Shown in pieces: positions 1 to 61,478 of a stretch of 61,478 bases of DNA; within the stretch, counting starts at the first letter, position 1, and the number at the start of each line of letters is the position of its first letter. A program made the position numbers and the translations under genes. A model generated the notes under the pieces. The model ran no database searches, was not told the DNA's origin, and saw nothing but the letters and a program-made list of their open reading frames with translations. The stretch is from a virus. Taxonomy: Duplodnaviria; Caudoviricetes. The stretch covers positions 1-61,478 of the IMG/VR virus record IMGVR_UViG_3300020595_000038; one strand, 5' to 3'.

Positions 1-2224
1 TGATATAGTTATTTGAATCTTTGAAATTCATAGAACCACCCACAAAAGAAATATCAGATGCAGTTCCATTTACATCTAAACTTCCACCGAAAGTACCTCC
101 ATTTGCAGCAGACACAAAATCTGTAGGCAAAGTTTGATCTCCTGTATATCCTGCATCTGCATGATTTCCCCAACCATAGGCAGTATTCCAATTGTCTATT
201 CTACCTGTACTTACATATTTAGTAGTTGAGCCTCCTGGATAAATATTACCATCAGTAAAGTAATTACCATTATCTAAGTCTAACCATGCTAATTCATCTA
301 CACCTGAGTGACCCTTTGCAAAATCTGCATTTGCTTTACCAAAAGAAATTCTTCTATTGGATTGGTTTGGACCATATATCATTGTAGCCCAATCACTACT
401 AGTTCCGCTTGCGTTCCATAGCATCATACCATATGATGTAGTTCCACTGTCGTAAACTGTTATTCTATTTGCTGTGGTATCCTCAGCATTATTAGTTAAT
501 GCTAGTCTTGGTGATGTAATCGCATTAGTTACTGTACCACCATTAAATACTGTATCGTTATCTGTAGTAACATATCCTGCTGAGGAGTGATCTCCCCAAC
601 CATGTGCAGTATCGGCCTTTGTTCCCTGTGCACCTGTAGCAGCATCTGTAATACCAAAACCACTTAATGTAGTTGGTTTACTTGTTAATGATGCAAATGT
701 ATGTGAGTGATCTTTAGGTGCATATCCTGCTGAGGAGTGATCTCCCCAAGTGTATGCTGTTGCTCCTTCTGTTACATCTTGCTTTGCAAAATCTCCAGAG
801 GTCCATACATTATACCAAGATATATCTTTAGTGTTTTGTGTAGTTACACCATGAAATAATTCATGAGAATTATAATGCTGTAATAAAGCACCATAACCAC
901 CTTCCCCATCTCTTCTTCCTAATACATGGTAGTAACCATGACTAGACAATGGGTTGTTATAACTAGAAGGTTGAATCATTGTTGAATACCCACTAGGCTT
1001 ATTATAGTCTTCTAGTTCGTCAAACAACAATGTACTGTGTACCATTTTATTGAAACGCAGATCATCTCTTTCTTTTTTGTATACTGGATCTAATTCTGTT
1101 TCAACACCTGAAGATGTTACATATCCTGCATCGGCATGATTACCCCAACCATGTGCTGTAACACCCTTGGCTATATCTGCTTCTGTAAAATTATCTGAAG
1201 TCCATACTTCTGCCCATTTTTCTTGCCATGTACCACTTTGTTTGCTTCTTATAAAAAGATTGTTTGTGTGAAAATCATGGTATGATTGAACTGCCCAATC
1301 TGATGAATCCCAATACTTAGTAGTTAGTAAACCATCTGATGCACCTGATGGATCATCATTAGCCTCGCTAACATCCCATACATGAATACCTGATTGAGTT
1401 ATTGTATCTGCATTTGCTTTAAGTCTTGGGTTTAATTTTAAATACCTGCCATCATGATTATGACTAGGTAAGGCAGTTAAATATCCTTCTGTTCCATGGT
1501 CTCCCCAACCATGTGCAGCATTCCAATTAGAAACCATTAGGTTATCACCAGTAACATTTCCATCGGCAATAATACTTCTTGTTAGAAGTGTATCATCAGT
1601 TCCCCTAACCTTTAGCCAAGTTGCCGTATATAATGCGTCAGAGGCATTCCATAATAAAGAATATGTACCTGTAAAATCATCGGTTGAATTCCACTTAAGT
1701 CTTTTATTATCTAGTGTGCCACTTGTGATGTCTGTAGCAGCATGATTGTGACTTGGTAGAGCAGTTAAATATTCGGCTTTTGAGTGGTCACCCCAACCAT
1801 AGGCTGTAACTCCTTTTGACACCTCATCAACAGTAAAATCACCAGTATTATGATACTTCTTCCAAGTAGACCAGGAACTATTATAACCCCTTGAATAAAG
1901 AAGACCACTTTGAAAATGAGTTGCTAGTTGACCAGTAACATTACCGCCATTACCAAAAGTTGATATAGCGTAGTGATGGTTTGTTGGATTTAAAGCATTA
2001 GGATTTACCCTTCTAGAAGAAGGTGTAAAATAATCAGGAGTTTCTCCATCGGATAGTTGTTTTACAACCGGTGAAGAATTAGTTAAGTATCCTTCGCTTG
2101 CGTGATTACCCCAACCATAGGCAGTATCCCATTGTATAGAATCCCCACCGCCTGTTTTAGAAATTTTACCATCTACATCTAGGTCACCTGCAACTTCTAA
2201 CGAGTGTATGAATTCTATAGCCAT
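1..2224 (-). CDS. Long tail fibre, N-terminal part (runs off left edge)
   Basis: ATG at 2224 (MAIEFIHSLEV...), same frame still open at base 2; seven WG(N/D)H linker repeats; absent from the ORF track, consistent with no stop in the window. Confidence 0.85.
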   Translation of the reverse strand, partial: MAIEFIHSLEVAGDLDVDGKISKTGGGDSIQWDTAYGWGNHASEGYLTNSSPVVKQLSDGETPDYFTPSSRRVNPNALNPTNHHYAISTFGNGGNVTGQLATHFQSGLLYSRGYNSSWSTWKKYHNTGDFTVDEVSKGVTAYGWGDHSKAEYLTALPSHNHAATDITSGTLDNKRLKWNSTDDFTGTYSLLWNASDALYTATWLKVRGTDDTLLTRSIIADGNVTGDNLMVSNWNAAHGWGDHGTEGYLTALPSHNHDGRYLKLNPRLKANADTITQSGIHVWDVSEANDDPSGASDGLLTTKYWDSSDWAVQSYHDFHTNNLFIRSKQSGTWQEKWAEVWTSDNFTEADIAKGVTAHGWGNHADAGYVTSSGVETELDPVYKKERDDLRFNKMVHSTLLFDELEDYNKPSGYSTMIQPSSYNNPLSSHGYYHVLGRRDGEGGYGALLQHYNSHELFHGVTTQNTKDISWYNVWTSGDFAKQDVTEGATAYTWGDHSSAGYAPKDHSHTFASLTSKPTTLSGFGITDAATGAQGTKADTAHGWGDHSSAGYVTTDNDTVFNGGTVTNAITSPRLALTNNAEDTTANRITVYDSGTTSYGMMLWNASGTSSDWATMIYGPNQSNRRISFGKANADFAKGHSGVDELAWLDLDNGNYFTDGNIYPGGSTTKYVSTGRIDNWNTAYGWGNHADAGYTGDQTLPTDFVSAANGGTFGGSLDVNGTASDISFVGGSMNFKDSNNYI

Positions 2225-2239
2225 GCCTTATTGTTTTTT

Positions 2240-3400
2240 TTATGAGGCAGCAGAAATAACGTTTATTGTAATAGAATCTTTCTCTACGTTCTTTGCGAAA
2301 TCCACCTTTACTGATTTACCATCTACAATAGTAACATCAGCGTAAATCATTTTCTTTTTCAAGAATAAGGAAACAACTACATTTTCTGTTCCTAATCCAT
2401 GTTCAAACGTAAAAGTATTTGCTGCTGCTAGTTCGGGGAATATTCCGTTTGCTGCTTTGTTTTTTACTGTATCTAAGGCAATTGATATATCACCTAAATT
2501 TGACATAGTTCCAGAACCAGTAACATCTCCTGTAAGAGTTATCGTAGGGTCTGCAACATTAAAGTCTAATCTTCCATTAGTGTCGTCATAAGAAACTGCA
2601 ATACCTGATTGTGAACTACCAGTTTCACCAGTACCGCCTACCATTGCACCAACAACATCTTCTATTTGCTCGTCTGTTCTTACTTGAGAAGTTAAAGCAA
2701 TTTTTCCATCTGCATCTGGTAAAACTATTTTTCTGTCAGCACTTGGTTCTTCAATAGAAAGAACTGTTTCAAACTCATCGGCAGTTGCTCCTTCAAATAC
2801 AAAGGCATTTGTTACATTTACCTCTGTAGAATTTACAGAAACTGTATCCCCTTGGACTGTAAGGTTTCCTTTTATAATTACATTACCACTTGAATCAATA
2901 TTTCCAAATGCAACATTATCTTCAGGAGCAACTGCTTGCCCAATAGAAATCTCTCCGGCTGCTGATACATCAACTCCTGTACCTCCTGATATATACGCTT
3001 GTACATCTGCATCAGTATATTGGGTGATAGTGGTAGCGATCTCGCCATTAACAACTGTAATTCCTGTACCCTGTGAAAAATGTGCTCTTACTTCAGTAGC
3101 ACTTGGTCCTGTATAAGTAAATACACCTGTAGTATCGTCATAACTTAAAGAGCCATCACCACCTGAATCGGTAACACTTAAGGCGGCTGTTACTTCCGCA
3201 ATAGTTAATTTCTCTCCTAGACTGATCCATTCTTTGCCATCAAAGCATTGAAATTGATCTGTAGTACTGTTATAAATTACTTGTCCTGCAATCGCATCAT
3301 CCCCAAGAGTAGTTCTCTGGGTTGTAGTCATATTGTCTATAACTACAGATTTTATCTGATTTTGATTGAGATTAATATGATGTAAAAAATCTATCGCCAT
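2240..3400 (-). CDS. Tail fibre-associated virion protein
   Basis: Gly/Thr/Ser-rich beta repeats; N-terminus MAIDFLHH resembles MAIEFIHS of the next gene; C-terminal HGLGTENVVV domain. Confidence 0.65.
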   Translation of the reverse strand: MAIDFLHHINLNQNQIKSVVIDNMTTTQRTTLGDDAIAGQVIYNSTTDQFQCFDGKEWISLGEKLTIAEVTAALSVTDSGGDGSLSYDDTTGVFTYTGPSATEVRAHFSQGTGITVVNGEIATTITQYTDADVQAYISGGTGVDVSAAGEISIGQAVAPEDNVAFGNIDSSGNVIIKGNLTVQGDTVSVNSTEVNVTNAFVFEGATADEFETVLSIEEPSADRKIVLPDADGKIALTSQVRTDEQIEDVVGAMVGGTGETGSSQSGIAVSYDDTNGRLDFNVADPTITLTGDVTGSGTMSNLGDISIALDTVKNKAANGIFPELAAANTFTFEHGLGTENVVVSLFLKKKMIYADVTIVDGKSVKVDFAKNVEKDSITINVISAAS

Positions 3401-3406
3401 GGTGTA

Positions 3407-4624
3407 TTAATTTAGGTAAGCCTTCCCTGAGACTTTGGTGTTAAATGTTATTTTAATGATGTTCAAATTTACGTATTCTACCTCCGCATACATAATATTT
3501 TCATAGTCGTCAACGAGTGTGACTGAAGGTTTTTTATTAAGGCTATGTATAATCTCCCATTCTTTGTTAGAAGTTGGAAAAGTTTTTTCGTATGTTTTAA
3601 AAGGATTGTATTCAGGTACGTTTGTTAATCTCCCATAATTAACTGTTACCGCATATATTTGTGGACTAACTGAAACTATTTTTTCTAGAGTGTGCTCTCT
3701 TGGAACATCATTTCTTAAAACCGATAATATATCTCTTAAAATATCAGTGTTATCATCATCTATTAGATCTGAATCTAACCTTCTTACTAATAGATCAAAA
3801 TTTGTAATGACAAATTCTAAATTATCAGAATATCTTTTATGTAAATTAGAGTTATAACCATCATAAGTCTCTATTAAGTTTCTTAAGGTTCCAAAATAAG
3901 ATAACATCTCTACTTTAGTAGGGACCTTATATACTTTTAAGGACTCTGTTTTTTTGTATTCCGCAATTACTGTAGCCCAATTAAAATTAGTACTAGTGTA
4001 TGTGGCAGTAACTGTTGTATTTACAGTATACCTAGCATCATGATAAAAGCCATCTGTATCTACAATATTATACTCTCTAGAGGCTGCATCTAAACCTGTG
4101 CTAGTTTTATTGGATATACTTGATCCAGATACTATATTGGATGCACTAAACACTCTATTAACACTGTTTAGAGTATAGTTAGTTACGTTGTAATTAGGAG
4201 TTGTATCCTTTAGTTTAATTAAAGGGCTGAACTCATCTATATCTTGAAAAGATGTTAATGTAATTTTACTAAAATTAAAGTTGTAAGACTTGATTTTTAT
4301 AGGTGCTGAATCCTCTTTTATATAAAAGGAGTATTCAACTTTATAAGTTCCCTGACTTACTTGACCATCTGTTGAAGAAAGAGGTAAAATGTACTCAAAT
4401 ACATTTAAGTTACTTGAGGTTCCAGATATGTCTGCGACACCTCCTGCTTGATGGTTTCTTATTATGCCATCCGGTCTTGTTATTTTTATAAATATTTTGA
4501 CTTCATTCTGTGCTGCACTATATGTAGACGTGTCTGTAATCTTCAACGTAGGAGTCGAAGTCAAGTCAAACTGCATTGAAAAATCGACAGTTACATTGCC
4601 TATACTATTAGAAAAACTACTCAT
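3407..4624 (-). CDS. Putative virion structural protein
   Basis: Position; C-terminal WEIIHSLNKKPSVTLVD...SGKAYLN small beta domain seen in phage tail/decoration proteins. Confidence 0.5.
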   Translation of the reverse strand: MSSFSNSIGNVTVDFSMQFDLTSTPTLKITDTSTYSAAQNEVKIFIKITRPDGIIRNHQAGGVADISGTSSNLNVFEYILPLSSTDGQVSQGTYKVEYSFYIKEDSAPIKIKSYNFNFSKITLTSFQDIDEFSPLIKLKDTTPNYNVTNYTLNSVNRVFSASNIVSGSSISNKTSTGLDAASREYNIVDTDGFYHDARYTVNTTVTATYTSTNFNWATVIAEYKKTESLKVYKVPTKVEMLSYFGTLRNLIETYDGYNSNLHKRYSDNLEFVITNFDLLVRRLDSDLIDDDNTDILRDILSVLRNDVPREHTLEKIVSVSPQIYAVTVNYGRLTNVPEYNPFKTYEKTFPTSNKEWEIIHSLNKKPSVTLVDDYENIMYAEVEYVNLNIIKITFNTKVSGKAYLN

Positions 4625-4637
4625 ACATTTTAAAGAA

Positions 4638-4676
4638 TAAAAAAAGCCGGCCTCAGTTTACACATTGGCCGACTTT
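4638..4676 (-). terminator. Intrinsic terminator
   Basis: Minus strand AAAGTCGGCC...GGCCGGC followed by T7. Confidence 0.7.
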
Positions 4677-4696
4677 CAAAACAAACCAACAACAAA

Positions 4697-5518
4697 TTAT
4701 TTAAGCAATTTTACGATTTCTTCGTAAACTAATTCACCATTTTTGTTACTCAGAACGAAGTTAGTGAAGCCTTGCAGATAACTTGACTTGGTAGATCGTG
4801 GGACCTGGACAATTGTTTCTCCTGTTGCTACCCATGTAAAAGTACTTGTTGCTTTATCAAAGCGAATTACTTTTTTATCAATAGCAGATTTACACGTTGC
4901 TTGTATAGATTTATTCTTATCCTTACTTAATGTCATAAACGTGGTTGGATCTTTTTCAGCCATCACCTCTAATTCATCTCTTAGTATAGATATATCTCTC
5001 TTTTCATCTTTGTTTAAAGATGCTGTAAATTCTCTTACTTCAGCAGCAGAAAGTTCAGCAGCGACATTCATAGCGTCTCTACGTAGATTTCTTTGCTTTC
5101 TTGCATCAGTAGCCTTTTTCTTAGGTTGTACTAATTCAAATAAAGGAACTACACTTTTATCTCTATTTTCATTTGATTTATTATAATTACTTAACATTAA
5201 ATACTGAAAGATCTCTAGATCTCCAGTTTTACTACCTCTAAGTAACATTTTACCTTCTAACTCTTTGTAGAATGCTATAGTATTAAGAATAGGTTTTCCA
5301 CCAACTCCTAAGTTTTTAATAGCAGCAATATCTACATATTCTTCTGATACCGGATCATAAATACGATCAACTTTAGGCATCATTGCTACTGAAGGCATTA
5401 TTTTTTTGCCAGGGTTTTGAGGGTCATTCTTCACATTTAAATATTGGAAGACTTTAACCTCATCTCTTTTTAACATAGGTGGCTTCTCTATGTTATTGAA
5501 TTCTTTTGTTTTTATCAT
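4697..5518 (-). CDS. Hypothetical protein downstream of the capsid gene
   Basis: 273-aa ORF with AAAACCAACAATT leader. Confidence 0.6.
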   Translation of the reverse strand: MIKTKEFNNIEKPPMLKRDEVKVFQYLNVKNDPQNPGKKIMPSVAMMPKVDRIYDPVSEEYVDIAAIKNLGVGGKPILNTIAFYKELEGKMLLRGSKTGDLEIFQYLMLSNYNKSNENRDKSVVPLFELVQPKKKATDARKQRNLRRDAMNVAAELSAAEVREFTASLNKDEKRDISILRDELEVMAEKDPTTFMTLSKDKNKSIQATCKSAIDKKVIRFDKATSTFTWVATGETIVQVPRSTKSSYLQGFTNFVLSNKNGELVYEEIVKLLK

Positions 5519-5531
5519 AATTGTTGGTTTT

Positions 5532-5568
5532 AAAAAAAAAGAAGGGAGGGATTTCCTCCCCTCTTCTT
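5532..5568 (-). terminator. Intrinsic terminator after major capsid gene
   Basis: Minus strand GGGGAGG-AAATC-CCTCCCT stem then T9. Confidence 0.8.
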
Positions 5569-5582
5569 AAGGTTTATTATTA

Positions 5583-6899
5583 CTAAAATCCTGTTACAAG
5601 TGCACAGTGTTCTTTTCCTAAAACTTCTAGACCCATAATAGCCTGGTAGTTTACGTCAAGAATTGAATCAGCACTAGTTGGAGTTGGAGCAAGTCCACCT
5701 GTCAAAGTTTCTCTGAAAGAGAAGTTGTTTCCATCTCCTTCTAAGTAACGTACTTGCATGTAGTCTTGTGATCCACCACCACCGGCAGTTTTCACTTGTC
5801 CAGTAGGGATAAGGTAAATCTCACCTGATCCTGTTACTGTAGATCCTAGTTCATTATGATCAAGAATAGAAAGTTGTTTCTTATTCCATGTTCTACCATA
5901 TAAACTGAATTTATCAACACCTAAATCAATAGATTTTCCATCAACAGCAAAACGAGCACTAGTAAAACCAGTACCATCTAAACCATTTAATGCATTATCC
6001 ATTTTGATATTAGCATCAGTACCTAACCACATCCAGTAATCTTTTGGTGCTCTTGCTTTGTTAAGAGCCTTAGTAAGATCTGTTAATGTAGTAAGTACGT
6101 TTGTGTTAAAATCAAAAGGTGATCCTGATTCAAGGATACCACCTGATCTTAATTCTTCACGAAGACCATTAGTAGTCTGCACAGCGTTTCCACCTGCATC
6201 TGACATATCTCCTACAGATGCTCCTGAGTAGAAATCTCCTGATCCTTTACCAAACATCAATGAGTTAGAGATATCTCCTCTAAAACGTTGTAATGCTTCG
6301 TAAGTACCTTTGTACATGAAGTAAGGCTTACCTTTATACTCAACAGTGATTTTTGACGCTTTAGCAACATCAGAAATTCTGTATTTGTTTTTAAAGATTT
6401 GCACTCTGTTAGACTGCTTAGTTAACCCATACTTGATTGGATCTGGAGAACCAGAACCTTCACCTTGTGCATTCGAGAATACAACAAACTTATCTCCTGA
6501 AGCATCATAATCAGATGCAACACCTGCTCCATCTACTGGAGTAAATGTAATACCATTTGTTTCATGGATTGCTTGAATTAAGTATACGTTACCAGAAGCA
6601 CCCATCATCAAGTCACCAACTCTAGCATTACCTGCTGCTGATACTGTGATATCTGTTTGTTTTCCAGTTCCAGAACCTGCTTCTGAAATAGTGATTGTGT
6701 TATTTTTGTATAACGCTTCATTTACAAATGAGTGATATACTGGTTGGCTAGTAGGCTTTAATTTACCTAATGCCTGCATTACGTCAAGGAATCCTTCCTC
6801 TTCGTTTTGTACGTCTAAGACGCTTGACAAGATCTCACGTCCTTGCACAAATGAATGCTGCAAGAATGATAGAGAACTAATGTAATTAGAATTGTCCAT
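5583..6899 (-). CDS. Major capsid protein
   Basis: 438 aa; order portal-scaffold-this gene-terminator; QSNRVQIFKNKYRIS and TTNGLRE motifs typical of HK97-fold capsids of Bacteroidota phages. Confidence 0.85.
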   Translation of the reverse strand: MDNSNYISSLSFLQHSFVQGREILSSVLDVQNEEEGFLDVMQALGKLKPTSQPVYHSFVNEALYKNNTITISEAGSGTGKQTDITVSAAGNARVGDLMMGASGNVYLIQAIHETNGITFTPVDGAGVASDYDASGDKFVVFSNAQGEGSGSPDPIKYGLTKQSNRVQIFKNKYRISDVAKASKITVEYKGKPYFMYKGTYEALQRFRGDISNSLMFGKGSGDFYSGASVGDMSDAGGNAVQTTNGLREELRSGGILESGSPFDFNTNVLTTLTDLTKALNKARAPKDYWMWLGTDANIKMDNALNGLDGTGFTSARFAVDGKSIDLGVDKFSLYGRTWNKKQLSILDHNELGSTVTGSGEIYLIPTGQVKTAGGGGSQDYMQVRYLEGDGNNFSFRETLTGGLAPTPTSADSILDVNYQAIMGLEVLGKEHCALVTGF

Positions 6900-6921
6900 A
6901 TTTAATTTTTAAATTTTTTAA

Positions 6922-8073
6922 TTAACGAATTATTTTAACATCTGAGTCACCTCTACTCAGTGCACCAAAGAGTCCATCAAATGGGCTTTCAGGTGTTTTA
7001 TACTCTCTTGAACTTTTTGTAGGAGCAGTAGGATTCTTTAAATCAGAAACTACTTTTTCTTGTCCTAGTTCTTGTCCATGAGAAATAAGGGATGAATCAT
7101 AAACCTTAGGGTCAGAAGCATAAGCCAATACACGATACCACTTGTCAAAATCAACATTTCCCTTTTCATCTTGAAAAAGTGAGAAAAACTTATTGTTATC
7201 GATAGTCATTTCTTGTAACGATTCCGGGTTTTCCACTTCATAAGAAAATTTTTCATCACCATAAGAAATTAAAACACGCTTGTTATCCATCACGTCTTTA
7301 GTTATTTCATGAGATGAAACAGTTTCTGTCCATTTAGCACGTTGCTCTTCTTGGTTTACAGTTTCAGTTTCTTCAGTTTGTTCTTTGACAGGTTGAGTGA
7401 AGTTTTTCTGTTCGTCAACATACTTGTCTCTTAGTTTGGATGCATCTGCTGCCAGAAGTTCTTTACCAAGTTCCACTTCTTCCTCGTCAAATTTGTCTAC
7501 GTCTAAAGAGTACTTGTCAACTATTTCCCTAGTATACAATCTTTCGATTGCTCCCTTTGAAAGGGTAGGATTAGCCTGCTCTAGGTCACGTCTCATGACC
7601 AGTTCGTCAGACATTTCTGAATAGTTAACTGAAGTTGCCTCTAAATACGGAGTCAAGTTTCCAGTTTCATTATAATATTTGACTGCATCTTTAATGAAGT
7701 CATCTTTAAATTGAGCACTTGATGAATCTCTCATCCTTTTGTACTCGTCAAAAAAGTCCTCTAAAGTTTCGACTGTTCCTCCGCTAAGTTCTTTTGAAAT
7801 ACTATCTAGTTGTTCAAAAAACTCAACTTGGGTTTTACCCGAATCTTTATCAAAAGCCTCTGGAGTTTCCTCTGGTGCTTCTGGAGTTTCTACTGGTTCT
7901 TCTGCTTTCACAGGTTCTTCAGTAGTTTGTTCTTGCACGTCTTCAGTTGAATCGGTTGATTCCTCGGTTGGTGCTATTTCTTCTTGAGTCTCTTCTTGTG
8001 GTAATTCTACCGGTTGAGCCTCGCCATTTTCATCCACCACTTTGATTTCAGATAAATCGAATTCTTCTTCCAT
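6922..8073 (-). CDS. Capsid scaffolding protein
   Basis: Very acidic E/P/T-rich N-terminus, helical; lies between portal and capsid. Confidence 0.7.
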   Translation of the reverse strand: MEEEFDLSEIKVVDENGEAQPVELPQEETQEEIAPTEESTDSTEDVQEQTTEEPVKAEEPVETPEAPEETPEAFDKDSGKTQVEFFEQLDSISKELSGGTVETLEDFFDEYKRMRDSSSAQFKDDFIKDAVKYYNETGNLTPYLEATSVNYSEMSDELVMRRDLEQANPTLSKGAIERLYTREIVDKYSLDVDKFDEEEVELGKELLAADASKLRDKYVDEQKNFTQPVKEQTEETETVNQEEQRAKWTETVSSHEITKDVMDNKRVLISYGDEKFSYEVENPESLQEMTIDNNKFFSLFQDEKGNVDFDKWYRVLAYASDPKVYDSSLISHGQELGQEKVVSDLKNPTAPTKSSREYKTPESPFDGLFGALSRGDSDVKIIR

Positions 8074-8100
8074 AATTATAATTTGTTTGTTGTTTGTTAA

Positions 8101-10431
8101 TTATTGCTGCATTGGTTGTTGTGGCATTGCTGTAGGCTGTTGTTGGGCCATTGCCTGTTGTTCTTCTTGAGCACCCATTGCAAATGCTTCTTTAGTTGGT
8201 AAATTATCCATTAAGTTTCTTTCAGCAGATCCTTCCTCTCTCATTCCGGCTAACTCCATTTCAAACTCATACTTTTCTTTTTGTAATTGAGATTGAAGTT
8301 GTGCTTTTAACTTTTCCATTTCCATCTTGCCTTCCATTTCCATTTGCAAAGTCTGTTGTTTAGACTGTTCTGCCGCTTGAGCAGATTGCTGTTGGATTTG
8401 ACCATTCATTTGCTGTTGCTTTTCAGCATTAGCCTGAGCCTCTTCTTTTTTCTTTTTAATTCTATAAGACAAAACTTGTTGTGCCTGCTTAAGATTTGTT
8501 ATCTGCTCTATGTATACTGCATCTTCAAAATCTACCTGACCTTGAGCAACACTATTTTGTAGTATTCCCATAAGTCTAGCCTTTACCTCTTCTGTTGGAC
8601 GATCTTCAATCTTTACACCAAATTCATGCTTTGAAACACTTGGTGATAACTTAAAGAATTCCATTGTATTTCTTCCAAGAGCACGAACATAACCTTCAAT
8701 TGGTTTTTTCTTTACCGAGTCTTGCAACCTTACAATAACAGCAGACGCTAGTCTTTCTAATAATCTTCTTTCTCCTTGCTCAATGTGAGCCAAAGCATTG
8801 TTAGTTGCTTGTGCAGCCAATTTTGCTGTAGTTGTTAAAGATCTTGCATCTGGAGTAGAACCATCAGTAAATTCATTAAGACCAGTAATCTGTCTTATCA
8901 TTTCTATGTTGTTCTGAATTACCTGGTAATACGTCATAGCATCTCTACCTAGGCCATTCTCCAATTCTTCTATTGGCTTATAGTTTGTTGCTTTTCCACC
9001 AATGTCATTCTTTCTATAAACGAGTGTACCTGTCTTATTAAATAAGTCAATTACATCCATAGGCTTCATTTGATTACCTCCGGCTCCTAGAGGAATATCC
9101 TCTAATGCACCGAGTTCGATCATAATCCCCTTAGGTCTCGCTTGATTAATTGTGTTTTGAAGTCTATACCATGATATCTGAATTTGATCAGCAATAGGTA
9201 TTAATTGTTCCATTATACCTAATGGCTTCATGTTATGAAAATCTGGAGCGAAAATATGATACGACAAGTCTGTATCCATAAGATTAGACTTAACTCTTTT
9301 CATATCTGAACACATGCCGTAATCATAACAATATTCTGAATCTACAATCCAGGAAATTTTATATACTGTCTTATAAGAAGACCTTACATATTTATTTTTT
9401 CTTTTATTCTGGCTATTATATCCTGCTCTACCAAATCTCTTATTACCTCTTCTATCTACTCTAGATTCGTGAACCATTTGATCAACAGAAAAGAATTCCA
9501 TTTCTAGAACAAGTATTTTACTGTCATCGTAATTTTTAGAAAACGCATTATTGGATGTATTCATCCTTGTAGATCCTTTTCTACCAGAAAACCTTTCAGA
9601 AATATCTTGATATTCTTTTTCGTCAAACTGACTTCCTGCTCTTTGCTTTAAATCAGCAATAGACATTTCTTTTACCTCTCCTATATGTATCTTGTCAGAA
9701 AAATCTCTTTTGTTACAATGAGATACTAATAAATTACCAGGACTTACTACTCTAATTTTAACAGCACCATTACTATCTATGTATTCTTTATATCCGGCTA
9801 CCCCAAAATCAAAAAGATATTCATTTATCTGTTTTCTTTTCTCTTCCATATCATTTGTATGAAAGATTAAGTCAATACCTTGTTCCATTTCAATAGCAGC
9901 GTTATGCTTATATGTAAAATTCATATGCATTTCTAACTCCTCGTCATTTACTGGATCTCCCGGCTTACCTTTTAAAGCACTAAATTCTTCCATACCCGGC
10001 ATGCTTTGAGCAGCGGTATTTCTTAAATCCATTGTGGCTTTTTTGGTTTTGTAATACTTTTCAACATCTGACTGAGCCATTGCATCAATAGGAGTGGCTG
10101 TGATATTGTATTCTGTTTTGCTTAATTTACCTAATGCTATTCTTCTAAATTTAGGAACAATAGGTAATACAGTCCAATCTATAGCGAACCAACTTTCATT
10201 ATCGGTTTCGTCAACATTTAAAAGGCCTTTGTATTTATTAACGGATTGATTTCCTTGAGCATAATCTTTTATCTTAGGATAAGTCCCACGATTATTATGA
10301 AATGATTGTGTGCCATGATTTGTATAATCAGACCATGATGCTTTTGCATATGACAAACACCAATCCTTACCCTTTAAACTAGGGTCAATATTATGATTTG
10401 GATAGTTTGCTTTACCTTCGTGTTTTATCAT
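8101..10431 (-). CDS. Portal protein
   Basis: 776 aa after TerL; IRQITGLNE motif; Q-rich coiled-coil barrel at the C-terminus as in podovirus portals. Confidence 0.85.
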   Translation of the reverse strand: MIKHEGKANYPNHNIDPSLKGKDWCLSYAKASWSDYTNHGTQSFHNNRGTYPKIKDYAQGNQSVNKYKGLLNVDETDNESWFAIDWTVLPIVPKFRRIALGKLSKTEYNITATPIDAMAQSDVEKYYKTKKATMDLRNTAAQSMPGMEEFSALKGKPGDPVNDEELEMHMNFTYKHNAAIEMEQGIDLIFHTNDMEEKRKQINEYLFDFGVAGYKEYIDSNGAVKIRVVSPGNLLVSHCNKRDFSDKIHIGEVKEMSIADLKQRAGSQFDEKEYQDISERFSGRKGSTRMNTSNNAFSKNYDDSKILVLEMEFFSVDQMVHESRVDRRGNKRFGRAGYNSQNKRKNKYVRSSYKTVYKISWIVDSEYCYDYGMCSDMKRVKSNLMDTDLSYHIFAPDFHNMKPLGIMEQLIPIADQIQISWYRLQNTINQARPKGIMIELGALEDIPLGAGGNQMKPMDVIDLFNKTGTLVYRKNDIGGKATNYKPIEELENGLGRDAMTYYQVIQNNIEMIRQITGLNEFTDGSTPDARSLTTTAKLAAQATNNALAHIEQGERRLLERLASAVIVRLQDSVKKKPIEGYVRALGRNTMEFFKLSPSVSKHEFGVKIEDRPTEEVKARLMGILQNSVAQGQVDFEDAVYIEQITNLKQAQQVLSYRIKKKKEEAQANAEKQQQMNGQIQQQSAQAAEQSKQQTLQMEMEGKMEMEKLKAQLQSQLQKEKYEFEMELAGMREEGSAERNLMDNLPTKEAFAMGAQEEQQAMAQQQPTAMPQQPMQQ

Positions 10432-12413
10432 CCGACCTTGAACTTTTTAAACATTGTTTTTGCTTCTACTAGATTTCCTTTTGTATGAAAATTTCTTAAT
10501 AGAATATTTTTGTCTGCTATAAGAGTATATCCTGCTGCCATGGCTGCATCAAATTTTGTTGTTTTACTTATATCAAATTCTAACCAATCTTTTAACAATT
10601 CTGGATAGCAAACTTTTTCTATATTACTTTCTATATACTCTTCCGTTACTTCTGCAATTTGCTGATGTGTTCTCACAGATCCACTCATTCCAGGTTTCGT
10701 ACTACCAGGTAAATACATTAAGAAGGAAGCATAACCTCTATCTTCAAAATAATTCTTTATACCAATCTTGTTATCTTCAAACAGAAGTTGACAAGAATAA
10801 TAGTGACAGCACTTTAAAACATCTTCATAAAATTGTCTTGCGGTGCTTGGTCGGTAAATGTATTCAACTATAAATGAACTATCGTAAAAATTTGATACTG
10901 AGTTGTGCTTCTTGTATACGTAAAAGGCTCCGTTAGATCTTCTCTGATCTACTGTACTATCATGATCATAAGGATCACAACCAATTACAAACTCACCCTT
11001 CCTAGTTGGTAGATAATTCTTTCCTCTTTTAATAACTATATTAGCATCTTTAGCATCATCAAAAAGATAGGTTACATTGAACCTTCCGTTTGACATAGGT
11101 TTAAACTCTACGTGACCAGTTTCTCTTTCTCCAACCCACTCAAAGTTTCCTCTTGTGTATAGGTTTTCATTCCAGGATATTCGATCTATTTGATCGTTTA
11201 ATTTCATTGCATTAAATAAAGATTTCTCCCCATCTATTCTAAAAGCCTCTTCAATCGTAAATGGATTCCTTCTAATAATACTCGACAAAGCACGATCATC
11301 ATTGACAAGATTTGCACGTTCAGCCAAATAATAGTCCTTAGCACGTTCTTCATCTGCATGACCATATTTATCGAAGTATAAGGTTTTATATGAGGGAGTA
11401 AAGAATCGAAATAATCCACTGGGAGTTCTACCATGTACATTTCTATCTTCTTGATTACTGTTGTCCCATAGCCTTTTAAATGACTCACCACCTGATTCCA
11501 TTTCCTCAACAGTGGTTGTGTAAAGTAATTTTCCAATATACTCACCATCCAATTCCGAACAGAAGCGTACAACGTTATGCCTTTCCCAGACATCCACTTC
11601 CATAGTTTTCCCAACCTCGTCACCAAGGTATCTGTGTAATTTTGTTCCATCATATCCATATTTTTCTGAACTCTTCCAATCAATTTGGCTTTCAAGTTCT
11701 GGTTTACCTAAATCTTCTAACGATTTCTTTCCTCTTTTTGTAGTTCTATAAAATCTTAATTCCGATGTTGGGGTGACCCCTTTAGACTGATCATATACTG
11801 GTCTAAAGAAATCTGGTAGTTTTTTAAAAGGCCCTACAATAGACTTTGCAAATACATTGTTTTTAGCATCACTTGCTGTTTTAGACTGTATACCTCCATT
11901 CTTGTTTTTAGATCTTGATATCAAATCAAACATAAACACACCGGCTCTTACTGTCTTTCCCTGCCTACGTTTTGTTAACTCTATCATGCCTAATGAGTTA
12001 GGATCATTAATAGTTGCTTGTAAAAAATAAAAATACTCCTGATCTACTTTTCTAAAACTAGGGTATCCTATATCTATTTTCCACCAATTTAAAAAAAGGT
12101 AATGCATACCGGTTAAGTATTCAGCCTTACCATTATTCATAAACCAAACTCCATTTAACCTTCTATCCCATTCTTGAGATCTAAAGTTTTCTAACTCCAC
12201 ATCAAAAAAATCTTTATCCTCTGCTTGACGCAATAATTCAGCGTTTCTTTTATATGTATAGTTTTCAGGCAACTCAGTTCTTATCCAAACCTGATCTGAC
12301 TTTATAGAAGAACTAGTTATTATAGGTCTCTTCTCTTCTTCTTTAGAAATTACATTAAACACCTTTCCTTTTGGCGGCAACGTAAAATCTACTCCTTGAA
12401 TGTTTACTATCAT
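10428..12413 (-). CDS. terL: Terminase large subunit
   Basis: Walker A KRRQGKT, Walker B YLGDEVGK, nuclease motifs IGCDPY, FEDNK, FDAAMA. Confidence 0.93.
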   Translation of the reverse strand: MIVNIQGVDFTLPPKGKVFNVISKEEEKRPIITSSSIKSDQVWIRTELPENYTYKRNAELLRQAEDKDFFDVELENFRSQEWDRRLNGVWFMNNGKAEYLTGMHYLFLNWWKIDIGYPSFRKVDQEYFYFLQATINDPNSLGMIELTKRRQGKTVRAGVFMFDLISRSKNKNGGIQSKTASDAKNNVFAKSIVGPFKKLPDFFRPVYDQSKGVTPTSELRFYRTTKRGKKSLEDLGKPELESQIDWKSSEKYGYDGTKLHRYLGDEVGKTMEVDVWERHNVVRFCSELDGEYIGKLLYTTTVEEMESGGESFKRLWDNSNQEDRNVHGRTPSGLFRFFTPSYKTLYFDKYGHADEERAKDYYLAERANLVNDDRALSSIIRRNPFTIEEAFRIDGEKSLFNAMKLNDQIDRISWNENLYTRGNFEWVGERETGHVEFKPMSNGRFNVTYLFDDAKDANIVIKRGKNYLPTRKGEFVIGCDPYDHDSTVDQRRSNGAFYVYKKHNSVSNFYDSSFIVEYIYRPSTARQFYEDVLKCCHYYSCQLLFEDNKIGIKNYFEDRGYASFLMYLPGSTKPGMSGSVRTHQQIAEVTEEYIESNIEKVCYPELLKDWLEFDISKTTKFDAAMAAGYTLIADKNILLRNFHTKGNLVEAKTMFKKFKVG

Positions 12414-13006
12414 AAATTAGCAATGAATTCTGGTGTTAACCTTTTATCTGCTTTTATTGTCTTCAATAACTCTTGATCTTCTCCATAAAGTTTTTGATAA
12501 TACGCATCTAACCTATCATTGATGGTGTTTAAATCATCCATGATTTTAGATTTTATTTGTAACGCTTGTAATATATCTTTGTCTTTATCCCCTTCTACAG
12601 GACTTAATAATTTTTTCTGGTATTCAAAAAACGTCTGCTCATTGGATACTATCATTGACCAAATTCGATTGTTTTGTTTTCTTAAAAACTCATCAACCAT
12701 ATCCTTTAATTGATCCGAAAGAAAGAAAAACATATCATGCAATTTCTCATTATCCTTAACTAAGTCGAATCCGGCTAGAATTGCGGCTTGTTCTTTTCTT
12801 ATTTTAAGATCAGGAAATTGTTCTTTCATTGGAGTGTTTTGATCATATACATACAGAACATATGCAATCATCTGATCGTCAGCAGATTGAAAACTGCTAA
12901 ACATTTTCATTTTAGGATACTTTTTTTGTAATGATCCTTTAACCTTAAATGGGTTAAATATCATCTTCCTAAAGTCTTCAGTGTTGAAGATTTCTGTTAA
13001 AGACAT
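12410..13006 (-). CDS. Putative terminase small subunit
   Basis: Overlaps terL start; helical; start moved to ATG 13006 preceded by AAAACCAACAAT. Confidence 0.5.
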   Translation of the reverse strand: MSLTEIFNTEDFRKMIFNPFKVKGSLQKKYPKMKMFSSFQSADDQMIAYVLYVYDQNTPMKEQFPDLKIRKEQAAILAGFDLVKDNEKLHDMFFFLSDQLKDMVDEFLRKQNNRIWSMIVSNEQTFFEYQKKLLSPVEGDKDKDILQALQIKSKIMDDLNTINDRLDAYYQKLYGEDQELLKTIKADKRLTPEFIANL

Positions 13007-13243
13007 ATTGTTGGTTTTGGTAAAAATATAAGAATTACATGGGCTAGGTATCAAATTTTACCACTCGCTTTCATTACACTGTTCTGGGTACAAAATTTTT
13101 AGTCTATAACTACAGGCAACTATTATATTTACGCTTTGTTGATTGAAGCATTATCGTTTAATTGACAGATAATTATACCAAAAGATTAATTAGAATCAAA
13201 GTGACCTTGAAATAATAGTAGGTCCATAAAAAAAAGAATTTCA

Positions 13244-13549
13244 ATGGCTCATGAAATAAATGAAAAAACCAAGGTCATGTTAGACCTAAAGACTATTGGG
13301 ATTATAGTGTCATTCACTATTAGTTTGGCAACAATGTGGTTCTCGCTACAGGCTGACATCCAGAAAGCAATGAATTCTCCTGCCCCTGAAGTCTCTAAAA
13401 TAGAATTTTCATACAAGGATGAATTAATTAGATCTACAGTTGAAGGTGTTCAATCTGACGTTAACAATATTAAAGATGATATCAATGAGATTAAAAATCA
13501 TTTAGAAAAAATGGATGCTCGTCTCTATGAATTAACAACGAGAAAATGA
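13244..13549 (+). CDS. Membrane-anchored coiled-coil protein (paralog of 34294..34596)
   Basis: One N-terminal TM helix then coiled coil. Confidence 0.6.
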   Translation: MAHEINEKTKVMLDLKTIGIIVSFTISLATMWFSLQADIQKAMNSPAPEVSKIEFSYKDELIRSTVEGVQSDVNNIKDDINEIKNHLEKMDARLYELTTRK

Positions 13550-13887
13550 AAAAGATAACACTTATATTATTGTTATTTATTGGGTTCCAGGCTTATAGCC
13601 AAGAATATAAAGATAATATAAGTATATGTCAATTTTCATCTAGTTTCACTTCCGATGCAGATCTAGACTTAAGGGTATTTAAGAATAACTTCTTCTATAA
13701 TTTTAAAATAGAAAAAGATAAAAAAATATTTGATGCAGAAGAGGTTAAGTACTTGCCTACAGTTATTGTTTTTTCAAACGGAAAAGAAATTTTAAGATTA
13801 GAAAGCGGTATTAGCATGAAACTCCCAGAAGATTCTGAGAAACAAATAAAAGAAAAAGTCAACTCACTTATAGAAAGCAAGTTTTAA
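13546..13887 (+). CDS. Secreted thioredoxin-fold protein lacking CxxC
   Basis: Signal peptide MKKITLILLLFIGFQAYS; VKYLPTVIVFSNGKEILRLESG matches the thioredoxin C-terminal half. Confidence 0.65.
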   Translation: MKKITLILLLFIGFQAYSQEYKDNISICQFSSSFTSDADLDLRVFKNNFFYNFKIEKDKKIFDAEEVKYLPTVIVFSNGKEILRLESGISMKLPEDSEKQIKEKVNSLIESKF

Positions 13888-13890
13888 AGC

Positions 13891-14964
13891 ATGAAAAATA
13901 TATTATTAATTCTAGTGCTCTTTAGCACTTCCCTTAATGCACAAGTAATTAAAGAGATCTTTAAGTATAGCACTGTCTTTGGCAGTTATACAGAAAGCAG
14001 TCCATTAACACAGACATCACAATATTTTGTAACACAAGGGGGCGACCTTATTGATGTTACACCAGAGCAATCAAATGACTATATGGTAACATTAGGTATT
14101 AGAAAGATTGCAAGAATGGATTATGAAAACAAAGCAGAAAGGTTTTATGATGGCACTGAGTCATTGTCTTCTTTATCTAGTAACGTAGGTGCTATAAAAG
14201 GATTAGAATATTTATTTCAATATTCAAAAGGATCTCAACAGAACAGAAAATTTCAAAGTCAAAGATACTTTATAAGATACATTGCTAAATACTGGGTTGC
14301 TAAAGTTGAAATGCAACAAAATGGTTTAATAAATTTAGATTATAAAACTGCTGACCTTAGATTGAGATTACCAATTGGTAAAAAGTTTAGTGTTTCAGCA
14401 GGAGCAGCAATAAGAACTCATTTACCTTATGGTTTTTCACCAATTGCATCATACTTAGAAGATCTTCCTTGGTGGGATTTAGCATATGAGTATGGCTATC
14501 AAGATAATTACTATGGTATTGATTATGATAATGATGGTGAGTTAGATAACTATGATTGGTGGTGGTCTAATCAAGATGGAGAAAGAGTTGCAGACACAGA
14601 TTTAGATTTCCGTAGAAATGATTATGAAGATATTGTTAATGATTATAATTCTACCGAGTTAAACGCTATTGGAACTCTAGGAACCTTAAGTGCTGTGATC
14701 GGTGCTGATTATTATCATTTCAGAGACAAGTGGTGGATTCATACCTGGGGTAATGTTTATCCAAAGCATCAACACATACTTGGTAATGAGGCTTACAGTT
14801 ATGAAACATTTATAGGAAAAGATAACTGGACAGATTACAATTACGGAGTTATTTTTGGATGGAACATAAGCAAAAACATAGGAATATTTACTGAGTACGA
14901 AAAAACTAGTTTCTGGGATAAGAACTTAGTCTTTCTTAAAGCCGGTATAAACTTTAGATTATAA
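13891..14964 (+). CDS. Putative outer-membrane beta-barrel protein
   Basis: Signal peptide (...SLNA/Q), alternating aromatic strands, C-terminal beta-signal-like KAGINFRL, DYDNDGELD loop. Confidence 0.6.
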   Translation: MKNILLILVLFSTSLNAQVIKEIFKYSTVFGSYTESSPLTQTSQYFVTQGGDLIDVTPEQSNDYMVTLGIRKIARMDYENKAERFYDGTESLSSLSSNVGAIKGLEYLFQYSKGSQQNRKFQSQRYFIRYIAKYWVAKVEMQQNGLINLDYKTADLRLRLPIGKKFSVSAGAAIRTHLPYGFSPIASYLEDLPWWDLAYEYGYQDNYYGIDYDNDGELDNYDWWWSNQDGERVADTDLDFRRNDYEDIVNDYNSTELNAIGTLGTLSAVIGADYYHFRDKWWIHTWGNVYPKHQHILGNEAYSYETFIGKDNWTDYNYGVIFGWNISKNIGIFTEYEKTSFWDKNLVFLKAGINFRL

Positions 14965-14968
14965 CATT

Positions 14969-15463
14969 ATGGATGAAGAAGAATTAAAAGAAATACAAGC
15001 AAAACTTGTATACTTAAAAGAATCTGGCCAACATCACAAAGCATGGAAGTTAAACCAGAAAATGAAAAAGGCTATTGCAAAGGCTAAGTATAACGAGACG
15101 AAAAAACCTAGTAAGTTTAAATCTATATTCAAGAAAAGTGTAGACGCTGTTAAAGAAGTTGCATCAGATGTTATAGATGGTGCTCCTGATGTTATTGAAA
15201 AAGCAAAAGAGGTTGTTTCAAATGCTGCTGAAAAAGTAATTCAAAAAACTCCGGTTGTTGAAGAGGATAAACCTAAAGTAACAAGAACTACCCTTTCGGG
15301 TGCTACTGGACTAGCGTATGAAGGTGGAACAAGTGATGAAATAACAAAAAATGGAACAGTCTACAAACGAGGTGAAGATGGTTATGATGCAGTAGCAAAA
15401 GAACTCTTAGCACAAAAAGCAGCACTGGACGAGAAGAGAAAAACGATTAAAAAGAAAAAATAA
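14969..15463 (+). CDS. Hypothetical Lys-rich protein
   Basis: 164-aa ORF in tight operon. Confidence 0.55.
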   Translation: MDEEELKEIQAKLVYLKESGQHHKAWKLNQKMKKAIAKAKYNETKKPSKFKSIFKKSVDAVKEVASDVIDGAPDVIEKAKEVVSNAAEKVIQKTPVVEEDKPKVTRTTLSGATGLAYEGGTSDEITKNGTVYKRGEDGYDAVAKELLAQKAALDEKRKTIKKKK

Positions 15464-15465
15464 GC

Positions 15466-15708
15466 ATGGCAGCAAAAAGAGACTATAAAGCCGAGTACAA
15501 AAAGTTTCAGTCTTCCCCTGCGATGATAAGATACAGGACCCTACTTAAAAAGTACAATAGAGATAAAGGTACTTATGGTAATGGCGATGGTTTAGATGCT
15601 TCTCATAAAAATGGTAAAATAGTTGGCTTTGAATTATCATCTATAAATAAAGGAAGAAAAGAAAAGAGTAGACTTCCAAAGAAAAACAACAATAGTAGAA
15701 CCGCTTAA
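15466..15708 (+). CDS. Small HNH-like protein
   Basis: RDYKAEY...GDGLDASH...N pattern of small podovirus HNH-like proteins. Confidence 0.5.
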   Translation: MAAKRDYKAEYKKFQSSPAMIRYRTLLKKYNRDKGTYGNGDGLDASHKNGKIVGFELSSINKGRKEKSRLPKKNNNSRTA

Positions 15709-15721
15709 ACAACAAATTATT

Positions 15722-15871
15722 ATGAGTAACAGTGTAGAATTAAGAAAAACAGAAAAAAAAGACCATTACAGACTTCTTATAAATGGAACCGATGTAACTG
15801 GAGTACAAGAAAAAGAAATATTTAGGCATATACTGGAAGTATTAGACAAAGGTATCGATGCCGGTCATTAA
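15722..15871 (+). CDS. Hypothetical 49-aa protein
   Basis: Hand translated MSNSVELRKTEKKDHYRLLING...; A-rich leader. Confidence 0.6.
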   Translation: MSNSVELRKTEKKDHYRLLINGTDVTGVQEKEIFRHILEVLDKGIDAGH

Positions 15872-15882
15872 ATAAATAAATT

Positions 15883-15951
15883 ATGTTATACAAAAAAATT
15901 AAAAAAGTCAAGGACAAACCAAAGACTTCAAAACCAAAACCTAAATATTAA
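15883..15951 (+). CDS. 22-aa Lys/Pro-rich peptide
   Basis: MLYKKIKKVKDKPKTSKPKPKY fills the gap between neighbours. Confidence 0.45.
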   Translation: MLYKKIKKVKDKPKTSKPKPKY

Positions 15952-15956
15952 AAATT

Positions 15957-16166
15957 ATGGGATTACCAATATTAGCAATTGCAAAAGTTGCAAAATTAGC
16001 AAAAGGAGCAACGGCAGCAGCAAAAGCAGCAAAGGCAGCGAAAGCAGCAGCAAGAGCGAAAAAACTAGCAAGTACATTTGGAAACAAGAATGGTAAAGCA
16101 ACTAAAACAGTAGCAGCAAGTGACGTTAATTATAACGCAATTGGTGACGCAATTAAAAACGCTTAG
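15957..16166 (+). CDS. Ala/Lys-rich small basic protein
   Basis: AAKAAKAAKAAARAKK repeats. Confidence 0.6.
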   Translation: MGLPILAIAKVAKLAKGATAAAKAAKAAKAAARAKKLASTFGNKNGKATKTVAASDVNYNAIGDAIKNA

Positions 16167-16168
16167 AG

Positions 16169-16342
16169 ATGGCAGATGTAGACTTGACAAAACAAGTGGA
16201 AGAGTTAGAGATATTAAAGTCAATGACTTCAGATTTTGGGGAGCAGATGGAAATTGCTGATAAGATACATAACCTAACTATGAAAATTAATGGAGTTAAA
16301 CCAACAGATTCTTATATTGACTGTATTGGTTGTGGCTCATAA
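16169..16342 (+). CDS. 57-aa protein ending in CxxCGS
   Basis: Hand translated MADVDLTKQVEELE...KPTDSYIDCIGCGS. Confidence 0.75.
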   Translation: MADVDLTKQVEELEILKSMTSDFGEQMEIADKIHNLTMKINGVKPTDSYIDCIGCGS

Positions 16343-16353
16343 AAATTAAAAAT

Positions 16354-16533
16354 ATGGCAGAAGATAATATAGTATCTATATCAGATCAACAAACAGTTGA
16401 TGTACTAGCAATAAGAAAACTAGAGTTATTACTAGATGTTATGTCTTGCTTAGAAAGTGCCAACGCACCTGAACTTTATGGTGTGAAACTTACTGTGATC
16501 GACAAGATCGAACGTATCGTAAGTAACCTATAA
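16354..16533 (+). CDS. Hypothetical protein
   Basis: MAEDNIVS...; start moved to ATG 16354. Confidence 0.55.
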   Translation: MAEDNIVSISDQQTVDVLAIRKLELLLDVMSCLESANAPELYGVKLTVIDKIERIVSNL

Positions 16534-16644
16534 ATTATCCAATAAAACTTGTAGTCCTGGTATACTAGGATGATATGGATGTTCTAACTTAAGTTTTAGA
16601 ATCTTATTCACTATGTCTTGTTTAGACATTTGTGGTACAGGCAT
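16528..16644 (-). CDS. Hypothetical 38-aa protein
   Basis: Hand translated MPVPQMSKQDIVNKILKLKLEHPYHPSIPGLQVLLDNL. Confidence 0.4.
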   Translation of the reverse strand: MPVPQMSKQDIVNKILKLKLEHPYHPSIPGLQVLLDNL

Positions 16645-16663
16645 TTTAGTCTGAGTTCCAGGT

Positions 16664-16921
16664 TCAGTAGATGTTTTGTATTCTTTCATGGTGCATAGTT
16701 ATTAGCATTCGTTTAAATTGTTTCTTATCTCCAAAGTAACTGTGACATTCCCTACACAACGCTTGCAAATTTTCGGGGGTATCCTTTTCTTTAGATCCGC
16801 CCATTCCTCTTGGGTGTATATGATGAATATCTACAGCAGTTCTATCACACACCTCACATCCAATCCAATCTCCTGGTTCGATACAAAATGATTCGTGATA
16901 TACTTTAGTGTGATTTTTCAT
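16664..16921 (-). CDS. HNH endonuclease
   Basis: CEVC...DIHHIHPRGMGGS...ENLQALCRECH. Confidence 0.9.
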   Translation of the reverse strand: MKNHTKVYHESFCIEPGDWIGCEVCDRTAVDIHHIHPRGMGGSKEKDTPENLQALCRECHSYFGDKKQFKRMLITMHHERIQNIY

Positions 16922-17181
16922 AGTGTAAATAAATATATTCCGTATCCGATAATAACATTTAAATTAACAGCAACGATGTTCCATTGCTTTGCAATAAATA
17001 CCTGTGGTAATGACAACAAGCCTCCAATTAGATAGGTGTATGCCCCAACATCATCCACTTTGAGTAGGTATGGTGACATCATAATAAACGCTGTTCCCAT
17101 GTATCCCAATCTCTGAGAAATTTTTTCTAGGGGGGTAAGTCTTCGTGGTTTAACTAAACGCTTTAAAAAGTTTTTAATCAT
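16918..17181 (-). CDS. Small multi-pass membrane protein
   Basis: About three hydrophobic segments, LLSLPQ motif; ATGA overlaps with neighbours. Confidence 0.6.
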   Translation of the reverse strand: MIKNFLKRLVKPRRLTPLEKISQRLGYMGTAFIMMSPYLLKVDDVGAYTYLIGGLLSLPQVFIAKQWNIVAVNLNVIIGYGIYLFTL

Positions 17182-17339
17182 GACCAAACGATTTGTATAA
17201 TAAGTACACACAACACTGCAACACCAATTATAGATAACGCTAGTATATCTATGTCTTGAAGTTGGTACGGCTTTCTTTTACTAACTCTGTTTACCCACTC
17301 TTGTAATGTTTCTCCCGGTTTTCTTTTTAGTCTACTCAT
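17178..17339 (-). CDS. Small single-pass membrane protein
   Basis: MSRLKRKPGE... with C-terminal TM helix. Confidence 0.5.
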   Translation of the reverse strand: MSRLKRKPGETLQEWVNRVSKRKPYQLQDIDILALSIIGVAVLCVLIIQIVWS

Positions 17340-17901
17340 CTTCGATTTTTTTTTCGGGGGTATTAAGATCTGGGGTGACATATCTGTACTGTCGCTTATC
17401 CACCTTAAATTCAAAATATTTGTTTCTGTCATTAATCGTTACTACCGGCCATGTCTTAATCTTCTCCTTCTCAAAATTCATTAACATATACCTGTGATCT
17501 GATAGGAATAAAACAAACAATACAAAGTCAACATCCAACTTATCTATTGTAAACATATTTACCTTCAGGGATCTCTCACAACCCTTAACATCTATTCTCT
17601 TTCCATCAACTATAAGATCAGGATCACTTACACCTTTTTCCTTAACAAATGCTGAGGTTGTGTAATTAATGCCTTTTAAATCATAATGATGCCTTACTAA
17701 AAGTTCCCCTAATATTCCTTTGAAGTCGGTGTAGAACTCATTGTCTACAGGTTCATCAAATAAAATAGGGTGCTTGTACTTGTAACTTCTAGACTTCCAA
17801 TAAAGTTTTTTGTAGTGGTCACGATTTGCCATGACTCTTGTGTCAACGTATAATTTTGCATGATTGAATATGCAGTCTGGTATGCTATATATTGCGTCCA
17901 T
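17332..17901 (-). CDS. PD-(D/E)xK nuclease-like protein
   Basis: GILGE...DPDLIVDGKRIDVKG. Confidence 0.6.
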   Translation of the reverse strand: MDAIYSIPDCIFNHAKLYVDTRVMANRDHYKKLYWKSRSYKYKHPILFDEPVDNEFYTDFKGILGELLVRHHYDLKGINYTTSAFVKEKGVSDPDLIVDGKRIDVKGCERSLKVNMFTIDKLDVDFVLFVLFLSDHRYMLMNFEKEKIKTWPVVTINDRNKYFEFKVDKRQYRYVTPDLNTPEKKIEDE

Positions 17902-18487
17902 TAAGTTCCTTCCCTAAAATATCTGATTGATGCATTACGTAATATTCAACACCCTCGATTTTGTTTAGAAAAGAGTTACGTTCGTGAAATCTCACAGTAT
18001 CTCCGTTATTTAAACCAAGTTCTTCTTTGCCTTTCAATGGTGTACCTATGTGCCTTACGTAACCTTTGTCTTCGCTACGCTTGGGTGGTCCCATGATAAT
18101 AGATCCAATTTTTTCCTCTTCCATGTAAGGCTCGATAAGAACGTGATTGGCAATAGCAGTCAAAGATCCACCTCGTACAAAACAGAAGCATTCTTCTAAG
18201 TCCGCTAAATAAACATCATCCTCTCCGGTAATAAGATTGTCTTTACTCACAGTTAGATAATTGAAGTAAGCCATATCGCCTACTTGCATCTCCTGTTTTA
18301 TAAAACTACCATTAGTGCTTTTACACCACTCTCCTCTAGGTAAAGCCACGACCTCTCCACATATTGTTACGTGATGTTCTGGATTGTATGATACATCTAA
18401 GTATAGTTTATTGCCTCCTGAAAATTCAACCTCATCGTTGTATTTCTTAGAAACTTTAACCGCTATTCTTTGCCCAATCATATTCAT
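17885..18487 (-). CDS. GroES-like co-chaperonin, two tandem domains
   Basis: IGQRIAVK...GEVVALP...QVGDMAYF and IANHVLIEP...GSII...GYVRHIG...GDTVRF...YYVMHQSDILG. Confidence 0.75.
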   Translation of the reverse strand: MNMIGQRIAVKVSKKYNDEVEFSGGNKLYLDVSYNPEHHVTICGEVVALPRGEWCKSTNGSFIKQEMQVGDMAYFNYLTVSKDNLITGEDDVYLADLEECFCFVRGGSLTAIANHVLIEPYMEEEKIGSIIMGPPKRSEDKGYVRHIGTPLKGKEELGLNNGDTVRFHERNSFLNKIEGVEYYVMHQSDILGKELNGRNI

Positions 18488-18561
18488 TGGTGCTAAGATA
18501 AATAAAGATGAACCTTCGTGCATAAAGTTATTAACAAAAGAAGTTAACAGAGATATACACT

Positions 18562-18680
18562 GGTGGACATACTGGCTAGCATAGGTAGACAAAATGGCTA
18601 GCCTTTCTATAATATATATATAATATATTTAATATACTATATAATATACTAGTATTATAAATTAAACTAATATTATACAT
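18562..18680. other. Putative replication origin (iterons plus AT-rich unwinding element)
   Basis: Two 19-mers, 16/19 identical, 22 bp period, followed by about 70 bp of almost pure A/T. Confidence 0.5.
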
Positions 18681-19130
18681 CTTTTGAGTAGTTGCATTTT
18701 TTTTTAGGTTCTAAGATCATTAAAAAAACAGACCGGCATAATACCATTTAAAATTAATTAAAGTTCCTTACATTTGCTCAGAAGGGCATTGTAGATGTTT
18801 TTGTGGTATAACACCTAATATATGGTGGGCCAGAGGCAAATGGGAGAATGGGAATGAAAGACCGGGTACATGGCAAAAAAACGTTTTAAAGATCGAATTA
18901 GTCCACTTAGGACTAGCAACAACCCACCCCTACCTACTGACCCTCAGTCTGTTATACATTTACACAGGCCTATTATATCACCAGGATGCATTTTGTCCTG
19001 GACATTTTGTAAGAAAGGAAACGTTACGGATCCGATCAATGCCTAAATGAATTTGAATTGACGTGGTTACGTTAACGATGCAATGCTGTGCAAGAATTCT
19101 TACAAAACAAATCAAACAAAATATAGTAAC

Positions 19131-19265
19131 ATGAATGACATAAGAAATAGACTAAGCCAAGGACGTGACGAGGAGCATGTACAACGCAATCTAATAGTCC
19201 AAGGTTGGACGATCATTGCCGGTCTAATATGTATGATCATTGTAATAATCTTAGGTCAATGGTAG
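19131..19265 (+). CDS. Small membrane peptide
   Basis: 44 aa, C-terminal TM helix. Confidence 0.45.
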   Translation: MNDIRNRLSQGRDEEHVQRNLIVQGWTIIAGLICMIIVIILGQW

Positions 19266-19648
19266 TAGCGAAAAAGATAGTCGAACTCTTCAGCCATCAA
19301 CGTGCAGTAAATAAGTATATCAAGTCTTTGGACAATGAACTACAGTACAGAACTGTAATGGTATTTCTAGCATGTGCAATACGTGAGAGTGAATGTAAAT
19401 CGTCCTTCACCTTCTATACAATGCCACAGGTAATAAGTCTATGTGATCAGATGGATTGGTTAAGTAGTAAGCAGAACCAATACCCGGTGTACAGGGAACA
19501 CAAGAAGTTGATCGAACTAGGTTTCGTGGATAGGTTAACAAAGAAAGAATCTTACAAGGGACAACAGTTTTGTATTACAATATCCGGAAGACTACAAGTC
19601 CGTAGACTATACAATTACCTTATACGTGATCTTTATACTCCCCTATAG
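19259..19648 (+). CDS. Winged-helix (MarR-like) DNA-binding protein
   Basis: VYREHKKLIELGFVDR...FCITISGR wing motif. Confidence 0.65.
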   Translation: MVVAKKIVELFSHQRAVNKYIKSLDNELQYRTVMVFLACAIRESECKSSFTFYTMPQVISLCDQMDWLSSKQNQYPVYREHKKLIELGFVDRLTKKESYKGQQFCITISGRLQVRRLYNYLIRDLYTPL

Positions 19649-19730
19649 TAATTCTATAAGGTCACCCCAAAATGATGTGATAAGAAAACCCCAAAACCTT
19701 TACACGATACGGATCATATGTAAAGCACAT

Positions 19731-19807
19731 TGCCTGGTAGTTCAATTGGATAGAACAACAGACTTCTAATCTGTAGGTTGAGAGTTCGAGCCTCTCCCAG
19801 GTAACCA
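19731..19807 (+). tRNA. tRNA-Arg(UCU)
   Basis: Acceptor TGCCTGG/CCAGGTA, D arm GTTC/GAAC with GGA, anticodon arm ACAGA-CTTCTAA-TCTGT, T arm GAGAG-TTCGAGC-CTCTC, encoded CCA. Confidence 0.95.
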
Positions 19808-20030
19808 AAATTACCCTCGTTAAATTGATCCAGGTAATACTTACATGTGTTACCTGGTAGCACGAACCCTTACCCAATTCATAGTAATTACCCCCCAAAA
19901 AAAATCTCGGGCGGACGAAATAGTGCGAAAATCGTGCGTGATTTACTATCGTGCAAAAAGTTTTTTAAAGTTTTTTTCCTAGCGTTTACAGGTTGTACAG
20001 AGGTATTTACTAAAAAAAGTGTTATTCACA

Positions 20031-20063
20031 TTTGGTTGTTAATAAAAAAGGTTGTTATATTTG
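20031..20063 (+). promoter_or_regulatory. Bacteroidota housekeeping-sigma early promoter
   Basis: TTTG (20031-34), 21-nt spacer, TATATTTG (20056-63) matches the -33/-7 consensus. Confidence 0.85.
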
Positions 20064-20132
20064 TACCATCGTTCAACGAGTATGACACTCGAAACGCTTA
20101 TTAACTGAATATCAATTATTTAAACTGAAATT

Positions 20133-20378
20133 ATGAATTACTTAAGTACAGAACTGCAAACAGAATACCTTCCAAACTTCATAGGTATCAATGTCCACAA
20201 CGCTAGAATATCATACAGTAATTGGGGCGAGCATGGTGTTGATTTCAACTACTACAAAGATCCTTCTGATCCATTCAATCAACTATTTCAAGAAGATTTA
20301 CATAAGCCTTTTGCAGGCGGTACAGAATTTACTAGCAAAAAAGAAGCCTTAAGATTTATTAACTCTGTAAACCAATAA
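20133..20378 (+). CDS. Early hypothetical protein
   Basis: First ORF after the promoter. Confidence 0.6.
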   Translation: MNYLSTELQTEYLPNFIGINVHNARISYSNWGEHGVDFNYYKDPSDPFNQLFQEDLHKPFAGGTEFTSKKEALRFINSVNQ

Positions 20379-20381
20379 GCC

Positions 20382-20450
20382 ATGATCTTAATAGCAATCG
20401 CATTACCAATCGGATTAGCCGCAGCCTTCTTAAGAAGCAACAATTATTAA
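20382..20450 (+). CDS. 22-aa hydrophobic peptide
   Basis: MILIAIALPIGLAAAFLRSNNY begins 3 nt after the upstream stop. Confidence 0.4.
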   Translation: MILIAIALPIGLAAAFLRSNNY

Positions 20451-20486
20451 CTACCAATTTAATTTAAACTATTCAATATTATTATT

Positions 20487-20762
20487 ATGACAAATTCAAA
20501 TTACAACACCACAGCAAGATTCGACAGACATTCAAACTTCAATCCAATGATGATGTCTTTCATTCAAACAACGATCAACAACTTACGTAACGGAGGCTTC
20601 AGAGCATCTGACCTGGTTAACTCTCTTTACGGAATCTACGATGGTTATTACTACACGAACCTTAGAGCAGAAGCAGATCGTTTATATTCTCATGATATTT
20701 TCATGCTTAGAGATCTACATGCAATAGCAGACACCCTGGACAACATTACAGCCCAGGCTTAA
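20487..20762 (+). CDS. Early hypothetical protein
   Basis: 91-aa ORF; stop abuts hammerhead 1. Confidence 0.65.
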   Translation: MTNSNYNTTARFDRHSNFNPMMMSFIQTTINNLRNGGFRASDLVNSLYGIYDGYYYTNLRAEADRLYSHDIFMLRDLHAIADTLDNITAQA

Positions 20763-20816
20763 GATCACTGATGAGCCTGTGAGATCCAGGCGAAACTTCC
20801 TCCGGGAAGTCTGATT
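20763..20816 (+). ncRNA. Type I hammerhead ribozyme HH1
   Basis: GAUCA-CUGAUGA-GCCUG(UGAGAUC)CAGGC-GAA-ACUUCC(UCCG)GGAAGU-C/UGAUU; full core; cut after 20811. Confidence 0.93.
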
Positions 20817-20839
20817 AATACTAATTTAAACTAAGCAAT

Positions 20840-21175
20840 ATGAATACTGCAACAATTAAAAATGAATTAAAAGAGTACCTAAATGATTTTGTCGCTGACA
20901 ACAACGATGTTAAATGGAATAGCGAAGACAACGATTTACACCAGGAGGCATTTAACCAGGACTATTATTTAATTGGTTACTACAATTGTAATCAATGGCT
21001 AGAGAGTCACGACATCAATATTTTTGATGGTCTCAACTTTGTGCAAGATTACGAAAGAGAGAATTTTGGTGCTGAATCTGTTAGATCTTATCAAGATTCT
21101 GAAGCCCTGGTAAACATGATTACTTACATAATAGGCGAAGAAATAGTAAACGAATTATACACACAAACAATTTAA
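20840..21175 (+). CDS. Acidic early protein, possible Ocr-like DNA mimic
   Basis: 111 aa, D/E-rich, DNDLHQEAFNQDYY reminiscent of T7 Ocr DDLHDAIH; early position. Confidence 0.45.
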   Translation: MNTATIKNELKEYLNDFVADNNDVKWNSEDNDLHQEAFNQDYYLIGYYNCNQWLESHDINIFDGLNFVQDYERENFGAESVRSYQDSEALVNMITYIIGEEIVNELYTQTI

Positions 21176-21185
21176 ACTCAACAAT

Positions 21186-21443
21186 ATGAAAAACAATAAA
21201 ATATTACAGGAACACAGTACAGGAGACCTAATGGCAGAACTAAAGTCAAGAGGAAAATTTATAGACAATCTTTGGACAACACAAGATGTATTTGGAAGGT
21301 ATGATTGTACTGAAGCCGAAGCACAAGAAGTGCTATACGATGCACTAACCAACGATTCAACAATGGAGCAGATTTGGTTTGCTATAGACTTGGCTGCATA
21401 CGATAATGAATTAACTGAAAGAGAGGAGGCTAACAATGGATAG
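21186..21443 (+). CDS. Early acidic hypothetical protein
   Basis: 85-aa ORF. Confidence 0.6.
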   Translation: MKNNKILQEHSTGDLMAELKSRGKFIDNLWTTQDVFGRYDCTEAEAQEVLYDALTNDSTMEQIWFAIDLAAYDNELTEREEANNG

Positions 21444-21753
21444 TATTAATATAATTACAGCAAATGATTATTATAACGGATTGATAGCAGAATACATGGA
21501 TATGATTTTTGATGATAACGACAAGTCAATGATGATAGTAAAAACCCCACAAGGTAATGATATCATATACCTTGATGAACTTAAATACCACACCTCTTGG
21601 GATTGGCTCATGCCTGTAGTAGGAAAAATAAGTCGAGATGAAAGGTTTCTTGATAACGAATACAGAGAGACCCTATTGGATGTCGTTCCTTATGGACGTA
21701 TTCAAGATGTCGTAGATGCAGTAGCAAATTTCATTCTACACGTAAAAAAATAA
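21436..21753 (+). CDS. Early hypothetical protein (YHTSWDWLMPVV family)
   Basis: LKYHTSWDWLMPVVGKI motif, which I recall as recurrent in phage early genes. Confidence 0.65.
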   Translation: MDSINIITANDYYNGLIAEYMDMIFDDNDKSMMIVKTPQGNDIIYLDELKYHTSWDWLMPVVGKISRDERFLDNEYRETLLDVVPYGRIQDVVDAVANFILHVKK

Positions 21754-21754
21754 A

Positions 21755-21806
21755 ACAAACTGACGAGCCTGTGAGATCCAGGCGAAACGCTGAGAAGCGT
21801 CTTTGT
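21755..21806 (+). ncRNA. Type I hammerhead ribozyme HH2
   Basis: ACAAA-CUGACGA-GCCUG(UGAGAUC)CAGGC-GAA-ACGCU(GAGA)AGCGU-C/UUUGU; cut after 21801. Confidence 0.93.
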
Positions 21807-21826
21807 ATAACTAAAAAACAATTACA

Positions 21827-22258
21827 ATGCAGACTATTGAAAACCTTAATGCGATTATCAAATTAAACAAAGCCTTAAAAAACCACGATTGGTATTACGA
21901 AAGATCAGAAGATCCTAGAGTATATAGAAATGGTAGATCACAACGTAACGAGTTAAATATTCTTATGACTGCTATAGGTAATAAGTCTCTTGCTCTCTCC
22001 CTATACAATAAAGCATGTCCTTGGATTGAGATCATTGAATCTGATGAGGTCACCCCGGATCGTTTCAGCATGAGAGAACAAGCACAGGAATTAATAGACA
22101 ATGGAGACTCTACAGAAAAAGCAGAGGGATTTGGAATGATGAGAGTTTTGGATGCGATTATGGATGCTATTGAATATGAAGCAGACAAAGAAGAGGAGCA
22201 GCCAACAGACAGCGATTGTCTTGATCAGATTTACGCAATCTTAAACACCTCAGTATAA
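21827..22258 (+). CDS. Early hypothetical protein (HDWYY domain plus acidic domain)
   Basis: NHDWYYERSED motif; internal in-frame ATG at 22070. Confidence 0.6.
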   Translation: MQTIENLNAIIKLNKALKNHDWYYERSEDPRVYRNGRSQRNELNILMTAIGNKSLALSLYNKACPWIEIIESDEVTPDRFSMREQAQELIDNGDSTEKAEGFGMMRVLDAIMDAIEYEADKEEEQPTDSDCLDQIYAILNTSV

Positions 22259-22566
22259 TGGAAACTTTAAATATTATTAGACAACAGGTAACTACTAGAG
22301 GCGGAGGTATAGAAATATGCCTAGAAAATCAGGGTTATCCAGGAGAAAAAATGACAGCCTACCAAAACTATTTAGGAGGTGGAATTTTAGGTAGAATTGG
22401 TAACGATTGTACAATTAAAAATTGGGATGAGTCTAAACACCTGGTAGATCTCGCAGACAGTTTAGCAAAGATCATGCACAGGATGACAGCACCAATTTAT
22501 TTACAAGGTGAGGAACTTGAGCAAACATATAGTCAAAATCAATCTATGCCAATAAGTGCATACTAA
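22258..22566 (+). CDS. Early hypothetical protein
   Basis: TAATG-coupled to upstream ORF. Confidence 0.6.
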   Translation: METLNIIRQQVTTRGGGIEICLENQGYPGEKMTAYQNYLGGGILGRIGNDCTIKNWDESKHLVDLADSLAKIMHRMTAPIYLQGEELEQTYSQNQSMPISAY

Positions 22567-22577
22567 AATCAAAAACA

Positions 22578-22724
22578 ATGGCAGTTATAACAAGTAAAAA
22601 ACTAACAGAAGTCCAGGATCAATTAATAGATCTTGGATGGGAGACACAGAGAATGTCATCCTCGGGAATAGAATCCTATAATAAATTATGTAGAATATTT
22701 AATGTTGAAGAAGTAGAATTATGA
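22578..22724 (+). CDS. Hypothetical 48-aa protein
   Basis: Hand translated ...LIDLGWETQRMSSSGIESYNKL...; ATGA overlap with next ORF. Confidence 0.6.
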   Translation: MAVITSKKLTEVQDQLIDLGWETQRMSSSGIESYNKLCRIFNVEEVEL

Positions 22725-23086
22725 AACAAGAACAAGAGCAAGTATTTTACAGCGTAACGAAAGCAGTGATCTACGGACAGTTAATGCTTGAAGCGTTAGA
22801 CGATATTAAGGAACTATCAATTTTCAAGCACTCCTTAAAGCATAAGGTGAACCAGGTAGAAAAGGAATTGGAAAAGGAATTGGAAAAGTATATTAATCTG
22901 TTCGCTGAAAACGATGAGCAGTTTTATATGAATATCCAAAACCATATAGACAATTTAGTAACTAAACTTTCAATGCTAGGAGTCGAAGAACTTCCATTGG
23001 TAGCGAAGATCATTGATGAATACATTAACGATAAGGAACATTGGAAAGAGAACTTAACAATACAATTCAAACAATTAAATTCATAA
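22721..23086 (+). CDS. Hypothetical helical protein
   Basis: 121-aa ORF. Confidence 0.6.
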   Translation: MKQEQEQVFYSVTKAVIYGQLMLEALDDIKELSIFKHSLKHKVNQVEKELEKELEKYINLFAENDEQFYMNIQNHIDNLVTKLSMLGVEELPLVAKIIDEYINDKEHWKENLTIQFKQLNS

Positions 23087-23088
23087 GC

Positions 23089-23325
23089 ATGGGAACCAAT
23101 ATTAAAATGGGAAAGTTTATAAAAACGAATGTCCTTGACACGATCTCCAGGAAATATAAATATGATCCGGATCGATCTCTTGTTTATTTAAAAGAGATAA
23201 CAGCACAACTTCTAGAGGTTCAAGCCCTGGTAGATGAAACGACAGTGTACATGAATGATGTACTTGACATTAAAGAAAGAATACTAGCACAAGAATTTTT
23301 AACAAGACAAGGGGATGAGCAGTAA
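23089..23325 (+). CDS. Hypothetical protein
   Basis: Start moved to ATG 23089. Confidence 0.55.
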   Translation: MGTNIKMGKFIKTNVLDTISRKYKYDPDRSLVYLKEITAQLLEVQALVDETTVYMNDVLDIKERILAQEFLTRQGDEQ

Positions 23326-23488
23326 AGAAGATCAAGAGTTAAAAGCACAAATAAAAGAGATGTTTCCTAAAGGAACAAGTGAGCAATTTATAAACAATAT
23401 GTTTCACAGTTTAAGAGGTAAAAAAATGATATGGGATACTTTTTCTATGAACGATAGTAAAAATATAACAAAGAAGTTCACAGATTAA
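23315..23488 (+). CDS. Hypothetical 57-aa protein
   Basis: Hand translated MSSKEDQELKAQIKEMFPKG... Confidence 0.5.
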   Translation: MSSKEDQELKAQIKEMFPKGTSEQFINNMFHSLRGKKMIWDTFSMNDSKNITKKFTD

Positions 23489-23555
23489 ATATAAATAATG
23501 CTTAATTTAGCATTGTCAGACGATGAACGAAAGTTAAAAATTAATTAATACTCAA

Positions 23556-24125
23556 ATGAAAAAAGATATGACCACAGTAAACCACGATATAGATATTATT
23601 TGCGATGCAGTAGCAGTAGTAACTAAAGCAGATCCGCACGCTAAAGATAGAGCAAGAGAAAATGTTGATGCCAGGAGAATTGTTTATAAAATATGTAGAG
23701 AGATGTTGAACCTTACTTATATAAGGATATCAAAATATTTCAACAACAATCACGCTACAGTATTGCATGGTCTTAAACATTTTGATGCTTTATTTGAAAC
23801 GGATAAGGAATTTAGAAGGAATTACAATGCAGTGATGCAAGTAATATCTAGTGTAGAATTTGATAGCAACATCATTGACAGTCAAGATATCCTTGTCGAT
23901 TTTGTAAACTTAAAAACAGAGTCAATGGATATTAAACAAAAATATGAGATGCTGTTAAGATCCCTACATTTTAAAGTTACAGATAAAGTAGACGAGTTGC
24001 TTTCCCCAATCGATAATGAATTGTTACATAAGATAATTCAAGACGACAACTGTTCAAAGGATTTACAGCGTACTATTGGTAAAGTCTTGCAAGTAAAAGT
24101 AAAAAACATTATCTTAACACCCTAG
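23556..24125 (+). CDS. DnaA domain IV-like HTH protein
   Basis: ARRIVYKICRE...ISKYFNNNHATVLHGLK parallels DnaA RQIAMYL...IG..F..RDHTTVLHA. Confidence 0.8.
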   Translation: MKKDMTTVNHDIDIICDAVAVVTKADPHAKDRARENVDARRIVYKICREMLNLTYIRISKYFNNNHATVLHGLKHFDALFETDKEFRRNYNAVMQVISSVEFDSNIIDSQDILVDFVNLKTESMDIKQKYEMLLRSLHFKVTDKVDELLSPIDNELLHKIIQDDNCSKDLQRTIGKVLQVKVKNIILTP

Positions 24126-24268
24126 TTATCATTTAACTAGCGTACAAGTCTGATTACATAGATGTAGTCGGCACATAGAAATACGATTGTAAACAAAATA
24201 AAGATGATCGGGTCATAAGAAATCCTATGTCTGTCAACTTACAATTGTATCATTATTAACTAAACAAA

Positions 24269-24526
24269 ATGAGAAATAAGAAGAAACAACCAAGGAGGCA
24301 AAGATCGCAAGACATCTTTAGAAAAAAAGCACACGCATTACTTCAAATTCCGGAAATACCAACTACAGAGGTATGTCAGTATATCTACGGAACCAAAGCC
24401 AAGAAGAGTACATTAAACCAAAAGAAAACAGGAGCATCTCCCCTATTTTTTGAGGAGTCATGCAAGATTATAGAATACTATAGTCTTGTAGCCGATAAGA
24501 TAGATGAGATCATCGATGACGATTAG
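24269..24526 (+). CDS. Small basic HTH-like protein (regulator or excisionase candidate)
   Basis: TTEVCQYIYG...STLNQKKTG; directly upstream of a recombinase. Confidence 0.45.
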   Translation: MRNKKKQPRRQRSQDIFRKKAHALLQIPEIPTTEVCQYIYGTKAKKSTLNQKKTGASPLFFEESCKIIEYYSLVADKIDEIIDDD

Positions 24527-24580
24527 ATAACTCTAGTTAGTTCTATAACCCACATAACACAATTTTAAAAAAACCTTTCT

Positions 24581-25531
24581 ATGAATACAGGCAGTTTTAT
24601 CTCATTACTTAAGCAAGTCATTACTCTATTAGAGGATGGATCTATTTTAAACTATGGTAAGAAGTTTTCCAATCTTACTATTACCTCTTATAGACAAGTG
24701 TATAATCAGATGACTGCCTATAAGTTTAACTTTGACATAGAGAGTTTAGATCTTAATAACGTTAACAATAGAAAGGATAGACTTAAGGTCACCCGAAATT
24801 TACAGTCACATGTAAATAAATATCTAAATCTTATGTTGGACGATTGTAAACACCATAACACTAGAAAAACACACCTTAAGATCATACGAACTACACTTAA
24901 GAAAGCAGAAGCATATTACGGATATATGTTCCCAGGGCTACAAAGTATGAGAGAGTTACAAACAGAAGTCATTGCATTAGATCCAACACAGGTAGAGTTA
25001 ATACATAACAACAACCCGGGAATCGAACTCGAAGATGTTTGGTACTATACCAGGCTAATGCTATACTCTTGCATGAGGGTAAGTGATTTGGTAAACTTCC
25101 AGGCATCATCCGATGGAAGCGAAGTTACTATTATAACTAAAAAAGGAATCGGATCTATATCATCTTTCTATTTACCAAAAGATGTTCGTGATTTCCTGGA
25201 GGGGAAGGGATCTTTTTCTCATTCTCAACAATACTTTAGAGTTCAACTTAAAACGTTGCTTAAATCCTATAAACAATTACACGAAAAGAAAATAGTATAT
25301 ACTTATGATCACAATGGGAATCCTGTGCATGAGGAAAAATTTCTTTACGACATTATAACTCCACACAAATTAAGAGCAAGCGGAATTACTTACCACTTAT
25401 CAAAAGGCTTAAGTGAAATAGAGGCAAGGAATATTAGCGGTCACACAAATGGATCAACAGCATTCTACAGATACGTAAAGCACTCTAATAAATCTTCCAT
25501 AGAAAAACAAAAAAAATACTCAACATTATAA
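24581..25531 (+). CDS. Tyrosine recombinase
   Basis: Catalytic residues: CMRVSD, TKK, HKLR, SGH, RY. Confidence 0.9.
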   Translation: MNTGSFISLLKQVITLLEDGSILNYGKKFSNLTITSYRQVYNQMTAYKFNFDIESLDLNNVNNRKDRLKVTRNLQSHVNKYLNLMLDDCKHHNTRKTHLKIIRTTLKKAEAYYGYMFPGLQSMRELQTEVIALDPTQVELIHNNNPGIELEDVWYYTRLMLYSCMRVSDLVNFQASSDGSEVTIITKKGIGSISSFYLPKDVRDFLEGKGSFSHSQQYFRVQLKTLLKSYKQLHEKKIVYTYDHNGNPVHEEKFLYDIITPHKLRASGITYHLSKGLSEIEARNISGHTNGSTAFYRYVKHSNKSSIEKQKKYSTL

Positions 25532-25686
25532 TTACCGATATTTAGCACGAATGTTAACAAGTTAATAACTTATTAACAACACTATAGTTCAAGTAGTATA
25601 TAATTGTCATACATTTACCTAAGTATTATATAACTAATCAATATTAGACATTACAATTACCACGACATGAAATACCTATTAAGCAC

Positions 25687-25944
25687 ATGGTCAGATTTGA
25701 CTACGAGAACAAAGAAATTATTCATGATCGTAAGAGATTTTCATTAAGAGATTTCAAAATATTTATGCTTACCTATCACGAACAGATATGCATGGACAGT
25801 AGGATCAAAGACTGGAAATTTGACTGGGAATCCATCTTATTCCACGCTAGAAAATATTATATAGTAAATTTTTATTTAAACAATTTAAAAAACCAACAAA
25901 CAAATGAAACTGAAACGAAAACTGAAAAAAACATCAATAGGTAG
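25687..25944 (+). CDS. Hypothetical protein
   Basis: 85-aa ORF. Confidence 0.5.
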   Translation: MVRFDYENKEIIHDRKRFSLRDFKIFMLTYHEQICMDSRIKDWKFDWESILFHARKYYIVNFYLNNLKNQQTNETETKTEKNINR

Positions 25945-26437
25945 AGGAGTAGATATCGTGCCATGGATTGAAAGATTAAACTATTTTAATGATTACTTTA
26001 GACCGGAGGGCTATACCCTACAAACTGAGATAGTTGACATGAACGATAGTATTATTGTTATGACAGGAAAAGTTTATAATTCTGAACAGGTGATAGTGGC
26101 AGATGGCATAGCACACAAGAAATCCAACGAACCTTTCTCTTATCAGAAATGCCAATCCGGAGCCTTGAATCGTGCATTATTTATACTTGGAATAGTAGAT
26201 AGCGGAGAGGATTCTATAATGGATGAAGACGAAGCGAAAGAACTTCAAAGGAACAAAGCATCAAATGGATCAGATATATACCAATCTATGTTGGCATATG
26301 TAACTGTGGATTACACCGCTGTTGAAAAGCGAATACCTGCTAACAAATCACTCTTAACTAGTGATCAGATCAAGGAATTAAAAGCCCTGATCAATGCCGA
26401 GAAATCTAAAAAGGCAATAGCACAAGCAAGCAAATAA
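25904..26437 (+). CDS. Single-strand annealing protein (Rad52/Sak-like)
   Basis: WIERL...KCQSGALNRALFILGI; adjacent to YqaJ exonuclease. Confidence 0.65.
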   Translation: MKLKRKLKKTSIGRGVDIVPWIERLNYFNDYFRPEGYTLQTEIVDMNDSIIVMTGKVYNSEQVIVADGIAHKKSNEPFSYQKCQSGALNRALFILGIVDSGEDSIMDEDEAKELQRNKASNGSDIYQSMLAYVTVDYTAVEKRIPANKSLLTSDQIKELKALINAEKSKKAIAQASK

Positions 26438-26443
26438 ATATTT

Positions 26444-26508
26444 AGGGAGGCCTCAAGCCAACAAGAATTATTAGTAAGAGCATCCGCACTTACCAGGCCT
26501 CCCTTTTT
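26444..26508 (+). terminator. Terminator-like stem with structured internal insert
   Basis: AGGGAGGCCT/AGGCCTCCCT followed by TTTT. Confidence 0.5.
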
Positions 26509-26518
26509 CTAAAATGAA

Positions 26519-26674
26519 ATGATGAAAAGAGGAATTACAGAGAAATTATCAACTAGAATTACTTTTAGACTTACACCAAGAGAGGTTCAGAAACTACACA
26601 TGGCATGTGTATCAAAGAACAAAAATATATCTGAAGTAATTAGAGAGTCACTAAAACAAACCTGTGAAATATGA
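26519..26674 (+). CDS. Ribbon-helix-helix (CopG/Arc-like) protein, 51 aa
   Basis: Hand translated RITFRLTPREVQKL...NISEVIRESL; ATGA overlap with next gene. Confidence 0.75.
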   Translation: MMKRGITEKLSTRITFRLTPREVQKLHMACVSKNKNISEVIRESLKQTCEI

Positions 26675-27696
26675 GCAAGATAACTAGAATACCAACAGCC
26701 AACTTACCTTACGCAGAGTGGGTTGCATTAAGAAAAACATTAGTATATAAAGGAATGGTCGGAGGATCTGATGCCTCTACCTTATTAGGACTTAATCCCT
26801 GGACATCCAAGATCACAAGATGGAATCAGTCTGTAGGTACAGCCAACATGAAAAACATAGACAACGAGATTATGTTTCATGGTAGGTTGTTAGAAGATTA
26901 TGTGGCTGATCTATGGCAGTATTGGACAGGAGATCCAATTGAAATGATAGATAACTATCAAAGCAAAACTAAATTAAGAAAGTCCATCAGAAGAAATTCA
27001 ATTTTCATTAATGAGAAGTACCCTTTCTTGTTTGCTAACATTGATAGACAAATAACAAAGCACGATGAGATGTCCGGTAGAGGTGTATTGGAGATCAAAA
27101 CAATCTCAGGATACAATGCAGATAAATGGGAAGGCGGAATACCTCCTTACTACATAGCACAGATCCAATTATATATGCTTGTTTTAGGATATGACTACGG
27201 ACAGTTTGCTTTCCTGAAGGATGGAAGGCATATGGATGTTTTTACTGTTGAGGCTAATCAAAACATACAAGAAACTATTCTTATTGAAGGAGAAAAGTTT
27301 TATAACAGTGTCCAGGAAGCAAGAGGTATCATTGATATTGAAGGGGTTCAAGGAAACACTAATGATGCTTACAGACTTATATCTCATTTAGAGCCGGATG
27401 TTGAGAATGAGTACAAGGTTGACCTAGATCAGTTCTTATCTTTTAAGCATAAAGCAATGCTAGATAGAGTTAAGATAGACTCTGACGAAGAAATAACCGA
27501 ACTGACTCAGAGTTACATTCAATTTAGAGAGGATGAAAAGGTTGCAAAGTCCGGGAAACAATTGGCGATGCAACAGATCAAACAAATATTACTACACAGA
27601 CAGGCACAAGAAGTGGATTTTGGTGATAGTGGTAGAATCGTTTGGGGAAAGACCTTTAACGTAAGATACAAGGACGTAAAAAAACTAAACTTTTAA
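26671..27696 (+). CDS. YqaJ-like (lambda exonuclease family) protein
   Basis: GGSDAS, ANIDR, LEIKT, YIAQIQLYM. Confidence 0.9.
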   Translation: MSKITRIPTANLPYAEWVALRKTLVYKGMVGGSDASTLLGLNPWTSKITRWNQSVGTANMKNIDNEIMFHGRLLEDYVADLWQYWTGDPIEMIDNYQSKTKLRKSIRRNSIFINEKYPFLFANIDRQITKHDEMSGRGVLEIKTISGYNADKWEGGIPPYYIAQIQLYMLVLGYDYGQFAFLKDGRHMDVFTVEANQNIQETILIEGEKFYNSVQEARGIIDIEGVQGNTNDAYRLISHLEPDVENEYKVDLDQFLSFKHKAMLDRVKIDSDEEITELTQSYIQFREDEKVAKSGKQLAMQQIKQILLHRQAQEVDFGDSGRIVWGKTFNVRYKDVKKLNF

Positions 27697-27697
27697 G

Positions 27698-28063
27698 ATG
27701 AAATTACTAGATATTAAAAAAGGAATACTAAATAACCTAGCAGTTAGAAACTCACACACTCTAGAGGTAGATCCTGTATTGGAAGGCAACTCATATTTTG
27801 GACTATGCATTTTTGTAGGTGTATCAAGGATGTTCAACTTCTCTAAGGAAGAGATCCAGGAGTTTTTGTATGAACCAATGTCTCATGTTGAGTTTTTAGA
27901 AGAAAAGTTTTTGTCAATATTGGATACATACTTTAACACTAAAGAACCTAGTATAACAACTAAAGGTTTTTACACTAAAACTAACTTAATATTAAATCAT
28001 ATCAGACTTGAGCATCAAAAATCAGTTTCTCTTGCAGATATAATTAAAGATAAAATCAAATGA
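27698..28063 (+). CDS. Hypothetical protein
   Basis: 121-aa ORF in operon. Confidence 0.55.
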   Translation: MKLLDIKKGILNNLAVRNSHTLEVDPVLEGNSYFGLCIFVGVSRMFNFSKEEIQEFLYEPMSHVEFLEEKFLSILDTYFNTKEPSITTKGFYTKTNLILNHIRLEHQKSVSLADIIKDKIK

Positions 28064-28323
28064 ATATAACTGTACTAGGACAAATAAAATTTATGTCCGA
28101 ACCTAAAGAAGTAAATGGAACAGATGGAGAAAGACATTCATTTAAAACTATATGGTTAAAAACTTTGGAAGACTCATACATTGCTGTCAACTGTTGGGAT
28201 GATTTTATTAAAAAAACTGATGGGTTTAAGTTATCAGAAATTGTAACACTTGATTGTAAGATAGAGTCACATAGAAATAAGAAAAACCCTTTGCTGTTCT
28301 ACCATAAAATATTACTAAGATGA
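28060..28323 (+). CDS. Small OB-fold (SSB/PriB-like) protein
   Basis: ITVLGQI...YIAVNCWD...VTLDCKIESH. Confidence 0.55.
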   Translation: MNITVLGQIKFMSEPKEVNGTDGERHSFKTIWLKTLEDSYIAVNCWDDFIKKTDGFKLSEIVTLDCKIESHRNKKNPLLFYHKILLR

Positions 28324-28934
28324 TTAGATCTACAACAATTATATATGAAGTGCTTAGGAAACACGACCTGTCTCCATTAGCATACATGTTGTGCGATCTG
28401 ATATACAAATACACATCAGTAGATGGGTTTTGCGATAAAACACTAACAGATCTAGCGGAGGAGTTAAACTCTTCATCTAGGACTATGAGTAGATATATGA
28501 CAGAGTTATCAGAGAAAGGCACTGTTGAGAACATAGGCACTAAAGCACATCCAAAGTTTAGAACTACTCCCCTTTGGTTTGATGTTGCAGTATCCGAGAG
28601 CAATGCAAAGATATCTCTTGAATATCAGAAGGTATGTAAGGAAGTTATATCCTACCTAAATGAGAGATTTAACCATAAATACAACCCAAGAACTTATGAG
28701 AAGAGATTTAAAAGCATCTTATCTAAAAAGTTTGATGGTGAGTTAGTCACAGGATCACAGATGGTAGATGTATTTGTGTGGTGTAAAGAAAATTGGAGCC
28801 AAAAATATCAGTCCTCTGTTACTCCTGAGGTAATCTTTGGTAACAAATTCGTAGAGAAGTATCTAATACAATATAAAGAGTGGGAGACAACGAGTAAGGT
28901 CACCCCCAACAGAAGAAACGTAGCAATAATATGA
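28320..28934 (+). CDS. Replication initiator-like protein
   Basis: N-terminal wHTH (LAEELNSSSRTMSRYMTEL); C-terminal EVISYLN...TPEVIFGNKFVEKYL domain. Confidence 0.75.
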   Translation: MIRSTTIIYEVLRKHDLSPLAYMLCDLIYKYTSVDGFCDKTLTDLAEELNSSSRTMSRYMTELSEKGTVENIGTKAHPKFRTTPLWFDVAVSESNAKISLEYQKVCKEVISYLNERFNHKYNPRTYEKRFKSILSKKFDGELVTGSQMVDVFVWCKENWSQKYQSSVTPEVIFGNKFVEKYLIQYKEWETTSKVTPNRRNVAII

Positions 28935-30655
28935 GCGATAATTTATCTAAACTGCAAGACATTGGCATTGAAGTCAATGGAAATAGTAACTCAGAACCTC
29001 AAAAGACTAAATGTCCTAAGTGTTCACACGATAGAAGAAAGAATAAGAATGAAAAATGCCTTAGGGTATGGGTAGAGACAGGAACTTATTACTGTCATCA
29101 CTGCGGAGATAACGGATCTGTTGCTGAGTATGAGACTAAGTATGAGATGCCTGTTGTAAAAGCATCTGCATTAAGTGACAAGGTGTTAAAGTTTTTTAAG
29201 GACAGAGGAATAAACGAAAGCACAATAGAATACTTTGGAGTTACCGAGGGTGTAGAGTATATGCCTCAGGTGTCTGCTGAAAGACCTGTTATACAATTCA
29301 ATTACATAAGAAAAGGTAGAAGGATCAATATTAAATTTAGAGATTCACAGAAGAACTTTAAATTAAATAAAGGATCTGAGTTGATCATGTATGGTCTCGA
29401 CTTAATCAAACCGGCTTCCTGGTGTATTATAACTGAAGGAGAGTTTGATGCTATGGCTTTTTATGAGGCCGGATCACAGGAAGGAAGACTTATGTTCGCT
29501 TGTTCTGTACCTAATGGTGCATCAACCGGAAATCAAAACCTCACATACTTAGATAATAGTATTGATGAGTTTGAAAATAAAGAAAAAATATACCTGGCTT
29601 TAGATAATGATGCTCCAGGTATTAAATTAAGAGATGAATTATCGAGAAGGCTTGGAAAAGAAAGAGTCTGGTTAGTAAGTTTTCCAGATGGATGTAAGGA
29701 TGCCAATGATGTTTTACTTAAACATGGATCAAAAGAACTAACTAACTGTATTGATCAAGCAAAACCCTTTCCCCTGGAAGGTGTAAGTAAAGCATCAGAT
29801 TCTCGATCTGAAATACACAACTTATATAATCATGGTATGCCTAAGGGAGATACTATTGGATATGAAAAGTTTGACGAGTTAATGTCTTGGAGACCAGGTG
29901 AATTTACTTTAGTAACAGGAGTCCCTGGACATGGTAAGTCTAGTTTTGTAGATCAAGTTGCTATAGAATTAGCAAAGAAGGGAAGGAAGTTTGGAATATT
30001 TTCTGCTGAGAAACAACCAATTAAAGTACATGTTGCTGAACTTATTGAGAAGTATTCAGGTAAAAGGTTTGGTAAAGGATCTATAGATAATTTACAACCT
30101 GAGGAATTAGATCCGGCTATTGACTTCATAAATGATCACTTCTTTTTTATAAATCTAAAAGACAACGATCTAACTGTTGATGGGATTTTAAACAAAGGAA
30201 AGGAATTAGTCAAAAAACTAGGTATAGACTTTTTAATCATAGATAATTGGGCATTCGTAGAGCATAAGATTGAACGAGGAATGAATGAGCATCAGTATAC
30301 AGGTATGCAGTTGTCTAAAATAAAAATATTTAAAGAGTCATTTGATTGTGGTGTAGTGTTAGTTGCTCACCCACAGAAACTTAAGAAGGAAAATGGGAAG
30401 GTTGAAGTCGCTTCAGGTTACAGCGTAAGTGGTTCTTCCCACTTCTTTAACAAAGTAGATAATGGTATTACTGTTTATCGAGATTTTGAAAAAGAACTTG
30501 TAGAGGTACATGTATGGAAAGTCAGGTGGAGGTTTACCGGTAAGACAGGTATGCAGGAATTTAAATATAATTTAACAACAACGTGCTACAATGAATACAG
30601 CGACAATGGGCAAGAGACAGCACCGGGGCAATTCCCGAAGTTTAGAGGACAATAA
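28931..30655 (+). CDS. Primase-helicase (T7 gp4/Twinkle-like)
   Basis: CPKC/CHHC, TOPRIM ITEGEFD and LDND, KDAND, Walker A GVPGHGKS, LIIDNW. Confidence 0.93.
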   Translation: MSDNLSKLQDIGIEVNGNSNSEPQKTKCPKCSHDRRKNKNEKCLRVWVETGTYYCHHCGDNGSVAEYETKYEMPVVKASALSDKVLKFFKDRGINESTIEYFGVTEGVEYMPQVSAERPVIQFNYIRKGRRINIKFRDSQKNFKLNKGSELIMYGLDLIKPASWCIITEGEFDAMAFYEAGSQEGRLMFACSVPNGASTGNQNLTYLDNSIDEFENKEKIYLALDNDAPGIKLRDELSRRLGKERVWLVSFPDGCKDANDVLLKHGSKELTNCIDQAKPFPLEGVSKASDSRSEIHNLYNHGMPKGDTIGYEKFDELMSWRPGEFTLVTGVPGHGKSSFVDQVAIELAKKGRKFGIFSAEKQPIKVHVAELIEKYSGKRFGKGSIDNLQPEELDPAIDFINDHFFFINLKDNDLTVDGILNKGKELVKKLGIDFLIIDNWAFVEHKIERGMNEHQYTGMQLSKIKIFKESFDCGVVLVAHPQKLKKENGKVEVASGYSVSGSSHFFNKVDNGITVYRDFEKELVEVHVWKVRWRFTGKTGMQEFKYNLTTTCYNEYSDNGQETAPGQFPKFRGQ

Positions 30656-30935
30656 TCAGAACTTACACCGGGTATCTTGGACCACAAATAAATGGGGCGG
30701 CAAGATCGGTAAGCAAGAAAAGTTTGATAGCGGTCAACTTTTACGTCTTGCTAACATAGATGAGATTGTTCCTGGTAAAGAAGAATACTTCATGAGGCCC
30801 AATGCACATGGTGAAGATTATTATTTAATCTATAAAGGATTTGATAAATCAACAGAGTACAAGGACATACAAAGTTTTGTAAAGCACAAGATGATTTATG
30901 TTTATAAGGATTTTAATAAATATGGCAAACACTAA
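30606..30935 (+). CDS. Hypothetical protein
   Basis: ORF between helicase and resolvase. Confidence 0.5.
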   Translation: MGKRQHRGNSRSLEDNNQNLHRVSWTTNKWGGKIGKQEKFDSGQLLRLANIDEIVPGKEEYFMRPNAHGEDYYLIYKGFDKSTEYKDIQSFVKHKMIYVYKDFNKYGKH

Positions 30936-31269
30936 CAGAAACAAAGGACACAATTACGAAAGACAATTGGTCAAAGACTTTAAAGAATTAGGATTTACAG
31001 ATTGCGTTACCTCAAGGTATGGATCTAAGATGTTGGATGATCGTGGTATAGATCTAATGAACACAGGACCATTTGTGATACAAGCAAAATGCTACAAGAG
31101 AAACCCACAGTATAAAAAAGTATTAGCGGACATGGTTATACAGCCAACAGATGTCCCTATTATTTTTCATAAAGCACCAGGAGGAAAAGAATATTGCATC
31201 CTACACAAAGAGGATATGATGGAACTTCTACAAATGCTAATTAGTAATAAGATTATAAATACACCATAA
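30922..31269 (+). CDS. Holliday junction resolvase-like nuclease
   Basis: NRNKGHNYER...GIDL...IQAK. Confidence 0.75.
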   Translation: MANTNRNKGHNYERQLVKDFKELGFTDCVTSRYGSKMLDDRGIDLMNTGPFVIQAKCYKRNPQYKKVLADMVIQPTDVPIIFHKAPGGKEYCILHKEDMMELLQMLISNKIINTP

Positions 31270-31349
31270 TAACTGAAAAAGTCCTGAAATATTTTCAGGC
31301 GAGAAGTGTCAAAACTTCTGAATATATATAACACTTTAATTATTTAATT

Positions 31350-31733
31350 ATGTCAAATTCATTAGAATTACAAGGTCGCATCAAAAACATCTCAGATGCA
31401 GTAACCATTCAAACCCAAAAGGGAGACATTGAAAAAAGAGTATTAACAGTTGAACTTGGTGGAGACACTCAGTATCCTGTAGAGTATCCTGTTGAAGCAA
31501 TCGGGGCTAAAGCAAATTTGTTTAGTGCTTACAAAGAAGGAGATGAAGTATCAGTTTCTATTAACCTTAGAAGTTACAGAGATCGTAATGGAGAGTTAAG
31601 AACGGCTAATGCTAATGCATGGAAGATCACTTATGCAGATGGAAACATTCCAAATGGAAAGGCAAAATCTCATGAGCAGAAAGTTGAAAACTTTGTCAAC
31701 GGAAAGCAAGAAGGTGCTGATTTACCATTCTAA
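31350..31733 (+). CDS. Single-stranded DNA-binding protein (DUF3127-type)
   Basis: ELQGRIK...QYP...GDEVSVSINLR...AWKI, tail DLPF. Confidence 0.85.
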   Translation: MSNSLELQGRIKNISDAVTIQTQKGDIEKRVLTVELGGDTQYPVEYPVEAIGAKANLFSAYKEGDEVSVSINLRSYRDRNGELRTANANAWKITYADGNIPNGKAKSHEQKVENFVNGKQEGADLPF

Positions 31734-31736
31734 TTA

Positions 31737-32072
31737 ATGGATACTAGAGAAAAAATTGAGAGGGTTGGTGCTGAAATCATCAGCCTTCTCATCTCTAAAA
31801 ACGCTGACTATGGTGATAGTGCTACATCACCGATCAATGTTTTTAGTGAGGGCAATGCAGTAGTTTCCTTATGTGCTAGGATAGATGATAAATTATCTAG
31901 AATTAAACAGAAAGGAATATATGATAAGACTGAAGATACTGTTAAAGATCTTACAGGATACCTAATACTTTTGTTGATCGCTTTGAAAGATCAAAAACAG
32001 CCAACAGAGGATATGAAGAATAGAAACAAACCTTTTAGAGATCATTCTGGATGGTTTTCAAATCACACTTAA
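31737..32072 (+). CDS. Nucleotide modification-associated domain 1 (DUF1599-like)
   Basis: KNADYGDS...RIDDKLSR...EDTVKDLTGY. Confidence 0.8.
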   Translation: MDTREKIERVGAEIISLLISKNADYGDSATSPINVFSEGNAVVSLCARIDDKLSRIKQKGIYDKTEDTVKDLTGYLILLLIALKDQKQPTEDMKNRNKPFRDHSGWFSNHT

Positions 32073-32083
32073 ACCATAAAAAA

Positions 32084-32296
32084 ATGGCACACGATATTCA
32101 CGCTATTGAAGAAGCAATTAGTCTATTAAAAAAAGATGGTTACATAGTCTATAAGAGATCTACAAAAAGTCCAAGGATCTACGATACACTTGGTATAAGT
32201 AAACTTATAAGTATTACAAAGAAAGAAGAAGATCTAAGTGAAAAAAGAATGAATATTATTGGGCAAAATGGGAATGATGGCTTGCATTACAAATAA
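32084..32296 (+). CDS. Hypothetical protein
   Basis: Ends RMNIIGQNGNDGLHYK. Confidence 0.5.
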   Translation: MAHDIHAIEEAISLLKKDGYIVYKRSTKSPRIYDTLGISKLISITKKEEDLSEKRMNIIGQNGNDGLHYK

Positions 32297-32308
32297 TGTA
32301 ATCATCTC

Positions 32309-33559
32309 CTAGTGCTTCAATTTATCCTTCAGCATTTTAAACATATCATTCACTCTGTATTTTTCTAAAATGTCAGAGTGATATTTTGTATACTTTTCTA
32401 GCATCTGTGGTGCTTGAGTATCTTTGTAATGTACTGAAATAGTATTGTCGTTTTGATACATGAGTTCTCTCATGTCAGCATCTGGAACACTAAGTATAGA
32501 TCCTGTTGTTTGAAATGCTTTTCTTACAGACTTAAAGGGATGCCCAGTAATTACTTTAAACCTGCGTTGTATTTTCGTCCAGAAAGTTAAGTCTTTACCT
32601 CCACCTAAAGGGAAAATAGACTCACATGTTGGATCAATCATATTATTTAATAAAGATATAATTTCCTCAATAGGATCTAACCCCATGTAAACCAGACCCA
32701 TTTTATTAGTTTTTGATCTATTATGTTTGTACACCATGTTCTTTTCACCAAATGAAAATCTTTCTGTATTTTCATAGGTCGAGTCTACAAATCTATCCAT
32801 TGATAACAAAAGAATATCACGAATATAAAGTCCTCTCATTGAGAACAGCAATAAGTAAGTTAAAATAGAGGTAACAGAAAATTCAAATTCATTATTGTTA
32901 ACGTCTAGACCATTAATAACCTTGATTAAATCTTCAGACCTCATCCATTTTGGTTCTAGTTTTTTAGAAGCAACAGTTCTGACGTATGAAAAAGAAGTAA
33001 ATGTAATCTCATCTTTTACTGCATGGTTATGAACTGCTTTTGCAACTCTCCTGTATGAATTAAATGAAGCAGGACTTCTTTGTAGTTCTTTAAATTTATC
33101 TTTTAGTTTTAACCAATTATTTTTATCAGCCAATTCTTCAAACGTAATTTTTCTAGTACCATTAAAATGTGTTGCAATCGTACACATTTGCCCTCTGTAA
33201 GAATTAAAAGTATTTTCTTTAATTTGATTTTTAAGATGTTGATCCATGTATGAAACAATATCGTTCAAACGAGACCCACCTAAAAGCCTATTGCGAGCCT
33301 CTTCGTATGTCAAAACAGCGAAAGTATTTTGATCATAGAGTTCATTAACAGTCCTACTTAATTTTTTTAGTTTTTTATTTACTAAGTCATAGTAAGGATG
33401 ATTGGGTTTAAGTCTTTTGTTTCTATTATCCCAATGTTTTTTAATTACTTTTATTTTAGTGGGAATTTTTTTATCAAACTGTTTGGTTTTAAAACGAACA
33501 TGTAATAATACAGATCCATCTTTATTTGTTTCATTTCTAGTACATATTGTTAATGCCAT
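32309..33559 (-). CDS. int: Bacteroidota-type tyrosine integrase, divergent active site
   Basis: Arm-binding N-terminus (NKDG...IPTKIKV..KHWD), SAM-like core, RGLYIRD, RSKT, KSVRK, HY. Confidence 0.8.
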   Translation of the reverse strand: MALTICTRNETNKDGSVLLHVRFKTKQFDKKIPTKIKVIKKHWDNRNKRLKPNHPYYDLVNKKLKKLSRTVNELYDQNTFAVLTYEEARNRLLGGSRLNDIVSYMDQHLKNQIKENTFNSYRGQMCTIATHFNGTRKITFEELADKNNWLKLKDKFKELQRSPASFNSYRRVAKAVHNHAVKDEITFTSFSYVRTVASKKLEPKWMRSEDLIKVINGLDVNNNEFEFSVTSILTYLLLFSMRGLYIRDILLLSMDRFVDSTYENTERFSFGEKNMVYKHNRSKTNKMGLVYMGLDPIEEIISLLNNMIDPTCESIFPLGGGKDLTFWTKIQRRFKVITGHPFKSVRKAFQTTGSILSVPDADMRELMYQNDNTISVHYKDTQAPQMLEKYTKYHSDILEKYRVNDMFKMLKDKLKH

Positions 33560-33825
33560 GGTTCCCAATTTGTTCCCTTAAGTATATTATACTACTTTTA
33601 GGTGGTTGACCACTAAGTTATGCACAATTTAAAAAAACCAGAGAAGATGTTATTAACATTAGGGCAAAGTTATTGTATGTTTGGGGCGATAAAACAACGA
33701 AATACTAATTATTAATCATTGTTAATTATAGTCAAATATACGACTTAATTTTAGATATTTACCCTGTTAGAAAGGGTTTAGAAGTATTTTTGATATTTCT
33801 TGTTTGTTCCCTAATTTGGGACACA
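33560..33825. other. Candidate attP / integrase control region
   Basis: Arm-like GTTCCC repeats at 33561, 33572 and 33806, inverted GGGACAC at 33818; TATATTTG on minus strand at 33733-33740. Confidence 0.4.
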
Positions 33826-33857
33826 AGTCTATTGTTAATAAGTTTGTCAGACGATTA

Positions 33858-34292
33858 CTACTTATGTCTGTTATCACCCATCACTTTTTCAATTCCACGA
33901 GAACCGAAGTATGCTCCAATAATTAAACTGAGGACTCCTGAGATTGCTTCTAATTGATAATCTAGATACCAACCAACAACATAACTGACTGAGAAAAATA
34001 TAAGCGTTAGAGGTCTTACATTAGCGGTTAACCATCCAGATGTTGAATCGGCTTCCCATCTTTTTGTAACTTCTTGCATCTCGATAATATCAAGTTCTAA
34101 AAGTTTAAGTGCTGTTTCTTTATCTTCTTTTGGTAGTACTTCAGGACTCTCTTTTTCGATCAAACTTTTAACCATACCTAATACACCGGCATCAGGCAAT
34201 ACATCACCTACTATACCTAATATAGATGGCACTTTGTTAATTAAAAATCTCCCCACCTTCGTGTCTTTAAATTTCTTTTTTGGTTTGCTCAT
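33858..34292 (-). CDS. Holin (3TM/GTA type)
   Basis: RWEAD...WLTANVRPL...GAYFGSRGIEK. Confidence 0.8.
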   Translation of the reverse strand: MSKPKKKFKDTKVGRFLINKVPSILGIVGDVLPDAGVLGMVKSLIEKESPEVLPKEDKETALKLLELDIIEMQEVTKRWEADSTSGWLTANVRPLTLIFFSVSYVVGWYLDYQLEAISGVLSLIIGAYFGSRGIEKVMGDNRHK

Positions 34293-34293
34293 G

Positions 34294-34596
34294 TCACTCA
34301 CTTTTTATTTCTTTAATTAACTGCTGTAACTCCTCAATGTCTTTTTGTAAATACTCAATTCTTAAATCTTGCTTTGCATCATCCGGTAAAGCACCCATTT
34401 CACCTCTAGGCCACTTAATTCTAAACTCATCATTTAATGTTTGATTATATTCTAACCTTACAAGTGAATTATCTATTTCAGAAATTTTAGCGGTTAAATC
34501 AAACCATATACCTGCAATTGTTACAATACCTATAACAATACCAACTAACGTCTTGATATCTAATTTAACTTCTGATTTGTCAGATAATTCATTCAT
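34294..34596 (-). CDS. Membrane-anchored coiled-coil protein in lysis cassette
   Basis: TM helix plus coiled coil; paralog of 13244..13549. Confidence 0.6.
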   Translation of the reverse strand: MNELSDKSEVKLDIKTLVGIVIGIVTIAGIWFDLTAKISEIDNSLVRLEYNQTLNDEFRIKWPRGEMGALPDDAKQDLRIEYLQKDIEELQQLIKEIKSE

Positions 34597-34756
34597 CGCC
34601 TTCCCACCATTTTATGTGCAGCATTATAAATATAAAGTACACGTTTAACTCATAACAATCTTCAACTTCATCAGGTGTATAGAATGACCAACCTAACATT
34701 GGACCAATCCTAAACCTTTCTGAAATTGCTACAACATAACCTAAATTATCGAACAT
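34589..34756 (-). CDS. Small hydrophobic protein in lysis cassette
   Basis: MFDNLGYVV...; overlaps both neighbours. Confidence 0.5.
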   Translation of the reverse strand: MFDNLGYVVAISERFRIGPMLGWSFYTPDEVEDCYELNVYFIFIMLHIKWWEGDE

Positions 34757-35171
34757 ATTTTTCCTGTATTGATTTGTATTCTTCTTGAGCATTAAAACTA
34801 GGACAAGCCTTTGAGGAGAAATTACAATGACCAAAAACCTCAGACCCTGGATAACTTGCACAAAGATAACCAACCAAGTATTCTAGGCTGTTAATTTGTG
34901 CATCCGTTCTAGTGTCTTTAGCATTCATATCAGCGTCTACTCCTCCTACATATGTTATGCCTATAGAAGTCTTATTGTGTCCCTTACAATGTGCCCCTGA
35001 TATCTCTATTGGTCGCCCCGAATTAATCTCACCATCTAATTGTACTACATAATGATATCCGATCTGTGACCAACCTCTTTTCTTATGCCACGAGTCGATA
35101 TCCCCCACCGATACGGCTCTTCCTTCAGGAGTTGCTGTACAATGAACTACAATCTTATCTATCTTTCTCAT
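34746..35171 (-). CDS. Endolysin, N-acetylmuramoyl-L-alanine amidase (T7 lysozyme-like)
   Basis: VVHCTAT, IGYHY, GAHCKGHN, GHCNFSSKACPSF. Confidence 0.95.
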   Translation of the reverse strand: MRKIDKIVVHCTATPEGRAVSVGDIDSWHKKRGWSQIGYHYVVQLDGEINSGRPIEISGAHCKGHNKTSIGITYVGGVDADMNAKDTRTDAQINSLEYLVGYLCASYPGSEVFGHCNFSSKACPSFNAQEEYKSIQEKYVR

Positions 35172-35173
35172 AA

Positions 35174-38100
35174 TTAATCTAGTATTGTTTGTCTCCAAAC
35201 TTTTTGGTTTTTTAATTTTGATTTTGCTTGAGCCGCAGTCCACATTTTTGCTATTGCTTTTTTATGTATGCTTTGAGATTTTCCTGTGTGAGTTAAAATC
35301 TTATCATCCTTTTTACCTCGACCATTCATATACCTAACAAGCATCTTGCTAAACTCTAGCCCTGTTGTTTGTTGGTGTTGGTAAAGTTCTTCCGGCTCTA
35401 GGACTCTTAAATCTCTACCTACTCTTAGAGGACGATTTTGTATTTTACCAGGGTAAGCATTATATTTATCTAAATATGCCCATCGAGGATCTTCACCTCT
35501 TATACCTCTCCAATGAGTATAAGGTATTACAGTTTCTCCCGGGTAACTCTTAGCCTCTTCTCCAAAAGCATCTATCTTAGGTTTACCGAAAACTTGACTT
35601 AATCCTGCCGCATATAGTAAAGCATTTTTAGCATCACCTGCACTGTATGAATTAGCATCAAATATTTTAGTTGCCTGTCTAAATAGATTTGCATTCTGTG
35701 GAAGTGGTCGTAAAAGCGTACCACCTACAGATCTTATAGAAGACTTACCCATTCTTTGTAAAGTCCTTGTCATGTCATCATCACCAACTTTATTAGGATC
35801 GTACTGAGTACCTCTACCAGTAAATGATTTAGTTACTGCTTCTGTCATATCTTTTACAGATGTTAACACAGATGAATCCATAATTAAGTTAGCAGAGTTT
35901 GCATAAGCAATAAGCAATCTATCTTGCATGTCATCAAACACCTCACCTTTTCCTCCTGTCATTTTCATTGTCTCCATATAGTTTCCTATAATTGCAAGAG
36001 GTATTGATAATGGAATAATATTTCTATAATCCATTGTTGCATCTCCAATCTTTACAGTATAAGGAGGAAGTGGAGCGTTTTTCATATCACTTCTTGTGTA
36101 TGGGTTTGAATTGTTATATCCACCACCGCTTACTTCAAAGAAAGGATTCTCATCATCATCTTCATAAGCCATGGCCGCTAATGCCGCTAAACCTAAGAAT
36201 GATGTTGTACCAAAGTATGCTCTAGATAATTGCTCTTCTCTCATCCTAGTACCCTTATCACCCAATCCATCTTTAGTAGCATATGCTCTTGCTAATCCAA
36301 ATCCAGGAGTAACATCAATCATGTATTCTCCAATGGACCCGATTATACTTGTAAACGGCACAAAGGATTTTAATACAAGTTTACCTAAGAAACTTCTATC
36401 AGGATCATTAGATGCTTGTCTTATTTTATTTGCTACAAATGCAATAGGATGTGTATAGAAAGGACCTCCTCTGTTATCAATAAACACTTGAGCATTACTT
36501 GCCAAGTTGGCATCAGTTGCAATACCCTTTATTTCAGCCTCTTTCATGGCTTTCATAAATTCCTTAAACTCTTCTATTGTTCCATCAAACCCATCCTTCT
36601 CTTTCATAACTTCAAGTTCAGCATCAGACTTGTTTACAAAGTCTTCACTATACCTTTTAGCCATTGCCTCATGCATCAGTTCTCTTACTCTTACTACTTC
36701 AATATTACTAAAGTCAGTATCAGGATCTGCCTTACGCATTCTATCCATTAAAGCCTCCATCTCCTCTTTAGCATGTGTCTTAACCTCTGTTGCTAAATAA
36801 AGATCAGCAGCCCTTTGTCTTAACTCGTTTCTTGGAACTCCATCTTTTTGAAGTTGATCCAATAGATAATTATAGTATCTACCTTCATAACCAACCTTAC
36901 TTATGAATCTATCCGTAGAGTTTAAAAGCCTACCTACGAACTTATAATAGTTATAAGGATTCGCTTTACCACCTTTAAATTCTGTAGTCTCAAGAACATT
37001 ATATTGACCAGACTCATTATTTGATTCTGTGCCCTGATACTTATCTACTCTAGCACCATTCTTCATTATATCCATGGCCATATTATAACCTTGAGATAAG
37101 CCTCTTCTATTTGAGCCGTTTCCTATTTTTCTTATAAAATTTAAATACCCTCCAGTAAATATTCTATCAACTCTAGACATATCCATTAATGGCTGTAAAA
37201 CTATATTAGCACTACCTGAAGTAGCATTTAATACCTGAGTAGATGCTCCTGAAAGCATAGCCGCATACTGTAATGCAAAAAATGTGTCTTGCCATGAATA
37301 TGATGGTACTACTGAATCCATATACTTATACATAGATCTCATAGCAACATTAGCCAACTCACTATTCTCTGGAGATTCTTTAATTATTTCATGTAACTCT
37401 TGAATTTTTGCTCTTTGCTCTGGTGATAGTGTTGTACTTTCTAACTTAGTTTTTCTACCTCCAAACAGCCTATTAATAAAATGTCCAATACTTCCTCTTT
37501 TATCAAAGGCTTCATTAAACTTCTCCATCGCAATTTCAGTTCTATCTATCAAAGATGCACTAGTTTGTGCGGTCCAAGATCTTAGAGCAGCAGATGCTTG
37601 CCCGGATAAAGTTCCATCCTCTGCTAACTGAAACTCAATAGCCGACATTGTTTCTAATGCGTTGTCAATCTCAGATTGTGATGCTCCTTCAGATCTAAGT
37701 TTACTAACCTTTAATCCGTAGTGATGAAGTGCTGCTTGTCTAGCAAGTTGAACTCTAGGTAATTCCTTTATAGTTGGATTCTTTTTAAGTAAGTCTTTTA
37801 TAACTCCTTCATTCTCAAACCCTCCTTCTTGTTGATTAACTTGATCTATGATATCCTCCATAGTCTCCTGCATACTCATAGTCTCGTAATAGTTTGGATT
37901 TTCATTTACCCAATCATATACTTCAGACTTACCTACATCATCGTTCTTTGCTTTGTTAATTGAGTTTTCTTCAAACCCTCTTTGCTTCATGCCTTTAGTT
38001 CCCATAAATTTATTAAGGACTAAACGTGCTTCTTCGGTAGACAGTTCTTTACCATCTACTCGCTGAGAGTATGTTTTTATACCATAAAGTAATTTGGAAA

Positions 38101-41100
38101 CAGACGCACCCTTATCACTAAGAGTACTTAAGAATGAGGTTAACTGATCCGGAAGACTTTGTTTGTCTATTCTTCGGTGTTGGACCCCTGATATCGATCC
38201 GCCATCATCTGTCTGTACAGTTCCAGAGAAGCGGGATCCATCTCCTTCGTCTTGTTGTCTTTGTGCATCGATATTTGAATCGCCTTGTCCTGACTCGAAT
38301 TTTCTTCCCTTGGACTGGAAGTATTCCTTTGTACGTGTTTTGCTAGTTCCTTTAAATAAGTCTTTTGATCCATTTTCTATATTATTTAAGATTTCGTTGT
38401 ATTGATTATTATGAGCAACGAATGTATCTACATAATGGTTGTAAAAGTACAAAACATTCTCGTTGTTTTCCAAATTTAATTTAGTTTCTTGTGCACTATT
38501 ACTCCAGTCAGAAACTGCTTGCATTACATTTTCATCTGTAATATCTTCTTCATTTTCAAATACAAACTCTGGAACAAATTGATACTTAACACCTAAGACC
38601 TTATCTCCTGCTTCATTCGTTATAAAAGTATAACCGGAAATGTCTGTCTTTATTGGCCCTAATTGAACACCTTCCTTGTCTAAATTTTCTCTAGCAAAAG
38701 TAGATGCTTCTTCAAAACTCATAGGAGTTCTAAATTGCATTTCAACAGCAGGTCGAGCGTTTGGACGTTTAGCCAATTCTCTTTCCACACTTTCAGGATC
38801 CATTCTCTCATCAATTGGTAACACCTCTGATAAAAACACAGACTCTTGCTCATGTTTCTTTGCTGACTCTAATGCTCTTTTTAAAACAGGAGTCATATCT
38901 TGACCTGACTTAACAATCATCTCAGCATCAAAACTTCTTTCAGGATATATTAAGTATTGTCCTTGAGTTTTGTTAACCTTTAATGATACTAGGTCACCAT
39001 CTCTTAAATCGTTCTGAATTGATTGTCTTTCCTCTTCTATTATATCTAAGTTCTCTTTTGATTCTAATACAGGATCTGTATACTGATCTCTCTCTGTACT
39101 TAAACCTAAGTAATATCTAGTAATATCGCTCTTGCCTGCTTCTTCTCTGAAATCAGATTTCTTAGCAGCAGTACCTTTTGACCAACCTTTCTTTAACCAA
39201 AGATCTTTTTCAGCAAACCATAAGTATGCTTGAAGATCATCAGGATCCATTCCTAGTTTTTGAGAAGCATTTATTATTACTCCCTCTGCTAGTTGGTAAT
39301 CAGATACTCCACCTGCATCAGCAGCATAGACTCTCTCATCTACACCCTGTTCTGCTCGCTCTGCGATTCTATATCTATCTACATTACCATCGTAAATCAT
39401 TCTTCTAATGGTACGAGCAGCCCACAAATCAATCGTAGGATTGGTTGTCATCCCTACTACATTCTCATAGAAGTTGTTAGTTTTGCTTTGTTGAGTTTGT
39501 TTAAGCCATATACCTGCCAATACTTTAGCAGCAGCAGGACTATTGATGCCGTACAACTTAGTAGGATTGTCTGTTCTAAATAAAGGATTTGCCTTTGGAT
39601 ATAGGTTTAATAATTTCCTTTTGGTTTCATTAATATCTTTTGGATCAGGCTTTATTCTTGACTCGCTGTATGCTGTCTTGCCTTGTTTTTTTAGAGCATT
39701 GACTGCTCTTCCTTTATATTCATTGAAAAACTCATTAAGTTCTTCTTCGTTTTCAAACTGTTCAACACGATCTATAAAGTCTTTGTATTCTTCAATGTAC
39801 TTATCATATGCTCCTTTTGAATATGCTTCTAAGGCTTGTGTTGCATACTTATAGTTCTGCTGAACATCAGTCTGACCTGAAGTAGCACCTAACAATCTCC
39901 CAAAGAAATTAGTTCTTCCACCAAAAGTATTTCTCATACTAATATGTAAGTCCTTATACCATCCTAATCCTTTGACTACTTCTGGTACATCTTTATTCGC
40001 ATTAAACTCCTCTACAATTTTATCTCCAATCTGATCAACTTTTTCTTCTACACTTCCTTTTAAATGTTTATTAATTCCATTTACTAAAGAATATGATTGA
40101 CCTGAAATCTTTACTTGTAACTTACCACTTTTAGTTTTCTTAAACTGATACTTTCCATCCTTCATGACTGGATTTAACTCCGCTAAAGTAGGGTCGCTGC
40201 CTAAAGTTTCTTTTAGGTTATTAAACTCTTTTATTGCCTCACGCTCTGGATTTTTATATCTCTGTGCATCAATAGCATCTATATCTATACTTTCTTTTTT
40301 AGAGTCTGGATCTATATTAGTAGCAGACATAATTTTCTCTGCACTAGAATTTATAACAGCATCTAAACTAGTTGTTTGTATATCAAAGTCTGCTTCCGTT
40401 GGTAGGTTTAAAGCAGATTTAATAATTTCTTTTACCTGGCTTATAATCTTTTCAAACTCTGATTGTCTCTTAGGATCTTTAAATATTTTAGCACTCTTTT
40501 CTCCTATTGCTTGAACTAATGCTTCGTTTAAGGCCCTGTCTCCGTATCCGTTTTTGACAGCATCTTTATGAAATTTAGTTCCCTTGATTAGAGACATTGC
40601 TTTCTTATGTGCCTCCGGATTTAACTCCGCTAACATATCTTCCCATATATGAGCGAACTCATGTATAGGCGTATCTAATGTTGCAAGTTCAGGGTTAATA
40701 AAAATCTCGTTAGTAGTTCGGTTTCTAAAACCTTTATTTTTACTAGGATCTAATCCATTCTCCCTTGCTTTTTCATTAAAGGCCTCCTGATCTAGAGTGA
40801 CAGTAGATCCTTTAAATACTCTTTGAAAATGATTGGCTAACTTTTTAATGTCACTAAAGACATCTCCTGTTTCAGGATCAATACCAGATATTTGAGGTTT
40901 TTGATCAGTCTTAGTTTTAGAATCCGATTTAGTTTTAGAATCACTTTTAAAACTGTTAGGATCTTGTTTTACCAATTTACCATCTACAACTTTATATATA
41001 TCATAGTTGGACATATCCCTTGCAGGAGTATTAGGTTTTGGTACAACAATACCTCTGCTTTCTTTTCGAGTTGCTTTATTTACTTTATTATTATTAGGTT

Positions 41101-43969
41101 GCCAGTTGTCTGGATCTACTGTTCCAGGCTTAGAAACCACAACATATCCACCTTCAACATTCTTTACAGTGTTTGAATAAATACCTCCTTCTTGAAAGTT
41201 TGGTGCTCCATCTTTACCATTGGCCTTAGCAACGTTAAATGAAGTCTCTCCTTTAGGTGCAACCCCTTCAGTAAAACTACCTTCAGTTTCTCTTTTACCC
41301 TTGATCTGACCTCCATTAACCCAGTTCTCAACAGCCTCTCGACTTTTTGTTTTGTGAGTAACTACATCAGAACCATATTTTTCAGGAACATTTTCTACTT
41401 CTATTGTTTCCTCTACAAAAAGTTCAACTTCATTTTCAACTTTTGGTGATAGTGGTTTTAGTATTTGATCTAATTCTTTATCAGCATCAGATTGTTCTTC
41501 TTTTGATACTTGAATCTCCTGTTCATTAAAGACTCTTATTTGTTTCTGACCTCTGTTATATGCAGCGGCCATACGTTTCATTCCATCTAAAACATTTCCT
41601 TGTTCATCAATAACAGCAGGAGCATTCTTTTGCTTGCCATCATATTCCATGTCAGGATTTTCATCTACAAACTTCTTGAATTCTTTATTTGTTTCATAAA
41701 GAGTTTCAAGGGTCACCCTCTTCATTTTAAAAGTTCTGTTCTGTATGTTCTCTAACTTTGATGCTAACTCTTTATCTGTTTTACTGTCTCCTACACTTTC
41801 AATAACAGAAACAACTTTACTACCATCAACAATAGAACCTGGTTTAGGCATACCACTTTTGATGTCTGCTTTTTTCTCCTCAACTATTGCTTTTGATTCA
41901 GGAGTTTGCGGAGCAGGTGAATTCATTTCATCATACACTAGAGCCGCTTCTTCAACTATCTGATTCATAGGAGTACCGGCATCCTTTAAAGGAGTAACAA
42001 TATTTTCATATTGTCTTGCTTTATCCAACATCCCTTCAGCAGTTTCTTTTGAAAAACTAGGATTCTTTTTCTTTAATTCTTTTTGAACTGATTTCTCAAA
42101 GTTTACAAAATCTAATCCTGCTGTAGTCCAGGCTTCTTTCTCCATTTGAGTTGATGACACACCCAAGTTTGGACTAGCCATTAATGTAGTTGCCGTTGCT
42201 GTAAGAATAAGTGTATTAATAAACTCATCTTTACCCATGAACTTATCTACACCATATATAGGCTCTGGAGATCTTTGATCATACTTGTATTTTTGGTAGT
42301 TTTCAAAACCACCTTGTACTAGTTCTTCTACTTCCTCTGAACTAACTTCTTTTATATATGCTTTACCACCTGCTTTTATAGCCATCTGTCTACTTCCGGA
42401 ATTTGCTAATACTTTAACCGCTTCTTTAGTAGCCTTACTACGTACACCCATCATTGCTGAAACACCTCTTCTTGCTAAAGGGTTATTAAATATCGCACCT
42501 GTAGCACCGGTAACCACACCTATACTTAAGGCCATTGCCTCTGCATCTTCTGGATCTACTCCTAATTCTCTTGCTTCTTTGTTTGTTTGGTGATATGATT
42601 TAAAGAATTGGTCACCCCCCATTACAGCACCTGCTGCTAATGATCCACCACCTGTATATGCTGCGGCTACAATTGCCGGAGCCATTTCTCCTACAGTCTT
42701 TAAAGTCATAGGTAAAATATACATTGGATTGTCTGCTAATGATGCACCTGCAACTTGATCTGGGATATAGGCAAACTGCCCAATTGCAGTGTCTTTCCAA
42801 TTATCAGAAGAAAAGAAATGTGAAATATTATCTGCTACATCTTCAATTTGTCTGTCAAATTTTTCGTCTTGAGCCGCTAAGGATGCATTTGTCTCATCTG
42901 AAGCAAGTGAACTTCCAATTGCATCTGCTAATAATACTCCCGGATTCAGTTTATCTCCATGCTTTCCAAAAAATTCAACTGCTCCACCTGCTAAGTCTCC
43001 TAAAGTCGATACAATTGCTCCTAAACCTACCATTACTGACGTGTCTAAGTAACCCGGTCCCATTGCACCACCTAAACCTGGTCCCATTGCACCACTAAGT
43101 CTCATGGTCTGCAACATATCTTTTGCTTCTGCTGAAACAAAATCTCCGTAATTGTTCTTTAAGTGATTATGATAACTTGTAGCCATGTCCTCGTGGGACT
43201 TGTACATCTTCATGAACGCTTCGTCTTCACGAAGTTCAGGCATATATTTAAAAAAATCAGCGTTTCTCTCTACATAATCATAAAGATTTGTATCATAGTT
43301 TTTTGCTATATATCTAAGAGCATTAACTTTAAACTTTGTTCCTTGAAAATTTCTTGCCTGTTTAGTAAACTCATAACTAGCCTTAGGATCAGAGAAATAA
43401 TCTTCCCCTTCCGCTAAGTCCCCACTATACTTATTTGTAAACTCTGGATCTGTTTGTCTTAAGACTTGACCAAACTGAATAAGGTTTTTCTTAACCGATT
43501 CATCAGTACCTTCTGGCATTAGGTTAGGGTTTGAAATAACACCATCTACCTCTTGATTATTATACATCTCTGTACCTTTATCAATAGATGCTTGTATCTT
43601 AGCCCACTTGCCTTGTGCGTTTTCCGGATTTACCTGAGAATTCACTACGTTAAGTGCTCCATTATTATTTTCGTATTCAGGAAACTGAACACCCTCTAAC
43701 TCTGGAAATAGGTTTGGAAACTTAGAATTTAATTCATCGCCTTCTTCGTAACGTCCTCTATTGAATGTATTACCCCATGTTACAGCATCTTGAAATTGCT
43801 CCTGATTTAAACCAGGAATAACATTTTGAATATCTGCAATTTGAAAGTTAGAAGAACTAGTTCCTCTTGCACGTCTTAATCTGTCTGCAAGAATAGTTAA
43901 TTGATCTTGTTTATCGTCTATACTTAAATCTACAAAAGGATCAACTCCTAAGATATCTTCGTCTTCCAT
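35174..43969 (-). CDS. Giant polyvalent internal virion/ejection protein, 2931 aa
   Basis: Gly/Ala hydrophobic helices, ParB-like motif, HEFAH zincin, glycosylase-like domain, long helical C-terminus. Confidence 0.75.
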   Translation of the reverse strand: MEDEDILGVDPFVDLSIDDKQDQLTILADRLRRARGTSSSNFQIADIQNVIPGLNQEQFQDAVTWGNTFNRGRYEEGDELNSKFPNLFPELEGVQFPEYENNNGALNVVNSQVNPENAQGKWAKIQASIDKGTEMYNNQEVDGVISNPNLMPEGTDESVKKNLIQFGQVLRQTDPEFTNKYSGDLAEGEDYFSDPKASYEFTKQARNFQGTKFKVNALRYIAKNYDTNLYDYVERNADFFKYMPELREDEAFMKMYKSHEDMATSYHNHLKNNYGDFVSAEAKDMLQTMRLSGAMGPGLGGAMGPGYLDTSVMVGLGAIVSTLGDLAGGAVEFFGKHGDKLNPGVLLADAIGSSLASDETNASLAAQDEKFDRQIEDVADNISHFFSSDNWKDTAIGQFAYIPDQVAGASLADNPMYILPMTLKTVGEMAPAIVAAAYTGGGSLAAGAVMGGDQFFKSYHQTNKEARELGVDPEDAEAMALSIGVVTGATGAIFNNPLARRGVSAMMGVRSKATKEAVKVLANSGSRQMAIKAGGKAYIKEVSSEEVEELVQGGFENYQKYKYDQRSPEPIYGVDKFMGKDEFINTLILTATATTLMASPNLGVSSTQMEKEAWTTAGLDFVNFEKSVQKELKKKNPSFSKETAEGMLDKARQYENIVTPLKDAGTPMNQIVEEAALVYDEMNSPAPQTPESKAIVEEKKADIKSGMPKPGSIVDGSKVVSVIESVGDSKTDKELASKLENIQNRTFKMKRVTLETLYETNKEFKKFVDENPDMEYDGKQKNAPAVIDEQGNVLDGMKRMAAAYNRGQKQIRVFNEQEIQVSKEEQSDADKELDQILKPLSPKVENEVELFVEETIEVENVPEKYGSDVVTHKTKSREAVENWVNGGQIKGKRETEGSFTEGVAPKGETSFNVAKANGKDGAPNFQEGGIYSNTVKNVEGGYVVVSKPGTVDPDNWQPNNNKVNKATRKESRGIVVPKPNTPARDMSNYDIYKVVDGKLVKQDPNSFKSDSKTKSDSKTKTDQKPQISGIDPETGDVFSDIKKLANHFQRVFKGSTVTLDQEAFNEKARENGLDPSKNKGFRNRTTNEIFINPELATLDTPIHEFAHIWEDMLAELNPEAHKKAMSLIKGTKFHKDAVKNGYGDRALNEALVQAIGEKSAKIFKDPKRQSEFEKIISQVKEIIKSALNLPTEADFDIQTTSLDAVINSSAEKIMSATNIDPDSKKESIDIDAIDAQRYKNPEREAIKEFNNLKETLGSDPTLAELNPVMKDGKYQFKKTKSGKLQVKISGQSYSLVNGINKHLKGSVEEKVDQIGDKIVEEFNANKDVPEVVKGLGWYKDLHISMRNTFGGRTNFFGRLLGATSGQTDVQQNYKYATQALEAYSKGAYDKYIEEYKDFIDRVEQFENEEELNEFFNEYKGRAVNALKKQGKTAYSESRIKPDPKDINETKRKLLNLYPKANPLFRTDNPTKLYGINSPAAAKVLAGIWLKQTQQSKTNNFYENVVGMTTNPTIDLWAARTIRRMIYDGNVDRYRIAERAEQGVDERVYAADAGGVSDYQLAEGVIINASQKLGMDPDDLQAYLWFAEKDLWLKKGWSKGTAAKKSDFREEAGKSDITRYYLGLSTERDQYTDPVLESKENLDIIEEERQSIQNDLRDGDLVSLKVNKTQGQYLIYPERSFDAEMIVKSGQDMTPVLKRALESAKKHEQESVFLSEVLPIDERMDPESVERELAKRPNARPAVEMQFRTPMSFEEASTFARENLDKEGVQLGPIKTDISGYTFITNEAGDKVLGVKYQFVPEFVFENEEDITDENVMQAVSDWSNSAQETKLNLENNENVLYFYNHYVDTFVAHNNQYNEILNNIENGSKDLFKGTSKTRTKEYFQSKGRKFESGQGDSNIDAQRQQDEGDGSRFSGTVQTDDGGSISGVQHRRIDKQSLPDQLTSFLSTLSDKGASVSKLLYGIKTYSQRVDGKELSTEEARLVLNKFMGTKGMKQRGFEENSINKAKNDDVGKSEVYDWVNENPNYYETMSMQETMEDIIDQVNQQEGGFENEGVIKDLLKKNPTIKELPRVQLARQAALHHYGLKVSKLRSEGASQSEIDNALETMSAIEFQLAEDGTLSGQASAALRSWTAQTSASLIDRTEIAMEKFNEAFDKRGSIGHFINRLFGGRKTKLESTTLSPEQRAKIQELHEIIKESPENSELANVAMRSMYKYMDSVVPSYSWQDTFFALQYAAMLSGASTQVLNATSGSANIVLQPLMDMSRVDRIFTGGYLNFIRKIGNGSNRRGLSQGYNMAMDIMKNGARVDKYQGTESNNESGQYNVLETTEFKGGKANPYNYYKFVGRLLNSTDRFISKVGYEGRYYNYLLDQLQKDGVPRNELRQRAADLYLATEVKTHAKEEMEALMDRMRKADPDTDFSNIEVVRVRELMHEAMAKRYSEDFVNKSDAELEVMKEKDGFDGTIEEFKEFMKAMKEAEIKGIATDANLASNAQVFIDNRGGPFYTHPIAFVANKIRQASNDPDRSFLGKLVLKSFVPFTSIIGSIGEYMIDVTPGFGLARAYATKDGLGDKGTRMREEQLSRAYFGTTSFLGLAALAAMAYEDDDENPFFEVSGGGYNNSNPYTRSDMKNAPLPPYTVKIGDATMDYRNIIPLSIPLAIIGNYMETMKMTGGKGEVFDDMQDRLLIAYANSANLIMDSSVLTSVKDMTEAVTKSFTGRGTQYDPNKVGDDDMTRTLQRMGKSSIRSVGGTLLRPLPQNANLFRQATKIFDANSYSAGDAKNALLYAAGLSQVFGKPKIDAFGEEAKSYPGETVIPYTHWRGIRGEDPRWAYLDKYNAYPGKIQNRPLRVGRDLRVLEPEELYQHQQTTGLEFSKMLVRYMNGRGKKDDKILTHTGKSQSIHKKAIAKMWTAAQAKSKLKNQKVWRQTILD

Positions 43970-43972
43970 GTT

Positions 43973-45907
43973 TTATTTTTCTTGATTAAGATTAAACTCT
44001 CCTTGTCCTCCAGAGATTTCACTAATAAGTGCTGAAACTTTTATATTAGCAGTTTGTACCGGCCCGTATGATCCATCATCTTGCATTGCTCTATAAGACA
44101 ATACTCCATATTTTTTAGAGAATCTTCTTCCGGTATAGTTTCCATCTCTATCAAACTTCACGTACTTAACTTTTCGTTCTGTAACCTGCTTATTGTCTTT
44201 ATCTACTAATCCTTTAGACTCATGTCCTGTCTTAGCGAAGAAAGTATTTACAGGCAGTAGTGCTGCGTCAATTGCTTTATTATTATTATCAGCGTTATAA
44301 ATTGAGGTTTGTAACTCAGCCTTATCAAATGCACCTGCTTCTTGTGCTTGGTCTTCTGCTTGCTTTTGTTTTACAATTGCTGCTGCTTGACCTTTTTTTG
44401 TGACTCCAGTCTCCAATATTTGCTTATTGTTACTTGCATCTCTAGACAATACACCTTTCTTTTTTGCTATATGTTGCCAAGCATCATAATACTTCTGACC
44501 TCCTGCTCCTGATCCCCAAACTCCTTTAATATTTTGAACAAACTGATCTGCCGTTTTATCATTATAAACAGTATATTGTGCATCTCCATTTGCATCCGAT
44601 CCCTCAAAATACAGTGTTCTTTCTCCTGAATCCGGATCTATCTCCATATATGTTTTCGAAGGATAACCCCAAGTATCTTTCATAGCACCAGTGGCTAAAT
44701 CTTCTGTACTAAATCTTCCCAAGTTATATTTTCCTTTTTGGAAACTTGAAATGTCAAGCATTTGAGTCATGTTACCATCACCATTTGTATCAACCTGTGC
44801 AAAAGGAACCGACTCACTACCACCTGGTAACTGAGAAAGGTCTAGGTTTTTAAGTTGATCAACATTGTTAAGTAAGTTATTTACTACTTCTGCTTTAACT
44901 TGCAACTCCACCGCAGCACCACTTCCTGAACTAGGATCTTGTGGTCTATTTCTAAACTCTTTATCAGTCTTACTATCAATAGCCCCTCCAGGAGTTAATT
45001 TCTTCATCTCAGATAAAACAAACTGTTGCTCGTATGTTTCTTTGGCTGTTGCATTAAGTACTTCACCAGGATTAGAGTTTTCTTTATGCTGTTCGTTTAC
45101 ATAATCATCCATTAATGTTGCTGCTGCATCATCTATACCTCTATATAATTCTACTATCCCCATAGGAGGTAATTTTGTTTTATCAAAGGCAGGTACATAC
45201 ATTCGGTTTTTTGCATCATATGTATATCCTGTAACAAATTTCTGACCTCCTGTTGTAGTTGTGAAAGAAGCAAATTCAGAATTTACATTTCCTAAACCAC
45301 CTGTGTTTTCTATCTTCTGTACAATCTCTCCTAATTTACTTTGAAAGTCTGTTCTTACTACACCATCTTTAATATTCGTTTTATCGTTTTTAAAACTAGA
45401 TAGAGCATCTTGTATATTGGCACTTGATGTGTCAATACCTGTTCCTACTATGCCGTTTTCTTCATCACCATTAATTTGGTCGTGTAATCGTGCACTAAGA
45501 TTAGGATCATAGTATTTACTACTAGGATCAGCATCGAAATCAGTAGTAGTCCTTTCCATCTCTGTAGTAATCTTTGCTTGTTTAGCAACCATTACTCCTA
45601 ACTTTGCATTTGCCGAAGCCAGAGTAGATGCATAAGCCTTACTATAAGTAGGCATGTCTGTAAGTTGTTCTATATAACCTCCAATTTCATTTGCCATGTC
45701 ATCAGAAAAATGACCTGAAACAATACCATCTCTTAATTTTTGAGCCTGTTCAAACTTTTTGTTTTTTGCTTCAGTAACAACTTTTACATTGTTTTGTATA
45801 GCCTGGTTTAATTGAGCCGCACCTGCGTCTATAAAGCCCCCTCCAAAGAATTGACCTACGTTAACTTCTGTGCCTTGACCTAGTAATGTCGGTGTGTATT
45901 TTGCCAT
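43973..45907 (-). CDS. Putative internal virion (ejection) protein
   Basis: Synteny; Q/A-rich N-terminus. Confidence 0.55.
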   Translation of the reverse strand: MAKYTPTLLGQGTEVNVGQFFGGGFIDAGAAQLNQAIQNNVKVVTEAKNKKFEQAQKLRDGIVSGHFSDDMANEIGGYIEQLTDMPTYSKAYASTLASANAKLGVMVAKQAKITTEMERTTTDFDADPSSKYYDPNLSARLHDQINGDEENGIVGTGIDTSSANIQDALSSFKNDKTNIKDGVVRTDFQSKLGEIVQKIENTGGLGNVNSEFASFTTTTGGQKFVTGYTYDAKNRMYVPAFDKTKLPPMGIVELYRGIDDAAATLMDDYVNEQHKENSNPGEVLNATAKETYEQQFVLSEMKKLTPGGAIDSKTDKEFRNRPQDPSSGSGAAVELQVKAEVVNNLLNNVDQLKNLDLSQLPGGSESVPFAQVDTNGDGNMTQMLDISSFQKGKYNLGRFSTEDLATGAMKDTWGYPSKTYMEIDPDSGERTLYFEGSDANGDAQYTVYNDKTADQFVQNIKGVWGSGAGGQKYYDAWQHIAKKKGVLSRDASNNKQILETGVTKKGQAAAIVKQKQAEDQAQEAGAFDKAELQTSIYNADNNNKAIDAALLPVNTFFAKTGHESKGLVDKDNKQVTERKVKYVKFDRDGNYTGRRFSKKYGVLSYRAMQDDGSYGPVQTANIKVSALISEISGGQGEFNLNQEK

Positions 45908-45919
45908 AGTATGTTTTGT

Positions 45920-46498
45920 TTATGCTATACCTTCTGCTGTTGCAGCAGACCCCATGTTGGCTAGACCTGCTCCTGCCTGGTTTAATCCACCAAAAGTCAT
46001 CTGTCTAGACATAGCGTCATTTGCTAAAGTTCCTTGTAGTTTCATTTTAAAAGGATCTAACTTATTTAATTTAAATGCTTGATCTTTTGCTTGGGCCATA
46101 TTAGTACCGGCCTCACGCATGTTAGATAATCTGTTTGCCCTTTCTTGTGCTCCAGACATTCTGTTTTTAATTAAAGCATCGTTTGTTCCTGCTTCTGCAC
46201 TCATACCAATTGCTAACTGATCCTCTAAAGAACCGGATGCTGATTGTGCTCTAGCAACAGAATTTTGTGCATTCGTAAACAAAGCGTTTTTCATGTCTTG
46301 TTGTTCTGACAATCTTCCATCTTTCATGTTACGAGTAAGTTCTAAATCTTGACTTATTTCTTTTGGAATTTCATACTGTGGTCTTTTAGCAAGTAAACTT
46401 TCCAATCTTCTTTGTCTCTTTTTTTTTCCAAATATTCCTGAGGCTGCTTGTGCTAAACCTCCAAGGGCTTGTATACCCCCTCCAATCATTCCTAACAT
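45920..46498 (-). CDS. Putative small ejection protein
   Basis: Gly/Ala amphipathic termini MLGMIGGGIQALGG... Confidence 0.6.
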   Translation of the reverse strand: MLGMIGGGIQALGGLAQAASGIFGKKKRQRRLESLLAKRPQYEIPKEISQDLELTRNMKDGRLSEQQDMKNALFTNAQNSVARAQSASGSLEDQLAIGMSAEAGTNDALIKNRMSGAQERANRLSNMREAGTNMAQAKDQAFKLNKLDPFKMKLQGTLANDAMSRQMTFGGLNQAGAGLANMGSAATAEGIA

Positions 46499-46505
46499 AT
46501 CTTTA

Positions 46506-48053
46506 TTATTTTTTTGTTCTTGGTTGTCTATACTGTGGGATTGGCTCTTGTGTTGTGTGACCTTTACTTGTTATGTATCCTATATTAGAATGCTTAACCT
46601 CTAAGTCTTCCTGTCTAAAAGCCATAAATACTTTTATATATTGCCCCCTTAATTTTGTTCCTCTCATTAATCTATCTCCGTATGTAGAATTATCTCCTAC
46701 ATTTGGATCATTAGTATCTCCAAACATTTCTGAATAATAAGTTCCTTCTTTAAGAACATAATCTTTAGCATTAAGGTCACTATTCATAGTCCAGTTATCT
46801 ATCGTCTCAAATCTCGTAATCGTTGGTTTTGCGTTACCTTCCACAGCGTGTGTCATAAACACCTTAGGCTGAGATGATTGAACGTTTTCTACATACGATA
46901 CTTGCGTAGGATATCTACCATTGTAAAAGTAATTCTTCTTAGTGGAATCATCATGAATATATAACTGTCCATTTACAAAGGATGCAAATTCTGTTTTGTA
47001 CGTACAAAAATATTCAGGAGTAAAAGAATACCTAGTAGTCCATCTTTGTGCTCCCTCACTCCATGCTAGTGACGTTCTACTTCCTTCTTTTACAACTTCA
47101 GTTATCTCTTCAATCTTCTTAAATACCTGAACGTTCGTTTGCCAGGTATAACTACCGGCATTACTATTTTCATAAGTAAATTCTATTTGAGGGTTTGAGC
47201 CATGTGCACTAGTTATTGTTAACTCAAGCCCAGAATTAGAATATCCACTAGCCAAATCATTTTGTGAAAATATATTTGATTTTTGAAACCCTATTGCTAC
47301 GTCTAAATCAACCTTAGGTGTTATAGCAGTTCCTGCATCTATTATTTTAAAAATAACACCACCACCAAACACATCTCCAACGGAAACATTATCTGTTGTT
47401 GTTTGAGATCTAACTGCTCTTACTCTAAACGGATGATGTTTTGCTCTACCAAAATTACCACCTCCACCTGAATTAGGATTAAAAGACATGCTCTTAACAG
47501 GGGTTTTAGAGGAAAGAGTACTGGTTTCATATGATGCCCAGTAATTTTTAACTATAGCATAGGTATTATCTTTTCTTAATTTAGACCCTCCTTGTGATAT
47601 TATTACAGGATCCAGTTCAGCCATTAGGTTATATAGATTACCCAGTTCAACTGAACTTGGTAAAAACCAATCGTTATATGTTACTCCTGAAACAGTCCTT
47701 GTTATATCCGATGCTACTTTAGCCGCAGACGTTTCATGACCTGTTTGGTTTATAATTGCTGCTGTATTTAATTCTCCACTTGCATTAGTAGCACCTGCAT
47801 AATATTCTCCGTTTGGCTCATTATATGGTGCTCTAACATTACTCCAATGTATGTTCTCACTTTGAGCAATATTATATTCTGGACCCACACCTGTCATAGG
47901 AACAGTTACGCTATGCGGAGTTCCTTCATGTAAGTCAACTATATACACAGTCTTTCCTGTAGAGGTAGGCACATCATTGCTTATATCAAAAACTATTTTG
48001 ATTTCATCTCCGGGATTAAAGTCTGTGTCTAATATAAAACTACTACTTATCAT
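46506..48053 (-). CDS. Tail nozzle C-terminal part with inserted DUF1566-like lectin domain
   Basis: DWFLPSSVEL...YWASYE...RVRAVRS; then LAWSEGAQRWTTRYSFTPE...LRGQY. Confidence 0.7.
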   Translation of the reverse strand: MISSSFILDTDFNPGDEIKIVFDISNDVPTSTGKTVYIVDLHEGTPHSVTVPMTGVGPEYNIAQSENIHWSNVRAPYNEPNGEYYAGATNASGELNTAAIINQTGHETSAAKVASDITRTVSGVTYNDWFLPSSVELGNLYNLMAELDPVIISQGGSKLRKDNTYAIVKNYWASYETSTLSSKTPVKSMSFNPNSGGGGNFGRAKHHPFRVRAVRSQTTTDNVSVGDVFGGGVIFKIIDAGTAITPKVDLDVAIGFQKSNIFSQNDLASGYSNSGLELTITSAHGSNPQIEFTYENSNAGSYTWQTNVQVFKKIEEITEVVKEGSRTSLAWSEGAQRWTTRYSFTPEYFCTYKTEFASFVNGQLYIHDDSTKKNYFYNGRYPTQVSYVENVQSSQPKVFMTHAVEGNAKPTITRFETIDNWTMNSDLNAKDYVLKEGTYYSEMFGDTNDPNVGDNSTYGDRLMRGTKLRGQYIKVFMAFRQEDLEVKHSNIGYITSKGHTTQEPIPQYRQPRTKK

Positions 48054-48058
48054 ATTTC

Positions 48059-51000
48059 TTAAGTTTTAATAATTGAAGCGGCTTGATAAACTTGACCAAA
48101 TACACTTACTGGTTCTGATGATCCTGTAAGATTAGGTATGCTAGCAAACGAACTTACTTTAAATGTTATATATCTAGAGATCCTATAATTAGCAGGTATA
48201 TATACTTGGATTGTATCAGATGCCTGATTATTTGTAAAAGAAACTGATACATTTTCCGACTCAATTAATGAATTATTTGAATCAGCAGTAACTTGTATCG
48301 AACCTGCTGCTATTCCTGTCTTTACATTTTTAGTAACATCTATACTCACATAACCTCCATCAGCAGAAACGCTACTAGAGTTTAATCTAAAACCTCCAAT
48401 ACCAATACTTGAACTACCAGTCGCTAATGTCTCTACAGTTCCATAAGATGTTCCTGCATCATTTTTAGCATATGCTCTCCAGTAATAAGTTGTATTATCC
48501 ACTAACAACACAGAACTACTTTCAAATAAATATGGGAAAGTACTTATAGTAGACTGAGGATTGGTGATAGTGATTACACCGCTTAGACCTATTGTAGGTG
48601 TAGCCTGAGTAGAACTGTATACAAATCCTCTCTGTGTTATACCATTAGTTCCTGCTGAAGATCCACCATTATCTGATATTACCCCACCAAAGGTATTTCT
48701 AAGTTGACTGTAAGACTTTGACTCTACTGTTGGTGATTTTGTGCTTGATGCTCCTGTTGAAGTCGCATTACATATACCATATTGAGTTCCGAAATCGGAA
48801 ATCAAATACGTTTTAGAATATACTATTGTATCTGCACTTATTCCAGTTATAGAATGATCTATGTCTGTTATAGCATCCGATGACACTACTTTGGTCACCC
48901 CGGATCCTCCGATAGTAGGACTAGTATTAGATGTTGAATAAACAAATCCATACTCCGATGCTGATGCTCTATTTAATGTGATGCTTGAATTTAAATCAAG
49001 ACCACTTGCAGTTATGTTGTCAACAATAATAACATCCACCTCAGGTCTTTTAAGAGGTCTGGTGTCGATAACGATAGAATCTATATCTTCACTTACTGAT
49101 GTTATTTTAATATCAAAACCTCCTGATTGATAACCTATTGAGCCAATCACATTTCCAACTACAGATATTCTGTTTGATGGTATTGCTGTGCATACACCTA
49201 ATGAGCATTCTGTGAAATTAGCAGTATTATTATTTCCGCTTCCTAATTGCCATGGGAAGTTAGATTCTCCTGGTATTGTTAAATTACCATTTGATATATC
49301 AAATTCTTTTTCCTCAAGAAATAAGGACTCTGATAGTGTTGCACCTGTTATTCTAAATGGTGTTGAGCCATTTAATACATTTCCATATAAATAACTAGAA
49401 TCGTTAGTGTAGTCAGTTACATTTGACACATTAACCTTCCCTGTAGATCCTTTAATTTCTCTATTTAATGCAATTTCAATAGTATCGATACTATCGCCAA
49501 AGACATTTGAAAATACAATTGATCCAGTTCCTGCTGTGAAATGACTATCAGAGTCTTGACTAAAACCTCCTGAACTAGCGTTTACCACAGTAATACCACT
49601 TCCTATTGGAGATGCAATAACATCTGAGGGTATAGTAAATGAATAAGGACTAGTAAAATTAAATGTCCCTACTCCATCTATAACTGTCATTTGTCCTGTT
49701 ATATTCCATGGAGACTTTACGATAACACTAACTACCTTGGTAGTAGGCTCTTCGCCTACGTTTATAATATCTATAACAGGAGTGTCTGGGTAATAAGCAT
49801 CTTCTTGTAGTGTTACAGTTGTTTCTCCTGTCTTAGGTAAACTTAAAATATATTCTGAATTATAATCGTCATATGTTCCTATAACAAAATTAGGCAGACT
49901 GTCTTGGACTATAATTTTAGACTTCTCTTTAAAAAATGTTTTCATTTTAACATCTCCAATTGCTAACAAACCATTAGCGTCATATTTAACTACAGTGTGA
50001 TTTTTAACATCAAACCAAAAAGCACTTCCTTCATTAATTGCAACTGACTCAGGGTGCATTGTTCCATAAGATCCTTTTAAGGTATTTATAGTTCCTATAA
50101 CACCAGATGAAACCGCTAAAAACTGTCCACCACTTGATGCTTGTTGTAATTGTTGTTCTCCTAGATATATTCCAGAAGTTTCGTTTTCTGATATCGCTAA
50201 CATTAAAGATCCGGTAGACTGTGTTTTACTAGTAACCTTTAAAGATCTTAATGGTCCAGTAGCATCATCTAATCTTTTCTCGTCTAAAGCACTAAACTTT
50301 GATAAGCCGTTTATTTTACCTCCTGGGATTTTTGTTTCGCTAAAAACAATACCTGTAGTTTTTATTTGACTACTAACCTCGGATGGCACTAAGTTTGGTT
50401 TACCTGTAATTTGAGTCCAGTTTAAAAAATAATCAGTACTAGGATTCATAGATTCTGCTGCATATGAATACTCATCAGGTAAGTCTACTCTAAAATCATG
50501 GTTAGTATCTACCTTTGCTTCTCCATCCCAGTTTTGCTCTAGATTACTTTTAATAATCATATGAACCAAGGTTCCATCCGATGTACTTACTTGAGTTGAA
50601 GTATTGTTATTTGTCTCTGAGTCAAGTATGTATATTTTATTCTTACCATTGTCCCCTGCTAAATCGATTGTACCTCTTCTAAAGAATATACGATGATCAG
50701 GATGAACAGCACATATTTTTTGACCAAAGTCAGATTCCCAAAAGAACTCTTCTATTGTAGGGTAATTCTGAGTTATTTCTGATGGTGACATCTCTACAGT
50801 CCATTCACGATTTTCATCGCCAAATGTCTTATTCTGATGCTCTTTCTGATGTAATTTAACATCACTGCCTTCCGCTATAGTTCCATTAGGAGGTGAAGTA
50901 ATTGTTGAATATGTAAAACTATTTACATTTCCTAGACCATCCCCTAAAGTTTTTCCATGAACTGCCCATTTTTCACCAACTGTATGTCCAGTCGTTGAAG

Positions 51001-53284
51001 CAAAAGTGATTTGAACTCCATATGCTAAAACTTGAGCACTACCTGTTATTGTAGTGGTATTCCCAAAAGGAGTATTTGTCATCCTTTCACTAGACTTTCT
51101 TGCCCTCCATTGAAATTGATCTGCACTACCTGAAGTAGAAGTTATCTTAATCTCAAATCTTCTGTCATTCGACCCTGAATAAACACCTAGTCCAGTGTTT
51201 GCGGTCATATCATTTAAACCCTGTCCATGAAAATATGAAAATCCTATATATGCTGTTCTTCCTTCAATAGGATCGTTATAGTCATTCGATGAGTATGCTG
51301 AACCCTCTGCAAAGTGCGGCTCTACATCAGATGTGTCAGCCTTTAAAGATCTTAAATAAACATCTCCAATTAGATTTCCTGTTGGCTCTGAGAATTCAGG
51401 CCTTTGATTGGGTTGTCTAAGAATTCTACCATTAAAACATTCATAATAAAATTCATTTGGTTGTATTTTATGTGGACTGTATATTTCATATACAATTGAA
51501 TAATCAACGTTTGCTAGTGATGTTTGAGATAAGTAGTTACCATCATTTAAATTAACTAAATTTGATTTTACATACTTACCTTCTTGTCCTGTTATTGCAA
51601 ACTCAACTACGTTGCTAGGTGTTATGAGTTTTATTCGGTCACCCTCTTGATAACTATATCCTTGCTTGTAAGATGTTAAATCTCCAAGACCAATCGCTAC
51701 ACCTTCATGTTTACCTGAGTAAGAAACAAATTCGTTCTGAGAAAAAGTTCCATTAGGACTGTTTGATATTCCCTGACTATCATTTTGAGTGTTTTCAGGA
51801 AATTCTTTTTCTATATTTACAGAAAACCCACCTGTAGAAGCAGTATTATAATATCTTACTTTATCAGAAAGATTTGATATTGTAAAGTCTTTTGTTAAGT
51901 TTTTAGTTCTAACTATAGCATAATATTCTGCCCAGTCTGGAATTTTATCTTTTAATGAATCGTTTAAAGTAAATCCTACAGATGAATTGTAAGTACTTAA
52001 TTGTATACCTCTTTCTGGAGTTATAACTTTTAACGTATCATCAGTCAAAACCCCTCCAGTTCTTCCTGCAAAATCAAAAAAAGCGATCCCTACCTGATAA
52101 GCAGATGAATGAGCAAAACCAACTTTTCCACCTCTATTTCTGTCGTATTGAGAAAAACTATCGGTAAAGTTTTGGCTTATTGTTTCTAAAGTAATATCCT
52201 CAGAGGTTATCTGGCTTGGATTTAACCTTCCTTCTTTAATGTTTCCTAAGAACAATCTATTTCTAGCAATACTTAGGGCCTCAGCCTCATAAGGAACTGT
52301 ATCGTATAATTTTATAGAGGAGACATCATCTACCGCAAATCCTAAAACATCGTTATAAAAATCTGCTGTAATAACACCTTGAGTACCAATTGTTTGTGCT
52401 GAAAAAACTGTAGCATGTGTTATGCTATCAAATTCCTTCCATATAAAATAAGATGTGTCATTATCAAATTTTACAGCAAACTGTACTTTATGTACATCTT
52501 GTGATACTCCATAACCTTCTGCCTCAAACCGAGGAAATTCTACCTTTATTTTCTTTGATACTTTATGATCCGTATCGTCCATATCTTGATTAGGATAATG
52601 GTGTGAAGCAGGTGAAAAGACACTTGTCTCACCATCCTTATATATGTATCTATATGCAAAAGTATGTGCTCTAGATTTTAAAAAGGATGTATCTCTTGTG
52701 CTATCTTCTTGAACTATTATGTTCAAAGGAAGCATTGGAGGCTTACGAATTAAAGTAATTATTGGTTTTTCAATTGGCTGTTGATATGCCTCTTCTGAAG
52801 TTACGTAGTCTATATTGTTTGTCGCAATACCTCTCTCTACATTTATTCTAAATGGCTCTCTTCCATCAACACCGGTCCAATATAATAAATCATCTATATA
52901 TGCTATACCTGTTATAGGCTTGTCTTTATTAAAGTTTAATCTATAAGCAGAAGACAAATTAGAATCAGTCAGAACCTTGTATATTGTCTCTAACTTAGAC
53001 TTATAACAATATATAGCACTTACTCCATAAGCCGCAACTAAAAAATAAAATATATCATTAGTAGTTGGATCTTCATAAGAACCAATAACTTTTGTGTCTT
53101 GTGAAAAACTCTGATTGTTAATTATTCGTCTTGTGCCATCTACATTAGAAAGAGACCCTGCTTTTCCTTCAGCGGAGGATACAACTCTTGCGTTTAACGC
53201 ATCTAAATTATCTTGGCCAGTTTGGGCAAATATAGAGTCATCAGTATTTAAACCTGCAATAAATGTTTTTTTTGTGTTCTCCAT
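48059..53284 (-). CDS. Tail nozzle/stabilisation protein, N-terminal part with FN3-like extension
   Basis: FIAGLNTD...DALNAR, LYWT...PFRIN, FAYRYIYKDGE, NRLFLGN, YGTMHPES; C-terminal RGFVYS...YYWRAYAKN modules. Confidence 0.8.
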   Translation of the reverse strand: MENTKKTFIAGLNTDDSIFAQTGQDNLDALNARVVSSAEGKAGSLSNVDGTRRIINNQSFSQDTKVIGSYEDPTTNDIFYFLVAAYGVSAIYCYKSKLETIYKVLTDSNLSSAYRLNFNKDKPITGIAYIDDLLYWTGVDGREPFRINVERGIATNNIDYVTSEEAYQQPIEKPIITLIRKPPMLPLNIIVQEDSTRDTSFLKSRAHTFAYRYIYKDGETSVFSPASHHYPNQDMDDTDHKVSKKIKVEFPRFEAEGYGVSQDVHKVQFAVKFDNDTSYFIWKEFDSITHATVFSAQTIGTQGVITADFYNDVLGFAVDDVSSIKLYDTVPYEAEALSIARNRLFLGNIKEGRLNPSQITSEDITLETISQNFTDSFSQYDRNRGGKVGFAHSSAYQVGIAFFDFAGRTGGVLTDDTLKVITPERGIQLSTYNSSVGFTLNDSLKDKIPDWAEYYAIVRTKNLTKDFTISNLSDKVRYYNTASTGGFSVNIEKEFPENTQNDSQGISNSPNGTFSQNEFVSYSGKHEGVAIGLGDLTSYKQGYSYQEGDRIKLITPSNVVEFAITGQEGKYVKSNLVNLNDGNYLSQTSLANVDYSIVYEIYSPHKIQPNEFYYECFNGRILRQPNQRPEFSEPTGNLIGDVYLRSLKADTSDVEPHFAEGSAYSSNDYNDPIEGRTAYIGFSYFHGQGLNDMTANTGLGVYSGSNDRRFEIKITSTSGSADQFQWRARKSSERMTNTPFGNTTTITGSAQVLAYGVQITFASTTGHTVGEKWAVHGKTLGDGLGNVNSFTYSTITSPPNGTIAEGSDVKLHQKEHQNKTFGDENREWTVEMSPSEITQNYPTIEEFFWESDFGQKICAVHPDHRIFFRRGTIDLAGDNGKNKIYILDSETNNNTSTQVSTSDGTLVHMIIKSNLEQNWDGEAKVDTNHDFRVDLPDEYSYAAESMNPSTDYFLNWTQITGKPNLVPSEVSSQIKTTGIVFSETKIPGGKINGLSKFSALDEKRLDDATGPLRSLKVTSKTQSTGSLMLAISENETSGIYLGEQQLQQASSGGQFLAVSSGVIGTINTLKGSYGTMHPESVAINEGSAFWFDVKNHTVVKYDANGLLAIGDVKMKTFFKEKSKIIVQDSLPNFVIGTYDDYNSEYILSLPKTGETTVTLQEDAYYPDTPVIDIINVGEEPTTKVVSVIVKSPWNITGQMTVIDGVGTFNFTSPYSFTIPSDVIASPIGSGITVVNASSGGFSQDSDSHFTAGTGSIVFSNVFGDSIDTIEIALNREIKGSTGKVNVSNVTDYTNDSSYLYGNVLNGSTPFRITGATLSESLFLEEKEFDISNGNLTIPGESNFPWQLGSGNNNTANFTECSLGVCTAIPSNRISVVGNVIGSIGYQSGGFDIKITSVSEDIDSIVIDTRPLKRPEVDVIIVDNITASGLDLNSSITLNRASASEYGFVYSTSNTSPTIGGSGVTKVVSSDAITDIDHSITGISADTIVYSKTYLISDFGTQYGICNATSTGASSTKSPTVESKSYSQLRNTFGGVISDNGGSSAGTNGITQRGFVYSSTQATPTIGLSGVITITNPQSTISTFPYLFESSSVLLVDNTTYYWRAYAKNDAGTSYGTVETLATGSSSIGIGGFRLNSSSVSADGGYVSIDVTKNVKTGIAAGSIQVTADSNNSLIESENVSVSFTNNQASDTIQVYIPANYRISRYITFKVSSFASIPNLTGSSEPVSVFGQVYQAASIIKT

Positions 53285-53286
53285 CC

Positions 53287-54039
53287 TTAAGATTTGACAG
53301 CAGCATTCGTATGAGATCTTAAAGACTTAAGAACGTCATCCATAGTCAACTGATAATTTCTACTTCTATATCTTTTGTGAGAATGTATCCATTCTTCTTT
53401 AGCCATTAATTTATGATTCATAGGAATAGTTCTATCATGTTCTGAGAACCTCCATAAAATATATCTCTCAACTGCTTCTGCGGCATAAGCCGGCATTGTT
53501 GTAGCGTCTGAACTATTATCAGAAAAACCTGTAGTAACATAATCTAAAACAATTTCTTTGCATGTTCCAAGTGAAGGATCAAGCATAATTTTTTGTCTCT
53601 CAGGAATTACCATAAAGGAATTCTTGTAAGTAGGTTTATGACCAAAATGTCTTCCTACATGCTCGCCTTTGTCATTTGCACGATGTACATATCCCTCTGA
53701 ATTTATGATGCCTTCTCCTTCTACATCTGGAAAAGGTATTTGGTTACCATCACTATCCAAATTCATTAATCTATTAAAAGAGTGTTTTTCTATTAATTTT
53801 ATTACATACTGTCCATTTTCCCAACCTAATCTTATATAATCTACGTAGTCATCTGGTAAGGTTACTTCATTATTAGCATCCACTGCTAACCTTATAGACT
53901 TGGTTTTAAGCGAAGAATCATAATTAATTTCTTTTACAGCCTTTAAAGCATAATGTAAATAATGCATATAATAATGTATAGGCTTACCTGCTGTTAATAG
54001 AGCCGAACGTACTATCTCATTTACTGTGTATACTTTCAT
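53287..54039 (-). CDS. Tail ring/adaptor protein
   Basis: LPDDYVDYIRL motif; synteny. Confidence 0.65.
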   Translation of the reverse strand: MKVYTVNEIVRSALLTAGKPIHYYMHYLHYALKAVKEINYDSSLKTKSIRLAVDANNEVTLPDDYVDYIRLGWENGQYVIKLIEKHSFNRLMNLDSDGNQIPFPDVEGEGIINSEGYVHRANDKGEHVGRHFGHKPTYKNSFMVIPERQKIMLDPSLGTCKEIVLDYVTTGFSDNSSDATTMPAYAAEAVERYILWRFSEHDRTIPMNHKLMAKEEWIHSHKRYRSRNYQLTMDDVLKSLRSHTNAAVKS

Positions 54040-54668
54040 ATCTGACTATTTGAATCTGATGTCTTATCTACTTGCTTTGGTAGAGCACCAATTAATGTTA
54101 AGACTTCTTTTACCACAGCCTCTTCCATTTCAGCAGGAAGTGCGAGGTAATCGTATTCTCCTTGAATACTTGGATCTACAATTAATAATTGAATCCTTAC
54201 TTGAGACTTCTCATTCGTGGGTACGTCTGGAGTGAAATAAACATAACCTCCTTCTGCCCAATAACCTGAGTGAGTCTCTAAATATTGTAATTGATCTTGT
54301 TGACTTATTAAATTATACTGACCTGTTTGAAATGGTATATATTCTCTACTACAACTTAAATCAGTGACAGACCAAACCCCCATATTTCTAGGTAGTGATA
54401 TAGGAAAAACAGGTAGAATAGCATGTGAATAAGGCATGTTTGAATTAGGCGGATTAACGCTTACTATATATGTTGTAACTAAGGTGTGCGGAGGAAACAT
54501 TTCGCCTCCTGCCATATTCATACTTAAGTGCTCAGTCTTTAGTAATCTATTAATTACTTGACCAACCAATAAATTTATATCGTCTCTTGTTATATCTTTT
54601 TCATCATTTGGACTACCGCCTGAGTATAATCTTAATATTTGATCTGTTAACTTTCCTTTCGTTATCAT
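54036..54668 (-). CDS. Tail ring/adaptor protein
   Basis: Synteny; LPAEMEEAVVKEVL. Confidence 0.55.
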   Translation of the reverse strand: MITKGKLTDQILRLYSGGSPNDEKDITRDDINLLVGQVINRLLKTEHLSMNMAGGEMFPPHTLVTTYIVSVNPPNSNMPYSHAILPVFPISLPRNMGVWSVTDLSCSREYIPFQTGQYNLISQQDQLQYLETHSGYWAEGGYVYFTPDVPTNEKSQVRIQLLIVDPSIQGEYDYLALPAEMEEAVVKEVLTLIGALPKQVDKTSDSNSQI

Positions 54669-55537
54669 AGTCCTGTTTGATTTTTAACCTCAGTATATTG
54701 AGTTACATTTAAATCCTCTAAGTGAACACCTAAAGCATTTAATGCTTTGTTAATGATGTCGTTTATACAGTCTTCTGGCCAATCCAAATTCCTACTACCA
54801 GGTAAAGTGTAGGTCGCCCCTGCATTAACTATTGTTCCATTGGGTAGGGTAAGTGTTGATCCTGCTGTAAATGTTGCTACAGTATTAGTAGGATTATGTA
54901 CTATTTTTCTTCCATCTACTACATGACTAAATAAAGGTGTTGTAGGTCTAGTTAAATACATTATATATCCTGAGTGTTCTATTTCTGGAAACAATTGTAT
55001 TTTTCTACCGGCATCTCCTAATATAGCGATTGGTGATAGTGCACTTGGTGCGGAAACTTGAGAAACAAGTCTATCTGCTAACTGATCTTCACTAACAACC
55101 TGTACAGGCTTAGAATAGGTTCTGTCTAATGTTCCTTGTGAATATGTTACAGCACCATCTGCAACAACATAACTGTTGTTTGTTGTATTATTTAAAGTTC
55201 CAACAACATACAATCCTAGTAGATGTAAATATTCTGGATTATTACCACCACCTGAGTTTGTGAAGTTACCTAAATCTAAAACACCATTAGCGTTTGCGGT
55301 AAATTGTCTTCGCATTTTAAAGTACCTAAGATCATCAGATATTTTCTGTGTCTGACCATAGGCAACTGGTGGAATAGGTCTACCGGGCTGATATTGTTTA
55401 GGATTGCCATACAATTCCATAAACTTAGACATCTGTCCTCGGTCTATAGCGGCATCAATATCATTATGCGATACATACCCGGTAGTTTCTTTATTTAGAA
55501 TAAAGACTATGTAATCATGAATCTCCTTTATCGTCAT
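54665..55537 (-). CDS. Tail ring/adaptor protein
   Basis: ILNKETTGYV...GQMSKF, YLTRPTTP motifs of crAss-like ring proteins. Confidence 0.65.
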   Translation of the reverse strand: MTIKEIHDYIVFILNKETTGYVSHNDIDAAIDRGQMSKFMELYGNPKQYQPGRPIPPVAYGQTQKISDDLRYFKMRRQFTANANGVLDLGNFTNSGGGNNPEYLHLLGLYVVGTLNNTTNNSYVVADGAVTYSQGTLDRTYSKPVQVVSEDQLADRLVSQVSAPSALSPIAILGDAGRKIQLFPEIEHSGYIMYLTRPTTPLFSHVVDGRKIVHNPTNTVATFTAGSTLTLPNGTIVNAGATYTLPGSRNLDWPEDCINDIINKALNALGVHLEDLNVTQYTEVKNQTGL

Positions 55538-55799
55538 CTTTTTCTACATTAGCAGAAGGTTGATCGACTATTTCTCCAGTTGTAACATCAATTTGAACTT
55601 CTCCATGTTCCTCTTTCAATTCTTCGGATAATTCTTGCATTTCCTTAGACACTTCACTAAAAGAATCTTGTAATTCCTTTACTCTGTTATCTACATTTTG
55701 CTGCATTAATTGTGTTTCACCAAGAGCGATTTTAATGTCAACCTGCTTCTTGTTAAGTTCTTGGATTTTATCCAAGTGTTCTGTGCTTACTTTTTTCAT
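55515..55799 (-). CDS. Small coiled-coil protein, possible fibre chaperone
   Basis: Coiled coil ending HGEVQIDVTTGEI. Confidence 0.55.
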   Translation of the reverse strand: MKKVSTEHLDKIQELNKKQVDIKIALGETQLMQQNVDNRVKELQDSFSEVSKEMQELSEELKEEHGEVQIDVTTGEIVDQPSANVEKDDDKGDS

Positions 55800-55903
55800 C
55801 TGTTAAATATTTATTGTTAATGTTTGTTCCCACAAATAAAGGGGATATATACCAGTAAGTATACATTATTTATAATCGGAAGTTGAGTTGGGAGTATAGA
55901 GAA

Positions 55904-56197
55904 TTATTTCCTGATACCAGGGTCTTTTGGATCCTTTGGTTCTTCTTTACCACCTGCATCATGGTCATAATTATACCATTGAGAAAACCTATCTGGTTTT
56001 GGCCCATGACCTGGATATTCAGGACTGTTTACGTTTGTACGTTCGTAAGAAACTTGGCTACCGGCTTCATTACCTCCAAAAATAATATCCGAAAAAGATA
56101 CTACTCCCTGTTCTTTAAGTAGTAAGTCATAATCGTTAGATTCTTTTTCGTTAGATATACCCCTTAAACTTATTGGTCCTTCAGATGGTACTGCCAT
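55904..56197 (-). CDS. Small fibre-associated protein
   Basis: MAVPSEGPISL...FSQWYNYDHD resembles fibre-tip adhesin N-termini. Confidence 0.5.
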   Translation of the reverse strand: MAVPSEGPISLRGISNEKESNDYDLLLKEQGVVSFSDIIFGGNEAGSQVSYERTNVNSPEYPGHGPKPDRFSQWYNYDHDAGGKEEPKDPKDPGIRK

Positions 56198-56199
56198 TT

Positions 56200-56556
56200 T
56201 TAAATAGTTGTTTGAGGCTCTAATTTAACTATCCAAGGTGCTGAAGTTTGCTGAAATTTATTCTCTTCGGCTACTATGATTTGCTTATCAATAATTGTAA
56301 TAGCAATCGATCTCTCGTCTGTATCACTAACCCAAGGCTTGATGTTAGCCTCAACTAAATCATCAAATACAATGTAATCATCTCCAGGTAGATCCAGATC
56401 CTTAGTATATCTAAGAGATGCTTTTGTTCCTGATTCAGAAGTTCCTACCCATTCATACTCAACTCTAGTAACTAGATTCTCATAATCTTTATCACCATCC
56501 TTAAGAGTTGGAGCACAATACAATTCTACTATTTTTAATTCATAATTATTTGCCAT
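56200..56556 (-). CDS. Tail fibre assembly-like protein
   Basis: Follows the fibre; YIVFDDLVEANIKPWV...PW. Confidence 0.55.
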   Translation of the reverse strand: MANNYELKIVELYCAPTLKDGDKDYENLVTRVEYEWVGTSESGTKASLRYTKDLDLPGDDYIVFDDLVEANIKPWVSDTDERSIAITIIDKQIIVAEENKFQQTSAPWIVKLEPQTTI

Positions 56557-59500
56557 GACACGTACACATTTTGAGTTTTAAATTATTTATTTGTTCTTGT
56601 TGTTCTTGAACTGCTCCTATTAATACTGAGACTAAGTGTTCGTAATCAACTGTTTTGTAAGTGGTTGTGGAACTATCCTCTAATCTTTCTTGATCTCTTA
56701 CAACTTCTGGTACAATTTCTTCTACCTCTTGTGCAATAAGTCCAATATTAGTTTTCCCTTTTCGTTCACCCGATTTCCATTGGTAACTTACAGGATGTAA
56801 TGACATCACTTTTTCTAAGTTGTTTTCTAAAGGCTTTATATTGGTTTTTAATCTTCTATCTGAAAAATCCCAAAATCCAACAATATCTGAGGCCATATGT
56901 AAAACACCTTTAGCGTTTACCTGCCCTCTTGTTTGGCCACCAGTCATAAACTGTATTGGATGACTTGACATTGTACCTATCTTACCTGCTCCATGACCTG
57001 TATGAGCATACATTGTAGTAATGATTCCATCACTAACAGATTTCACATCCAATCTAGCATGAGAAGATCCTGCAACATTTACTCTGGCATTCCAACCTCC
57101 ATCGTTACTTACACTTCCATGACCATTTCCAAACTCATTATAACTATTACTAAAGGTTTTAGATCCTGAAAGAGTTTCATTAGCACTTTTTACAGAATAA
57201 TCACTTGGTGTAAAGTTTTCTTCAGTCCAATATGACCAAACTTGCCTTTGAGTTCCACCTTCTAATCTAGAATATCTTGGCACTCCCCAGAAAGGTCGAA
57301 TATCTACAGTATTATAATAGGTTGAACCATTACCATGATTACCAATCCAATAATTTGCCCAACCTGAATACCCTGAAAAAGCACCAGAGGTTTGATAAAA
57401 AGTTCCTTCATCAGATCCATATCCAACTTCTGCTAATCCGTTTGCTTTATCTACTGTAGAAGAATTTACATTCGCTTGAGTAACGTAACCTGCTTTATCA
57501 ATAACAGCAGTAATTTCTTCATCGGAACGTTGAGTATTCGTATTAGTAGATGTAATAACACCTGTTGTTGCATTATATTGTGAATTCCCACTTGCTGATA
57601 TTTTACCTCTAACTTGTGCAGTAGTTAACTGAGTGTTGTTATCCGTTGTTTTATACCCTGCATCGGCATGATTACCCCATCCATGAGCAGTTTTTCCGTT
57701 AGCAACATCCGTTGTAGAGAAATGTCCTGAATCATGTATCTTTCTCCAGGCTTGCCAGGTTCCACTATTTTTACCTCTTGTGGATAGTTCTCCTGTTCTG
57801 AAATTACTAAATATTTGAGAAACCCAACTTGAACTATATGCTGCTACAAAAAGACCTCCATCAGCATAACCTGCATCAGATGATCCGTTTGTATAACCAG
57901 TCATATTACTGGTTGCACTATTTATTGCAATAGCATTACCACTATTTCTTGATGTAAACGTACTACCTGCAAAATTATAGGTAGTATTATTGTCCGTTGT
58001 TTTATACCCTGCATCGGCATGATTACCCCATCCATAAGCAGTGTTCCAGTTGCCTGAATTGTTAGTCAGGTTACCTGAATCCCATATCTTTTTATTTGTT
58101 CCCCAAACAGTATCACTTGTCGCTGTTCTTCTCCATAAGTGATCTCCAGAAAATATTAATTGCTCCTGTCTATGACTTGAGTGCCATGAACTCCACTTAG
58201 AAACTGTAAGTAATGCGTGCCATCCATCGCCACCAACTCCTGTGTCAGCATTGTTTTGGAAATCCCATTGAGCGTATCTATCATTATAGTATGAAGGTGC
58301 TCTTGCAGCACCTCTAGTGTCCGAAATATAAACCCTATCATTAGATGATGTTAGTGTACCTGTATTTTTAGTGAAACCAAATTTAGCAATATCTTCTTCA
58401 TTTAATTGAGTATTTGTATCGGTTTTGATATAACCCATTTCTCCGACTTGAGCATCAGTTAATTGAGTATTCGTATCCGTATAGGTTTTAATATAACCCA
58501 TTTCTTCAATTTGAGCATCGGTTAATTGAGTGTTTGTGTCTGTATACGATGTTAAATAATTTGCTTTTGAATGGTCACCCCAATCATATGCAGCATTCCA
58601 TTCTCCTGAATTCCCACCTGATGCTGTGACTACACCACTTGTCCATATATTACCTGACATTCCGATAGCAGCACCTGCTGTTCCGTTATTGACAAATACT
58701 ATTTGATGGCCACCTGCCATTGTTCCTCCTGTCTTATTGTTTGTATGTTTATAAGCGATACCATACAGATTACCAAAGTTAGTACCACTTGCATGGTTTT
58801 TATAACCTGTACCCATTGCCCATACATGGTCTGTTTTGGTAGAATCATATGTACCAAAAATACCTTCATCTCTTGCTGTAGAGACTAGTCCTCCTGAGAA
58901 TGAATCATCAGCATTACTTCTAAGGTATTTTGTATCTGTCTGATCAGTTATATCAAAATCTTTTATATATCCTGCACTAGCGTGATCTCCCCATCCGTAT
59001 GCTGTGTTCCAGTTATTGGACGTACCGCTTTTAGTTGTTATAACACCAGACATGTAACCACCAAGAGCAGATATATTTCCCCCTTCAGCAGCCCCAATTC
59101 TATTTCCATAGTACTCAAATTCAGAAATACCATAAGTTATATTTCCTGTTACAAAAGGAGCACTTGTTCTTGCCTTAAGAGTAAATTCAATATCTGTAGC
59201 GTAGTTGCCAATAGGCATAACCCCTCTAAGTTTAGCAGAACCTACTTTAGTTAAACTTGTTACTGGATACCAGTTACCATCTTTGTTTTTAACCCTTGCT
59301 GACCATGTTTCCGGGAAAGGACTAGAATAAAAACATATATCAAAGAAACCTGCACAGTATGTTATACCATTGTTGTTTTTATTTCCAGATTGTAAATACT
59401 GAAGGTTTATGTTATATACTTTAGTTTCACCTGCGGATGTTCCAAATAACCTATTTTGATTATACTCTTCAAAGTTTTGATTTGATAACTTCTTAGAAGC

Positions 59501-61477
59501 ACCTGCTTCAACAGTGCCATCAATAGTTACAACAAATCTATCCCATTTACCTGCCATTCTATTTGTTAGAATACCATCATGTAGTTTTTGACCTCCAAAT
59601 GGGTTAAAAGATTCGTTTGGTTCAGATATTCTAATATAGGAGGAATCGTGATTGTGTGCAGGTAAAGCAGTTAAATACCCTGCACTTGCATGATTTCCCC
59701 AACCATGGGCTGTGTTCCAGTTACTATTATTGTAGCCTGTTGTAGTAACTAAGCCTAATACACTAATAAAATTATCAGGAGTATAATATCTAATATAACC
59801 ATCTTGAGATGCGTATATTCTATTTATAGCAGTTTTGTTATTATTCCCACTAGTTGTGTTAATCCAACCTGCTTGTATATATCCGTTTGCGTCAGTACGA
59901 ACTACTTTGTTTGCCTCATTGTTACGTCCTGTGTGTAGGTCTAGACCATCTAAAAGATCAGAATCTGCGGCTTTACCATCAGTTGCTAAGTATCCAGTTA
60001 GATCCTGATCACCAGTATATCCTGCTTTTGAATGGTCACCCCAATCATATGCAGTATTCCATTCTCCTGAGTTTCCTCCAGTTGCGGCTATAGTTCCTGG
60101 TACTACAAGAGCATTAGTAGACTCTGTCCATTTTAAAAATGAATCTGCTCCAAAATACCCTCTAAGGTTGTCATTACCTGTACCCTCATTTAGAGAAAGT
60201 CTCTCATGAGTTACATTAATATTGTAATTATTTGGATGCCATGTTTTTATTTTAGGTACACTACCTGATATTAAAAACTCAATATGATTTGAACTTGTAC
60301 CACCTGCAAAAGTATTATTACAATACCAGGTTCCATTTTCATTCCAAAAAACAGCCACAGAAACCTGTTCCGTTCCTGTTCCTGATATGTGACCTGTCAT
60401 TCTATAAGCACCACCTGTTGGCAAAGCAGCACCATCACTTGTTACAAGTGTTGCAATCGTTGTAATGCTTGCTGCGTAAGTTTTACCCCATTCTTCTCTA
60501 CCAACAACTCCTGCTTGGGTTACTTTACCATTTACAGTTAAATCCCCTTTAACAGTTCCTCCACCTATAGGTAAATACAATCCATTATGATCTCCATGGT
60601 CTGTAGGTATTGTAGGTTTATTAAGTATTAATGCGTCTCCAGATGTAGCAGTCCAGTCTGCCTGAACGTTTTTTTCTGCGTCTGTTGGTGCATAAGAGTC
60701 TGGAACTGTAGGTATTGTAGGTTTGTTAAGTATTAATGCATCACCAGAAGTTGCAGTCCAGTTTGATTGAACGTTTTTTTCTGCGTCTGTTGGTGCGTGT
60801 GTTGCTTGTGAATGTGTGTATGCAGTATCCCAATTGCCTGAGTTGTTTGTAAAAACACCACTATGATATATAGTCCTCCATGGATTCCATTTTTGAGCAC
60901 TATCGGAGTTGTAACTTCTATAAGACAACCCACCTGCATCATTATTATAGGTAGAGTTTAATTGAAGAGAATAATTACTTGCTCCAATTCTTACAACTGG
61001 CCCACTATGTGGTGCATTGTTAGCATATGTGAAATCTACAGATTGATCAGTTTGCAAATCAGCATCCATTCCAGGATGTGTATTCCAACCATTGTCCCTA
61101 AGAAATTTAGTGCTATCAAGGCCATCAAGTTTCTGTGAATCTGCTGCTTTTGCAGTCTTCCCCAAATAATCGTCATCATGGTTGTGACCAGATGCTGCAT
61201 ATCCTCCGTTAGCGTGATCTCCCCATCCGTAGGCTGTGGCCCATTGTGATGACTTTCCATGAGATTTTGTAAAAATTTCTCCATCAACATGAAGACCATT
61301 TGATATATCCCACCTTGTATTCCCTTGATCCCAAATAAATTGAGCAGAGGTACTTGTCCCTCTTAGAACAGTTATACCACCAAGATTACTACTAGCAGCA
61401 CTTCCTCCTTTATTAAGTTCTATATTCTTATCTTCTACCTGTAGGGTAGCAGTATTTAATGTAGTTGTCGTTCCATT
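56546..61477 (-). CDS. Long tail fibre, C-terminal part with S74 intramolecular chaperone (open at right edge)
   Basis: Frame open from 61477 (NGTTTTLNTATLQVEDKNIEL...); WG(N/D)H repeats; SDRRLKTNI...GLIAQEVE...VDYEHL. Confidence 0.9.
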   Translation of the reverse strand, partial: NGTTTTLNTATLQVEDKNIELNKGGSAASSNLGGITVLRGTSTSAQFIWDQGNTRWDISNGLHVDGEIFTKSHGKSSQWATAYGWGDHANGGYAASGHNHDDDYLGKTAKAADSQKLDGLDSTKFLRDNGWNTHPGMDADLQTDQSVDFTYANNAPHSGPVVRIGASNYSLQLNSTYNNDAGGLSYRSYNSDSAQKWNPWRTIYHSGVFTNNSGNWDTAYTHSQATHAPTDAEKNVQSNWTATSGDALILNKPTIPTVPDSYAPTDAEKNVQADWTATSGDALILNKPTIPTDHGDHNGLYLPIGGGTVKGDLTVNGKVTQAGVVGREEWGKTYAASITTIATLVTSDGAALPTGGAYRMTGHISGTGTEQVSVAVFWNENGTWYCNNTFAGGTSSNHIEFLISGSVPKIKTWHPNNYNINVTHERLSLNEGTGNDNLRGYFGADSFLKWTESTNALVVPGTIAATGGNSGEWNTAYDWGDHSKAGYTGDQDLTGYLATDGKAADSDLLDGLDLHTGRNNEANKVVRTDANGYIQAGWINTTSGNNNKTAINRIYASQDGYIRYYTPDNFISVLGLVTTTGYNNSNWNTAHGWGNHASAGYLTALPAHNHDSSYIRISEPNESFNPFGGQKLHDGILTNRMAGKWDRFVVTIDGTVEAGASKKLSNQNFEEYNQNRLFGTSAGETKVYNINLQYLQSGNKNNNGITYCAGFFDICFYSSPFPETWSARVKNKDGNWYPVTSLTKVGSAKLRGVMPIGNYATDIEFTLKARTSAPFVTGNITYGISEFEYYGNRIGAAEGGNISALGGYMSGVITTKSGTSNNWNTAYGWGDHASAGYIKDFDITDQTDTKYLRSNADDSFSGGLVSTARDEGIFGTYDSTKTDHVWAMGTGYKNHASGTNFGNLYGIAYKHTNNKTGGTMAGGHQIVFVNNGTAGAAIGMSGNIWTSGVVTASGGNSGEWNAAYDWGDHSKANYLTSYTDTNTQLTDAQIEEMGYIKTYTDTNTQLTDAQVGEMGYIKTDTNTQLNEEDIAKFGFTKNTGTLTSSNDRVYISDTRGAARAPSYYNDRYAQWDFQNNADTGVGGDGWHALLTVSKWSSWHSSHRQEQLIFSGDHLWRRTATSDTVWGTNKKIWDSGNLTNNSGNWNTAYGWGNHADAGYKTTDNNTTYNFAGSTFTSRNSGNAIAINSATSNMTGYTNGSSDAGYADGGLFVAAYSSSWVSQIFSNFRTGELSTRGKNSGTWQAWRKIHDSGHFSTTDVANGKTAHGWGNHADAGYKTTDNNTQLTTAQVRGKISASGNSQYNATTGVITSTNTNTQRSDEEITAVIDKAGYVTQANVNSSTVDKANGLAEVGYGSDEGTFYQTSGAFSGYSGWANYWIGNHGNGSTYYNTVDIRPFWGVPRYSRLEGGTQRQVWSYWTEENFTPSDYSVKSANETLSGSKTFSNSYNEFGNGHGSVSNDGGWNARVNVAGSSHARLDVKSVSDGIITTMYAHTGHGAGKIGTMSSHPIQFMTGGQTRGQVNAKGVLHMASDIVGFWDFSDRRLKTNIKPLENNLEKVMSLHPVSYQWKSGERKGKTNIGLIAQEVEEIVPEVVRDQERLEDSSTTTYKTVDYEHLVSVLIGAVQEQQEQINNLKLKMCTCHGK
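57642..58035. repeat. Identical 43-bp direct repeats in tail fibre
   Basis: 57642-57684 equals 57993-58035. Confidence 0.9.
60600..60796. repeat. Tandem 105-bp-period duplication in tail fibre
   Basis: APTDAEKNVQ..WTATSGDALILNKPTIPT twice. Confidence 0.85.
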
Positions 61478-61478
61478 A

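Follow-up and report, generated by a model that had tools for sequence, protein, structure and literature searches.

The window analysed here is an entire IMG/VR virus record (IMGVR_UViG_3300020595_000038; 61,478 bases, estimated 97% complete) that encodes a terminase, a portal protein, a primase-helicase, a RecE-like exonuclease and two integrase-like genes, and near-identical DNA is held in marine metagenomes. When positions 19500-23500 were compared by BLAST with GenBank phages, the tRNA alone was matched (11 records). Shine-Dalgarno-like motifs precede only 3 of 68 ORFs, which is under the background rate of 6.9%, and we take this scarcity to fit a Bacteroidota-type host. Within a plus-strand run of small, closely spaced ORFs that have no Pfam or NCBIfam matches lie two RNA elements, HH1 and HH2, whose features and neighbouring genes are given in Table 1. 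This block of small genes is presumably early and co-transcribed, the latter judged from the shared strand and tight spacing. Promoter and terminator scans were no richer than shuffled sequence (30 versus 24.3 and 4 versus 2.6 hits, respectively).

Table 1 Features of the hammerhead-bearing region (window coordinates; sister phages are designated G001 to G004).
Feature	Position	Strand	Remarks
Upstream ORF, 91 aa	20487-20762	+	TAA stop (20760-20762) directly adjoins HH1 stem I; 81-89% identical in G001, G003 and G004
Competing 8-bp helix	20754-20779	+	CAGGCUUA (20754-20761, last codons of the upstream ORF) pairs with U7-G8-A9 and the stem II 5' strand (20772-20779)
HH1, type I hammerhead	20763-20816	+	Read directly from the sequence; predicted cleavage after C17 at 20811
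HH1 stem I, 5' strand	20763-20767	+	GAUCA
HH1 core	20768-20774	+	CUGAUGA
HH1 stem-loop II	20775-20791	+	GCCUG-UGAGAUC-CAGGC
HH1 GAA	20792-20794	+	
HH1 stem III	20795-20810	+	A-CUUCC-UCCG-GGAAG-U, A15.1-U16.1 pair included
HH1 C17	20811	+	
HH1 stem I, 3' strand	20812-20816	+	UGAUU
HH1 leader, 28 nt	20812-20839	+	A/U-rich; precedes ATG at 20840; without Shine-Dalgarno motif
Three-ORF block between the ribozymes	20840-21753	+	Content differs among sister phages
111-aa ORF	20840-21175	+	Acidic; PHROGs phrog_10208, unknown function
85-aa ORF	21186-21443	+	Window-specific; 17 relatives in IMG/VR
105-aa ORF	21436-21753	+	Window-specific; 137 relatives in IMG/VR
HH2, type I hammerhead	21755-21806	+	Read directly from the sequence; predicted cleavage after C17 at 21801
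HH2 stem I, 5' strand	21755-21759	+	ACAAA
HH2 core	21760-21766	+	CUGACGA
HH2 stem-loop II	21767-21783	+	17 nt, same as HH1
HH2 GAA	21784-21786	+	
HH2 stem III	21787-21800	+	A-CGCU-GAGA-AGCG-U
HH2 C17	21801	+	
HH2 stem I, 3' strand	21802-21806	+	UUUGU
HH2 leader, 25 nt	21802-21826	+	Precedes ATG at 21827
Downstream ORF, 143 aa	21827-22258	+	62-71% identical in G001, G003 and G004

Both elements carry the complete hammerhead core (C3-U4-G5-A6-N7-G8-A9, G12-A13-A14 and a non-G at position 17), and in each the helix pairs that adjoin it are G10.1-C11.1, U1.1-A2.1 and A15.1-U16.1. Pairs at these three places, in three helices around the core, are what the acceptance rules of Perreault et al. (2011; PMC3088659) ask for. 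Stem I has 5 bp and no non-standard pair in either copy, with one G-U wobble in HH1, and stems II (5 bp) and III (5-6 bp) contain no mispairs. Both copies have the type I topology, in which loops cap stems II and III and stem I stays open. The two elements lie on the same strand as the ORFs, with their predicted cut sites 990 nt apart and three ORFs between them; their stems I and III differ in sequence with pairing kept, and the sole difference in the core is at N7 (U in HH1, C in HH2). An earlier note on this DNA had described two intact hammerheads with a full core, an identical stem-loop II, divergent yet paired stems I and III (with a GAGA loop in stem III of HH2), a single core change at the free N7 position, and cuts after 20811 and 21801; direct reading of the sequence bears out this description, including the predicted cut positions. 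By every sequence and structure criterion testable here, HH1 and HH2 are members of the hammerhead class. Readings as integron attC-like or tRNA-linked (theta-type) elements were rejected, as the conserved unpaired bases are those of the hammerhead core and the tRNA-Arg lies 0.96 kb upstream rather than adjoining.

The earlier note had also proposed the Rfam hammerhead models as a check, and in these searches both elements fell below threshold. Across the whole window, Rfam 15 matched the tRNA alone at the gathering thresholds, and again the tRNA alone at E-values of up to 0.5. With loose E-values over 20500-22100, the best family was RF03152 (RAGATH-1-hammerhead), at 24.4 bits for HH1 and 19.9 bits for HH2 against a threshold of 56.3, and RF00008 (Hammerhead_3; threshold 48.5) gave 19.3 and 17.4 bits with the core alone aligned. 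RF00163 (Hammerhead_1), run directly with its threshold of 34 bits, matched neither element, its only match being one of 13.5 bits at 574-612; this miss is a limit of that model and leaves the core features of HH1 and HH2 unaffected. RF00163 and RF00008 share the catalytic core with the two elements, whose UGAGAUC loop is similar to the UGAaAu loop of the RF00008 stem-loop II consensus, but RF00008 describes the type III permutation and HH1 and HH2 are type I. RF03152 has the same order of parts (stem I, CUGAUGA, short stem II, GAAAC, stem III hairpin, GUC, stem I) and the same A-rich stretch ahead of stem I; it differs in an extra 5' hairpin that is unformed in HH1 and HH2, where its pairs are non-standard in both alignments, and in having a shorter stem-loop II than the 5 bp and 7-nt loop found here. 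The possibility that the two elements are RAGATH-1 variants was rejected on the absence of this hairpin and on the low scores.

Because the curated Rfam models were uninformative for these elements, we built a covariance model of our own, R1, which covers type I only, from a gap-free seed alignment of 24 relatives (A1) that includes HH2's own copy and from which HH1 is absent. When the whole window was searched with filters off, R1 recovered HH2, whose own copy is in the seed, at 81.7 bits (E = 3e-23) and HH1, which lies outside the seed, at 60.2 bits (E = 2.3e-16), in agreement with the direct reading, and the remaining 18 matches listed for the window reached at most 11.8 bits. Given this separation, the pair is far above what chance alone would be expected to produce. 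A third, decayed hammerhead was sought in the window and none was found, the best R1 match between HH1 and HH2 being one of 10.1 bits at 21405-21455.

An exact search of IMG/VR for the 24-nt stretch around stem-loop II that the two elements share returned 23 loci on 12 contigs, with two copies, 705-1051 nt apart, on 11 of them; both ribozymes are thus present in 11 of the 12 sister contigs. A degenerate pattern, in which the core and the UGAGA of loop II were fixed and stem II was left free, matched at least 130 loci in IMG/VR, and the type I subclass was found at 64 loci in prokaryote genomes. Among the 118 unique pattern matches listed, 109 were complete: position 17 is not G, U16.1 is present, stem I reaches 5 bp and stem III closes as a hairpin. 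Of 2360 controls in which the sequence downstream had been shuffled, only 65 were complete in this sense. Although the pattern places no constraint on four of the stem II pairs, all four form in 117 of the 118 unique matches listed; with shuffled partners the count averaged 27 and never exceeded 42. In the A1 seed, 99.7% of helix cells are paired, 9 of 15 pairs show double changes and none of 500 shuffles scores as high. The larger alignment A2, which consists of R1 matches (140 from 79 sources, 285,836 bases; 119 distinct rows), has 97.1% of its helix cells paired versus 67.8% when shuffled and at most 38.3% when partners were slid, with changes on both sides in 13 of 15 pairs and a covariation score of 0.689 versus 0.159; as A2 was fitted to R1 it is biased toward pairing, a bias from which the free stem II test does not suffer. 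Ranked by mutual information, the top nine column pairs are without exception helix pairs, and a search by covariation for a pseudoknot or tertiary pair outside the three helices found none. Hammerheads need a tertiary contact between loop II and stem I to cleave quickly at low Mg2+; in the matches listed, loop II is kept as UGAGA (fixed by the pattern) plus two bases, and A-rich bases flank the 5-bp stem I.

The sister phages supply compensatory changes at the orthologous positions: stem I of HH1 changes from GAUCA/UGAUU to GAUUA/UAAUC and its stem III from CUUCC/GGAAG to CAUCC/GGAUG, and stem III of HH2 changes from CGCU-GAGA-AGCG to CGCUC-UGCG-GAGCG. The earlier note had argued from covariation between the two paralogs that function has been selected, and its argument gains much stronger support from these orthologs and from the 119 distinct relatives. 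One might postulate that the elements are chance resemblances or decaying relics, a reading with which the lack of any Rfam family at threshold would agree; the R1 E-values of HH1 and HH2, far beyond the next match, together with the conservation and compensatory changes in the sister contigs, already contradict it, and we give it virtually no credence. Another scenario, which we consider very improbable, is that the motifs stay uncleaved in vivo and serve as folded RNA only, for instance as 3' stabilisers, pause- or terminator-like hairpins, or protein-binding sites. The identity of stem-loop II in the two copies is compatible with such a role, and the terminator scan picks out the stem III hairpin of HH2 (21787-21800), although the T-run after HH2 is weak and is no feature of the family. 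Because HH1, HH2 and the relatives all retain every catalytic nucleotide, even as their stems diverge with compensating changes, selection acts on the catalytic core, beyond hairpins alone.

The position of the two elements relative to the reading frames is closely defined. HH1 starts on the first base past the TAA of the 91-aa ORF, with its predicted cut 28 nt before the ATG at 20840, and HH2 starts one base beyond the TAA (21751-21753) of the 105-aa ORF, with its predicted cut 25 nt before the ATG at 21827, such that the spacers of 77 nt (HH1) and 73 nt (HH2) are wholly filled by ribozyme and leader. Relatives show the same arrangement: a long upstream ORF ends at or inside the 5' edge of the ribozyme in 76 of the 109 complete instances among the matches listed, and these 76 comprise 50 with a gap of 0, 16 with a 1-nt overlap and 10 in which the core UGA is itself the stop codon. 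A start codon lies within 200 nt of the cut in 98 of the 109 listed instances, at a median distance of 27.5 nt and at 25-29 nt in 42 of the 98. The order of stop codon, ribozyme, leader of about 27 nt and start codon is a rule of the family.

Thermodynamic folding of the elements is unremarkable (z of -1.1 to -1.5), and the weak 5-bp stem I is unformed in three of four minimum-energy folds. At HH1, the minimum-energy and centroid folds of 20740-20840 contain a competing helix (Table 1) that displaces the ribozyme fold; the duplex has a predicted energy of -12.5 kcal/mol (z of -2.4) and is the third strongest of the 118 family members listed. It is not a trait of the family, whose median z is 0.05, and it is absent from the sister phages. 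In these folding models, the helix may slow or prevent the folding of HH1, or may make HH1 depend on the passage of a ribosome; it may equally be a mere accident.

The genes that lie between the ribozymes differ markedly among the sister phages. G001, G003 and G004 retain the genes that flank the ribozyme pair, one ahead of HH1 and one behind HH2, while the inner genes vary, and the 12 contigs show four configurations between HH1 and HH2. No match to the flanked genes was found in Pfam, NCBIfam, the protein Atlas or PDB sequences, and PHROGs returned families of unknown function only, with the 111-aa ORF alone matched within the three-ORF block; an ArdA-like identity for this acidic protein was considered and is unsupported. 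The 85-aa and 105-aa ORFs are real genes, judging by their relatives in other viral contigs. DNA homology to G003 covers 20459-20834, ending 5 nt before the ATG, is then lost, and is back at 21753, where HH2 has its 5' edge; with G001 as the comparison, it extends up to 21188 and is found again from 21753. Of the window's inter-ribozyme segment, 58-64% is without a match in those sister phages that also encode the 111-aa ORF, and 100% in seven others, and the best match in any one of the 11 other contigs covers 42%. The number of hammerheads also varies, with three in G001 and G002 and four in G003 and G004, and the window is without the middle hammerhead of its sisters. The additional sister-phage copies differ in stem II sequence, and all of them lie about 20-25 nt ahead of a start codon. 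Such arrays are common, and in an unrelated phage of 92.7 kb, eight hammerheads occur within 5.6 kb on one strand.

These patterns raise the possibility that the ribozymes, though active, are kept for a modular role at the DNA level, in which ribozyme and leader act as fixed junctions for gene exchange among related phages and cutting frees the inserted gene. The two breakpoints against G003, the resumption of homology to G001 at 21753, the four configurations with their largely or wholly unmatched segments and the retention of the flanking genes alone all accord with it, and passages in Perreault et al. (2011; PMC3088659) likewise note that the flanked genes are inconstant. That breakpoints coincide with ribozyme edges is suggestive and not proven, however: of the four breakpoints, the one at 21188 (against G001) falls at an ordinary boundary between genes, the ribozyme-free stretch 22254-22702 also differs in gene order, such that the whole block is mosaic, and the roughly 55 nt of shared sequence is short for homologous exchange. 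Nor do the genes travel with ribozymes, as R1-type (that is, type I) hammerheads occur at only 1 of 97 loci holding homologs of the window-specific 85-aa and 105-aa ORFs in other viral contigs, with up to 2 kb inspected on each side and less at contig ends; the ribozyme slots therefore belong to the recipient array and not to the genes. On balance we regard a role as DNA-level exchange junctions as unlikely.

A related proposal, to which we attach slightly more weight while still holding it to be rather improbable, is that in this lineage genes are swapped between fixed sockets at the RNA level, each made up of a stop codon, a hammerhead and a leader of about 27 nt, with HH1 perhaps gated by translation in addition. 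If so, self-cleavage would give each swapped-in gene its own message with a standard 5' end, amounting to a cassette system without an integron; gating of HH1, a feature peculiar to this phage, would mean that its core is caught in pairing with the final codons of the preceding gene and that only a terminating ribosome frees it.

Building on the motif, its covariation and its placement, we infer that both elements are probably active type I hammerheads that would cut a polycistronic early transcript into discrete mRNAs as it is made. During transcription each motif would fold into a three-helix junction in which the 2'-OH of C17 attacks its own phosphate, and the RNA would break after 20811 and 21801. 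The upstream product would be capped at its 3' end by nearly all of the folded ribozyme, with a 2',3'-cyclic phosphate at the terminus, and the downstream product would begin with a 5'-OH and a short, unstructured, A/U-rich leader (28 or 25 nt) followed by the start codon. Three messages would result, one with the genes that precede HH1 (up to 20762), one of about 990 nt with the block 20840-21753, and one with the genes from 21827 onward, and the stability and translation of each message would be uncoupled from those of neighbouring genes. Contigs from RNA libraries (three runs) give thin, patchy cover of 19000-24000; the cut sites are bridged by none of the RNA pieces listed and are bridged by DNA contigs (one run), a comparison to be read in the light of the fact that contigs cannot show RNA ends.

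One may also consider a scenario in which the two cuts free an RNA of about 990 nt (20812-21801) with a 5'-OH and a 2',3'-cyclic phosphate, which an RtcB-type ligase then circularises or joins to another RNA. The end chemistry of hammerhead products suits ligases of this type. Spliced or circular products were raised as a possibility by Perreault et al. (PMC3088659), who in the same account report having looked for them and detected none. Joining the ends would not rebuild a ribozyme, since the stem I strands of one element cannot pair with those of the other, and no ligase gene was found among the proteins scanned, which represent part of the ORFs. No joint from 21801 to 20812 occurs in the contigs compared, cover there being too thin for this to count. 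We hold ligation of the excised RNA to be highly unlikely, and favour cleavage of the transcript into separate messages.

HH1 and HH2 add a well-supported pair to the many phage hammerheads already known, in an arrangement known since 2011. Although the type I subclass to which they belong is common in both IMG/VR and prokaryote genomes, Rfam 15 misses the whole of it at its thresholds, and spacers of this kind consequently stay blank in routine annotation. The regular layout, running from stop codon through ribozyme and leader to start codon, offers a handle for testing the effect of cleavage on phage mRNAs, and the replacement of inter-ribozyme genes among sister phages, with breakpoints at ribozyme edges, goes beyond a plain new example. 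A tractable model phage would help to settle hammerhead function; the present uncultured phage is unsuitable as one.

A 2019 review (PMC6765202) and a 2026 paper (PMC13725137) both contain statements that the role of phage hammerheads is undefined, and our literature search found no tested role for them, nor any functional test in phages later than that of Perreault et al. (2011). Three type II hammerheads near phage-like genes of Desulfovibrio vulgaris are described as cleaving in vivo (PMC8782182). The 2026 paper, in a passage that sets the type I hammerheads of DNA phages aside as already described, reports type I hammerheads in intergenic regions and at the 5' ends of RNA viruses (PMC13725137). 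As presented there, these resemble HH1 and HH2 in their type I form, in a long helix III and in lying just upstream of an ORF start, such that the cut creates the 5' end of the translated RNA; they differ in belonging to RNA viruses of eukaryotic hosts, with cuts down to 7 nt from the start, whereas here the virus is a DNA phage with leaders of 25-28 nt.

The closest precedent is the account of Perreault et al. (2011; PMC3088659), in which clustered hammerheads are described as flanking single genes or short blocks in prophages and phages, three tandem sets as cleaving in vitro and one in E. coli, and the processing of long phage transcripts, the reading that we adopt as well, is proposed as their role. 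HH1 and HH2 show this clustered phage arrangement, with two hammerheads on the gene strand flanking a short block. As in the arrays of that account, several hammerheads lie close together on the coding strand around inconstant genes in a phage genome with integrase-like genes nearby; what is new is the host virus, an uncultured marine phage, and the count of two copies in the window versus three or four in its sisters. The type I examples given in the same source include Legionella drancourtii LLAP12 and a thaumarchaeon, and our genome scan for the subclass matched the same strain and the same phylum; because these taxa recur, the subclass is very probably already within the 2011 collection.

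Sister phages, relatives sharing the region of HH1 and HH2 (the two type I hammerheads of the window), carry one or two extra type I hammerheads that have no counterpart in the window. Stem II of these extra copies differs (GAUC-UUUAU-GAUC), stem III of one is long (~45 nt), and a start codon lies ~20-25 nt downstream of every one. Gene order also varies: two small adjacent genes at 22254-22702 appear in reversed order in the sister phage G003 (L155:2730-3222), and this swap is mosaicism at a ribozyme-free place.

At HH1 itself, an 8-bp helix prevails in the fold predicted for a longer transcript; sister phages are without this helix, nor is it a trait of the family. Homologs of the two window-specific ORFs between HH1 and HH2 (85 and 105 aa) were found at 97 loci in other viral contigs, and when these were scanned up to 2 kb on each side with a type I covariance model, only one (L251) had type I hammerheads nearby.

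Coordinates of features in the window and in related viral loci
Feature	Coordinates	Strand	Remark
tRNA-Arg (anticodon TCT)	19731-19807	+	0.96 kb upstream of HH1
8-bp helix, upstream ORF end with HH1 core and stem II 5' strand	20754-20779		predicted fold
Very long ORF, 2931 aa	35174-43969	minus	
Very long ORF, 1741 aa	48059-53284	minus	
Very long ORF, at least 1643 aa	56546-61477	minus	
Extra type I hammerhead	L154:1335-1392		sister phage
Two extra type I hammerheads	L155:1863-1920; L155:3321-3416		sister phage
Two type I hammerheads	L251:1227-1284; L251:3322-3378		flank ~2 kb around homolog gene

Upstream of HH1, sequence before 19737 is unrelated to the window in contigs of three runs, and the tRNA-Arg is therefore common to other organisms in the sampled runs. 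In contigs from two RNA-library runs, position 20130 is followed directly by 20368, and the 237 nt skipped are almost exactly the 81-aa ORF at 20133-20378; this hints at a variant without that ORF, but the hint is weak, as the short side of the join spans only 29 letters. Across the whole window, a Shine-Dalgarno-like 4-mer at -18 to -4 precedes only 3 of the 68 ORFs of at least 80 aa (background 6.9%), and leaders are A/U-rich. The rarity of the 4-mer, together with these leaders, suggests a host that makes no use of Shine-Dalgarno pairing.

Eight type I hammerheads lie on a single strand in a 5.6-kb stretch of G005 (contig 1, 79263-84832), a 92.7-kb virus record unrelated to the window phage. 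The type I subclass with a UGAGA loop II also occurs in prokaryote genomes: none of its 64 loci there (L158-L221) belongs to Bacteroidota, and carriers include Thaumarchaeota, Bathyarchaeota, Propionicimonas, Acinetobacter and Legionella.

Follow-up and report, generated by a model that had tools for sequence, protein, structure and literature searches.

The window, that is, the whole 61,478-nt stretch of DNA analysed, represents the genome, near-complete at 61 kb, of a marine phage that has not been cultured and whose virion genes are crAss-like. Within it, a rightward block of small genes contains two type-I hammerhead motifs, HH1 and HH2, which were located both by direct reading of the letters and by script. 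The features of the block are listed below.

19935..19964, + strand: terminator-like hairpin carrying a T run, in the gap that separates the tRNA-Arg gene from the operon
20031..20063, + strand: promoter-like TTTG, 21 nt, TAnnTTTG, heading the rightward gene block
20133..20762, + strand: first RNA segment, upstream of HH1
20133-20378, + strand: 81-aa ORF of the first segment
20382-20450, + strand: possible 22-aa hydrophobic ORF of the first segment
20487-20762, + strand: conserved 91-aa ORF whose TAA abuts HH1
20760-20762, + strand: stop codon TAA upstream of HH1, 0 nt from stem I
20763-20816, + strand: HH1, type-I hammerhead, predicted cut after C20811
20763-20767, + strand: HH1 stem I, 5' strand
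20768-20774, + strand: HH1 core CUGAUGA
20775-20791, + strand: HH1 stem II and loop
20792-20795, + strand: HH1 GAAA
20796-20809, + strand: HH1 stem III with UCCG loop
20810-20811, + strand: HH1 U16.1 and C17
20812-20816, + strand: HH1 stem I, 3' strand
20812..20839, + strand: 28-nt A/U-rich leader, which would bear the 5'-OH end; conserved as far as the ATG in relatives
20840, + strand: ATG following HH1, 28 nt past the predicted cut
20840..21753, + strand: variable cargo of three ORFs between HH1 and HH2
20840-21175, + strand: 111-aa cargo ORF, PHROG 10208 (family of unknown function)
21186-21443, + strand: 85-aa cargo ORF
21436-21753, + strand: 105-aa cargo ORF
21751-21753, + strand: stop codon TAA upstream of HH2, followed by one A, 1 nt from stem I
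21755-21806, + strand: HH2, type-I hammerhead, predicted cut after C21801
21755-21759, + strand: HH2 stem I, 5' strand
21760-21766, + strand: HH2 core CUGACGA
21767-21783, + strand: HH2 stem II
21784-21787, + strand: HH2 GAAA
21788-21799, + strand: HH2 stem III with GAGA loop
21800-21801, + strand: HH2 UC
21802-21806, + strand: HH2 stem I, 3' strand
21802..22258, + strand: 25-nt leader and conserved 143-aa ORF (21827-22258), head of the third RNA segment
21827, + strand: ATG following HH2, 25 nt past the predicted cut

The preliminary description had placed each hammerhead within two bases of a stop codon, with 28 or 25 nt separating the cut from the following ATG, and the measured gaps agree with it (0 and 1 nt; 28 and 25 nt). 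The coordinates of the 990-nt piece between the predicted cuts, 20812-21801, also held when rechecked. The hairpin at 19935..19964, detected by a consensus scan alone, suggests that a new transcription unit begins downstream of it, and the same kind of scan of the + strand from 20000 to 24200 found no further terminator-like site except stem III of HH2 itself. At 20031-20063, where a host-type promoter had been proposed, the motif is present and matches TTTG..TAnnTTTG, which we take to be the Bacteroidetes-type consensus, but the pattern alone is not significant, with 8 matches in the window versus 4.2 expected. The block may be transcribed early and from a host-type promoter. A crAss-type virion RNA polymerase was sought by its DFDxD motif, which was absent from the 2931-, 1741- and 1539-aa proteins, and the 2931-aa and 1741-aa proteins gave no PDB sequence match. 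In phage phi14:2, the virion polymerase reads early genes without a common promoter motif and the host enzyme reads the middle and late genes (bioRxiv 10.1101/2020.03.07.982082).

Comparison of 10 small proteins with Pfam and PHROGs returned unknown-function families only. The ORFs of the first segment received no functional assignment from Pfam or PHROG, and the 111-aa and 143-aa proteins had no usable match in the ESM Atlas. As had been noted before, the three proteins enclosed by the hammerheads are acidic (pI 4.05, 4.19 and 4.40); the neighbouring genes mostly encode acidic proteins too (pI 4.4-5.8). The HH1-derived leader contains ATTTAAAC at 20824-20831, an element that is not enriched genome-wide (12 found versus 7.5 expected), and the 25-nt leader downstream of the HH2 cut opens with UUUGUAUAAC.

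Core, fold and covariation of the hammerheads

A scan of both strands identified HH1 and HH2 as the sole full type-I hammerhead motifs in the window. The chance expectation was 0.025 motifs per window: in 200 first-order Markov simulations, one motif occurred in 5/200 and two in 0/200. A 24-nt stretch identical in HH1 and HH2 accounted for 2 matches in the window, versus 0 in 100 shuffles. The conserved core (C3 U4 G5 A6 N7 G8 A9, G12 A13 A14, A15.1-U16.1 and H17, which is not G) was complete in both window copies and in 17/17 distinct relatives, whose loci carry L numbers below; position 17 was generally C, with A in L029 and L039 and U in L046. Core nucleotides and core-adjacent pairs were canonical throughout, and 15/15 pairs were standard in the window copies. 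When HH1 and HH2 were folded in isolation, the minimum-energy structure of each was a three-way junction with stem I open and stems II and III capped.

Covariation was quantified on 16 distinct sequences. The paired cells amounted to 97.1%, compared with 76.8% in shuffles, and 0/500 shuffles matched the observed value; 5/5 stem I pairs and 3/5 stem III pairs had changed on both sides. Sliding the partner strands out of register lowered pairing to 21-39%. Stem II was invariant in this set because of the procedure by which the set had been collected; in HH-mid, HH4 and the second L029 copy its sequence is different and its pairing is retained. Despite sequence differences, stem III was capped by a UNCG or GNRA tetraloop in every copy. 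These data indicate that HH1 and HH2 are genuine hammerheads under selection, and self-cleavage is predicted for both.

Model R1 scored HH1, one of its own training members, at 82.8 bits and HH2 at 73.3 bits. No Rfam family reached its gathering score on HH1 and HH2 in the window or on the type-I copies of 11 loci. The best sub-threshold family was RAGATH-1-hammerhead (RF03152), at 24.4 and 19.9 bits where the gathering score is 56.3, and RF00008 scored 19.3 bits at best against 48.5. The shortfall lies with the models and not with the motif itself; a family common among marine viral contigs escapes the Rfam hammerhead models.

The surroundings of the fold were also inspected. No Watson-Crick or pseudoknot partner of loop II was seen by eye in the conserved flanks. 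The A-A immediately 5' of the 5-bp stem I was invariant (TAA in 15/16, AAA in 1/16) and is a candidate tertiary contact with loop II. With 106 nt of context, the minimum-energy fold of HH1 paired the end of the upstream ORF with the 5' strand of stem II, and the ribozyme was not formed.

Constant ribozymes around exchanged genes

A protein search independent of the ribozymes, made with the downstream 143-aa protein, returned 78 loci. HH2 was kept in the same gap in 14/14 close loci (60% identity or more), including three contigs that the core pattern had missed. Among 30 hammerhead instances from 22 sources, TAA lay 0-1 nt 5' of stem I in 30/30 and the next ATG lay 16-38 nt past the cut, again in 30/30. 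This TAA ends an ORF of at least 47 codons in 25 of the 30 instances; in three the frame leaves the contig, and in two (L040 and L046) it ends no ORF. The placement is fixed across the relatives.

The relatives carry 3-4 hammerheads per operon, each within or overlapping a stop-to-start gap, and the window, with two, is the minimal version. In the relatives a third hammerhead, HH-mid, is predicted to cut the HH1-HH2 interval again. At least five cargo layouts were found between HH1 and HH2, and homology to the relatives was lost at 20834-20844 and regained at 21742-21753, the outer edges of the cargo. HH1 and HH2 thus persist as bookends while the genes between them vary. A blastn comparison of 20000-22300 with 50,697 phage records gave no match, and genome contigs scanned with the 143-aa protein alignment and the ribozyme core yielded neither a match nor a host or prophage.

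Processing of the transcript and alternative readings

Given selected hammerheads, precise stop-to-start gaps and one rightward block, a self-processing polycistronic RNA is the natural reading, and the long messenger is most likely split by the two hammerheads into linear pieces. The block of small genes would be transcribed as a single long RNA, HH1 and HH2 would fold during transcription, and cuts after C20811 and C21801 would produce three linear RNA pieces. The upstream pieces would retain a compact ribozyme and a 2',3'-cyclic phosphate at the 3' end, and the downstream pieces would start at a 5'-OH, with a short leader, A/U-rich and unstructured, spanning the 25-28 nt up to the ATG. The likely effect would be that the stability and the translation start of the pieces are uncoupled from each other, and the HH1-HH2 interval could serve as a slot in which accessory genes are swapped with the neighbours undisturbed. 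Such an operon would achieve by itself what RNase III achieves in maturing early phage RNA, and what ribozyme insulators do in synthetic constructs.

The motifs, their covariation, the fixed placement and the variable cargo were observed directly, and the self-processing operon put forward in the preliminary description gains support from the covariation, the precise gap placement and the conservation in relatives. We infer cleavage in vivo, the end chemistry in the host and all downstream consequences. The effect of a 5'-OH on decay differs among bacteria, in that it shields RNA from RNase E and is a target for RNase J1. Counted against self-processing were the 5-bp length of stem I and the lack of a partner found for loop II, which bear on fast cleavage at cellular Mg2+, together with the failure of hammerhead Rfam models to reach gathering score and the alternative fold of HH1 within its 106 nt of context. 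Parts of the window sequence were present in 12 marine metatranscriptome runs, and the contigs of four of these, which as contigs cannot show RNA ends, were compared. One contig, X2 (record 13, 21773-22103), spans the HH2 cut, with one side of 29 nt falling below the 31-nt rule; uncleaved RNA or carried-over DNA may be present. Loose contig ends at 20766 and 20796 came from other transcripts with the same ribozyme core.

An unlikely alternative is that the ribozymes act as gates or attenuators coupled to translation of the upstream ORF, a ribosome terminating at the stop codon covering stem I and the core, or that cleavage hastens the decay of the downstream RNA, so that expression declines in a gradient. 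Regulated cleavage has been proposed for some phage hammerheads by Perreault et al. 2011 (PMC3088659). A stop codon 0-1 nt before stem I in 30/30 instances would suit such coupling, as would the loci inspected, whose upstream ORFs run into the ribozyme before terminating: the UGA of the core serves as stop codon in HH-mid of L055 and L048 and in HH4 of L052, L057 and L061, a TAA in loop II terminates the ORF before HH4 of L055, and the stop codon overlaps stem I by 1 nt in L029. However, dense packing of phage genes predicts the same abutment without coupling. The alternative fold that HH1 prefers with its upstream coding context could be melted by a ribosome, but it is not conserved, as the upstream sequence of the relatives differs. 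Moreover, the TAA ends no ORF in 2/30 instances (L040 and L046), and AAA stands in its place in HH4 copies and in HH2 of the window, so the A-A may be a structural part of the ribozyme and not a translational signal.

It is very unlikely that the ribozyme sequences matter mainly as DNA, with identical border blocks of 24-29 nt anchoring homologous recombination and cassette swaps between co-infecting phages. The promoter-stem-loop borders of T4-type phages offer a comparison. The presence of at least five layouts of the HH1-HH2 cargo, the loss of homology to relatives exactly at the ribozyme edges and the resemblance of the 5' flank of HH2 in the window to the 5' flank of HH4 in L057 (54 nt, 89%), as if recombined, are consistent with such anchoring. 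In contrast, compensatory changes in stems I and III and the retained tetraloop classes point to the RNA fold, and not the identity of the DNA, as what is selected; genes are also gained and lost at gene borders within the cassette, away from the ribozymes, and if the two direct copies of one genome recombined with each other, the cargo would be lost.

Least probable, and very unlikely, is the suggestion that a host RtcB-type ligase joins the 990-nt three-gene RNA into an exonuclease-resistant circular mRNA, protected from re-cleavage by a mismatched hybrid stem I. The 5'-OH and 2',3'-cyclic phosphate of hammerhead products are the ends joined by RtcB. The hybrid stem I is indeed mismatched as described earlier, with HH2 ACAAA opposite HH1 UGAUU giving 2/5 possible pairs, but incompatible halves leave nothing in the window that would draw the RNA ends together, and the mismatch removes the only known way for a hammerhead-bounded RNA to hold its ends together. 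A geometry for templated joining is present in other loci: in L029, a 273-nt segment with one 65-aa gene lies between two hammerheads that agree in stem I and leader, and HH2 and HH4 of relatives have the stem I 3' strand and the leader in common. In both cases stem I of the ribozyme at the 3' end of the excised RNA could, by prediction, be rebuilt with that RNA's own 5' end, which is how viroid-like RNAs behave. In the predicted fold of the 990-nt RNA of the window, the 5' end is paired locally and the 3' end stays within HH2, without end-to-end pairing, and the stability of this RNA is ordinary (-191.4 kcal/mol versus -188.3 +/- 8.1 in shuffles, z = -0.38). Since HH-mid cuts the interval again in relatives, a three-gene circle is not a conserved product. 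RNA-ligase, RtcB and kinase domains numbered 0 among the 30 window ORFs of at least 150 aa. The 21801-to-20812 joint, which the preliminary description had proposed to look for in metatranscriptomes, was absent from the four contig sets, a weak result in that contigs drop rare forms; the only two joints listed there were both unrelated to 21801/20812. Circular or spliced products of clustered prophage hammerheads were sought, and none was detected, in the work of Perreault et al. 2011 (PMC3088659). Positive evidence for the circle was not obtained. We give equally little credence to the broader idea that hammerhead-bounded phage messenger pieces are joined into circular, translatable mRNAs, which in the window would call for nothing but a host ligase; were it true, ribozyme excision would give tailed phages circular RNAs that encode proteins.

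Relation to known systems

Splitting into linear pieces by HH1 and HH2 resembles two well-known processes. Host RNase III matures the early mRNA of T7, leaving 5'-phosphate ends, and RiboJ is an engineered ribozyme insulator. As in both, a polycistronic RNA would be cut in its gaps and each cistron would receive a defined leader independent of the upstream sequence; unlike the window, T7 relies on a host protein enzyme with 5'-phosphate ends, and RiboJ is engineered. The RAGATH-1 hammerhead (RF03152) shares the type I topology, the core and the 5-bp length of stem I, and has a long stem III as well, but the upstream hairpin of that family is absent here and the score lies below Rfam's threshold.

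Viroid-like RNAs and retrozymes, in the descriptions by de la Pena and colleagues considered here, also involve an RNA of about 1 kb freed by two flanking hammerheads, with ends that can be joined by RtcB-type or tRNA ligase. Their flanking ribozymes are mutual copies, their ends re-form a helix and the RNA is compact and non-coding, whereas the stem I halves of the window are mismatched, the fold is ordinary and the RNA is coding. Type-I hammerheads just 5' of an ORF, as in the window, are found in the 5'-UTRs of fungal and plant RNA viruses, where self-cleavage is required for the downstream translation start, as stated by Lopez-Galiano et al. 2026 (PMC13725137). Those cases are eukaryotic, cap-independent and on RNA genomes, and promotion of bacterial translation is not implied for the window.

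The closest precedents are phage hammerheads; one review (PMC6765202) still terms the function of bacterial and phage hammerheads unresolved. HHphage of haloviruses HF1/HF2 similarly lies shortly before a start codon in a polycistronic transcript; 13 nt separate it from the first gene of this early transcript, and the 5' end mapped for the transcript is at most 3 nt from the cut. It differs in a variant core needing high salt, a single copy and an archaeal host (PMC3088659). According to the same source, multiple hammerheads in prophages flank single genes or short, variable gene blocks, and tandem sets cleave native polycistronic RNAs of about 2 kb in vitro, one set also in vivo (Perreault et al. 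2011, PMC3088659). It was proposed there that long phage transcripts are processed, and spliced or circular products were raised and not detected. The view that the locus represents an undescribed system was accordingly abandoned, as clustered phage hammerheads, and even the idea of a circle, already appear in that publication. A literature search on natural hammerheads with a coupled stop codon and on circular phage mRNAs made by hammerheads returned none beyond Perreault 2011, which does not prove absence.

The locus is a real, conserved, probably self-processing operon and no new kind of system. Like the prophage clusters of Perreault et al. 2011, it has at least two same-strand hammerheads in intergenic gaps (two in the window, 3-4 in relatives) around an inconstant set of genes. 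Unlike those clusters as described there, it belongs to a lineage of uncultured marine phages whose virion genes are crAss-like, its hammerheads are without exception type I, stem I being 5 bp long and stem II with its loop being fixed, they are conserved bookends of one defined variable slot, and the upstream stop abuts or falls within the ribozyme. What is new is the minimal two-ribozyme form, with 3-4 ribozymes in relatives, and the constancy of the ribozymes around variable genes. The cataloguing of bacterial and phage hammerheads goes back fifteen years, and this lineage is an unusually clean natural test bed, with 2-4 ribozymes at fixed gaps of one operon, exchanged genes between them and a stop touching or inside each ribozyme. 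Insulation of translation, different lifetimes of the pieces and gating by ribosome traffic are thereby opened to reporters.

Two hammerhead motifs in a block of small acidic genes

The window covers an entire virus record (61,478 nt, 35% G+C) that was judged 97% complete. Its Pfam domains are crAss-type muzzle, crAss-type tail-ring, SU10-type capsid protein and amidase; YqaJ recombinase, primase-helicase, DnaA-type HTH and Cpn10; and Arm-type DNA-binding. Direct reading of 19900-22200 and a motif script run on both strands revealed two complete type-I hammerhead motifs, HH1 and HH2, near the head of a rightward block of small acidic genes running into the replication genes.

Features of the window around the two hammerheads
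19731-19807: tRNA-Arg(UCU) gene
19935-19955: terminator-like hairpin, ahead of HH1 and HH2
20031-20063: TTTG..TAnnTTTG motif, ahead of HH1 and HH2
20763-20816, + strand: HH1, with a 5-bp stem I; predicted cut after C20811
21755-21806, + strand: HH2; predicted cut after C21801

Stem I of HH1 abuts the TAA (20760-20762) of a 91-aa ORF, and the predicted cut lies 28 nt from the ATG at 20840; HH2 starts one base past the TAA (21751-21753) of a 105-aa ORF and is predicted to cut 25 nt from the ATG at 21827. These positions and spacings were read from the sequence, and the coordinates, spacings and 990-nt interval of the preliminary description, which had proposed a self-processing early operon, therefore proved exact. 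A 24-nt stretch comprising stem II, the 7-nt loop II and GAAA is identical in HH1 and HH2 (two matches in the window versus none in 100 shuffles), and stems I and III differ between them. Random sequence of the window's size is expected to hold 0.025 full motifs, and two copies arose in 0 of 200 simulations. For each motif in isolation, the predicted minimum-energy structure was the three-way junction. CCAGGC, in the final codons of the 91-aa ORF (window 20745-20780), repeats the stem II 3' strand, and with 106 nt of context the predicted minimum-energy fold pairs it with the stem II 5' strand, HH1 not being formed. No Rfam family reached its gathering score on HH1 or HH2; the best matches, in E-value mode, were to RAGATH-1-hammerhead, with scores of 24.4 and 19.9 bits where the cut-off is 56.3. 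Rfam models miss this marine hammerhead family. A covariance model built from A1, our alignment of 16 distinct ribozyme sequences, found no third copy in the window.

The TTTG..TAnnTTTG pattern showed no enrichment (8 in the window versus 4.2 expected). In the marine crAss-like phage phi14:2, an injected virion polymerase is described as reading early genes without a common promoter motif (bioRxiv 10.1101/2020.03.07.982082); a polymerase of this kind was looked for in the window and not found. For these two reasons the 'early' timing and the 'host-type promoter' stay presumptive. The element ATTTAAAC lies at 20118-20125, 20462-20469, 20824-20831 and 21170-21177, 7-17 nt ahead of four consecutive start codons, and is also present in relatives' HH1 leaders (cut site to next ATG); it is a possible translation-start or leader element, and was not enriched genome-wide (12 found versus 7.5 expected). 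By eye, a possible 22-aa hydrophobic ORF (20382-20450) lies between the operon's first two genes. Two integrase-related ORFs (24581-25531 and 32309-33568; weak Phage_integrase match and Arm-DNA-bind_5 domain) suggest that a temperate lifestyle is possible in this phage with crAss-like virion genes.

Covariation and placement among relatives

Scanned for exact matches to the ribozyme core, IMG/VR gave 15 loci on 12 contigs, 11 of which carry two copies 705-1051 nt apart, and metagenomes gave 19 loci. The core was found in none of 185,579 species genomes, and blastn against the phage record collection gave no match. In A1, standard pairs fill 97.1% of cells versus 76.8% in shuffles, a level reached by 0 of 500 shuffles, and pairing falls to 21-39% when partners are slid by 1-3 columns. 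Both sides have changed in all five stem I pairs and in three of the five stem III pairs; the few unpaired stem III cells lie mainly in two rows (L029, L039) misaligned by MAFFT, and stem II is invariant because the sequences were collected using it. In the window and its clade, the stem III tetraloop is UNCG or GNRA despite differing sequences. The comparative pattern argues that HH1, HH2 and their relatives are ribozymes selected for their fold. Contigs from two marine metatranscriptome runs match only the ribozyme core (window 20766-20796) before running into other stems III and I; further hammerheads with this family's core are therefore transcribed in those samples.

Placement was surveyed in 30 instances from 22 sources, many of them near-copies and therefore not 30 independent events. 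In all 30, a TAA lies 0-1 nt ahead of stem I and the predicted cut falls 16-38 nt from the next ATG; the TAA closes an ORF of at least 47 codons in 25, the frame runs off the contig in three, and no ORF is closed in two (L040, L046). A ribozyme-independent search, by alignment of the 143-aa protein encoded downstream of HH2, yielded 78 loci. HH2 occupies the same gap in all 14 close relatives (at least 60% identity to this protein), three of whose contigs carry a one-base core variant missed by the pattern scan. At the 64 distant loci, which share only the N-terminal domain of the protein, the motif script found no type-I hammerhead and the A1 model gave a single weak candidate, L078, which scores 25.4 bits and has an additional U following A9. 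Placement is conserved in the close relatives; the preliminary description had named conservation of paired placement as a check. Immediately ahead of the 5-bp stem I, 15 of the 16 A1 sequences have TAA and the window's HH2 has AAA; AAA also precedes stem I in the HH4 copies, one of two further classes in relatives' operons. Among the 51 long ORFs in the window, only 33 end in TAA. The A-A before stem I may belong to the ribozyme structure and serve at the same time as a stop codon.

Extra ribozymes and variable cargo

Relatives have three or four hammerheads per operon (HH1, HH-mid, HH2 and HH4); HH-mid has a stem II of its own, and HH4 has a long stem III and precedes a gene of about 194 aa. 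The window represents this larger arrangement in its minimal form.

Extra hammerheads (HH-mid, HH4) at loci related to the window
L055: 2545-2592 and 4003-4088
L052: 3721-3804
L057: 883-967
L061: 3522-3605

The upstream ORF often terminates within the ribozyme (five mapped loci): the core UGA is the stop codon in HH-mid of L055 and L048 and in HH4 of L052, L057 and L061, and the ORF ahead of HH4 in L055 extends to a TAA in loop II. Between HH1 and HH2 the window carries a 111-aa gene and two others, relatives the 111-aa gene and/or one of 81-84 aa plus two membrane-like genes of 46-47 aa, and a TARA scaffold 45-aa and 122-aa genes. Homology to relatives (blastn) ends at 20834-20844, the HH1 leader end, and restarts at 21742-21753, the HH2 5' edge; HH1 and HH2 are therefore conserved elements that bound a variable slot.

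Over 54 nt, the A-rich 5' flank of HH2 in the window (21736-21789), where a lysine-rich ORF ends, shows 89% identity to the HH4 5' flank of a relative (L057:866-917), a hint of recombination between ribozyme copies. Clustering of a similar kind occurs on two other phage contigs. On one, a hammerhead of type I with this family's core and a long, interrupted stem III (L006:1191-1254, - strand) has a type-II hammerhead about 300 nt downstream (L006:1553-1630, - strand) that passes Rfam RF02276 (47.9 bits versus 37). On the other, two type-I copies 273 nt apart (L029:5066-5396) have stem I (ATCCA/TGGAT) and a 17-nt post-cut leader in common; their stems II and III differ yet still pair, and the 273-nt segment (5116-5388) holds one 65-aa ORF, the TAA of which shares one base with stem I. 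Relatives' HH2 and HH4 have the same stem I 3' strand and the same leader, TTTGTATAA.

Probable processing of the operon RNA

The operon RNA probably processes itself into linear pieces. Each ribozyme would cut co-transcriptionally, leaving an upstream piece whose 3' end is the folded ribozyme with a cyclic phosphate and a downstream piece that bears a 5'-OH and begins with a short leader rich in A and U. Each piece would be uncoupled from its neighbours' structure, ribosome traffic and decay, and accessory genes could be swapped in the slot with the flanking conserved genes undisturbed. The sequences themselves show the motif, its covariation, its placement and the turnover of cargo; we infer the cleavage in vivo and every such consequence.

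Ribosome-gated or destabilising cleavage is unlikely: the stop codon abuts the ribozyme and HH1 has a predicted alternative fold with upstream coding sequence, but that fold is not conserved in most relatives. Still less probable is a role of the ribozyme sequences as DNA-level recombination anchors, which would fit the homology breakpoints at the HH1 leader end and HH2 edge but leaves the compensatory stem changes unexplained.

We consider it very improbable that the 990-nt RNA between the cuts is joined into a circle, as the preliminary description had envisaged. The mismatch of ACAAA opposite UGAUU, from which it concluded that a circle should not re-cleave, also means that nothing holds the ends together. 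The 990-nt RNA is predicted to lack end-to-end pairing and to have ordinary stability (z = -0.38), the HH1-HH2 interval would be cut again in relatives, and the phage encodes no recognisable RNA ligase (RNA ligase, RtcB and polynucleotide kinase domains in 0 of 30 ORFs of at least 150 aa). The contigs of four marine metatranscriptomes contained no 21801-to-20812 joint, an absence that counts for little given that rare forms are lost from contigs. The place to look for circles is L029, where the common stem I and leader could let the excised RNA rebuild stem I of the 3' ribozyme from its own ends, and relatives' HH2-HH4 with their common stem I 3' strand and leader, but this geometry may have no other origin than duplication of a unit made up of ribozyme and leader, and a helix of only 5 bp spanning 0.3-1 kb would be weak.

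In viroid-like RNAs and retrozymes the ends are held together, in contrast to those of the window's 990-nt RNA. Self-processing of the operon into linear pieces is well supported by the comparative evidence and, contrary to the preliminary description, is not an undescribed system: Perreault et al. 2011 (PMC3088659) gave the same reading of clustered prophage hammerheads, taken there to imply processing of long phage transcripts. In their account, native RNAs of about 2 kb from each of three bacteria yielded in vitro the products expected, one hammerhead set cleaved in vivo, and spliced or circular products were deemed possible, neither being detected in the experiments described. A 2019 review (PMC6765202) lists the purpose of such hammerheads as still unresolved. 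To this precedent the window and its relatives add a slot of variable content bounded by ribozymes, operons with two to four ribozymes each, stop codons that touch the ribozyme or lie within it, and a marine family missed by Rfam's models.
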